The position numbers were made by a program, and so were the translations under genes. A stretch of 63,695 nt of DNA, filler included, from Reclinomonas americana ATCC 50394 (taxonomy: Eukaryota): the NCBI GenBank assembly GCA_048213135.1. It is 6 parts of 3 records of this genome, joined end to end, with 100 filler letters (N's around TTAATTAATTAA, not from the genome) between each part and the next. Parts side by side here need not be neighbours in the genome. Positions count along the whole stretch, not along the records: positions 1 to 13,474 come from PS015089.1; 5 more parts are not named here. One strand, given 5' to 3'. A model generated the notes under the pieces. The model did no database searches and was not told the origin of the DNA. It saw only the letters and a list, made by a program, of their open reading frames with translations. Positions 1 to 63,695 of this stretch are shown here, one piece after another (positions within the stretch are counted from its first letter, which is position 1; the number at the start of each line of letters is the position of its first letter).

Positions 1-208
1 GTCCTCCCGTCGTTCGTCGCATCTTACTCTCTTCTTCCCCCCCCCTCCCCTCCTCTCTCTCTCTCTCGCTCCCTGCCTCCTGCTGATGTTGATTTTCTTT
101 TTCACTTGCTGCACCCCAGTGTCTTCCTGTTTCTTCTTTCCGTCGCTCTCATCTTGGCACTCTGTGTATCTGTGCTTCTATTGTGACTGACTTGTGGCCT
201 CGTGCAGC

Positions 209-3200
209 TCGACGGTGGCACTACCAGAGACGCTCCTCTGGCAGATTGCGTGCGACGTGGGCAACGGTCTGTTGGCGCTGCATGAAGTGGGCGTGGTCGC
301 GTGCAACGTGTGCCCCGCCAACATCAAGTCCGACGAGCAGGTAGAGTTGCTTGTGTGTCACAGCTATCCATGTTCAATCCACGTACAACTAACGCGACGC
401 AGATGGGTTTCTTGGTGAGCAACTATGCGCTGTGCCACTTGACAAACTGTGGGCAGGATGTGTCGGAGAGGCTGGGGTATGTGGTGGCGTCCTCGCTCCT
501 TGATGGTGCATGCACTTACGTCATCGTTGCTCACTTGTATAGAGAGGTGCCGTATCTGGCGCCCGAATTGGTGGCCTGTGTGTATGAGAGGCGGCCGCTG
601 GAGACACCACCAGTGTCATTCGTTGCGCGCTCTTTTCCCGACAAGGTGGTGCAAGTCATCAACTCAACTCCTCTGTGCTCTCATGCAGAATTGCGATTCG
701 TGGTCATTAGGCGCCCTTCTACTGGAGCTCATGTGGGGATCCTCGCTACTGATGACACACGACACCGACGGTCGCATGAGTGGGTCGGCGGGTGGAGGAG
801 CGGCGTCGGCCAGTGCAAAAGGCGGAAAGCATCGCAGGTTTGCTTGCTGGTGGCATGCACAAGGCTGGCCTTTGACAAACAAAATCTTTGTCGCAGTGAT
901 GCCAGTGGATCACAATCACAGCGCCCACGCACATTCGCGCCGCTGCTCCTCTACCAACATATTGAGACGCTGGCAATGGAGATTGGCAAGATCTCGGAGA
1001 CCGACGAGGCACGCGCGGTGAGTGACCGGGTTGTTGCTCCACAGCTATACGGACCTGGTTTCACCTTGTGTGTTTCACAGGCCACATATCTCCTGTCCAC
1101 TGCTGAACGTGTGCGTGTGGCCAAGATCCGCGAACTCTTCTCGCCCGCACTGCGCCAGCTCGTCGCCGGAATGGTGGTCATGATGCCTCATGTACGCGCC
1201 TCGATGCTGGTGGCTGTGCGCACCGCTGCGCGTCACGTGCATCCCCGGCGGTGTACACCGCGCCGTATCCTCTGCGATGTTGCGTGGGTGATGAGGAAGG
1301 ATAATCTCCTTTGCTCTCTTCGGCTTTCTTCGTTTTCCACTTCATTTCTGATCTGCTTGCTTGTTTTCACCTCTGGTATGTCCTCTTTCTATCTCTTTAT
1401 TCTTCGCCATCTTGCACTCGTTATCACTACCGTTCCGATTGCTAGTCCTGTAGCTTCTCCGTTTTTGCGCCGTGCTTTGTCTGCTCTCTTTTTCTATCTT
1501 CCTTTATCATGTGTATTTCTGCACTCTCTTGCTTCTTCTTCTTCTTCTTCTNNNNNNNNNNNNNNNNNNNNAAGAGGGGAAGGGGAAGAGGAGGTGAAAG
1601 CATTGCAGTGAGAAGGAGAAGCAAATGTAGACGACAATCATGTGATGAAGAAGAGAGCAAGATGACAGAGAGGAAATAAACAGTAAGTGTAAAGGGGGAA
1701 ATGGATTGCAGCGAGAAGGAGCGGAGAAAGGGAGAAACAAACAAAGAAAAAGCGATTGTGGGAAGTGAAGAAGGAAGTGAGTGAAAAGGAAAACAGGAGA
1801 TATCGGAGAAGGAATACACACTAAGGGAAAGGGGAGAAAGGACTGCAGCGAGAAGGTGAAGAGAGAATGATATCAGGGAGAGAAAAAGGCGAAGACACTG
1901 GGAGAGAAGCAAACGATGAGAGTAGAGAGGACGATGACAGAGAGAAGAGTAAGCACCATGAATCGAGAAGGGAGGCGAGAAGAAAAAGAATGAAAACAGG
2001 CAAGGAGAATAGAGAGTGAAAATGGTGAGAGGGAGGGAGAGGGCGAGAAAGAGACGAANNNNNNNNNNNNNNNNNNNNCCCCTCCCCTCCCCCTCCCCCT
2101 CTTCCCCTTCCCCTTCTTCCCCCTCCCCTTCTTCCCCCTCCCCCTCTTCCCCCTCACCCTCCTCCTCACTTCTCCCTTTCCTTTGCCTGTTTCACAGGCC
2201 GTCTCCCGCGAGGTCACTCGCTCGAACATCTCCAAATCACCCGAGGTCCTGCGCCCATACTGGGAGACCGCCCTGCGCTACCACAAGCGCATGTCACGCT
2301 TCATCAACGCCCTTTCGCCCTCCTCCTCCAGCACCTCCAGTTCGGCCGACTCGGGGCGCCAGACCAGCGACGAGGTGCTGAGCGGCTCCTTTACCACGCT
2401 CTGCGTGCTGTTGTGTGTGGAAAAGGTACACGGTTCTCTCAGCCAGGCGAGTCTTCTTCTCCTCGTATGTCTCTCATTGCTCCTCTGTCTGCAGTCCCTC
2501 GCACTCAACTCGAAACGGCGGGAGGATCTCGGCAAGGCGCTGGTCGAGGAGATTGAGCGACAGACGCTGGTGGCGTTGCCGACTGTGGACGACGGGGCGT
2601 TTGTGGTGTGCTCCGAGGCCTCTGCGCTCTTTCGTGCCGGTGGTGCGTTGGTGCTCTCTGTGCTGTGTTCCCTTTGTGGAAGTTGCTCATTCGTCGTGAT
2701 CGCAGGCGTCCAACGCGATCCGTTTCGCGTCTTTTCGATGCCCGTCGAGGTCGTGTGCCCGCACTCGTGGAGACAGCAGAGTGTCGGCACCGCACTGGAG
2801 GGCATGCGCAGCGAGAGCCCATTTACACCCAACAGCTCCGGCTACTCTGAGCCTCTGCTCACCACGCCCGTGTCGCGTCGCCATCGAAATGTGCTGGTGC
2901 GTGTTCTCTTGGTGTGGCGCTTTGTGTGCATCGCCATTCCCACGTGCTCCATACTCGCAGAAACACGTCGGCGTACTGCAAGATGTGCTGTCGGAGAGTG
3001 AACTCGATCCAGACAAGGAGGATCGGCGCGTGCGACGCATGCGTGAGTTGCTCTTTCGACTGCCGCACAGCGAACCGGAGATCCTCGCCGAAGTGCAGCA
3101 GTTGCGAGGCAGTCGAGTTGTGGAAGAATCCCTCTTCTCAAGCGCTCACTGCGTACCGCCACAGGAATGGAATTCCCAACATTTTGCGTGGCGAGGTGTG

Positions 3201-4865
3201 GTGCGTGCTGCTGGGCGTGATTCACGACCAGTCGGTGAAGGCGGCATACGAGTCCATGGACCTCACGCAGTCGACATCCATCGATCGGCAAATCCTCGTG
3301 GATATTCCTCGTTGTCATCAGGTGTGTGCTTCGAGAAGATGGTGATTTGGTGCTCCTTCCTGACTGTTGCGTTCACCTGCACAGTATCACTCGCTCCTCG
3401 GCAGCAAGGAGGGACGACAGAAGCTGGAGCGAGTCGTCAAGGCGTGGTTCCTCACCGACAAGGGCATGGTCTACTGGCAAGGTGCGGTGTTGGCACGTAA
3501 ATTGTCACTTTTTTGTCTTCCTAATATTGTGCATTGTTGTAGGTCTTGATTCGCTGTGTGCCCCGCTGCTGGCCCTCAATTTCCACTGCGAGTTCCGAGC
3601 GTATGCGTGCCTGGTGTCGCTGGTCAATCGGTACGTGTGCACTCTGCAGAATTGTGAATGCACAGTGGCCTCATGGTCGCCTCGACAGATTTGTAAAGAA
3701 ATTCTTCGTTTCCGAGACCACGTACCCGATGAAGCAGCACTTGCTCGTCTTTATGAAGGTGAGTTGTGTGCTCTTGTGCACGTTGATGGAAAACCCTTCT
3801 CACATCCTCAGCAGATGATGCTGTATCATGATCCGGAGCTGGCACACCACTTGCTCAGCATCGAATTCCATCCCGAGCTGTACGCCATTCCTTGGTTCCT
3901 CACTCTCTTTGGCCGTTGCGTCGGCTGTGCACAATTGAGTAATTTCCCTCCTTACTCACAGCATTCGTGCAGATGTGCTGCCACTGGAGAAGATCTACAG
4001 ATTATGGGACGTGCTCCTGCTGAAACCACCATCGTGGCCTCTGTGTCTGGCCATTTGCTTCGTGCAGCAGATGCGGACAGAGTTGTTGCAGGCGGATCTC
4101 AGTTCGAGTGTGCATTTCGTGGCCTACATGCAGGTACGTGCACGCTGTGCACCAGCCTTGGAGACTACCAACTTACGCACTCGTGATTCCAGGATATCGA
4201 CATTGCGTCGTCGATTGACAAGGCCAACAGCATTGCGGACAAGACGCCGTGGTCGGTGTTTGATCCGAGTGTCTTCAAGGTGCGTTGCAATGCCGCGAGT
4301 TTGCTTGACCGTGCCAGCCGAGTGACACGTGCACGACAGCCGCGCCACGGGTACTCGCCAACCCCAACCGAAACCGAGTACTCCATCAACAGCGCGGAGA
4401 TCACACTGGAGGATGCACAGCGCCTGATTCCCACCGTCACCGTGGTGTGCGCGCCCGGTCACGTCGCGATTCCCGAGCAGTGCGTCTGCGTGATGCCCGG
4501 TGCTTTCCCCCACCCTCACTCGACGCTGATGATTCGCTTTTTTGTGATGCACGCAGACTCGCCAGTGCCTCGTCGGTGCGAGTGCACGAGTGTGTCGACT
4601 TTCTGGAGACGCTGTCTGCCAAGAGAGGACTGCCGCTGGTGGTGCTCGCCGAGGATGCCAGTGTGGCGCAAGAGGTCGGTGGAGAGAGTGTGGTTCTCTT
4701 CTTATTTACGTGTCTATCGCTGATGAGTGAGAAACACAGGTGGCCCACCTACTCACCAAGGCCAACTTCCCGTACGTTTCAGTGCTTCGGTTGCGCACGA
4801 ATCCAGCGGTGGGTCCGTCGGGGGTGTGGCCGCCGTCGCCAATACCTTCAGATCGAGAGGAATGA
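209..4865 (+). CDS. TBCK: TBC domain-containing kinase-like protein (pseudokinase + TBC Rab-GAP + rhodanese-like C-terminus), multi-exon, 5' end outside window
   Basis: Kinase-like exons LLWQIACDVGNGLLALHEVGVVACNVCPANI and PYLAPEL. TBC motifs GIPNILRGEVWCVLLG, IDRQILVDIPRCHQ, VYWQG|LDSLCAP and YHDPELAHHL...[27 protein letters not shown]. C-terminal AHLLTKANFPYVSVL. Exons join via GT-AG introns; stop TGA at 4863-4865. Confidence 0.9.
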
Positions 4866-5962
4866 ATGACGTCTCGACTTGTTGGCATGGTGGTTTCACA
4901 GTGGGTGGGTACAGTGCTCACTCGGAGAGGTGCCCGGTGCAGCGCGTGTTGCTTCATTGAGCGGCGTGTACGCGAAAGGTTGTATGGGAGGGAGGGAGAC
5001 AGAGAGATAGAGAGAGAGAGAGAGAGAGAGGGTGGGGAGTGGAGGGACGGAGAGCGAAAGTGATCGAGAGACTAAGAGTTTCACAGGAGTGCGCACACCC
5101 CGTTGCCGGAACCCTCGCCGTGTCGGCTGCCAGACATCGGCGTGAAGGCTGAATTCGAGACGACACGTCCATTCGGAGTGTAGCACACAAGCCGGTCGTG
5201 CGTGCCAGACGGCTCAATGGGCCACCCGCTTGTGTTGTCGAATCCAGGCTGGCCCGGACCAGAGGGAACGTCTTTGATCACTCGACATTTGACGGACGAT
5301 TCAAACGCAGTCGCCTGGCGAATCGTGGGCTTCTCCCCGCCTGTTTGATGGAATGAGCGCAAGCGGTTCGCAAGAGTTCGATCGAGATGACAAATCACGT
5401 ACTTTTCTTTCGCTCGGACATTGTGCAACAAAAGAGTCAATAATGCGTGTTCGGTCGTCAGGAGTATTATCGTGCCGTCATGCGCCAGCTGGCGTGTACG
5501 GAGTCTATTTTGAGGGAAGTTTGCTCATTCTCGCAACATCTGGATCAGAAGCAGGTGTCTAACACGCACAGCGGAAACACACTGATTTAGCAATGGCATA
5601 CATCAACAAGCAATCAGGCGCGCTGTGCGGCTCACTCGGCCCGCCGAGGGCCGGCTGGCCCTTTATCTCGTATAGGCATTGACTGTGGAATCACAAGGAG
5701 TCGCCTGCCAAGTTACGGGCTTCTCGCCACCTGTTTGACCAAGAGTATTCTCATTTTCTCATCATCAGAAATGCACGCAACTTGTGCCAATTCTTTGTCT
5801 GGTCTGGAGGGGTGTTAACAGGCTGTCATGTGCCACGGCTGGCGTGCACGGGCATGTGCCACGGCTGGCGTGCACCGGGCTGTTCGAATGTTCGGTTTCA
5901 AGGTTATATATTTAGGGTTGCTCCCGACAGAAACCACACCAACTATCTTTCTCAGCATCTTC

Positions 5963-6121
5963 ATGAGCGGAGACAAGCCAGCGATCCAGGGTGTCCCAAG
6001 TGGCGTTCGAGCAACCTACGGCAACGAATCTCGACGCGTCTACGTGGAGGCCGCTCGCGGCGAGTACGTTGCAGGAGTCGAGTTCAATCCCTCGGGAGGA
6101 GGAATCTGCAACCTCTTGTGA
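5963..6121 (+). CDS. Putative 52-aa small protein ending in a CaaX prenylation motif (GGGICNLL*)
   Basis: Intronless ORF MSGDKPAIQGVPSGVRATYGNESRRVYVEAARGEYVAGVEFNPSGGGICNLL* with a TATATTTA box at ~5906-5914 upstream. No recognised homolog. Confidence 0.45.
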   Translation: MSGDKPAIQGVPSGVRATYGNESRRVYVEAARGEYVAGVEFNPSGGGICNLL

Positions 6122-6424
6122 CAGTTCCACTCTATTTTTCCAGTCCATTCGTTTCTACCCCCTCGTCCTCATGTGTCTTCGTCTTCTCTTGCATGATCAC
6201 GATCGTGAATGAAAGTAAGATGAAGAAGTCGACGTCCACGTGCACTGACACTTGATAGTCGCTACTCGCGAAGGGCATGCACGTGCAGTCGGTGAGAGGG
6301 TTTGTGACCAACCATGCCCTCTAAGGCCGTATAGGTGTCAAGCAAGGAAGTTTGCAATGTACGCGCGCCACATATTACACATGTACAGTACCCGTAGGGT
6401 CTACCTATTATTCATCTTGTTGAC

Positions 6425-6863
6425 ATGAGAGTGATTGGTGCGCTCTCCGGCACCTCCGCTGACGGCATCGACGTGGCAGTGTGTGACATTGAGGAAGTGC
6501 CTCGTACAGACGAGTTGCGTCACTCGCAAAGACAACAGTCACACACACTCTCTCACTCTCACACTCTTTTTCTCTGTCTGTCTGCAGTGACCGGGTGGGA
6601 GTCTCGTTGCGCGTGGTGGCCTCGGATTGTGTGCCTTTTGCGCCCGAGTTGCGCAGTCGCATCTTGGCTGCGTGTGCAAGTGAGTGGCGGGGAGTTGTCA
6701 TGTCGGAGAAATGACTGAGAGAGGAGAGAGAGAGAGAGAGAGAGAGAAGAGAGGAAGGGGGAGAGAGATATGCAGCAAGACAGGCAGGCAGGCAGCAGAA
6801 AGTGAGTGAGGGAGAATGACACACAGAGAGAGATAGAGGGACTGCGAGAGACTGAGAGAGAAA

Positions 6864-6894
<31 letters not shown>

Positions 6895-7879
6895 GAGGCG
6901 AGACAGAAAGAGGGAGAGGGATGCAGCAACACAGGCAGAGTCGGGAGAGAGTGACAAAGTTTAGGAACGAGAATGAAAGAGAGAGAGAGCGAGCGAGCGA
7001 AGCAGACAGACAGGCAAGCAAGCTGACTAACAGCGAGAGACAGAGAGACACAGACACCATGCAACCCTCCCACTCGCTGCTCGTGCCTCAATTCTCCTTC
7101 TCCTCCCTTTCTCCCCTCCCTTTCTCCCCATCTTGCAGACCGCTGCGACACCCGCGAGCTCTGCCGCCTCAACTTTGACATTGGCCGTGCCTTCGCCGCC
7201 GGCATTGCTCACGTGCTCCAACAGCACCACGTGGAGATGAGCAGCGTGCATGCCGTTGGCACTCACGGACAGACAGTGTGGCACGAGGTTGGCGACGATG
7301 GCGTGGTCGACTCCACCCTGCAACTGGGCGAGGCCGCCGTGCTGGCCGAGGTCTGCAACGTCGGCGTGTGGAGCGATTTCCGCGTGGCAGATGTGGCCGC
7401 TGGTGGGTGCGGGGCACCGCTGACTGCCACACTCGACGAGTACTTGTTCCGTCCGGTGGCAGGGGCGGCAGGTTGGCGCGCGCTGCAGAACATTGGAGGC
7501 ATCGGCAATGTCACCTTTCTGAGTGGCAGCAGTGGCGATGCTGCTGCTGCTGCGGTGAAGGCGTTTGACACGGGACCTGGCAATGTGCTGATTGACGGTG
7601 CGGTGCGCCTGGTGACGAACGGAGCGGCCGCGTATGATGTGGACGGGGAGCGGGCGTCGCGTGGCCGCCTGCTGAATCCTGTCATTCGGCAGTTTGTAAA
7701 GGAACACGATGCGTTCTTTGCGCAACCGCCGCCCAAGACCACGGGAAGGGAGCGATTCAGTGAGGAGGTGGTGGCTCGCATCGTGCAGCAGTGCCGTGAG
7801 TTCGATCCGCACTGCACCGACGACGATGTGATCAGCACGGTGACGCAGTTGACGGTGGTGCGGAAAAAACACAGAGATG

Positions 7880-7920
<41 letters not shown>

Positions 7921-9352
7921 NNNNNNNNNNNNNNNNNNNNNNNNNNNNNNNNNNNNNNNNNNNNNNNNNNNNNNNNNNNNNNNNNNNNNNNNNNNNNNNN
8001 NNNNNNNNNNNNNNNNNNNNNNNNNNNNNNNNNNNNNNNNNNNNNNNNNNNNNNNNNNNNNNNNNNNNNNNNNNNNNNNNNNNNNNNNNNNNNNNNNNNN
8101 NNNNNNNNNNNNNNNNNNNNNNNNNNNNNNNNNNNNNNNNNNNNNNNNNNNNNNNNNNNNNNNNNNNNNNNNNNNNNNNNNNNNNNNNNNNNNNNNNNNN
8201 NNNNNNNNNNNNNNNNNNNNNNNNNNNNNNNNNNNNNNNNNNNNNNNNNNNNNNNNNNNNCTCACCCCCTCACCCGCAGTGGTCCATCGCGGACGCCTAC
8301 CACCGCTTCGGCCCACCGCTGGACCAACTCACCGAAGTGATTGTGCACGGTGGCGGTGCACGCAACTTGGAGCTCATGCGACGCCTGCGCGAAGCTCTGC
8401 CCGCATCGCGGGTGGTGAGCATGAGTGACGCCGAAATGTCGACACGAGTGGTCGGCATGGACGGCGACAACAAGGAGTCGTGTCTGTTTGCGTTGCTGGC
8501 GTTCCTGGCCGCACGTGGACTGCCAGTTGCGGCGTCGTGTTGTGCTTTCTCTTCGATACAGATGGCTCATTTGCTGCGCAGGGCAATGTTCCGAGTGCCA
8601 CGCACGCTTCGGGTCCACGCATCCTCGGCAAGTACTCGCCGCCACCCCGATTATCGCCGTCCAAACTGGTGCTTCTGAAAGGCTTGCCTGCCACGGGCAA
8701 GACGACACTGGCGCACAAGGTAGCGGAGATCTCTTGTGCGCTTACCACACACGCCAACTCATCTTTACTTTGTGTGTCAGCTGGCGGAGCATCTCGGCGC
8801 TGTACTGGTCTGCAAGGACGATGTGCGCGACGTGTTGAGTGTGATGGACGCGCGGTTGAATGCTTCCTTGCCGCCCGGTTCGCCAGTCGTGGACACCAAT
8901 GACGAGTGCTACGTGCGTTTCACAATCTTGCCTTTAGAGCGTTTCCGTTAACTCACCTGACTCGCCGCGTCTCGCAGCACGTGGTCTTCAAACTGATGGA
9001 GAGCAATCTTCGCCTGGGCCACACGGTTCTGCTGGACTCGCCCATGATGCGTGGCGAGTTGTACGAGAGGGCGGTCTCCTTGCTGTCAACATGCTGCGTG
9101 TCTAGTGCGCCACCGGCAGTCGTCGAGTGCATCGTGTCTGACGTGGACGAGTGGCGACGGCGTGTGGAGGCGCGACGCGGCCATCCGCACAAGCCGCACG
9201 AATGGTCTGCCATGGAGCACCTCATGCAGCGGGATGTGCCGTACGATTTCGTGCCCGGCAGCTGTCATGTGGTGATCGACACTGTGTCTGACGACGATTC
9301 AGTGGACAAGGCCGTGCAGCAAGTCATGGCACAGTTGCGCGACAGCACGTAA
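6425..9352 (+). CDS. anmK: Anhydro-N-acetylmuramic acid kinase (AnmK/levoglucosan kinase family) fused to C-terminal P-loop NTPase/kinase (AAA_33-like), multi-exon
   Basis: AnmK motifs IGALSGTSADGID, GTHGQT, DFRVADVAAGGCGAPL, QNIGGIGNVT, FDTGPGNVLID, PKTTGRERF, GGGARN, KESCLFALLA and GNVPSAT. These continue within one exon into LVLLKGLPATGKTTLA (Walker A), then KDDVRD, VLLDSP and VVECIVSDVDEWRRRVEAR..HKP..W. Stop TAA at 9350-9352. One intron contains an N gap (7921-8260). Confidence 0.9.
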
Positions 9353-9541
9353 ACATTATTGGTAATTGAGTTTCATTTGTTGTATCTCTTTTCTTGTGTC
9401 TTGTCACGTGGTGATCGACACTGTGTCTGACGACGATTCAGTGGACAAGGCCGTGCAGCAAGTCGTGGCACAGTTGCGCGACAGCAAGTAAACATTATTG
9501 GTAATTGAGTTTCATTTTGTATTGTATCTCTTTTCTTGTGT
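9263..9541 (+). repeat. Tandem duplication (~139-nt period, 2 copies) of the last codons, stop and 3' flank of the AnmK fusion gene
   Basis: tgtca(t/c)gtggtgatcgacactgtgtctgacgacgattcagtggacaaggccgtgcagcaagtc...taaacattattggtaattgagtttcattt occurs from ~9263 and again from ~9402 with few differences. Confidence 0.95.
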
Positions 9542-9614
9542 GTTTTTTGATTCGTGTTTCGACGGTCGGCACTTCTTTGGCGTTGCACGTCCACACATAC
9601 AATTTGTCGTTTAG

Positions 9615-10687
9615 TTATTGTGCCGCAGATGCTTGCGGCACCCGGCGGCGCTTCCGCAACGGCGAGGAATCGCCACTCTCTTGTTCCGCCTCTCCAGGCT
9701 CCTCCCTGCCTCGTTTCTGCCAGAAACAAGACCAACGGTGAGACAACCTGTTGCCACTCGCGCAAGCACGCACAACCGACACACCTTTTTGTTGGCGGCC
9801 TGCAACAACAGCTCCGACAGCGAGCCCAGACGAAAGTCCACCGACGGCGTTCGCTGTCGATCGAGACTCATCGAGCTGGCAGCAGCCGCAGCCGCAGCCG
9901 CAGCGGCGGCAGCAGCAGCGGCGCCACTTCCACTTGCTCCACTGACGGCGGCGTGACCGTTTGTCGCGCTCGGCGGGTGCAGCGGCGGACGACCGGTCTC
10001 TGCCGCCGCAGCAGTAGCAGCAGTTCGATGTCTGTTGTGCATGCCCAGACGCAGTTCGTGCTCTTCGCCGTCCGGCGAGGTGATAATGGTGCTGGTGCGT
10101 CCCCAACCGCCTGGCGGCAATGCCTCCTAGAATGCATACACAACTGAGCACTCCAGGCAATTGTCGTCACCTCGCCACTGTGTGCGCTCTCACCTTGACA
10201 TGGCCTCCCTCCCGTGGCGACAGCGGAGGCGATAATTTGCTCCACTTCGGTGTCGGCAGTGAATCTGCCGAAGGCGTGCGCGCCACCGGTGGAGGTGTGT
10301 TGTGAGCAGTGGAAGGCATGAGCGGATCGTGAGGCCGCGCCTCCAGCGGTGGTGATCCGAGTGGCACGCTGCCGACGCCGCCATTGGCCGCGCGATGAGC
10401 AGCATTGCTTGCAATCGAGCGCACCGGAAGCTGCAGGGAGCAGAAGCGCAGTTCCCTGGTGGGATCAGCGCTGTGTTGGCGCTGTGATGATGGGGAAAAG
10501 AGATGAGTAAAAATAAAGGGAAGAGTGTGCAGCACTACTCGGTTTTGACGAACCACACGCGCCGAAAACGTGCCACAGAACGAGGCACGGTGCTCGCTCA
10601 AGTCGCCCGAACGCGGCTTGGCGGGCTGTTCACCGGATCCCGAGCCACCAGAACCATGCTGCGGCTGCGACTGTGTCAGTTGTTGTG

Positions 10688-10719
<32 letters not shown>

Positions 10720-13474
10720 ACCAGTGGCGACATGACACGAGTCGAGGACCACGAAGGCGTCACTGCCAGCGTGTCGCCAGTCGCACTCGACACTCTGCCC
10801 GGCGACGACACCAGCCGGAACTTTGATGGCCGACTGCCGAGTGCGTCCACGCCAACACCAGCAATGGACGGCGACAGGCGCAAATGAGCTGGCGGCGGCA
10901 CCTCGAGTCGCAGAGGACGCGAGGGCGCAGCCGATGCACTTGTAGGATGCAATTGCTGCGACTCTTGGTGCTGATGGTGATGGTGGTGGTGATGTTGGTG
11001 ATGATGATCGTGCTGCTGCTGTTCGGCAGCGGCGGCCGCATGGAACACCGAGAGCACGTGCTGCGGCGAAAGCGAGCCAGCACGCAACTGTCGCCTCTGC
11101 TCCATCGGCGACTTTGGCGGTGTCGGCGGTGGCGACAGATGTGGCGAGTGGCGCGGTGACACCAGGGGCGAAACCGCCGACCTCGCAACAAGCGAGTCCA
11201 TGTCACCCGGCTGCGGCGTGTGCCGCCGTGCCACAGGCACTGCCACACTCAGTGAGCGCTGAGGAGGAGAGGCAGTCGGGGCCACCGGCAGCGCCGCCGA
11301 GTGCGCGCGAGAGTGACCAGTGACACTGGCCGCTCGCGTGCGCGTCCGTGGCGAATCCACCAGTGGTGGGGTGAATGCGGTGGATCTCCCACCACGAGAT
11401 GTGGCTGTAGGCACGGAAAGTGGCATCGGAACACCACCAGTTCGTTTCAAAGCTGCACATGCACGCAGGTGAGTGACAAGGCAGAGAAAAACAAAGAGAT
11501 GAGGAAGCGATGTGTGGGTGCATACCTCGATTGAGCAGTGAGTCAAAGACGCCAAGTCCGCGCGCCTCAGCCAGGCGACAGCAAAAGTCGAGTGCCCGCA
11601 CCGACACGCCGTCTGTGGGTCGCGGACGAGGCGACCACACCGCCAAACCCATCACGCCGGGGACGACCATGATGACGGCGCCATTGCGCGACGCTTTGGT
11701 CGGCACGCCCACCTGCACGCACCACGAGCCGCGCGTATTACCAGCACCGCAATGCAGCATCATGTGCGACACACGCTTCACGGCATCAGCGTCATACACT
11801 CGTCTGTCGGAGCGCGCAACACCGTGAGCCACCAAAACAAGGCTGTGAAGAGCAAAAGAAAGAGACAAACTGACCTTCCTGTAAGCGGTGAAACACCACC
11901 GGCGGCCAGCGTTCCCGCCATGCAGGCTAGTCTCCCGCAGTTCACCGGCACCGTGTTCTGCATGGCCTGCAGCTCCAAGGTCGCGGAGACATCGGTGGCC
12001 CACTGCGGGAACACTTGGTGATCGAGCTGCAAGGAAACAGCAGCGTGAGTCGACGATCAAAAGAGAGAAGGGTGGTAAAAGGGCAAGGGATTACACACCA
12101 AATAGTGCGCGACACTGGCCTCGTGATCAAAATGCGAGCGCAGCATTTGGCGCGCCGCGGTCTCGGCCGGCACAAATGGCCGACCATCGCCAGCGCACTG
12201 CTTGAGTGACTCGAGCAGTGAGGCGAACCGCTGTGGCACTGTGGCGGGCGCCTCGGCAGTGTTGCCCGCCAACGAAGTGACCACCAGCGATCCGGCACCC
12301 GTAAACGGGTTGAAAGGCTTGCCCTGACGGTCAAGCACAAAATCGTTGCGTGTCGGGTCCGCCTCCACGCCAATGTGCGCATGCACACCTCGCACGCCAT
12401 GCTGCGACAGCGCCGAAGCGTATGCGAACACCGACGCCAGTCCGCCCAACGGGAACTCCTGCTGTGCGCCGCCGCCGACCGTAAATCGCTGGCCGTCGAC
12501 CGTGCACACCGACACCACTGCGAGAGGGGAGAAAAGGGGGGAAAGGCGTTAGAGAGGGTGTCGTTACATCTGGGCTGCTGCTACTGACTTGTTAATTGCA
12601 GCTGCAGAAGTTACCTGTCCGCAGCGAACTCACGAGTCTCTGTGCTGCTAGCTGTTACTGACTGCACAAGTTACCTGCTCTCCGTCGCTCACTGGCGTCT
12701 CGCTCTCATGGTACGAGTCTCAGCGCTGCTGTGTTGCTGTTACAGACTCACAAAACTGCACCATTACCAGAACTCACAACTCTCTGTGCTGCATACACAC
12801 ACATACTGCGTTCATCCTTCACCAAAGGAAGCACCACTCACCCAACGGCACCTCCGGCCCGCCGTCGACATCGTCGCTGGGGCTGAAGAGGGTGCGAATG
12901 GTGGAGGAGCCAGTGGGTGCCGCCTTGCGGCGCGTCTGTTCGTGCAGGTCGCTGACAAGCCGGCAGAATCCGGTCCAATCGGGAACGGCCAGCGAGCCGG
13001 AGAGAGCACGCGACACGACATTGTCGGAACTGGTGCGCAGCACTTGCCCCAAAAACTGGGAGAAACTGAGTCGCGAGAATGTCGTGTGCGAGTGCACCGA
13101 CGGAGGCGTCGGTGTGCGCGTCAGCGGCGCCCGTCCCGAGGACTCGCCGCCAGTGGATCCAGAAGCAGCTGCTGCCGCCGCCGCTGCTGCTGCTGCCATG
13201 GGAGGAGAGCCGGAGCCCTTTTCCGCAAACCACTCCTGCAACTGCGTCGCCACGTGCCGCAACTCGCGCCACTGCAGACCGCACGACTGCTGCAAAAATG
13301 TCTGCAGGGCAGACACACTTAGCCGTGGGTCGGTGGCGCCGTGGCCGGAAGGGGTCGTTGATGTTGTGGTGGTGGAGGACGCGGAGGAGGAGGAGGAGGG
13401 GGGCACGCCGCCGCCGCGATGCATGGATTGTTGAGACCACGAGAGTGGTAGTGCTGCACTGCGACCTGAGATAT
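9615..13474 (-). CDS. Glutaminase-like protein (eukaryotic GLS-type domain, catalytic residues absent) with long low-complexity C-terminus; 5' end runs into gap
   Basis: SRALSGSLAVPDWTGFCRLVSDLHEQTR; VSVCTVDGQRFTVG...FPLGGLASVFAYASALSQHG...VHAHIGVE...KPFNPFTGAGSL; LACMAGTLAAGGVSPLTG; MMLHCGAGNTRGSWCVQVGVPTKASRNGAVIMVVPGVMGLAVWSP. These blocks are collinear with known glutaminases. Confidence 0.8.
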
Positions 13475-13518
13475 NNNNNNNNNNNNNNNNNNNNNNNNNN
13501 NNNNNNNNNNNNNNNNNN

Positions 13519-13530
13519 TTAATTAATTAA
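13519..13530. other. Artificial scaffold linker TTAATTAATTAA (also at 30361, 36867, 42452, 61448)
   Basis: Identical 12-mer with stops in all six frames, centred in ~100-nt N blocks. Confidence 0.97.
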
Positions 13531-13574
13531 NNNNNNNNNNNNNNNNNNNNNNNNNNNNNNNNNNNNNNNNNNNN

Positions 13575-16249
13575 GAGCGGCGACGCGCGCAGAAGCAGCG
13601 GCCGTGACAATGGGCGTCGAATGGGACGAGGACGAGGGCGCGGCGCTGGCCACGTTGACGGCACGCGAGCCCGCGCGTGGAGCTACAATGACGACGGGAG
13701 AGGGTGCTGCGCTGGGAGGCTGGTGGTGACGCTGCTGATGTTGTTGTTGGTGCTGGTGCTGGTGGTGTTCGTGTGGAGAAGGGCCGAGGACAATGGATCG
13801 TGGAGCGGTGGATGACTGTGCGAGGGGAGGGAGGGAGGGAGGGCGAGAAAGAAAGAGTGAGAGAGGGCAACAGGAGATACAACACCCCCGCACCGTCGAC
13901 CCATCTGATTGCTGAGAGAAGGAAAGAGGAGCGAGTAACGAGCGCGCTCTCTCTCACACACACACAAGAGAGAGATACACACGACATGCAACACCCTGCA
14001 CTGTCGACTTGTCGGATCGCTGGGAGACAGAGAGAGGAGCGAGAAACGACTGCAACACACGAACTTGCACACAGGGAGAGATGCAACTCCTCCGCATTGT
14101 TGCCACGTCATGTTGCTGAGATACGGGGAAAGGAGCGAGCAACGAGTGCAACACACACGCCTGCAACACAGGGAAAGAACCACACACGATGCAACCCGTG
14201 CTGCCGACACGTCAGATGGCCGAGAGAAACAAGTGCAACACACACCTACACAGAAACACACGAGACTCAACACCCAAGCACAGTCGGCACGTCAGATTGG
14301 TGTGAGATAGATAGAGGAACGAGACCAGGGAGAGATATAGATGCAACACTCCAGCACCATCGACACTCTCGCGCTCTCTTACATACAGTCACACACCCAG
14401 AGGAGAAAAATATACAACATACGCAACGCCCCCTTGGCATATGAGAAAGAAAACGACAAACAAGCGCTAGACACGGTCTCTCTCTCTCTCCCCTCTCCCT
14501 TTCTCCCCCCTTGCGCAACTGCCACACTCGGCTGCATCAACGGATTGCTGTTCTCGCGTTGCTGCGAGCGCTCCTCCAGCCGCTGCTGCCATCTCAAATC
14601 ACGATCCGACAACTCACTCGATCCCTCCCCCCGCACGCGCACCGCACGCGGCCCCCCCTGTGACTCCACTGGTCGTGGAGCGCGCTCCCCTCGCAGACCA
14701 CGCCGTACACGCTCCTCGTCCTCGTCGTACGACGCGGGAGTGGATGGTACGGAGCCGGAGCCACTGGCCGCACGCTGCATCTCTCGCTCCCGTCGAATGG
14801 CGGCCTCGTAGGCGGCGGTGCGTGCCGATGCACGTGCCGAGGTGCCGCCACCGCCACCACCATTCCCCTCATCGTGTGCATGCCCACGCACACGCACACG
14901 TACCACACCACCATCTCCATCGCCCGGTTCCGGTGTGCTCATCACTGGCGCAGGCGACGCGGCAGCGGGGGGCGGCACGGCGCGCGTTGGCGCGTCGTAT
15001 TCTCTTCTCGCATCGCGCTCTCGCTCCCGTTCACGTTCACGCTCTCGCGGTTGCTGCTCGTCAGCGGCCGCACTGCTGTCGTCAGATGACGCCGCCGCGG
15101 AGCTCATTTCTCGTCTGTGATTGGAAAAAGATGTTGAACAGGCAGACGCATTCCATCATGTGGCATCCACACGCGACGCACCTCAAGTAGTCCATCAGTT
15201 GGTGAATGCTCGGTCGCTTCCTGAAATCCTTCTGCAACGTCGCCTCCACCACGTACCGCAACGTCTTCGAGTACGAGTGCGGCAGCGGCTTGTACTCGGC
15301 CTTGCGGATCTGCTTAATGAGCTCGGCCAACGACCGCGCATCAAAAGGAGCCTCCAGCGCCGCCAGCTGCGCACGCCGTCAACAATACAACAACAGAAAG
15401 CCATCCCTTCTTCCCCTCCTACGCACCTCGTAGAGAATCACTCCGAGCGCCCAAATATCGGTCTTGTTGTTGTACGGGCGATTCTCCACCAGCTCGGGTG
15501 ACATGTACAGCGGCGTGCCACACGAGTACGTGGCCACCAGCATCGTCTGCTCGCTCGTCTCGCGCCCAATGCCCAAATCACCGACCTTGACCGTGGGATC
15601 CGACGCGGAGCCGTGCAGAAACACATTCAGTGTCTTCAGGTCGCGATGAATGACGTCGTGTTCGTGAATGTGCAGCAGGCCTTCGCAGATGGGCAGGAAG
15701 AGGTGCCAGATCTCTTCCTCGGTGAACGGACTGCGTGCGGAATGAGAAAACACAGGGAAAGGGGTGGTGGAGGACAAAGCTCGCAACTTGCGCTTGCTCC
15801 TCCTGTCGTTGATCAAGTCGAACAAGTCGCCTCGATCGCAAAACTCCAGCACAATGTACAGAGAGCCGCCGGGTCGGTCCCAAAAGTACCCTGCGGAAGG
15901 GGCGAGCAGAGAGAGGGAGCGGAGAAGGGGACAAAAAGAAGGAGGGGCAGAAGGGAGAGAGAGAAAGAGACAGGAGGCGAATGGTGAGAGAACACAACTC
16001 ACACGCAGCGATGTAGTTGTCTGTCTCAGTCGCTGCGATTGGACTGATCCTGCTTCGCACTCACTCTCTCTCTCTCNNNNNNNNNNNNNNNNNNNNNNNN
16101 NNNNNNNNNNNNNNNNNNNNNNNNNNNNNNNNNNNNNNNNNNNNNNNNNNNNNNACCTAACCGACCGACGACGGACGTGTTAGTTTAGGTTTCGTTCGTT
16201 CGTTCGTCGTACGTCGTCGTCGCGTGTACGTCGTAGTCTCGTCTCGTCC

Positions 16250-16302
<53 letters not shown>

Positions 16303-17316
16303 TCTGTCCCAATTTCTCAGCCTCCCGCCTCCCTTCTTCCTTCCGCCTCAATGGCGACGGAGCAGGAGGAGCGCAAGGATGAAGGGAACAAGGAGGAGGA
16401 GACTGGAGGAGACCACTGCCTCCTGCCCAGGGAGAAGAAAGATGGGAGAAGAAAGAGAGGAAGACAGTAGGAACCTGCTTTCCTTCAGTCTCCTCATCCT
16501 CGCTCCCATCTACAGTCTCGCTTCTCCTTCATGCAGTCTCCTTTCACCTCCCTTCCAAGCAAGGCCCAAGAACGAGAGATATAGGGAGAACGAGGGAGGA
16601 AAGAGAGAGTGAGCAAGGACGTGAAGCAGAAAGAAGACTGAGAGAAAGGATAGGGAGATGAGAGAAGAGTCTGCTCATCCTCTCGCTCTCTTCAACTCCT
16701 TTCCCTCGCTCCCCCTGTTCTTGTTCTTCTCCTCCTCCTCGTCAACCACGTGCCTCTTCCGCCTCCTGTCTCCTTCTTCCTCTCCTCCTCTTCCTCATCC
16801 TCTTCCTGTCCCTTTCTCCTTCTCCTCATTCTTGTTCTTGTTCTTGTTCTCCTTCCCCCTTCTTTCCCCTTCCCCCTTCCCTCTCTCTCTCTCCTCTCCC
16901 CTCCCCTTCACCCTCCCTGTCTCACCATAACACTTCACCACATTCGGGTGATTGAACTTGGTCAACAAATTGACCTCATGCAGCACACTCTTCGAGTGAC
17001 CAAGCTCAGAGAAGCGCTTCTCCTTCAAAACCTACACACAAACACACGAAAAAACAGACAACTTAAACTCACAAAAAAATCTCACACTCTCTCTCTCTCA
17101 CACAAACCACTAAATCGCCTGATCGCCTATGCCTCGCCTGAAACACAGCACCACTTGAACTCCGCGTGAGCTCCTTTAACACCTTTTTTTTTCACTTTGG
17201 TCAGTGACAGTGACAAAAACAACCGTTTTTTTCGCCTTTCTCACCTGAAAGTCTGAGAGTGAGTAGCCTGTCTCCACGTGGCTGCTGCTGCCACTGGCAC
17301 CACTGGCCACACTCAT
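13575..17316 (-). CDS. NEK (NIMA-related) Ser/Thr protein kinase with disordered C-terminal tail; 3' end runs into gap
   Basis: YSLSDFQ|VLKEL; VLKEK...HEVNLLTKFNHPNVVKCY; LYIVLEFCDRGDL; HRDLKTLNVFL; KVGDLGIGR; GTPLYMSPELVENRPYNNKTDIWALGVILYE; KRPSIHQL. Confidence 0.9.
13870..14370. repeat. Degenerate interspersed repeat within a NEK intron
   Basis: Motif gagat...caacac(c/t)c..gcac..tcg(a/g)c recurs at about 13873, 13969, 14261 and 14330, with additional tgcaacac cores between. Confidence 0.55.
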
Positions 17317-17831
17317 TTTTGTGTGTGCAGTTGAATGAAAGTGGATGGATGGCCGATCGACGGACATACTGTATTGTTGTCGGTGAGTGGAGCAGATGCA
17401 ACGCGCGCTCTCTTCTCTTTTCTTTCTCTTTCACTCTGTGAGTCGCGTGTGCCATGACTGCGTGTCGGATTCCTGCTCGCATGTGCATGTTCCGTGTTTT
17501 TGTCTACTTTTTTCGCACCTCTCTCTTTGCTCTCGCTCTCTCTCTCTCTGCTGTGCTCGTGCGTTGTGTCTGTGTCTGTTTCTTGATGTGTGTGTGCGTA
17601 TCCTCCTTGCTGCGTTTGTTGGGGAGCAAGTGACCGACATGTTGCTCGGAAATGCTCGACAATGACCCCCTGCGGTCTCCTTGTGACCGCATCTTTCTTC
17701 TTCTCGCACTCTTGTGCTCCTGTACATGGTGGTGAGAAGGAGCATGTGATGTGCTCATGTCACTCTTTTTCTTTTTCTTTGAGTGCATTTGTTCCGCGGA
17801 ACAGCGCTCTTCTCTCTTCCTACCTCTCTCT

Positions 17832-17892
<61 letters not shown>

Positions 17893-18915
17893 NNNNNNNN
17901 NNNNNNNNNNNNNNNNNNNNNNNNNNNNNNNNNNNNNNNNNNNNNNNNNNNNNNNNNNNNNNNNNNNNNNNNNNNNNNNNNNNNNNNNNNNNNNNNNNNN
18001 NNNNNNNNNNNNNNNNNNNNNNNNNNNNNNNNNNNNNNNNNNNNNNNNNNNNNNNNNNNNNNNNNNNNNNNNNNNNNNNNNNNNNNNNNNNNNNNNNNNN
18101 NNNNNNNNNNNNNNNNNNNNNNNNNNNNNNNNNNNNNNNNNNNNNNNNNNNNNNNNNNNNNNNNNNNNNNNNNNNNNNNNNNNNNNNNNNNNNNNNNNNN
18201 NNNNNNNNNNNNNNNNNNNNNNNNNNNNNNNNNNNNNNNNNNNNNNNNNNNNNNNNNNNNNNNNNNNNNNNNNNNNNNNNNNNNNNNNNNNNNNNNNNNN
18301 NNNNNNNNNNNNNNNNNNNNNNNNNNNNNNNNNNNNNNNNNNNNNNNNNNNNNNNNNNNNNNNNNNNNNNNNNNNNNNNNNNNNNNNNNNNNNNNNNNNN
18401 NNNNNNNNNNNNNNNNNNNNNNNNNNNNNNNNNNNNNNNNNNNNNNNNNNNNNNNNNNNNNNNNNNNNNNNNNNNNNNNNNNNNNNNNNNNNNNNNNNNN
18501 NNNNNNNNNNNNNNNNNNNNNNNNNNNNNNNNNNNNNNNNNNNNNNNNNNNNNNNNNNNNNNNNNNNNNNNNNNNNNNNNNNNNNNNNNNNNNNNNNNNN
18601 NNNNNNNNNNNNNNNNNNNNNNNNNNNNNNNNNNNNNNNNNNNNNNNNNNNNNNNNNNNNNNNNNNNNNNNNNNNNNNNNNNNNNNNNNNNNNNNNNNNN
18701 NNNNNNNNNNNNNNNNNNNNNNNNNNNNNNNNNNNNNNNNNNNNNNNNNNNNNNNNNNNNNNNNNNNNNNNNNNNNNNNNNNNNNNNNNNNNNNNNNNNN
18801 NNNNNNNNNNNNNNNNNNNNNNNNNNNNNNNNNNNNNNNNNNNNNNNNNNNNNNNNCCCTTCCTCCCTTCCCCTTTGCCCCCTTCCCCTCTCTCACCCTT
18901 CTCTGTTTTGCAGCA

Positions 18916-20208
18916 ATGCGTTTCGCTCTCGTTCTCGCTGTGCTGGCGGTGATTGTCGGTGTGGTGTCGGCCAATGCCTTCCACAAGTACGCCGTCCACC
19001 AGGACCTGATCAACACGGTCAACTCGTCGGGCAAGGGCTGGAAGGCCGCCCACAACAGTTCCGCTCATTTGCACGTTTTTGCATGTTTTTCCGTACCATT
19101 TTGTAACCGCTCTCTCTCTCTCCTCTTCCACCACCAGAGTTCAGCTTCTGGACTGTGGAGGAGGCCAAGGCTCTGCTGCGCACGGAGGTGCTCCCGCACA
19201 ACCCGAATGCACCGGTGGCTGTGGAGGAGGCTCGCGTCGGCGATGTGCCCGACACCTTTGATGCTCGCACCAAGTGGGCTGGCTGCAAGACCATTGGTTT
19301 GTCAAATCTGCAGAATTGCTCGCTTTTCATTCTGCACTGGCTCATCTATATCCCGTGTGCAGGCACCGTCCGCGATCAGATGCAGTGCGGTAGCTGCTGG
19401 GCGTTCGCCGCCGGTGAGTGCTTGCGCCAATCCACCTCTTTTGTTGTTTCTCCATCTCACCGTTGCGTGATTTGCAGCTGAGACTGCCTCGGACCGCTTC
19501 TGCATTGCCAACGACGGCGCCAGCGACGCTGAGATGTCGCCGCAGTACCTGGTGAGCTGCGACACTGGCAACGCCGGCTGCAACGGTGGCAACCTCGACC
19601 TGGTGTGGTCGTGGATCACCCACCACGGCATTGTGTCTGTTGCGTCTGCCCGTTTTGTTCTGTTGTTGTTGCGCTTGTGCATTCCTCGCGCTCATCGCGC
19701 ATTGTGTAGGACGACTGCATGCCCTACACCTCGGGTGGTGGCGACTCTGGCGTCTGCCCGTCCCAGTGCAAGGACGGCTCGGCCTTCCGCTTTGTCAAGT
19801 CCAAGAGCTACAAGCATGTGGGCGGCTTCCTCTCTCTGCACCGCGTGCAGGACATCCAGGAGGAGATCATCGCCAACGGCCCGGTGGAGACTGGCTTCTC
19901 GGTCTACCAGGACTTCATGTCGTACAGCTCGGGTGTGTACGAGCACACCACTGGCGACCTGCTCGGCGGCCACGCCGTCAAGATCCTCGGCTGGGGCAAC
20001 GAGAACGGCAAGGACTACTGGCTCGTCGCCAACTCGTGGGGCACCAGCTGGGGCCTCAACGGCTTCTTCAAGATCAAGGTGTGTCTCACAAAACCATCAA
20101 TTTGAATTCTGTCGTGTCTCTCACCAATGTGCCGTTTTCATTCCCCTCGCGCAGCGCGGTGGCAACGAGTGCGGCTTCGAGGCCCAGGTCTACGCTGGCG
20201 ACTTCTAA
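18916..20208 (+). CDS. Cathepsin B-like cysteine protease (papain family C1A) with signal peptide
   Basis: Hydrophobic N-terminus MRFALVLAVLAVIVGVVSA; VPDTFDARTKW; RDQMQCGSCWAF (catalytic Cys); GCNGG; GGHAVKILGWG (His); YWLVANSWG (Asn); RGGNECGFE. Five GT-AG introns and strong C/G third-position bias. Confidence 0.95.
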
Positions 20209-20348
20209 GCGCCTCGCTCGCTCCTTGAATCGTATTTTGAAACCTCTTCGATGTCGCAATCCGCGGCGTTGTTGTCGTCGTTGTTGATGATGATGATGCA
20301 GTGAACGACTGTCGTGAGTGATGCTGCGCTCTTGTCTTTCGTCCGCTA

Positions 20349-22883
20349 TCACTTTCCGTGCTTTGGCAACACCACCAGCACGTGCAGCCGCAAGATGGAG
20401 CACGCCGCTTCGGTGGCCATGCGCAGTTGTAGCTGCTTGCTGCAGAGTGGCTCCACGATGCCGCGTTCGCGCACATCTGTGATCTGTCGTGCCACGCCAT
20501 CCACGCCGAGCCATACTCTCTCCGATTCCGTCGTCTCGTAGTGCGCACGCAGCTGCTCGAGGCACTCGCTCACCTTCATGTCGGCATTGCGTAGCAGCGT
20601 GCGCGTCATGGACGAGAGTGCCTGCCGACCTCGGTGATGAGTATCACGGAAACAGATGCACACATTGGACAGGAAACGCAACATCGGCGTACGCCAGGCC
20701 GCACAGCACTGTCGACGAGTCGGCCTGCGCCAGTGCCCACTCGCGCACTCGAACACTGGCGAGAACCTCGCACGCTCCTCCACCGGGACACACGCGCTGC
20801 GAGGCAAGTGCGTGAGGCACAAGCTTGTGCTTGAGAACATCTCGATCACGGCGACTCAACTGGCGATCGAAAGAGAGTGGAGACGGCGCACGCAGCATCA
20901 TGGAACGCACGCTCCATTTCCTCGGCGCCCACTGTCTCCTGCTCTAGTCAGGGCCCTGAGCCATTGATGAAAAGGGCACGAAACGCACCTCGAGTCGACG
21001 CTTGAAAGACAACCGTAGTGGCTCCCGCGGTCTCCACGACCACCGCGTGCGCATCCTCCTCGTCGGTGTCGGCCTCCAGAACGCGCAAACCGGTCACCTC
21101 AAACACCTTGGAGGTGGCGGCATCGCCGTCCAACTCGTCCGCCGCCACCACCGGTCGTGCGTCGACTGTGCGACACAACTCCTGCAGCACGGGTGAGCGA
21201 ATGTCGATAAGGACGATGAGGGCGCTCACCAACCTGCACTTGTGATCGCGACAGGGGGCCAACGAGCAGGATCTTGGCACGCGCAAACAACGACAAGGCT
21301 GCCTCGGAGACGGGTCGCTGCACGAGACTCTCCTGCACAAACACCGCCGACACATCTGACGAAGGAATTGGGGAGGAGAGTCGTGGCAAAGAGTTGACGT
21401 AGTGTAGCTCGCACGCACCTAGTCGACGGAGCTTGGCAATCAGTGCCATGACATGCTTGCGCTGCTCACGCACCACCCGATCGATCTCGTCCATTGACAG
21501 GGGCGTCGTCGGAGCAGGAGCAGCTGCTCCGCTGCGGAACGACAGTGCGTCGGCCTGTGCCGCGGTGTGAATACTTGAAAGTCTGCAAGAAAAATGCAGA
21601 CGCACGCAACTCGATCAAGTGGCATTTGCAGGACTGCGCACTTGTACGGACCGTCTCGAATCGGTGCGGTGACAGAGAATCGCTGTCGCGCGAAACCAGT
21701 AAGAAAATGAATGAGTGCGTGTATGAAAAGCGCCACGGCGACGCACATGAGCAGTGAGCGGCAGCACGAGACCACGCATCACTTGCGATTCATCCATGCT
21801 CGCGCCAGCACTGCAGCGCACGTGCACATGCATGCGCGACAAATCGCCACCACACTGCCGGCAAGCAGTCACCGCCAGCCTGTGGAGAGGAGAGGTGAGA
21901 TGTGCGAAGAGACTTTAGAGACAGAGAAGCACACGCGACGAGGCCAGGCTGGGCATCGAGTGCGCCGAGATCTTGGACTGCAACGAGAGGCGAGCGCACT
22001 GCCACACACACGGCAGACGCAATAAGCAGCAGGTGGGGATGCAATAGATACACCTCCCCTTCATCGCCCACCTGCAACAATATGTCCTCATCGACCGCAG
22101 GATCGAGCGACGCTGCGAGGCTCTCCACCGCACGGGTGGCCTCCTCACACGCCTGCGCGAACGCACGCACGACCAGCGTCGCATGCACGCCGTCGCGAAT
22201 CAGTGGCGCTGCCGCTGACAGCCTGCCACGAGTGTCACACGCAGGAATACAACTTGAGAATGCACAAGGGAGAAAACGCAACAGCGCGCAAGCCAGCAGC
22301 ACCACCGACGTTGTCCCTGAATACACGTGGTGAGCTACGCGCTCGATCTTTGCCCGTCATTCTCCCACCACAAACCATCGCCCACTTCCCGATCAATCGC
22401 CTGACTCGCCTGCACCAGCAGCCGGGTGGCCGGATGCCGCAGCCGCAACACGCTCAGCGCCGTCGCTCCGTCGTTAGTCACCACGAGATCGCCTGGGAGA
22501 CAGAGCAGTGAATGAAAGGGAGGGAGTGAAGAAGGGAAGGGAGGGACAGGGATGAAGAGGAGGAGGAAGGGAGGAAGGAGCGCGTGCGTGAGAGTGAGGA
22601 TGAGTACGTCTGTGTTTTCTTGTTGAATGAGCAAGAGCAAACTTCGCCTTCGAGCGCAATACTCACTCACCCGCAGCACTGTCACGCTCACACATTCACC
22701 ACGTTCTCCCTCGTCTTCTCTCTTTGTCTGGCTTCCCATTCATGCTCTTGTCTTGTCATTCTCAGTCACTCACAGTTCTCACTCTCTTTCACTTCCTCAT
22801 TCCCTTCCACTCGCACTCGCTCTTCTCTCACTCTCACACGCCAACCTCTGTTATCCCTTCTCTTCTTCTTTGTCATTCACAGC

Positions 22884-22915
<32 letters not shown>

Positions 22916-23512
22916 GCCTTCCCTCTCTCCCCCTCCCTTCCCATTCCCTTCATCTCGCACTCACCCTTGTCTTATCTCAATCTCACACTCCCTTTCCTCT
23001 CCTCCCTTCCCTCTCCTCCTTTCCCACACAATCTGCATCACCATCCTGTTCTCCGCCTCCACGTTCTCATCCTTGTCTTCCCGTATTCCTCCCTCTTGCA
23101 TTCTGTCTCGTCCACGCACTCCTCACTCTCACTCCTTCACCAAGATCTCTCTCTCTCTCTCTCCTCCCTTTAACTCTCTCTCTCTCTCTCTTCTCTCTTC
23201 CCTCTTCTCTCCTCTTCTCTTATATTCTCTCCCTCACCTTCTCCTCTCCCTCCCTCCCCTGCCCCCTTCTCCTCCTTCTCCCCATTTACCATCCGCCTCC
23301 ACCAACAACTTATCTCGCCCACGCGGACCCAACATACTCTGCAATCGCTGCGACACTCCCTCACATTCGGCGATATCTAAGATATTTACGAAATCAATCA
23401 ATAATCCACAAAGAACAAAAAGCAAAGAAGCAAGTGCGCAACTCTGCAACACACCCTCACGTCCACTGCTCACACGCGTTCCCGCAGAGAGCAGTGAGTG
23501 CGGAAACGCCAT
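20349..23512 (-). CDS. Divergent group II chaperonin (CCT/TCP-1-like), multi-exon
   Basis: LQSMLGPRGRDKLLV; VVTNDGATAL..L..RHPATRLLV; EVGDG|TTSVVLLA; GVHATLVVRAF; VCPGGGACE; GIVEPLCSKQLQLRMATEAACSILRL. Confidence 0.85.
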
Positions 23513-23657
23513 GGAAGAGAGAGAGAGATAGGAGAGGACAGATGGAAGGGATGAGTCATCGCAAATGTACCGTTGTAACGTTCGCCTTGCATTTCACTGT
23601 TCGTGTGAGAGGAGTGGAGTCGACTTCCGCTCTCTTGTGTGTGCGCGTGTGTGAGCG
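23513..23657. promoter_or_regulatory. Probable bidirectional promoter between head-to-head chaperonin and coiled-coil genes
   Basis: Only 145 nt separate the two divergent inferred ATGs (23512 minus, 23658 plus). Confidence 0.5.
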
Positions 23658-26600
23658 ATGAGTGAGTTGGAGGAGAAGGAGAATGTGTTTGCACCGGTGC
23701 CGCATCAGGTAACACAAACAAACACTGAGAGAGAGAGAGAGTCTCCTGTGCTCACTGTTCTGTGCTTGTGTGTGTGCGTCTACATAACCCAAGGTGACAC
23801 CCACCAAGGGCAGCCCGAGTGCGACTGGCGTGCGTCGCAAGTCGCCCGGCTGCGCTGCTTCGTCGCTGTTTTCGCCGGCGAGCGCATCGACGCCACTCGG
23901 TGTGCCTTTGCATCGTCGCACTCCAGGAGGCAGCAGTGTGGTGGGCGTGAGTGCGTCGCCTGCACCGTTTACTGTGCTGGAGGAGGAAGAGGAGGAGGAA
24001 GAGGAAGAAGAGAAGGGCGGCGACGTGACGGAGCTGCGAGCGCGCATCAAGGAGCTGTCGACGCATCTGATCAACGAGCGCGACAATGTGGAGGCTTTCA
24101 GGGAGGAGTACGAGTCGATCAAGGAGGAGGGTCGTCAGCTCTACATCAAGTACGTGTCGAAGACGCAGCGGGTGACCGAGTTGATGAGCCGCACGGCGCA
24201 GCTGGAGGGCACGGTGGCGGAACGCGATGCGTCGATTGAAGCTCTGCGTGAGGAACTGGCGCAGGCGGCCGAGCGCACGGCGGCGGTGCAGGCGCAGTAT
24301 CGTGCGGCTACGGACAAGTACAAGGAGGCTGCGGAGAGCTTTATGAACGCTCGTGCCGAAATCGCCACGCTCAAGGCCGAGAATGAGGTGTGTGGAGACA
24401 AGGCACAGTCGTTGCTTGGGTTTGTCGCCACCTCTCACTGTTCGCATGCACAGGAACTCCAACGTAATGCTGGCGCTTCGCAAGACGACGTGACCTCGCA
24501 GCTGGCAACCAGGGTCGAGGAGTGCAAGGTAACTGGGGGTGCTTGTGTCGTCGACTCGAGGAGGGACAAGGCTCATGTTTCCCCCAAAACAGGTCTTGCG
24601 CCAACAACTCGACGAGGCACTGGCACAAATCGCGGAACTGGGACAAAAGCAAGAGACGAACAGAGCGACAGAGACGCCCACACGGCCGCTAAAGTCTGCC
24701 AGCGCATCGTTGCCGGACGACTTTGACTGCAGGTACACGACAGCGCAAAAATGCCTCTTGATTCCCAGGTCGTTGACATTGCTTGACCCTGCGGCAGCCC
24801 CGACCACATGAAGGAGCGACTGGAGAGCATGAATATTCGCAATCAGATGCTGCGCGAGGAGAACACGGAGCTGCAGCAGCAACTCGCGCACCTCTCACAG
24901 GCAAGTGGTTTTTCTTCTGGCATGTCTGCTATTTCTCCGTTCCACTTACGCGCGCGCGGCTTGGCGTAGACCAAGGCGTTGTTGGAGGCCACAGCGCACG
25001 ATGCGACTCAGCTGGCCACCCAGCGCGACGTGGTGATTGCACAGCGTGATGCGGCGATTCGCGAGTTTCGTCTCGATCCCCATGTTTCTCTCGCGTCATG
25101 CCTCTGACACTCGCTTCCATCGTAGGCTGGAGAGCAAATTGGCAGTCGTTTCGGCAAGCGCCCAAGAGGCATTTGCCGAGCAGCGACAGGCGCTGCTCGA
25201 TGCCAATGCTCACCTGCAGCAGCGAGTGGAAGAATTGATGCGTGAGGTGGCCGAGCGAGCGGACGAAGCCGCGGCAATGGGCGTGCAACTCAAGGCCGCC
25301 CAGGAGGTGGCCTCGTCGGCAGACGGTCGAGTGGGAGAGGCTGAGGGTGCGTCTCACTCATTGTTTTCGCGCAGTGCGCTGTGCACATTCTGACAGCTGA
25401 TGCGCGCCACAGAGCAAGTGAAGCACTGGAGGAAACGTGCCGACGACCTGCACACCAACTATCGCACACTGGAGGAGGACCTGCGCAAGATGCACAAGAA
25501 GCACAAGAAGGAGATGGCGGAGCTGCGCGATGAATTCCAGGTGTGTCTCGTGGCGACGGCTTGTGTTGTTCATTCTCCGTTGACACTGACGCCGAATGCA
25601 CACACAGTACGACAACTACAAGCAACGCTACTTGACGGCCATTGGCGACAAGTACGCCCTGCAAGAGAAACTCGACTTGGCGTTGAAGGCCGCAGCCGAG
25701 AGCAACGAACTTGTGCAGATGACTGCCGAGTTCGAGTCTGTCGTGACGGTGCGGTGATTGTAATACCTTTCAATTCAAGCGTGTATCATCGACAAACTGA
25801 ACGCACCTTTCTCTCTCCGCAGGCGAGCGCCGAGGTGCTGCTCTCCACGCAGCAGGAACTGGGTGAGGAGATTGTGTCACTGCGAGCGCAGTTGGAGCAC
25901 GCTTCCGGCGTGCGCATTGTGGACGAGGAGCATCAGCGTCTGCTGGCCACGGCCCACATGCAAGTGCAGGACCTGCTTGTGCGCCAGACATTTGCGTACG
26001 AGACGATTGAGAGCCTCACAGACCGCGTGACGGTGCTCTCGGAGCGCAGCGACGCACTGGAGCAGGTGCGTCTTGTGTACGAGCCTCAGGCCGCCGTTGC
26101 TTTGCATACCCACTGTACTTTGCAGGACAACCAAGTGCTGGCCAACTTGCGTGACGAGATGCAAATGACCATCGAGTCACTGGAGGATGACAAGATGGCT
26201 CTGCAGGGCGAGATTGCACTCGTGTCGAGTGTGGTGGAGAGCGACAAGCAAGGTGCGCGCCGTTTGCTCGACATGCTCGGAATATTGATTATCAACCATG
26301 TGTCGCACGCAGCCCTGTTGCAAGAGATTGCCAACATGACCAACGAGCAAGGCAACATGTTCCGCGAGGTGAACGAGGCCCGCGAGGAGATTGCCACTCT
26401 GCAGGAACGGATTGAGGGCTTGCAGCAGCAGGTTTGCGGGCATTCTCTCGTCAACAAGGATCTTATTGGAGGTCGCGAAGACTCACCGAGCTCGACGCTG
26501 CGCACAGTTGATTACCGCTCAAGACACGGCGCGTGAGGCCAGCGAGGCTCTCCGCGCAGTGCAGACTGCTCGCGACGCCGACTGCATTCGGTTCTGCGTC

Positions 26601-29600
26601 GATCGTGCGCTGTGGGATGCCAAGATGATGGTGTACGCGGAGGAGTGCACACGGCGTGAGGAGGAGGTTTGGGCATAGTTCACATGCACAAGGGCGCCGT
26701 CTTTTTCGGCTGCGTATCTCACGACAAGTGCGAATAGGCGCTGGAGCTTGCCGACTGGCGTCAGTTTGGCGAGCAGCTTCGCGAGCGCAAGGAGCAGGTG
26801 GAGAGTGAGGCGGAGCAAGTGGCATTCTTGGCGAGTGAGGTGGACCGCCTGAAGAACGATCTCGACACGGAGCGACAAGCACATGTACGTGCCCATCCCC
26901 CCTTTTCTGAAAGAAGATGATGTCTCACCTGTCATTCGCAGCGCGAACTGTCCGAGTTTGCTGCAGAGGAGAAGGAGGTCAACCAGGAACTGATTGCTGA
27001 CCTGGAGGTGCGACCATTGTGCTAGTGCGAGACTTGTTTCGAATCTGCCTCACCCGCCCCCATCACAGCAACAACTGGCTCGCATGCGTGAGACACTCGC
27101 GACGACAGAGGACGAATTCGCATCGTTCAAGTCGCAGGCGGAGGAGTCGATTGTGAGCGTGCAGAGTGATCTGGGACAGGCCATCGTTGCGACCATGCCA
27201 GTTAATATTCATCGACATTGTTGTGCCAGCTGCTGACCACTGAGTGCCGAATCACAGGCCGAGCGCGTGGCTCTGGAACAAGAGCTGTTTGCCACCCGTA
27301 CCGACTTGGCTGACGCTGCAGCAAGCAGCATCTGCCGTCAAGTGGTGGCCGAACAGCGCTTGGTGGCGCTGCAGGAGTTCACCAATGAGTCGCTGGCGAT
27401 TGCCGACAGGCGCTTGCTGTCGTCTGAGGAGGAGAACAGCACATTGCGCGCCAACAACAGCACCATGCAGGAGCGGAATGCTCTCCTCAAGAGAGCCTAC
27501 AAGGTGCGATAGGATGAGGATTCAGATGCTGCGTGCAGTACGATACTTATGGTGTGTGCGCAGGAGCTGCAAGTGTCGTTCGAGAGCGCACAGATGCAAG
27601 TGTCGGACTTGCAGATGCAAATTCGTACCGAACGCACTCGCATGGTGTCCTCCGAGGCCGGCGTGTCTGAGCTGTTGCGTGTACATATATACTCGTACAT
27701 CGTGCATCATGGTGATTCACTGTATTTTGTGCATCACACACAGCGCTGCCAAGCTGCAAGAGCAACAAGAGCAGTACGACGGACTGACGACTGTGCTGCA
27801 GAAGAAGGTCGAGGAGTTGCTGGATCTGGAGTCGCGCTATGTCGAGGTGCAGACGCTGTTGTGCAAGCACGAAGCCACAATCCAAGAGGTGCGCCAGTGC
27901 GGAGTGTGCTTATTGCACTGCTGTCTGTTGTTCCTGACTCTGCTTGCGCAGTCGGAGAAGGCTGTCGAGCATGCTCGCCGAACCGCCAGTGCGGCGGAGC
28001 AGCAGGTCGAGGCGTTGCAGGAGCGACTGAGCCGAGCGCAGGAGACCATTGAGTCCAAGTCGGAGCATCAGAGTGCACTGGAGAAGACGCTGCGCGAGAA
28101 GGAGGTGCGCGACAATCATGGCAATCCTTTCCCTGCGTCTAACTAACGCTGTGCTCTTGTGCAATGCCAGGGAGTGGAGCAGGAGATGGACACGCTGATG
28201 CTCAACAACACGAGCCTGCAAGAGGAGGTCGGCAGCCTGCGCGAGCGTGTGCACACGCTGACAACGCAGCTCGACGAATCAACCACCACGGTGGAGGCTC
28301 TGTATGCCACTATTCGCGAGAAGACGGCCTCGTTGCTGGCCGCCACGCAGCGTCGCGATGAACTCGAGGTGAGAAGCTGCCTGTTTTACTCACGACATGA
28401 AATTCGGCAAAGCTGACTGACTGAGTTGCTTGCTTCTTGTCCTTTCACACAGATCCTCCTCGAAGAAAAGGAAGACCGGCAGCAGATCATCGAGCAGCAA
28501 CTGGCGGTGGCCAGCGCAGCACGTGACGCACTGCAGCAGCAGCTGACCGAGGCTCAGGTCGAGCTTGCCAAGTCGACGCAGGACACCGACGAGCGAGTGT
28601 GTGCGCTGGAATCGCAACTGAAGGAGGCCGTCGCGCGTGCCGATGCCGCCGACGCCACTGTGCACCAGCTCACTGAGGCTCAAGCGCTGCTGCAAAGATC
28701 TTCGGCTGAATTGTCGGCCGCCGAGACGCAGCTGCGTCAGGAGACGGACGAGTTGAGATCGCGTGTCGTGGAGCAAACGGCGCAGATCGAACAGTACACT
28801 CGAGACAACGCCGAGCTGTCGGAGCAACTGCGCGCAGTGGAGGCTAGCCGACAGGAGGTGCTGCTGAATGTCGAAGTGCTGGAACGGGCGGCGGTCTCGG
28901 TGAGTCTCGACTATGCCAGTGCTTGACAATTGCCAATCGGATTCTGAGTTGTCTCTCTCTCTCTCTGTGATGGCAGTTCCGTGAGGCTGTCGAAGCGCAA
29001 TCACGCACCGTTGCAGTGGCGCATGACGCTGAATTGGAGGCAATGCAGAAGCAGTTGCAGGAGGTGAGTCGAGCAGACTGAAAGACAAGCACGACACGCA
29101 TATTTGCTGACACTGCGTGCTTTGCGGAAACACAGGTGAAGAGCCGCGAAGAGGCTCTGCTGTCGGAGATGCAGTCGTTGATGGCAGATCGGCAAAAGTC
29201 GCTGAAGAAGGCGGCCGAGGAGATTAGCAAGATGCGCCAGGCACAAGCGGACGCCATCAAGCAAAAGACCGAGGCACAGCGCCAGGCGGCGGAAATGGTC
29301 GGCCGCCCGTGCGTCTGCTCCCCGACGTATTCATCATATTTCTCACGATTCTTATTCCGTGCAGGAGACACAATCCAAGGAGGTCGGACGGCAGCTGATG
29401 GACGCTCACAAGGAGCTCAATGCAGCGCGCGAATCGGCCATCAAGCGCGCCAAGGAGCTCGAGGATCGCATCACCGAGTTGGAGACCGAGCTGGAGATTG
29501 CCAAGAACGAAAAGGTGAGAGACTTGCGAGCGTGCTTCTCTCCGCGCGTGAGCATGTGTATGGACTCACGCCCATCCATGCGCAGGAGGAACTGGTGTTG

Positions 29601-30190
29601 GAAATGGATATCTTGGTAATGACCTGCAAGAAGGAGTCGTCTCCGCAGGCCGAGTTTGCACAACTGCAGCAGGAGAAGCTGGCGGCTGATCGCGAGGTTT
29701 GTGTGCATTCGACAGCAAGTGCAATCCCCATGTGCAACCTGCTGACGTCTCACGCGTTGTACTGCAGGTGTCGGCCCTCACAATCAAGCTGAATGCCCAT
29801 GAAAAGACCATTCAGCAGCTGAAGGACGAGATCGAGGCGCTGCGCAAGTGGGCCACGCAGTACAAGGAGCACGGCGAGAAGAAGGTTTCCCTCATGTGCT
29901 GTGCCACAACAATTATGATGACCTCCTGTTCCTCACTCCCTGTGTTCCGCTCCCAGATCCGCATCCTCACACGCAACCTGGGCAAGGCCGAGACCGAGGT
30001 GCGCGAACTCGACGCATTCCTCACGCACGTACGCGAGACGTGTGTGGCACACTCGGCGCATTTCACGCAATCGGCGGCGCACGAAGACATTCGCAGACTG
30101 TTCGAGGAGATCGCGCTTAGTGTGCCCACCGAGCCGGCGGCCTCTTCATCGGTGTCGATCTCCTCGTCGTCCTCCTCTTTCTCCATGTAA
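23658..30190 (+). CDS. Large coiled-coil protein (centrosomal/golgin/myosin-tail-like), >20 short introns
   Basis: Successive E/Q/L/A/R-rich heptad exons (e.g. VTELRARIKELSTHLINERDNVE, QQIIEQQLAVASAARDALQQQL) joined by ~60-80 nt introns. Stop TAA at 30188-30190. No specific family recognised. Confidence 0.8.
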
Positions 30191-30416
30191 CCGGGTGTGC
30201 GATAGTGGGGGGATGGTGGTGATGTTCCCGGCCGAGTAAGTGTTTTTTTTGCGGTCGCAACAAACCGAGTAATACTGATTTCTTGGGAAGCTGTCTTTCG
30301 CACTGTTTCCTCTCTTNNNNNNNNNNNNNNNNNNNNNNNNNNNNNNNNNNNNNNNNNNNNTTAATTAATTAANNNNNNNNNNNNNNNNNNNNNNNNNNNN
30401 NNNNNNNNNNNNNNNN

Positions 30417-40390
<9,974 letters not shown>

Positions 40391-40729
40391 TGTAGGTCGA
40401 CCACAGAGGATTCGCGCTGCTGGGCCACGCGAGGCGGAGGCATTGCGCGTGGTCATCGTCGAGGCTCCGGTATTCTGTTCATGCAGGAAAACTGAGCGGA
40501 GATTTCTTTTTTCGTCGTCTGGTGGCATGAGAATCCGACTCGCCCGCAGGTTGGTTCGTGAGTTGGTGGATTGAGCACGTGCGTGGCGTGCACCTGGCCT
40601 CGTCGATATCGAAGGCGGTGTGGAGAGAATATAAATCCGTACACAAGTACAGATAAATCGATATTGATTCCGCACAATTCGTTCACAAGCAAGTCCGTCA
40701 CGCTGTTGTGTTGCAGATCGCAGTTCTCG

Positions 40730-41262
40730 ACTTGCTCGGAAGACCACCGGAACTCGCGATCTGGACCTGGCTTTGCTTTTTCCGACGATTGGAACCGAGA
40801 GCGAATACACACACACACAGGAAACCTGCTGCCTCAAGATTGGTGTCTGTGTTGATGTTTTGGATCCGGTTGAACTTGGTCATCGAGACAACTGTTGCTT
40901 GTTTGTTGGTGAATGAATTTGTTGTTGTATGCAGTGATCGCTGCTGACCAGCTGTGCAGGTGCGTCAAGTCCGCTGTTTGACCACACGGTGTTGGGGGTT
41001 TCAGGTAGACTTGTTCGAAGCTCCGGATCCTGAGACCGCCTCGGCTTTGCTCTGTTTGCCTTTCCTTGGCCTTTCCCGAAGAATGGTTGGCCATGGGCCG
41101 CATACGACAGCAGTGAACGCCATGCGTTTTAGCAAGTGCGTCAAATCCACACGGTGTTAGGCGTTGCATGCACAGATCGATTTGATCAAGATCGGAGCTC
41201 CGGATCCAGAACGCTGCAGTGCTGTAGCGGTCGGACTTGGTCATCATGACAACTGTTGCTTG
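40730..41262 (-). repeat. Non-coding modular repeat, copy A
   Basis: Reverse complement of 40841-40881 (gaccaagttcaaccggatccaaaacatcaacacagacacca) matches 43079-43119. Internal repeat acaactgttgcttgtt at ~40889 and ~41249. Confidence 0.75.
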
Positions 41263-41410
41263 TTAGTTGCTCCCCACCCCACCCCACCCCACACTCCCTC
41301 CCCCTTCCCCGCTCGTAAACATTCATAAACAATTTATCATCATATTTTTCTAAACACAGCTTTGTACACAAAACATTATAAAGTGGTGCTGCTGCTCAGT
41401 GGGAGCCTCG

Positions 41411-41520
41411 TCATGCGGCGACCGAGATGGGCTCGGACGCGGGCTCCACTGGAAGTGCGGGTGCTGCCGCCGGCAAAGGCTCGGCGGCGAGTGTTGGTCT
41501 TGATTCTATTACTTCTTCTG

Positions 41521-41553
<33 letters not shown>

Positions 41554-42407
41554 GCAGCTTGTGCTGGCGGGCCATCAACAGCGCCCGCGCCAGCAACGGC
41601 GATTGCGAGAGAGGCAGTGTCGCTGCAGTGCACGTGGGGGCCGGCTCGTCTTGATCCGCCGCAGTGGTGGAGGCGGCATCCGTGGCGCACGTCTCCTCAC
41701 TCACAGGCTTCTCCTCCTTGGTGGCCTCGAGCTCCTCCGCCTCCGTCATCGCCAGGCGCTTCTGGTGGCCCGCGGCAATGGCACTGCGCAGACGCGACGA
41801 CAGCAGCGTGCGCGCCTCGGTGCTAATCGACAGTGCCGGTGACGAGGAAGTAGACGACACAGGCGAGGCAGAAGGCGAGCTGGACGCCGACACCACAAAC
41901 GTCGTCGGCGTGCGCGTGGGGGTGGCCAGTACCACCGACGACACTCCATCCTCCGGCACAGGCGCCACACTGAGAATGTCCAGCAGGCGACGCAGACGCG
42001 CACAGTGCACCCACGACTCGCGCAGGGCCACCACGAGCGCATGCACGGCCAAGGTCGACACCACCAGCGTCGGCGAGCACCACCAGCTCGACGACAACAC
42101 CAACGCAGTGGCCACCAGCATCGCCACCAGCGCCAGTGGCGAGCAGCGCATCCACACGCGCAACGCAATGACAAACAGGCGGCTGTTGAGCAGCACCGAC
42201 TTCAAGTCAACACGCTGCGACATGCGACGCCACACAGTCGCCACCAGTTGACTTGTAGTGCGCGACAACCGCACAGCGGACAGCGCACGTGCGACCACGC
42301 GCAGAGTCAACGAGTAGGCGAGCACGCTGAGCAGCGCCACGCCCCACGTGGCAGAGGACAGGTAGACGAACACCAGCGAGGCCGTCAGCAGCGCAGAGAG
42401 CGAGGCC
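41411..42407 (-). CDS. Unknown multi-pass membrane protein with Ser-rich/poly-Q C-terminal tail; 5' end in gap
   Basis: Uninterrupted >320-codon ORF with several hydrophobic segments (VFVYLSSATWGVALLSVLAYSL; LALVAMLVATALVL; TLVVSTLAVHALVVAL) and GC-rich codon usage like neighbouring exons. Confidence 0.65.
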
Positions 42408-42939
42408 NNNNNNNNNNNNNNNNNNNNNNNNNNNNNNNNNNNNNNNNNNNNTTAATTAATTAANNNNNNNNNNNNNNNNNNNNNNNNNNNNNNNNNNNNN
42501 NNNNNNNTTTGTTGTGCTGATCGATTTGTGAGTGGAGAGGCGTTGGCGGGCGGCTCTCTCATGTCCAAAAATGATGAAATGGAAATATCTTCACAGTGTG
42601 AGGCCTCACTGTGTGCAGTGGGGTGTGCAGGGGGGAGGAAGGAGGAGGAAGCTGACTGAGTGCCTGTTCGCTACCGTTGACGATGGATCAGGTGCAGAAC
42701 CGAACAGCAATTTACGGAAGCATGCGCAATCATTTCTTCATCTTCTCCTGTGGCGAAGGAGTGGCCGGTTTTCTTTGATGGTCGCGGGGAACTGTAGAGT
42801 GTTGTATAGAGCTGATGATCGTTGGCATAACGGGGACAACTGATCTGCGTTCGCAGAGCTGTGTGTTCGAATTCAATTATAAGTGAGAGTTCGTCGCGAT
42901 CACGATACAAGTTGGCAACACAGCTGCTCCCTTGACCTT

Positions 42940-43345
42940 GTTCAAAACATCATCAAACTAACCAGTCTTGAAGGCAGCGGCAGGATTTTTTGTGCACGTG
43001 CGCTGTTGGAACTTCGAAGCGATGAAATTCGAATTCGTCATTCCCCAACAAACAAGCAAGACCAATCTTGACTTCGACGACCAAGTCCAACCAGATCCAA
43101 AACATCGACACAAACACCAGTTTTGAGGGCAGTGGCAGGATTCTTTTCACGTGAGTGTGTATTCGCACTCGGAGCTTCGAACAAGTCGAGAATTGTTCAA
43201 ACTGCGATTTTCACCGCAAAGCGCTGCGCGGTTGAACAGTGGATCTGACGCACTTGCAATTGTACGACGAACAAGCGCGCATCCAGTCGCCGGGAAAGGC
43301 CAAAGCCGGGCAAGCAACGCAGAGCCGGGTTCGGATCCGCGAGGG
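42940..43345 (+). repeat. Non-coding modular repeat, copy B (inverted relative to copy A)
   Basis: Shares modules ccaacaaacaagcaa, gaccaagtccaaccagatccaaaacatc, gtgtgtattcgc, ggagcttcgaacaagtc, tgacgcacttgc and cgggaaaggccaa with the reverse complement of 40730-41262. Confidence 0.75.
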
Positions 43346-43796
43346 AAGCGATTGCAAAGCAGGAGTTGTCCGTCATCCTTAATGCAAGACCAGACGGAGC
43401 CTGCAGATCAGCGAGCATGTCCTTCGCGCTGCAATCCATGTCGCTCGTGCCTGCCTGTGCCTGTGCCTGCAGCGAGCCGGCCGCGATATCGATCGACTTC
43501 GGACCAAACTTGCATGCGCACGTCGACGCTATCGCGAGACGACTGCCGCCATCTGCAATGCAACACGCCACAGATGCATATGCAACACCTCCACTCTCTC
43601 ACACACACGCAGCACAACACCTTCGACGCGCAGTTGCATGTCCCACCGACAACATCGCCGTGTTTCGCCTTCGCTGCGAGCTGCCCTCCCCCTCACTGCG
43701 TCGCTGCGTCGACTGCAGTACACCACCACACCAAACAAGCAAAAGGAGGACACCGACGAAAAAGGCAGAGGACATAATAATACTCACTTGCAAGAA

Positions 43797-46700
43797 ATGA
43801 GCGACGGCGGCAGCGGAAGTCCTCCGCTCGGCCGATCGCTGGGCGCTGCTGGTGGCAAGCGCTCTGTCGCAGTCGCAGTGGCAGTGGGTCAGTCGCCACT
43901 CTGCAAAAGAGAGAGACAGACAGAGAGTGACACACAAGGAGACAACAGTTGGGCTTGTGACTTGTCTGCTGCAGTGGACGCAGACGCAGCTGTTGTTGCA
44001 GATAGAGTGGAGAGAGAGGCAGACAGACAGACAGACAGAGAAAGCGTGCTTTGTGTGCACTCTCCGATGACAGTGTCACGCATTCTCCCGCGCTCTCATC
44101 TTTCCTCTCTCTTCAGCTCTCTCTCTCTCTCACACAGACACACTTCCCCCCTCTCTCACTTACCCTCACTCTCCCTCTCTCCCACACACACACTGCCTCT
44201 CTCGTCACACGTTGGGCTTATGGACATGTCGAAACTCACACTCGCAACTCACACACAGCTCGCGGTGCTGCCTCTGCCGCAGCTGCCGCCTCTCCGGTGA
44301 GTCACCTCCTCCTCCTCTTTCCCACTCCTCTGCTCATCTCCTTCTCATCTCCGACGCACTCTGCAATAGGAGGTCGACGAGTCTGAGTTGACAATCGAGC
44401 CAAGTGGTCAGTCTCTCCCTCTCAATCACACTCTTTCCTTCTCTTGCGTGCTCACTCGCGGTGTGTATGCGTGTGTGCGTTTGACTAACACAGAGACGCG
44501 CGTGGACTCACTGGAGCTCGATGTGCGGGAGAAATCATCACACAATCGTCGTCTTTCCCCGCCACCGCGACGCCATGACTATGATGATGACGACGACGAT
44601 GATGATGGTGGTGAACGTCGGCATGCATCCACAGCCGATCGTAGAACCGATGATTCATCCGACTCGTCCATCGCCACGCGTGGACGACCTCTGGCTCGCG
44701 GTCTGCATGGGATTGGTGGGGGACTGGTGGCGGCTGCGGCGGCGGTGAAGGGCTCCTCACCGCCACCGGTGCGGCCTCCGACTCCGCCGGCGGTGGGAGG
44801 CACGTCGCCACCTGCGCAGCTGGTGGCGGAGTCGGCGACGGCGGCGCGACCCGGCTCCATGTGGGACGACTTGTCGCGCCCGCACCATCGCGGNNNNNNN
44901 NNNNNNNNNNNNNNNNNNNNNNNNNNNNNNNNNNNNNNNNNNNNNNNNNNNNNNNNNNNNNNNNNNNNNNNNNNNNNNNNNNNNNNNNNNNNNNNNNNNN
45001 NNNNNNNNNNNNNNNNNNNNNNNNNNNNNNNNNNNNNNNNNNNNNNNNNNNNNNNNNNNNNNNNNNNNNNNNNNNNNNTTCGCACACGTTTAGCGTGCAT
45101 CCAGTGGTCTACAGCGATGAGTTTGATGAGCCGCAGGCCTCACGTGCTGGCGATGCTGGCGACACAGCGCTCGTGGAGGAGGATGAGCCGACGCCGGCGC
45201 GGGCGACTGCCGCGGTGCCGATTTCGGCAGCGGCGGCACTGGCCGCTGCTGCGTCGGTGGAGAGCAGCATGCCGTTCACGCCGCCACAGTCGAGTTACAT
45301 GGCGGCGGCGTTGGCGGCTGCTGAGCTGGTGGAGGACGACATGACGCCACCGCCACCGATTTCGTCGTTTGTGCTCTCCGGCACGGTGGATTCGCCGCGC
45401 ACGCATGTGGGGAGTGGTGGCGGCGGATCGCCACGCGTGTTCGGCACCGCGTCGCCGCGAGTGTCATCGGCGACGCTGCACACGCATCTGCACACGCACC
45501 TCGTGTCGGACGACACGTCGCCTGTCTCGGCGACCGCCTCACCGCCTGCAGCCCCCGGCGGCAGTGACGCATCCATCGCCGCTGCAGCTGCCGCCGCTGA
45601 ATCACCCGCCGTGATGAGCAATCCGCTGTCGACCATGTCACCGTCGCCGTCCACAGTGGCTGCTCTCGTGTCGGCGGTCACCAACAGCAGCGAGGCGGCG
45701 GCGGCGTCGCTCGGCCGCGGCGGCGCCATGCAATCGGTGCAGCCGATTGCCCCATTCCGACGACGACCAAACGCGCCGCCCGGCATTCAGCAGCCGGAAC
45801 CTCCTGCAGGAGGAGCGTCGGCTGGCTCCGCTGCCGCATCGTCGTCGCGTCTGTCGCGTCAGCGCTCCAAGACGCAGCCGTCCAAGCCGAGACCCGCGCC
45901 TCGAACCAGTTCACGGCCGACGTCGATGACGCTGAGCGGGAGCGGCAGTGTGGCCAGCGGTTTTGTGGCCAGTGTGCGCGCCAACGAGTCGTACGTCATC
46001 CACCCGGCGCACCCGTACCGCAACCGCTTCCTGGAGGAGAACATGCAGGTGCTGGAGCCGGCGTCGGGTCTCGGCAACTCGTCGTGGCTCTCGTTGTTCC
46101 CGTATCTCCGTGACACTGATTCCAGTTGCGTGGGAGGAGAACGGGGATGAGGGGGGAAGGGAGAGGGAGATAGGGGAAAGGGAAGGGAGCTGGGGGAAGG
46201 AGGTGAGAAAGCAATAAGAGAGAGGGGGGTGGGAGAAAGAGAGAGGAGAGATCGAGAACGAGAGAGACAGGAGAATGTATAATAAGGAGAGGGATAGTGG
46301 ATTGAGGATGCGGAGGCACGGATGGAAACTAGAAAGGGAAAGGCTGAGATCAGGTCACTGAATGACTGAGGAACTAAATGATGTTGCTTGCTGACTCTTC
46401 GTCCTATTTTCACAGATTTGTCTCCCGACAAAACCGCACCGGCCGAGTCCTTCCGCAACATTGTGGAAGACTGGTGGTGGTCGGAGGTCGGTGCATTGCG
46501 CGCCCACAAGCATTTCATCCGACTGCACGACGAGGTGCTGCACATCACCAACAGCGTGTGGCGCATCGAGACTGTCGAGTTTGTGCCGGAGAATGCCAGC
46601 CAGACAGGTGTGATGGAAGGGAAGGGATGCGGGGAAAGGGAGGAAGGGAGGGTGAAGAGAGGAAGAGGCTGAAGAGAGAAAGAATCTGGAGAAAATAAGT

Positions 46701-48976
46701 GGAGAGAGAGAAGGAGAGTGCGTGTGTGTGTGTGACAGACAGACAATCTCGAACATGTGACGAGAAAGGAACGCATACTTACCGAAGCGAGGGCGGAAGA
46801 GACTGAGATTGACAGCTGAGAGTGGAAGTCTCAGAGAGACCATAAGAAAGAGACTGCATCGGGAAGGGATAGAGAAAGAGCCACGACAAAGAAATAACGA
46901 ACGAAAGAAAAAACAGCCAGAAACACAGACGCTGAGATGGGACTGCGACAGACTGGAGAGTATCTGCCTGCGACAGACTCATGAGAGAGGGTTTGCGGTC
47001 GATAACTGAGCTTCCCAATCGCTTCGCTCAGTGTCGTTCAGTTATGCGTGTCACTTCATTCCCTTGTTTCTCTCACTCTCGCTCTGTGCTCCATAGTTTC
47101 CTTCCTTTCTGTCCTTCTTTGTGCTCCCATCTCTCCATCTTTCTAACTTGGCTTCTTTCATCATCATCTCTCTTTACCTCTCTCAACACTCGTTTGTCTG
47201 AGTCTCCCATTCGCTCTTTCTGCCTACCAGGATTTCTCATCGCATCGTCTTGCCGTCACAATCCGTCTATGTTTCTCTCCCCTCTCTCGTCTCCGTCTCC
47301 CTCCCTTCTCCCTGTCCCTCTCCCTTCTCCCTCTCCANNNNNNNNNNNNNNNNNNNNCTCGCACACGTTTAGCGTGCATCCGGTGGTCTACAGCGATGAG
47401 TTTGACGAGCCGCAGGCCTCACGTGCTGGCGATGCTGGCGACACAGCGCTCGTGGAGGAGGATGAGCCGACGCCGGCACGGGCGACGGCCGCGGTGCCGA
47501 TTTCGGCAGCGGCGGCACTGGCCGCTGCTGCGTCGGTGGAGAGCAGCATGCCGTTCACGCCGCCACAGTCGAGTTACATGGCGGCGGCGTTGGCGGCTGC
47601 TGAGCTGGTGGAGGACGACATGACGCCGCCGCCACCGATTTCGTCGTTTGTGCTCTCCGGCACGGTGGATTCGCCGCGCACGCATGTGGGGAGTGGTGGC
47701 GGCGGATCGCCACGCGTGTTCGGCACCGCGTCGCCGCGAGTGTCATCAGCGACGCTGCACACGCATCTGCACACGCACCTCGTGTCGGACGACACGTCGC
47801 CTGTCTCGGCGGCCGCCTCACCACCGTCAGCCCCCGGCGGCAGTGACGCATCCATCACCGCTGCTGCTGCCGCCGCTGAATCGCCCGCCGTGATGAGCAA
47901 TCCGCTGTCGACCATGTCACCGTCGCCGTCCACAGTGGCTGCTCTCGTGTCGGCGGTCACCAACAGCAGCGAGGCGGCGGCAGCGTCGCTCGGCCGCGGC
48001 GGCGCCATGCAATCGGTGCAGCCGATTGCCCCATTCCGACGACGACCAAACGCGCCGCCCGGCATTCAGCAGCCGGAACCACCAGCAGGAGGAGCGTTGG
48101 CTGGCTCCGCTGCCGCATCGTCGTCGCGTCTGTCGCGTCAGCGCTCCAAGACGCAGCCGTCCAAGCCGAGACCCGCGCCTCGAACCAGTTCACGGCCGAC
48201 GTCGATGACGCTGAGCGGGAGCGGCAGTGTGGCCAGCGGTTTTGTGGCCAGTGTGCGCGCCAACGAGTCGTACGTCATCCACCCGGCGCATCCGTACCGC
48301 AACCGCTTCCTGGAGGAGAACATGCAGGTGCTGGAGCCGGCCTCGGGTCTCGGCAACTCGTCGTGGCTTTCGTTGTTCCCGTATCTCCGCGACACGGATT
48401 CCAGTTGCGTGGGAGGAGAAGAGGGATGAGGGGGGAAGGGAGAGGGAGATAGGGGAAAGGGAAGGGAGCTGGGGGAAGGAGGTGAGAAAGCAATAAGAGA
48501 GAGGGGGGTGGGAGAAAGAGAGAGGGAGAGGGGGACGAGAGAGACAGGAGAGTGTATAAGAAGGAGAGGGATAGTGGATTGAGGATAGGGAGGCACGGAT
48601 GAAAAATAGAAAGGAAAGGCTGAGATCAGGTCACTGAATGACTGAGGACTCGTTGATGTTGCTTGCTGACTCTTCGTCCTATTTCGCAGATTTGTCTCCT
48701 GACAAGACCGCACCGGCCGAGTCCTTCCGCAACATTGTGGAAGACTGGTGGTGGTCGGAGGTCGGTGCATTGCGCGCCCACAAGCATTTCATCCGACTGC
48801 ACGACGAGGTGCTGCACATCACCAACAGCGTGTGGCGCATCGAGACTGTCGAGTTTGTGCCGGAGAATGCCAGCCAGACAGGTGTGGCAGAAGAGAAGGG
48901 ATGCGGGGAAAGGAAGAGGTTGAAGAGAGAACGAATCTGGAGAAAATGAGTGGAGAGAGAGAAGGAGAGTGCGCGC

Positions 48977-49030
<54 letters not shown>

Positions 49031-52000
49031 CAGACAGACAATCACGAAAATGTGACGAGAAAGGAACGCATAGTTACCGAAGCGAGGGCGGAAGAGACTG
49101 AGATTGACAGCTGAGAGTAGAAGTCTCAGAGAGACCATAAGAGAGAGACTGCATCGGCAAGGGATAGAGAAGAGCCGCGACAAAGAAATAATGAAAGAAA
49201 GAAAAAAACAGCCAGAAACACAGACGCTGAGATTGGACTGAGACAGACTGGAGAGTATCTGCCTGTGACAGATACATGAGAGAGGGTTTGCGGTCGATAA
49301 CTGAACTTCCCAATCGCTTCGCTTAATGTCGTTCAGTTATGCGTGTCACTTCATTTCCGTAGTTTCTCTCACTCTCGCTCTGTACTCCTTAGTTTCCTTC
49401 CTTTCTGTCCTTCTTTGTGCTCCCGTCTTTCCATCTTTCTAACTTGGCTTCTTTCGTCATCTCTCTTTCCCTCTCTCAACACTCGTTTGTCTGAGTCTCC
49501 CGTTCGCACTTTCTTCCAGGTTTCCTCATCGCATCGTCTTGCCATCACAATCCGTCTATGTTTCTCTCCTCTCTCTCGTCTCCGTCCCCCTCCCTTCTCC
49601 CTGTCCCTCTCCCTTCTCCCTCTCCATCTCCCTCCCTTCCCTCTCCCTCTCCTCCCCCCCTCACCCCTTCCCCTCCTTCTCCCCCCCTATAGGCTGCCCC
49701 ACCTCCGTCACCTCCACGGTCGCCCGCTTCGACCACGCCACCGCCAACGCCCTGGCCGAGCGCCTGGCCGACCTGCGTGCCAGCTTCCTCGGCCCCGACG
49801 GCAACGTGCAGGCGCGCTTCGGTGCCGAGATGGCGTCGACTCGCGTATTCCNNNNNNNNNNNNNNNNNNNNTGCACATCTACAGTGTCGTGCTGCACTCG
49901 CCGTGTGCACACTTGCGCCACATTCGTCCGTCGTCTGCCTCGCCGCCGCAGTCGGGGGTCAGTGATGCGCACTGTCTCCCCTCCATTATTTTTAAATGTG
50001 TAGTCCTCACTGTGGTGCTGATGTGCGTGCAGGCTGGCAGCAGCACTGGGACTCGTGACGAGGACGACAGTGGGGCATCGCGCGTGCTGTTCCGCACCGA
50101 CAGCTCCGGCAGCGGCGAGGTCTCGTCGACCTACTCACGAGTGCAGCACTCCTCTGGGTCGGATTCGGACGCGTTGCTGTCGTCGTCGCCCTCGCAGGAC
50201 GACTGGCTGGCACAACCGACCGGCGGCAGCGATTCATTCTTTTCGCGCGGCCGCTCGTCGTCGTCATCTGCGGCTGCGCCGGCAGCAGTGGGAGCCGCCC
50301 GACGGTCCGTGTCGACGAGTCCCGTGGACGGTGTTGTGTTTGATGTGCACATTGGTGGCGACGATCCGGCGCCACTGCTCGACTGCGTGCACACGCTGCT
50401 GGACGTGTACACTCGATGCACCGGCGGTTCTCTGCCGCTGAGCCGACCTGCACGCCGGTCGTCGTCGACGATTGCCGGCATTATGCGCGAGGAAGGGAAG
50501 ACACGCGTAAAGAAGCGCGTGCGATTCCGCGACGAAGTGGTGTCACCAGACGCCATCTCGCCCTCGTCCACTGGCTCCTCGACTTCGTCCCCGTCGCGCT
50601 GGTCTGGCGATGGTGCGTCTCTGCTTGCATTCGGTAGTTTTGTGTTCTCGTTTTTTTAAGTCCTCATCTCTTTGTAGCAGAGGATGCTACGGCGCATCGT
50701 GGCGTGGACGACCCCGGTGGCCTGGCGGTCGATGTCAGCTCGGTGGAGGCCGCAAGATCCGTCTTCGGCGACATGCTCACTCAAGTCGTGCAATACCTCA
50801 TGACGCTGTGTGCCGAGGCCAGTCTGCCACAGCTTCGGCGGTACCTGGTCGCGCTGATTTGCGGGCGTGTCAATCTGCCAGAGAGTTGCGAGTGGTCTGC
50901 TGTGTCAAACAGCAGGGGTGTTACTCACACTGCGCAGTGTCCATGGCGCACCTCGTGTGCTACTTGCAGTTCCCGGACGAGGGCCAGTGGGACCTGGCGA
51001 CCGCAGATTCGTTCATCGAGTGTGCCACCATGCTGTTGTACAGCGCCCTTCCTCTGTCGGCCACCAGCGGCCGACCGACCATCAGTGGGCGTGGTGGATC
51101 GCGCGGTTCTTCATCTGCTGACTCTGGCGACACTACTGGTGTGCATTTCTGTGTGTAGTGAGCATTCTCTTTGTTGAAGAAAAGTGACTCATCTGCGTTC
51201 GTGTAGCATCGGAAGAGGATCTCGTCCGCGTGTGGGATCAGCTGCCGTTCGATCGTTTTGCTTCGTTTGTTGTGGACGTCATGCAGGTGCGTTCACGAGT
51301 CTCTCTCTCTCTCTCTCTCCTGTTCTCCCTGCCCATGGTTGACCTTTGTTGCCATCAGCACGACCCGTCGTCCTCCTTTGGTGCCAAGATCGTGGAGGAC
51401 TTTTTCCGCAGCGTTCTCACCGTCATTGGCCATCTGTGCTCCGTGGACTACGTCGTCGAATCCGACGAGGCTGCTGCCGAAGAAGGTTGGTGCATGTGTC
51501 ATATTTGTTCTTTACTTCATTTCTCTTTCTCATTACGTTGTGGTGGCAGAACGCCGCCGTCGTCGCGAGACCGTGGATCTCGACGAGAACCTCTCGCCGA
51601 CCTCGGGAACTCCGTCACCGCCACCTCCTCCGGCTGTCGCACCGTTTGCCGCCGTGCACCCCGGGCGTCGTCGCCTCGTGCACCAAATCTGTCAGACCGT
51701 GGCCACCCTCACCAGCACCATTTGCGCGTTGGCTCTCGACCGTCGCGATTCGTGCGCACATTTCCATTTTTTGTTGTTTCGCGTGCCATGTGCTCATCTC
51801 GTACGTGAATGCGCGCAGGCTCACCGCTCTGCAGTGGCAAACACTGTTCGAGTCGCACATTGACGAGATGACGTATTCGGTGAGCGCGGCTGTGGAGTCT
51901 GGATAATGCGCGCTTGTGTGTAACCTTTGTGTGTTGCAGCTCTTTGATGGATTCATGAGTCTCGAGACGCCGCCGTTGCTGTCCAACCTGGTGATTTTGC

Positions 52001-53134
52001 CGCTGTCGCACGTCAGCGATTCGTGCGCCGATCGCCTGTTTGCGCGCCTGTATTTCGGGCCTGGACGCGCGTTCAATCTGGACGGTGAGCGCAAGTTGAT
52101 TCGACGTGCGCGCGCGCATAAATGTCTTACGTTCGTGCAGCGTTGAAAGCCGCCGTGGAGCAGACGCCGCTCGATGTGTGCAAGTGGGAGACGATTCTGC
52201 AAGAGGGTGTGTTGCACTGTGTCGAATGTCATCCCGCCGTTGACTCACTCGCTTGGGTCAGACTCACGCGAGCAATTCGAGAACGCCATGAATGCGCTCG
52301 ACGAGCACATGATCTTTGTGCTCACTCTCCTGCCAAACCTGGTGGCCAACCATCGTCGGCAGCTGGGTCACATTATCGGTCTCGAGATGTTCCACCTGGG
52401 CGGTTTGTTGTTGTTGAAGGCAGTCCTGTGTTACCCGTCCCTCTCTTTCTTCTGACCACCGCACGCCAGTGTCATGTCTGCGCAACAAGAGTTTGGCGGC
52501 ACGCGAAGTTCGCAACACGCTGAAGGACATGTTCTTGGTGCAGCCGGCTCTGGTACGTGTGTCGTTGAGCTCATGCTGATTGTGATCTTGGTGTTTTTGA
52601 CACGCATGTGTTTGTTGGCACAGTGCTCGCACGTGTACGACCTGCTTGCCAAGACGTCGTCGGTGTCCATGCTCTCGTTTGGTACCTACGCCTTCAACAA
52701 CACCAAGTTGCCGCGGTGGACGCCGACCGAGGCCGACATGTCCAAGCTGCACATTATGCTGTGCAGTGAGTTGGTGAGCAGGATGGGAGAAGGGAGAGGG
52801 AGAGGGGAGAAGGGAGAGAAAGTGAGGAGGGTGACATGGGGAAGGGGGAAGGGGGAGGGCGAGAAAGGGAGAGTGAGAGGGAGAGGGAAAGGAGAGCGAG
52901 TAATAAGAGGAAATGCGTAGATTAGCGAGGAGAAAGAGAATACGCTGACGAAGGCACAAATGTGCGAGGCAACACCAGGTAAGAGGCGAGAGAATGCGTG
53001 CGGCGAGAGCACGATAAGAAAGAGCCTGAATAGCAAACATGAGACGGATTGGAAACGCACAGATGGATCAGTGACACACACAGAAGCACACATCCAACTG
53101 AGGAGTCAATACTCGCGTTATTGAAAAAGAACAC

Positions 53135-53183
<49 letters not shown>

Positions 53184-55428
53184 CTGAGAAGAGGGTGCGG
53201 GAGACTGGACGTGGAGGCAAGAGGGAGAGACTACTGATAGGCAGACGATCAGAGAGTGGGAGAGTGAACAGGGAGTCCACAGCATCTCTCCTTGTTCTTC
53301 TCCCCTTGATTGAGCACAGTCCGTGTGGTATGTGTGTGCCTTTGTGTGCCGTTGATTCGTCTGTGCGCGACGCACCATAGTGCGCTTGCATTACACGCAT
53401 TCTCACCGCATTATCTCTTTCACACACACGCACACTCTCTTCTTGATCGCTCACGCCTGCGATCCGTTCGTAGGCATCACCGGAGCATGCTCTCGGCCGC
53501 GCCATCATTTCTGCCATTGACGTGACAGCGCCGCCGCCACTCGGCGAAATCAACGCCGACTCGGATGTTATCATTACACTGCGCCTGCGCTTGCTGCATC
53601 TGTTGGGCGCGGTGCGTGTTGTGTTCCAGCGCGTTCCACTTTTTATTGCCTTCTGCTCACACTAGAGCGCGACAGGCCGTCCAATTCCACTGTCGTGATC
53701 TCGACTTGTCGCGCAAGCGCGCTGCATCGCAAGCCGACATGCTGCGCTGGGCGTGCAGTGTCGCTCTCTCGGTCAACACGTTTGGAGCGTGAGTGGATGT
53801 TGTTGTGAATCTCACCTACGATAATGTTGCTGTTGTGCTCATATTCTCCCTCCACTGTGCAGCTATTCGAGCGTGCGCTTTGAGGCATTCCCGATGTTGG
53901 TGCGTCTCATTGATCGACTTTCTTGGTTCTCACGTTGCTTACCGTTGTGACGCAGGGTGTGGAGGACCAAGACGCCTTTTTCGAGTTCATCAACTTCAAC
54001 TTGATTCCGGGCGAGTACGCGGAGAAGCTGGAGCACGCGGTGTCGCAATGGAAATACCCTGTGGCCTGCTCTGTGTGCATTCTCAATGCGGTCGTCGCGT
54101 GCACGAGGGAGCGCGCAATGCCGTCCAACGCGGCGTCGTTGCTGCGTTGTGCGGTGCAGGTGCGAGAGGGGGCAGGAGGGAAAGAGAGGGCAAGAGGGAA
54201 AGATAGGGCAAGAGAGAAAGAGAGGGAGATAGAAGGACGGGGAAGAGTATGCGTGCTTTGGTGCACTTGTCGTTGAAATGGCCATGTTCTAACGACAATG
54301 GGTGCGTGCAGCGCGTGCTCGAGAGATACACCGACAAGGGTAGCGTGTGGAATCGCTTCAAAGTGTTTGTCGGCGCCTCGCGCACGTCGGAGGAGATGCA
54401 GAGCGAGTTCCTCGCCGCCCTGAAGAGCTGCTTCCAGTATTGGTGTCTCGCTGGTGCGTCGAGGGAGACAAGACGGCTTTGTTTGTCACTGGTACTCATG
54501 GTTTGCGCTTGCAGATGAGCGTCGGGTGTGCCCGCTGGATATGATGATGAATCTGGTGTTGGAAGGTGCTTGCGCTTGCTCGCTAATCCTGTCAACACAA
54601 GTACCTGACACGTAATATTGCGGCAGCATTCCTGCCTTACACCAATGACGCGATCCTTGGCGTGGCGTCACTGATGATCCTCGATGGGTGCGCCGAAGCC
54701 GCACTGACCATTCACAAGTTCCACTATGTGGTCGATCCGCTGTTGTACCGACAGGCGCTTGTGCGGTGCGTCGTGATCACTCTCGCACGCAATCTGTGTT
54801 CTTGCTAGCGTCTCACATTTCTTATCTCTCTCTCTCCCTCTTTCTCACTCTCTTCTTGCCTTTCTTTTCTCCAGCAACTTTATGATCTCGGATCGACGGT
54901 CACTGCGCACCACCGCCGCGGGTGACACAAGTGCCAGTCTGCTTCTCCGTGGGCCACTCTTCGATTCGATCCACATTGATCCGCTGAGCGGCTACTCGTC
55001 GTTGGTGCTGGCGATTTTGAGTTGCGTGGGGTGGGCTCGTCGGTGACGGTTTGTCACACTGCTGAGTGCGAATCCGTGTGCGCAGTGAGCATTGCCATTC
55101 AAGAGGGCCCTGTGCGCTCCACGTTTGGTCTGGCCTACGCTCATGCGCCGAACACCCCGATGGAGGAGACTGCCGTGTTGCTAGGTGCGAAGGGGGGAAT
55201 AAGGGGAGAAAGGAGAAGTAGGGAGAAGGGCACAAGGTGAAGGAGAAAGGAGAGAGACGAAGAAGAAGTTGAATTGGGTGAATGCGGAAAGAGAGATTGG
55301 AGGAGTGCGAGCGACAGCAGCAGCAAACGAGAGAGAATGAGTGTCATCGCCAAGGAGCGAGATGTGAATAGCTGATACGACGTCTCGTTCGAGTGCATCA
55401 ATCAGCAGAGTTGATGTTGTTGTGATTG

Positions 55429-55471
<43 letters not shown>

Positions 55472-58400
55472 CGTAGGAGACAGAAAGAGAGCATCACACA
55501 AAGGAAACAGTTCGTGCAGCACTCGTAGAGGCGACTTTCTTTGCTGACTCTCCTTGCTCATGACGCAGAACTGGAGCGCGAAGTCCCACTCCTGTGCATC
55601 CATCGACTCTGTGTGTACCTGTGCACCAACACTGCACAAGCCNNNNNNNNNNNNNNNNNNNNNNNNNNNNNNNNNNNNNNNNNNNNNNNNNNNNNNNNNN
55701 NNNNNNNNNNNNNNNNNNNNNNNNNNNNNCCTCACTTCGTCGGAGCCAGTGCAAAAACGCATCGTACAACTTGGCGCGGTTCAAATGGTAGTTCTTGAAC
55801 TCGGTGGTGCCGGCATACTGATAGCACTCGAGGTGCACCTCGACCGTGGCCTGCAGCGCATCGAGCAGCGCCACACGCAGGCGTCTGTGCGTCGCAAGAA
55901 AGTAGGGATAAATGAGCTTTCACCAACACCACAGAATTTAGTTATGGTCTCGCACGACGCAACTGCTGATGGCGGATCAATGTGTAGCCGTAGCAAGGCG
56001 CGCGACTGTTCACATCCAAATTCTCAAACAGCAGGAAGAAGAAGAGCTGCCAGAGAATGGGTTCGGCGGGACTNNNNNNNNNNNNNNNNNNNNTGTGTGT
56101 GGTCAAGGGGGCCGTCGTGAGTGTTTGTGTTACTTTTTCGACTCATGGTTGCTTGTTGTAGATGGACATTGATGTCTTCTTGGCCGACACGGCCGCGCTG
56201 AAGGGCGATGTTGATGCTGCGCATTTGCTGACGCTGATTGGCAATGATCGGGAAGGTATAAAGGAGCAGGGGGCGGTGGGGAAAGGGCGCATGAAGGGAA
56301 AGAGATTGTGGAGAAGTAGGCAGAGAAAAGGGAGAGAGATGACGGTGAAGGAAGTGAGAGAGGAGGACGTTCGCCTTTTGTGTGTGTGTGAGAGAGAGAG
56401 AGAGGAGGTATGGATGTAACGGAGAAGTAGGTAGAGCAAGGGAGAGAGACGATTGAGAGTCCATGTGAGAGAGAGAGAAGAGAAGAAAGAGAGCGACATA
56501 CTGTGTGACGAGAGAAGCAGGCAAAGAAAAAGGAAGAGGTGAATGAGTTTCTCGCATCGCGTGTAGAGAAGAGGAATTTAGGGTGGGAACATTCACAATG
56601 TGTGCATGTGTGTGTGACAGGGAGAGAGAGGGGGGGAAGGAGAGGCAGAGGACAGAACGAAAAACAAATTGAGATGGAAGAGTTCAGAGTGTGCGAGTCA
56701 GGGAGAGAGAGAGAGAGAGAGAGATAAAGGGAGCGACAGAAGAACAGCATTTATGGGGGCCCAGCGACTGACCTCTTTCTTTTGTGTGCGCAGTGTTCCC
56801 CGAGACGCTCTGGTACGACGTCATCAACACGCACTTCGAGGTGGGACATTTGTGCAAGCGCATCTCCACACGCCTCGCCTCTGTGACGCACTTTGTCGGG
56901 GCCAATCGCACGAGCGGCAGCGGCACGGCATCGGGCGACAGTGCTCCCGGCTCCAAGCCCACCGTGTGTCGATTCTACGGACAGGAGCTCACCCGTGTCG
57001 GGCCCATCATGTCGTTCAACCATGTGGGTTCGCTGCAGCCGAGCACGGTGAGCACGTCGCACTCGACCTGTCCCCCCTTTCTTCATTCTTATTGCTGTTG
57101 GTGTGCAGGTCGATGTGGCGGCAGGACAGCAGGAAATCTCCCAGTGCGATGAGCATCGCGTGCGATTGGCGCTGCTCGACGCGCAGTACCTGACGTGGCT
57201 GCCCGATTTCCTCTTTAATGCCGTGTCCCGGAAGACTGGTGTGTGAATTTGTCGTTGATCATTTCATTCAGCGGCCAACACTGACATGTCGCACAGTGGC
57301 GGACCCGCGGTACGTGGATCGCCCGCTGGATATTGAGTTTGAGGAGATGCATCGTCGAGACGAGGTGCTGGCGCTTGCGCAGCAGAATCGTGACGAAGTG
57401 ACGACAATACTGAGATTCCGGTTTAGCGGGTGCGTGTGTGTATGCCGCGATACACGCCAGGAACTCTATGCTCATGGTGAACTTGTAGCGCCTTTGTGCT
57501 AGAGTTGGTGCGCATTGAGGATGCTGTGAATGAGCTCAAGGAGGTGAGCGAGGAAGAAGGGGAAAGGGGAGAAGGGAAGGGAGAATGGGGATGGAAGGAG
57601 TAATAGGTAGAGATGCTTGTTCTTGTGCATACATGTGTGTGTCAGGAAGTGTGCGTGTGTTTGTATGGTCTTCGTCAGCTAATGTGCTTGTGAATTCTGT
57701 TTCGTAATTGGACTTGCGCGTTCACTCGTTCGTTCTTGTGCGTTCTGAGGCTAGCACCTGTACGTATCTGTGCAAGTGTGTGTTTCCTTCTGTATCGCTT
57801 GCATGCATCTCACTCCCACACCGCAGCATCATCGGCGACACGACCTGGCGGCCTCGCACAACGANNNNNNNNNNNNNNNNNNNNNNNNNNNNNNNNNNNN
57901 NNNNNNNNNNNNNNNNNNNNNNNNNNNNNNNNNNNNNNNNNNNNNNNNNNNNNNNNNNNNNNNNNNNNNNNNNNNNNNNNNNNNNNNNNGAGAGAGAGAG
58001 AGAGAAAGAGGAATAGCGGGAAAGAGGGGAAGGGGGAAAGGGAGACACAGAAGGAAAAACGGAAAGAGAGGCAGAGGGAAAGACGGAAAGAGAGAGACAG
58101 AAGGAAACCAGGAGAGACAGAAGTGCCGGAAAGAGGGACAAAGAACGGAAGAAAGACAAAATCAATGCCGGAAAGAGGGACACAGAAGGAAAGAAAGTCA
58201 GAAGGAAAGACGAAGAGAGACAGAAAGAAAGAGGGAGAAAGACCGTGTTTCCATCATACCTTGTTCAGCGCTGCAATCGCATTGAGAACCGCACGCACCA
58301 ACTGCGCCCTCGTCTCCGATGTGCTGAATGGAAGCCACTGTTGCAAGAGAGGGTAAGTGCATGCATTGTCACTCCAGTGAATGGATGTGCAGCGACAGTG

Positions 58401-63695: not shown

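Follow-up and report, generated by a model that had tools for sequence, protein, structure and literature searches.

The window analyzed here, a stretch of 63,695 nucleotides (filler included) of Reclinomonas americana ATCC 50394, harbors a gene predicted to encode two kinases in one polypeptide. We estimate, with a probability of roughly 60%, that it is a genuine single protist gene with one predicted transcript, and that its product would fuse an AnmK anhydro-sugar kinase to a P-loop kinase acting in carbohydrate salvage. The exon structure, the identity and full extent of the two domains, the retained catalytic residues, and the lack of a second such architecture in the searches made are shown by the sequence analysis; that both halves derive from a single transcript and are active, what their substrates would be, and a link to the digestion of bacterial prey are inferred. 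The gene is not a new kind of system, both families and eukaryotic AnmK proteins being already known. Within the searches made, the apparent novelty lies in the architecture, an AnmK domain followed by a P-loop kinase.

Structure of the gene

The gene lies on the + strand (6425-9352) and consists of seven exons, giving a product of about 588 to 604 aa. In agreement with the first-pass annotation, which had described a spliced eukaryotic gene with introns in both halves, all six introns were found to be GT-AG; two of them interrupt the P-loop half, and the AnmK half has three or four. The lengths of five of the six are not multiples of three. Translation would start at 6425, where an ATG is met for the first time in frame downstream of a stop, and exon 1 (6425..6513) encodes the SGTSADGID phosphate-binding loop. 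Its 3' end could also be placed at 6503 or 6537 instead of 6513, and nine options for the junction with exon 2 (6588..6679, alternative start 6602) keep the frame, the best HMM score being obtained with 6503/6602. The donor at 6514 (gttgcg) is a hexamer identical to the intron 4 donor. The product of exon 2, which is followed by the donor gtgagt, aligned with AnmK homologues in the region of their second beta-strand. Intron 2 (6680..7138, 459 nt) contains many (GA)n/(CT)n simple repeats. Exon 3 (7139..7857) encodes the AnmK core, including THGQT, the DFR...GGCGAP region (DFRVADVAAGGCGAPL), NIGGIGN, FDTGPGN, and PKTTGRE, while exon 4 (8280..8525) encodes GGGARN and the KE(S) region of the catalytic Glu. 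All AnmK motifs listed earlier were thus present. The long stop-to-stop open reading frames of the window gave no Pfam match.

Intron 3 (7858..8279) includes a scaffold gap of 340 N (7921-8260), which its length as shown counts. The gap is therefore inside the gene, but it falls within the AnmK half, away from the domain junction. Because the AnmK profile is continuous across it (position 273, then about 272-288), with an unbroken alignment to homologues, no exon is missing and no domain positions are lost at this site.

The two domains meet in exon 5 (8582..8719), which encodes the AnmK C-terminal motif (GNVPSATHA...ILGK), a linker of 7 residues, and the first strand and Walker A motif of the P-loop kinase. 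This exon, bordered by a ...gcgcag acceptor and a gtagcg donor, is open from GNVPSATHASGPRILG via the proline-rich linker to GLPATGKT, with neither a stop nor an ATG between the domains, so that the claim of a junction within a single exon held. Exon 6 (8781..8912) encodes the KDDVRD acceptor-site motif and a variable loop, with a continuous HMM alignment, and exon 7 (8978..9352) encodes a Walker B-type DSP, VVEC, the EWRRRVEARRG lid, and HKPxxW before the TAA stop codon at 9350-9352.

The single open frame of exon 5, its AG and GT borders, the N-free junction, and the similar GC content of the two halves (0.637 for AnmK and 0.606 for the P-loop half) support a single fused gene. The scaffold is nevertheless a gap-rich draft with 25 N runs, and the 3' end of the gene carries a 139-bp tandem duplication (+ strand, copies 9263-9378 and 9402-9517, 97% identity; tblastn residues 559-587) that takes in the final 29 codons with their stop and the beginning of the 3' UTR. 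Both features speak for an artefact in which a chimeric contig or a collapsed repeat would have joined unrelated genes. Such a join, however, would have to lie within an exon of 138 nt, keep the frame, and coincide exactly with the domain boundary, whereas positions 8261-13474 are free of N, and composition and intron style are alike on both sides. We consider an assembly artefact very unlikely, and the earlier exclusion of bacterial contamination and of a gap join is borne out by the location of the junction within one exon of this N-free region.

We also considered whether AnmK and the P-loop kinase are made as two separate proteins, through alternative splicing, transcription starting internally, or retention of intron 4. 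The fused form would then be a minor product or exist in the gene model only. Relatives of either half are nearly always stand-alone, and reading through intron 4 leads the AnmK frame to a stop at 8676-8678. The read-through product, however, would end without the canonical C-terminal motif of AnmK; this motif lies in the next frame, directly after the consensus ...gcgcag acceptor. In addition, the HMM matches to the two domains are seven residues apart, and there is no evident start codon for a separate P-loop protein, since no in-frame ATG occurs from the AnmK C terminus to Walker A. Two separate proteins are thus quite unlikely.

The N-terminal AnmK domain

When single exons were scored against Pfam, PF03702 (gathering cut-off of 24 bits) matched exon 3 with 177.9 bits (E 4e-52, profile positions 58-273), exon 4 with 37.5 bits (288-346), and exon 1 with 19.6 bits (1-23). 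We then compared the spliced product with an AnmK HMM and a P-loop family HMM, neither of which included a window sequence in its build. Positions 1-389 of the 400 of the AnmK HMM matched residues 1-395 in one stretch (E 7e-144), and the matches of the two HMMs were contiguous without overlapping. Residues 1-395 are a complete two-lobed AnmK/levoglucosan-kinase domain, from the SGTSxDGxD loop to the C-terminal motif, as had been proposed.

The catalytic and ligand residues of Pseudomonas aeruginosa AnmK, as named in section 2.4 of bioRxiv 10.64898/2026.03.13.711553, are S12, D14, T97, R129, N168, D182, D191, F202, and E326. In the alignment (residue numbers being the chain index minus 5), the equivalents of T97, R129, N168, D182, and D191 were kept and F202 was replaced by Tyr, while those of S12/D14 and of E326 were found to be kept by reading exons 1 and 4 directly. 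Two other positions deviate. Using a set of 240 AnmK homologues, we found that the Gln of GGQGAP, which is Cys in the window protein, was never Cys in the 225 homologues matched at this position (Q in 209, H in 9, E in 4, and L in 3), confirming that the GGCGAP variant singled out in the first-pass annotation is real. Similarly, the Gly of the C-terminal T-G-A motif is replaced by His, a residue present in none of 224 matched homologues (G in 197). Since two near-invariant residues are replaced, the activity of the AnmK half may be altered or weakened, as has been reported for a tick AnmK.

These two replacements also speak for another reading, in which a gene transferred from bacteria is decaying into a pseudogene. 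All seven exons are nevertheless open, both domains are full length, the named catalytic residues are kept, the change of F202 to Tyr being conservative, and the codon profile is coding-like (GC3 0.74). Decay is therefore, in our view, extremely unlikely.

Compared with the bacterial AnmK proteins (3qbw/8cpb of P. aeruginosa and 3cqy), the window protein shows the same motif set, matches the domain over its full length, and keeps the ATP- and sugar-binding residues named above, but its gene has introns, and it differs by the C-terminal P-loop kinase and by the Gln-to-Cys and Gly-to-His substitutions. AnmK has previously been described in eukaryotes, namely in ticks, rotifers, Naegleria, ciliates, and fungi, and it has been proposed that the eukaryotic AnmK proteins of bacterial origin play a part in handling peptidoglycan from prey or symbionts. 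Like the window gene, those derived from bacteria (ticks, rotifers, Naegleria, anaerobic ciliates, and Cavostelium) are of bacterial type and have acquired introns. The gene would represent a further case in a growing series of protists keeping bacterial peptidoglycan-recycling enzymes. The AnmK tree, based on a quick search, grouped the window half with Cavostelium, Naegleria, and one Caldilineaceae sequence (SH-aLRT 94, not starred). Two protist AnmK proteins, of 418 and 473 aa, consist of AnmK alone, and none of the eukaryotic AnmK proteins compared has the P-loop domain.

Candidate substrates of the AnmK half

In the mechanism that we propose, the N-terminal ASKHA-fold AnmK domain would bind ATP and a 1,6-anhydro sugar. 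The conserved Asp of FDTGPGN would activate a water molecule at C1, and transfer of the gamma-phosphate to O6 would produce a sugar 6-phosphate. We consider 1,6-anhydro-MurNAc, which would be converted to MurNAc-6-P, the most likely substrate, a levoglucosan-type sugar being the alternative.

Levoglucosan also figures in a rival reading, in which the fusion is real and the AnmK half has been repurposed: it would phosphorylate levoglucosan or a different anhydro sugar, or serve mainly for binding or regulation, and the protein would be unrelated to peptidoglycan. [quoted passage not shown] The Lipomyces starkeyi enzyme (4zxz/4yh5) is eukaryotic, belongs to the same anhydro-sugar kinase family, and performs the same chemistry, according to PMC10570956, but it is a stand-alone protein of 447 aa, while the window protein is a fusion. 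The replacement of two near-invariant residues is also in line with a repurposed AnmK half and may report a substrate change. A tick AnmK with a different active-site change turns over anhMurNAc about 500-fold more slowly, and the authors of that work suspect that its substrate has changed. On the other hand, the closest sequences overall among the matches listed were bacterial AnmK-type proteins (about 50% identity, 228 bits), the nearest AnmK sequences listed, again at about 50% identity, coming from Caldilineae, Chloroflexota, and Gemmatimonadota; none of the listed matches was at or near 100% identity. Moreover, the clade is rich in AnmK-MurQ fusions, which ties it to MurNAc-6-P. R129 and T97, by which the carboxylate and the N-acetyl group of anhMurNAc are reportedly held, are also kept, but their equivalents are present in LGK and AnmK rows alike, and they therefore do not tell anhMurNAc from levoglucosan. 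Overall, we regard a repurposed AnmK half as rather unlikely and favor anhMurNAc as the sugar phosphorylated by the N-terminal kinase.

The C-terminal P-loop kinase domain

The P-loop family HMM, built from 33 relatives, matched residues 403-586 over positions 5-187 of 221 (E 1e-49, 155 bits). The Pfam AAA_33 profile (PF13671, cut-off of 27 bits) gave 15.4 bits on exon 5 and 19.1 bits on exon 7, both below the cut-off and both obtained on single exons. When 10 relatives were scanned with the same profile, all matched (E of 3.4e-5 or lower), nine of them above 27 bits (the tenth, P0144, reached 24.6). GLPATGKT, KDDVRD, LLDSP, and EWRRRVEARRG aligned with the family consensus, whose motif set is GxxxxGK[ST], DKDDxRD, DSPL, VVEC, EWRRRLExR, and H[KH]PxxW. 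We take these motifs to include a Walker A (GxxxxGK[ST]), an acceptor-site Asp-x-x-Arg, a Walker B Asp, and an arginine lid. As judged from its sequence, the P-loop half would be a complete AAA_33-type kinase domain, as annotated earlier, and its catalytic residues are kept.

Family members were found in land plants, a green alga, an MMETSP protist, Chloroflexota, Gemmatimonadota, and Trueperaceae, and the subfamily is kept from liverworts to flowering plants. The nearest solved structure is 2rhm, an unannotated putative kinase (E 4e-12), followed by the tRNA/polynucleotide kinases PSTK (E 4e-5) and the Pnkp kinase domain (E 9e-5), which are not sugar kinases. NCBIfam gave weak, scattered matches, the commonest being a homoserine kinase model (17 of 34 members, best E 7e-7), and atlas labels for the family were limited to the generic AAA_33 and Zeta toxin. 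PF06414 (Zeta toxin / UDP-GlcNAc kinase) was absent from the window exons in the Pfam scan and sub-threshold in one relative (P0125, 20.8 versus 22.3); its co-annotation on 36 to 83% of the members of atlas clusters is a lead only. The literature and libraries searched contained no tested function for any member of the family, and searches on 2rhm and on AAA_33 in Arabidopsis returned nothing relevant to its function.

Rarity of the fusion

AnmK had been described in the first-pass annotation as normally stand-alone. Stand-alone relatives do occur almost everywhere, but among the longer AnmK relatives (best 120 of 503), 36 of 120 carry a C-terminal MurQ-like SIS domain, and fusions of AnmK to GNAT, beta-lactamase-type, and methyltransferase domains were found in the same set. 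The bacterial AnmK-MurQ (SIS) fusions resemble the window protein in having AnmK at the N terminus and a second enzyme at the C terminus. They differ in the partner, an etherase of known function that acts on the AnmK product in one case and a P-loop kinase in the other.

None of these same 120 longer relatives (best 120 of 503) contained PF13671. Conversely, the AAA_33 relatives examined were stand-alone or carried other extensions, and when 1.84 billion representatives were searched with a query of 124 aa without Walker A, none of the 42 P-loop matches was a fusion. Literature searches for a PF03702 plus PF13671 architecture, or for AnmK fused to a P-loop kinase, found none. The architecture, whose wide occurrence would have spoken against its novelty, was thus not encountered a second time among the sequences and loci examined.

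We also looked at gene neighborhoods. P-loop family genes were found within 6 kb of none of 80 bacterial AnmK loci, and AnmK genes within 4 kb of none of 40 bacterial and none of 43 metagenome P-loop loci. The idea that the fusion was born of a shared bacterial operon is hence unsupported.

Genomic context and a possible role for the P-loop family

Operon context was counted over 23 strong bacterial P-loop loci, clustered. In four Trueperaceae loci and one Rubrobacter locus, the P-loop gene was located between genes for an AP_endonuc_2 TIM barrel and a GFO/IDH/MocA oxidoreductase, all in the same direction, and in the Trueperaceae loci its neighbors also included genes for a binding protein and a sugar ABC permease. 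The P-loop proteins of these loci, which represent two lineages only, are 27 to 32% identical to the window domain. In the types of their parts, the Trueperaceae operons match the levoglucosan cluster of Bacillus smithii as presented in PMC7676230, a resemblance that also speaks for the repurposed AnmK half considered above. The context of the remaining bacterial loci was inconsistent.

Returning to the two-kinase fusion that we favor, the P-loop kinase, seven residues downstream of AnmK and with its Walker A Lys, Asp-x-x-Arg, Walker B Asp, and arginine lid intact, would phosphorylate a second hydroxyl acceptor. By analogy, this acceptor would be found among the small carbohydrates that the salvage route handles, because the P-loop domain sits where MurQ sits in bacterial AnmK fusions and because bacterial relatives occur in sugar-catabolic operons. 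Fusions of this type usually connect steps of a single pathway. The fusion and the sugar-operon context together lead to the concrete and cheaply testable hypothesis that the P-loop family, which occurs in land plants, algae, protists, and several bacterial phyla, is a family of carbohydrate kinases.

More specifically, the fusion could serve as a Rosetta stone assigning the 'DKDDxRD / EWRRR / HKP' AAA_33 subfamily to carbohydrate salvage, convergent with the AnmK half. We put this forward tentatively, as a conjecture that we would not expect to hold. If it is true, the AnmK half would open and phosphorylate the 1,6-anhydro sugar, while the P-loop half would phosphorylate a free sugar, e.g., MurNAc, GlcNAc, or glucose, derived from digested bacteria or from the breakdown of anhydro sugars. 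Both kinase routes would then supply one sugar-phosphate pool, and the Trueperaceae and Rubrobacter operons would represent a bacterial version of the same logic.

Among the other bacterial loci, one P-loop gene (locus L117) lies inside a shikimate-pathway cluster, and another (locus L120) adjoins PFOR and a two-component system; as single cases, both were left aside in the reasoning above. Finally, ranking by codon usage indicated that the window also holds exons of a cathepsin B and of a glutaminase. The nearest named relatives of the cathepsin B exon, the one observation bearing on the phagotrophy supposed in the first-pass annotation, are from bacterivorous flagellates and amoebae, which points to deep-branching heterotrophic protists.

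A single gene very probably joins an AnmK domain to a P-loop kinase

The gene at 6425-9352 was resolved into seven exons on the + strand. Exon 1 starts at the ATG at 6425 and exon 2 ends at 6679, their facing ends being uncertain; exon 3 (7139-7857), the core of AnmK, and exon 4 (8280-8525) follow, then the junction exon 5 (8582-8719), and finally exons 6 (8781-8912) and 7 (8978-9352, TAA stop at 9350), which belong to the P-loop half. All introns are GT-AG with acceptors ending in CAG; introns 4 to 6 measure 56, 61, and 65 nt, and only one of the six introns has a length divisible by three. At the exon 1/2 junction, nine GT/GC-AG pairs preserve the frame. The pair 6513|6588 has the best splice signals (its donor, gttgcg, is the intron 4 donor hexamer, and a pyrimidine tract precedes the acceptor) and gives a product of 596 aa, 6503|6602 fits the homologues best (588 aa), and 6537|6588 gives 604 aa. 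The fusion is unaffected by this choice. GC content is 0.637 in the AnmK half and 0.606 in the P-loop half, with a GC3 of 0.74 over the whole coding sequence.

We then examined the junction. One open frame runs through exon 5 from the canonical C-terminal motif of AnmK (identified by alignment to homologues), via a linker rich in proline, to the first strand and Walker A of the P-loop domain. Between the two domains it contains neither a stop nor an ATG, so that a separate P-loop protein would lack an obvious start. Read-through of intron 4 would bring the AnmK frame to a stop at 8678 and cost it the C-terminal motif, which is found in the next frame immediately after ...gcgcag. At the sequence level, this is strong evidence for the splicing of intron 4.

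A gap-join artefact was also considered, the window being a gap-rich draft scaffold with 25 runs of N. The 340-N gap at 7921-8260 falls within intron 3, in the AnmK half and away from the junction, and the homologue alignment continues across it with no loss. Since 8261-13474 is free of N's, the junction sits on continuous sequence. The intron 3 gap is directly preceded by a (GA)n run, which is its likely cause; (GA)n/(CT)n and related simple repeats fill introns 2 and 3 (6690-7060 and 7880-7920). Paired 44-N runs exactly 12 bases apart occur at five places (13475-13574, 30317-30416, 36823-36922, 42408-42507, and 61404-61503), a pattern that looks technical rather than biological; the first four places coincide with the non-genomic filler between joined parts.

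Pfam PF03702 matched exon 1 (19.6 bits, profile 1-23), exon 3 (177.9 bits, E 4e-52, profile 58-273; cut-off 24), and exon 4 (37.5 bits, profile 288-346). Exons 5 and 7, scanned singly, gave 15.4 and 19.1 bits against AAA_33, below its cut-off of 27, a profile that matched 10 of 10 P-loop relatives scanned (E <= 3.4e-5; 9 above the 27-bit cut-off). We also tested the 588-aa model with two family HMMs built locally from homologues, all window rows excluded. The AnmK HMM (19 sequences) matched residues 1-395 (positions 1-389 of 400, E 7e-144) and the P-loop HMM (33 sequences) residues 403-586 (positions 5-187 of 221, E 1e-49), each in one stretch, with a spacing of seven residues. The first-pass annotation had placed a stop-free fusion inside exon 5 and had dismissed a gap-join artefact; both claims held, and on the sequence evidence a genuine fusion is very probable.

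The 3' end carries a 139-bp tandem duplication (9263-9378 and 9402-9517, 97% identical) comprising the final 29 codons with their stop codon and the beginning of the 3' UTR, which could be genuine or an assembly artefact.

Catalytic residues are largely kept

Pseudomonas aeruginosa AnmK has been shown to be a homodimer in which Asp182 is the general base and Glu326 is located at the Mg/gamma-phosphate site (PMC10570956). Key residues of Pseudomonas aeruginosa AnmK, as listed in a tick AnmK preprint (bioRxiv 10.64898/2026.03.13.711553), were mapped by alignment, using the chain index minus 5. T97 (HGQT), R129 (DFR), N168, D182 (FDTGPGN), and D191 are kept, and the F202 position is a tyrosine. 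S12/D14 (exon 1) and E326 (KE, exon 4), read directly from the sequence, are also kept. Two positions depart from the 240 homologues sampled. The Gln of GGQGAP is replaced by Cys, as first noted from the sequence, and this residue occurs in none of 225 matched homologues (Q 209, H 9, E 4, L 3); the Gly of the C-terminal T-G-A is replaced by His, also absent from its 224 matched homologues (G in 197). In the P-loop half, GLPATGKT, KDDVRD, LLDSP, VVEC, EWRRRVEARRG, and HKPxxW agree with the family consensus, and we take these motifs to represent Walker A, acceptor site, Walker B, and lid.

The AnmK half has bacterial and eukaryotic relatives

Among the matches listed, the closest proteins are bacterial (about 50% identity; the named ones from Caldilineae, Chloroflexota, and Gemmatimonadota), and the eukaryotic ones are from Cavostelium (418 aa, 44%) and Naegleria (473 aa, 38%). 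A quick IQ-TREE search on 80 rows (window, Cavostelium, Naegleria, and the 77 of 80 bacterial loci with an AnmK match of >300 residues) grouped the three eukaryotes with one Caldilineaceae MAG (SH-aLRT 94, not starred), a placement that calls for caution given the quick search. Against solved structures, exon 3 scored higher with Lipomyces levoglucosan kinase (153.5 bits) than with Shewanella (111.7) or Pseudomonas AnmK (99.6). Judged by sequence similarity, the AnmK half belongs to the clade from which fungal levoglucosan kinase also arose. The substrate is not readable from similarity alone. 1,6-Anhydro-MurNAc is favored by the MurQ-like SIS domain at the C terminus of 36 of 120 listed longer AnmK relatives (Pfam annotation; two proteins confirmed). 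In these bacterial fusions the second domain likewise lies C-terminal to AnmK, but in the window it is a P-loop kinase.

The combination is new among the proteins and loci examined

PF13671 was absent from the longer AnmK relatives (0/120, the best 120 of 503 significant). A HMMER search of 1.84 billion representatives with exon 7 (a 124-aa piece) returned 42 matches (best E 1.2e-9, 73-453 aa), none fused to AnmK or bearing an AnmK-sized N-terminal extension. Nor are the two families neighbors: no P-loop member lay within 6 kb of AnmK at 80 bacterial loci, and no AnmK within 4 kb of the P-loop gene at 43 metagenome and 40 bacterial loci. A PF03702 and PF13671 pairing or an AnmK-P-loop fusion was not found in the papers searched. 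Thus, no second case was found among the listings and loci examined. Both families and eukaryotic AnmK are already known; what appears to be new is the variant combining them.

Relatives of the P-loop half hint at a possible carbohydrate acceptor

Named members come from strawberry, kiwifruit, Macleaya, a lycophyte, a fern, a liverwort, the green alga Elliptochloris, and an MMETSP transcript; others are metagenome proteins labeled "predicted kinase." Bacterial members are mainly from Chloroflexota, with some from Gemmatimonadota, Trueperaceae, Rubrobacter, and others. The last motif has the HKP form in the window and eukaryotic members, and is HH-x-T in most bacterial ones. Neither NCBIfam nor the atlas gives the family a function. 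Among solved structures the family is nearest to 2rhm, a putative kinase without annotation (E 4e-12), followed by PSTK (E 4e-5) and the Pnkp kinase domain (E 9e-5). Three longer relatives of 396-435 codons (L129:3917-5185, L115:3518-4705, and L095:1-1305) were seen, one of which weakly matches a methyltransferase beyond its kinase domain, whereas two show AAA_33 alone plus unassigned extensions.

We clustered 23 strong bacterial P-loop loci on their common neighbors. In four Trueperaceae loci (L142-L145) and one Rubrobacter locus (L137), a stand-alone P-loop gene lies directly upstream of a GFO/IDH/MocA oxidoreductase in a co-directional cluster; upstream in the Trueperaceae loci are an AP_endonuc_2 (xylose-isomerase-like) TIM barrel, a Peripla_BP_4 sugar-binding protein, and a sugar-type ABC permease. 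The P-loop proteins of these five loci share 27-32% identity with the window domain over the full length. By predicted gene content, the Trueperaceae cluster is a typical carbohydrate uptake-and-catabolism operon, and its types of parts resemble those described for the Bacillus smithii levoglucosan cluster (PMC7676230). L143 carries a tandem pair of P-loop paralogues (3965-4522 and 4526-5059). The context of the remaining loci is not recurrent. One lies in a shikimate cluster: on a high-GC metagenome contig, the relative at L117:1218-1796 is flanked by chorismate synthase on one side and a shikimate kinase/dehydroquinate synthase fusion on the other, and a type II dehydroquinase follows downstream.

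Operon context and fusion agree in pointing towards a small carbohydrate rather than a nucleic acid as acceptor, a lead that is thin because it comes from two lineages only. The fusion is of value mainly as a testable hint on an uncharacterized kinase family with a wide distribution in plants. Salvage of prey cell walls would be a reasonable role for the gene; this idea of the first-pass annotation agrees with proposals made for the AnmK of Naegleria and ciliates (PMC9928731 and PMC13198582).

Other features of the window

A cathepsin B-type cysteine protease exon (19710-20102, +; Peptidase_C1, E 2.6e-29) has unnamed environmental proteins as its closest matches. The named relatives nearest to it, from Stygiella (cluster representative 70% identical), Nutomonas (64%), Andalucia, Acrasis, Willaertia, and Naegleria, are of jakobid, ancyromonad, malawimonad, and heterolobosean groups. 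This is consistent with a heterotrophic and probably bacterivorous protist that lacks close database relatives, and is no proof of phagotrophy. A glutaminase exon was seen at 12060-12548 (-; PF04960, E 2e-16). Finally, an Ala/Gly-rich 163-codon open frame with no Pfam match, which may be non-coding on the - strand, is present in two copies (45298-45786 and 47577-48065, -; 160/163 residues identical) whose spacing of 2279 bp indicates that some 2.3 kb have been duplicated in tandem.
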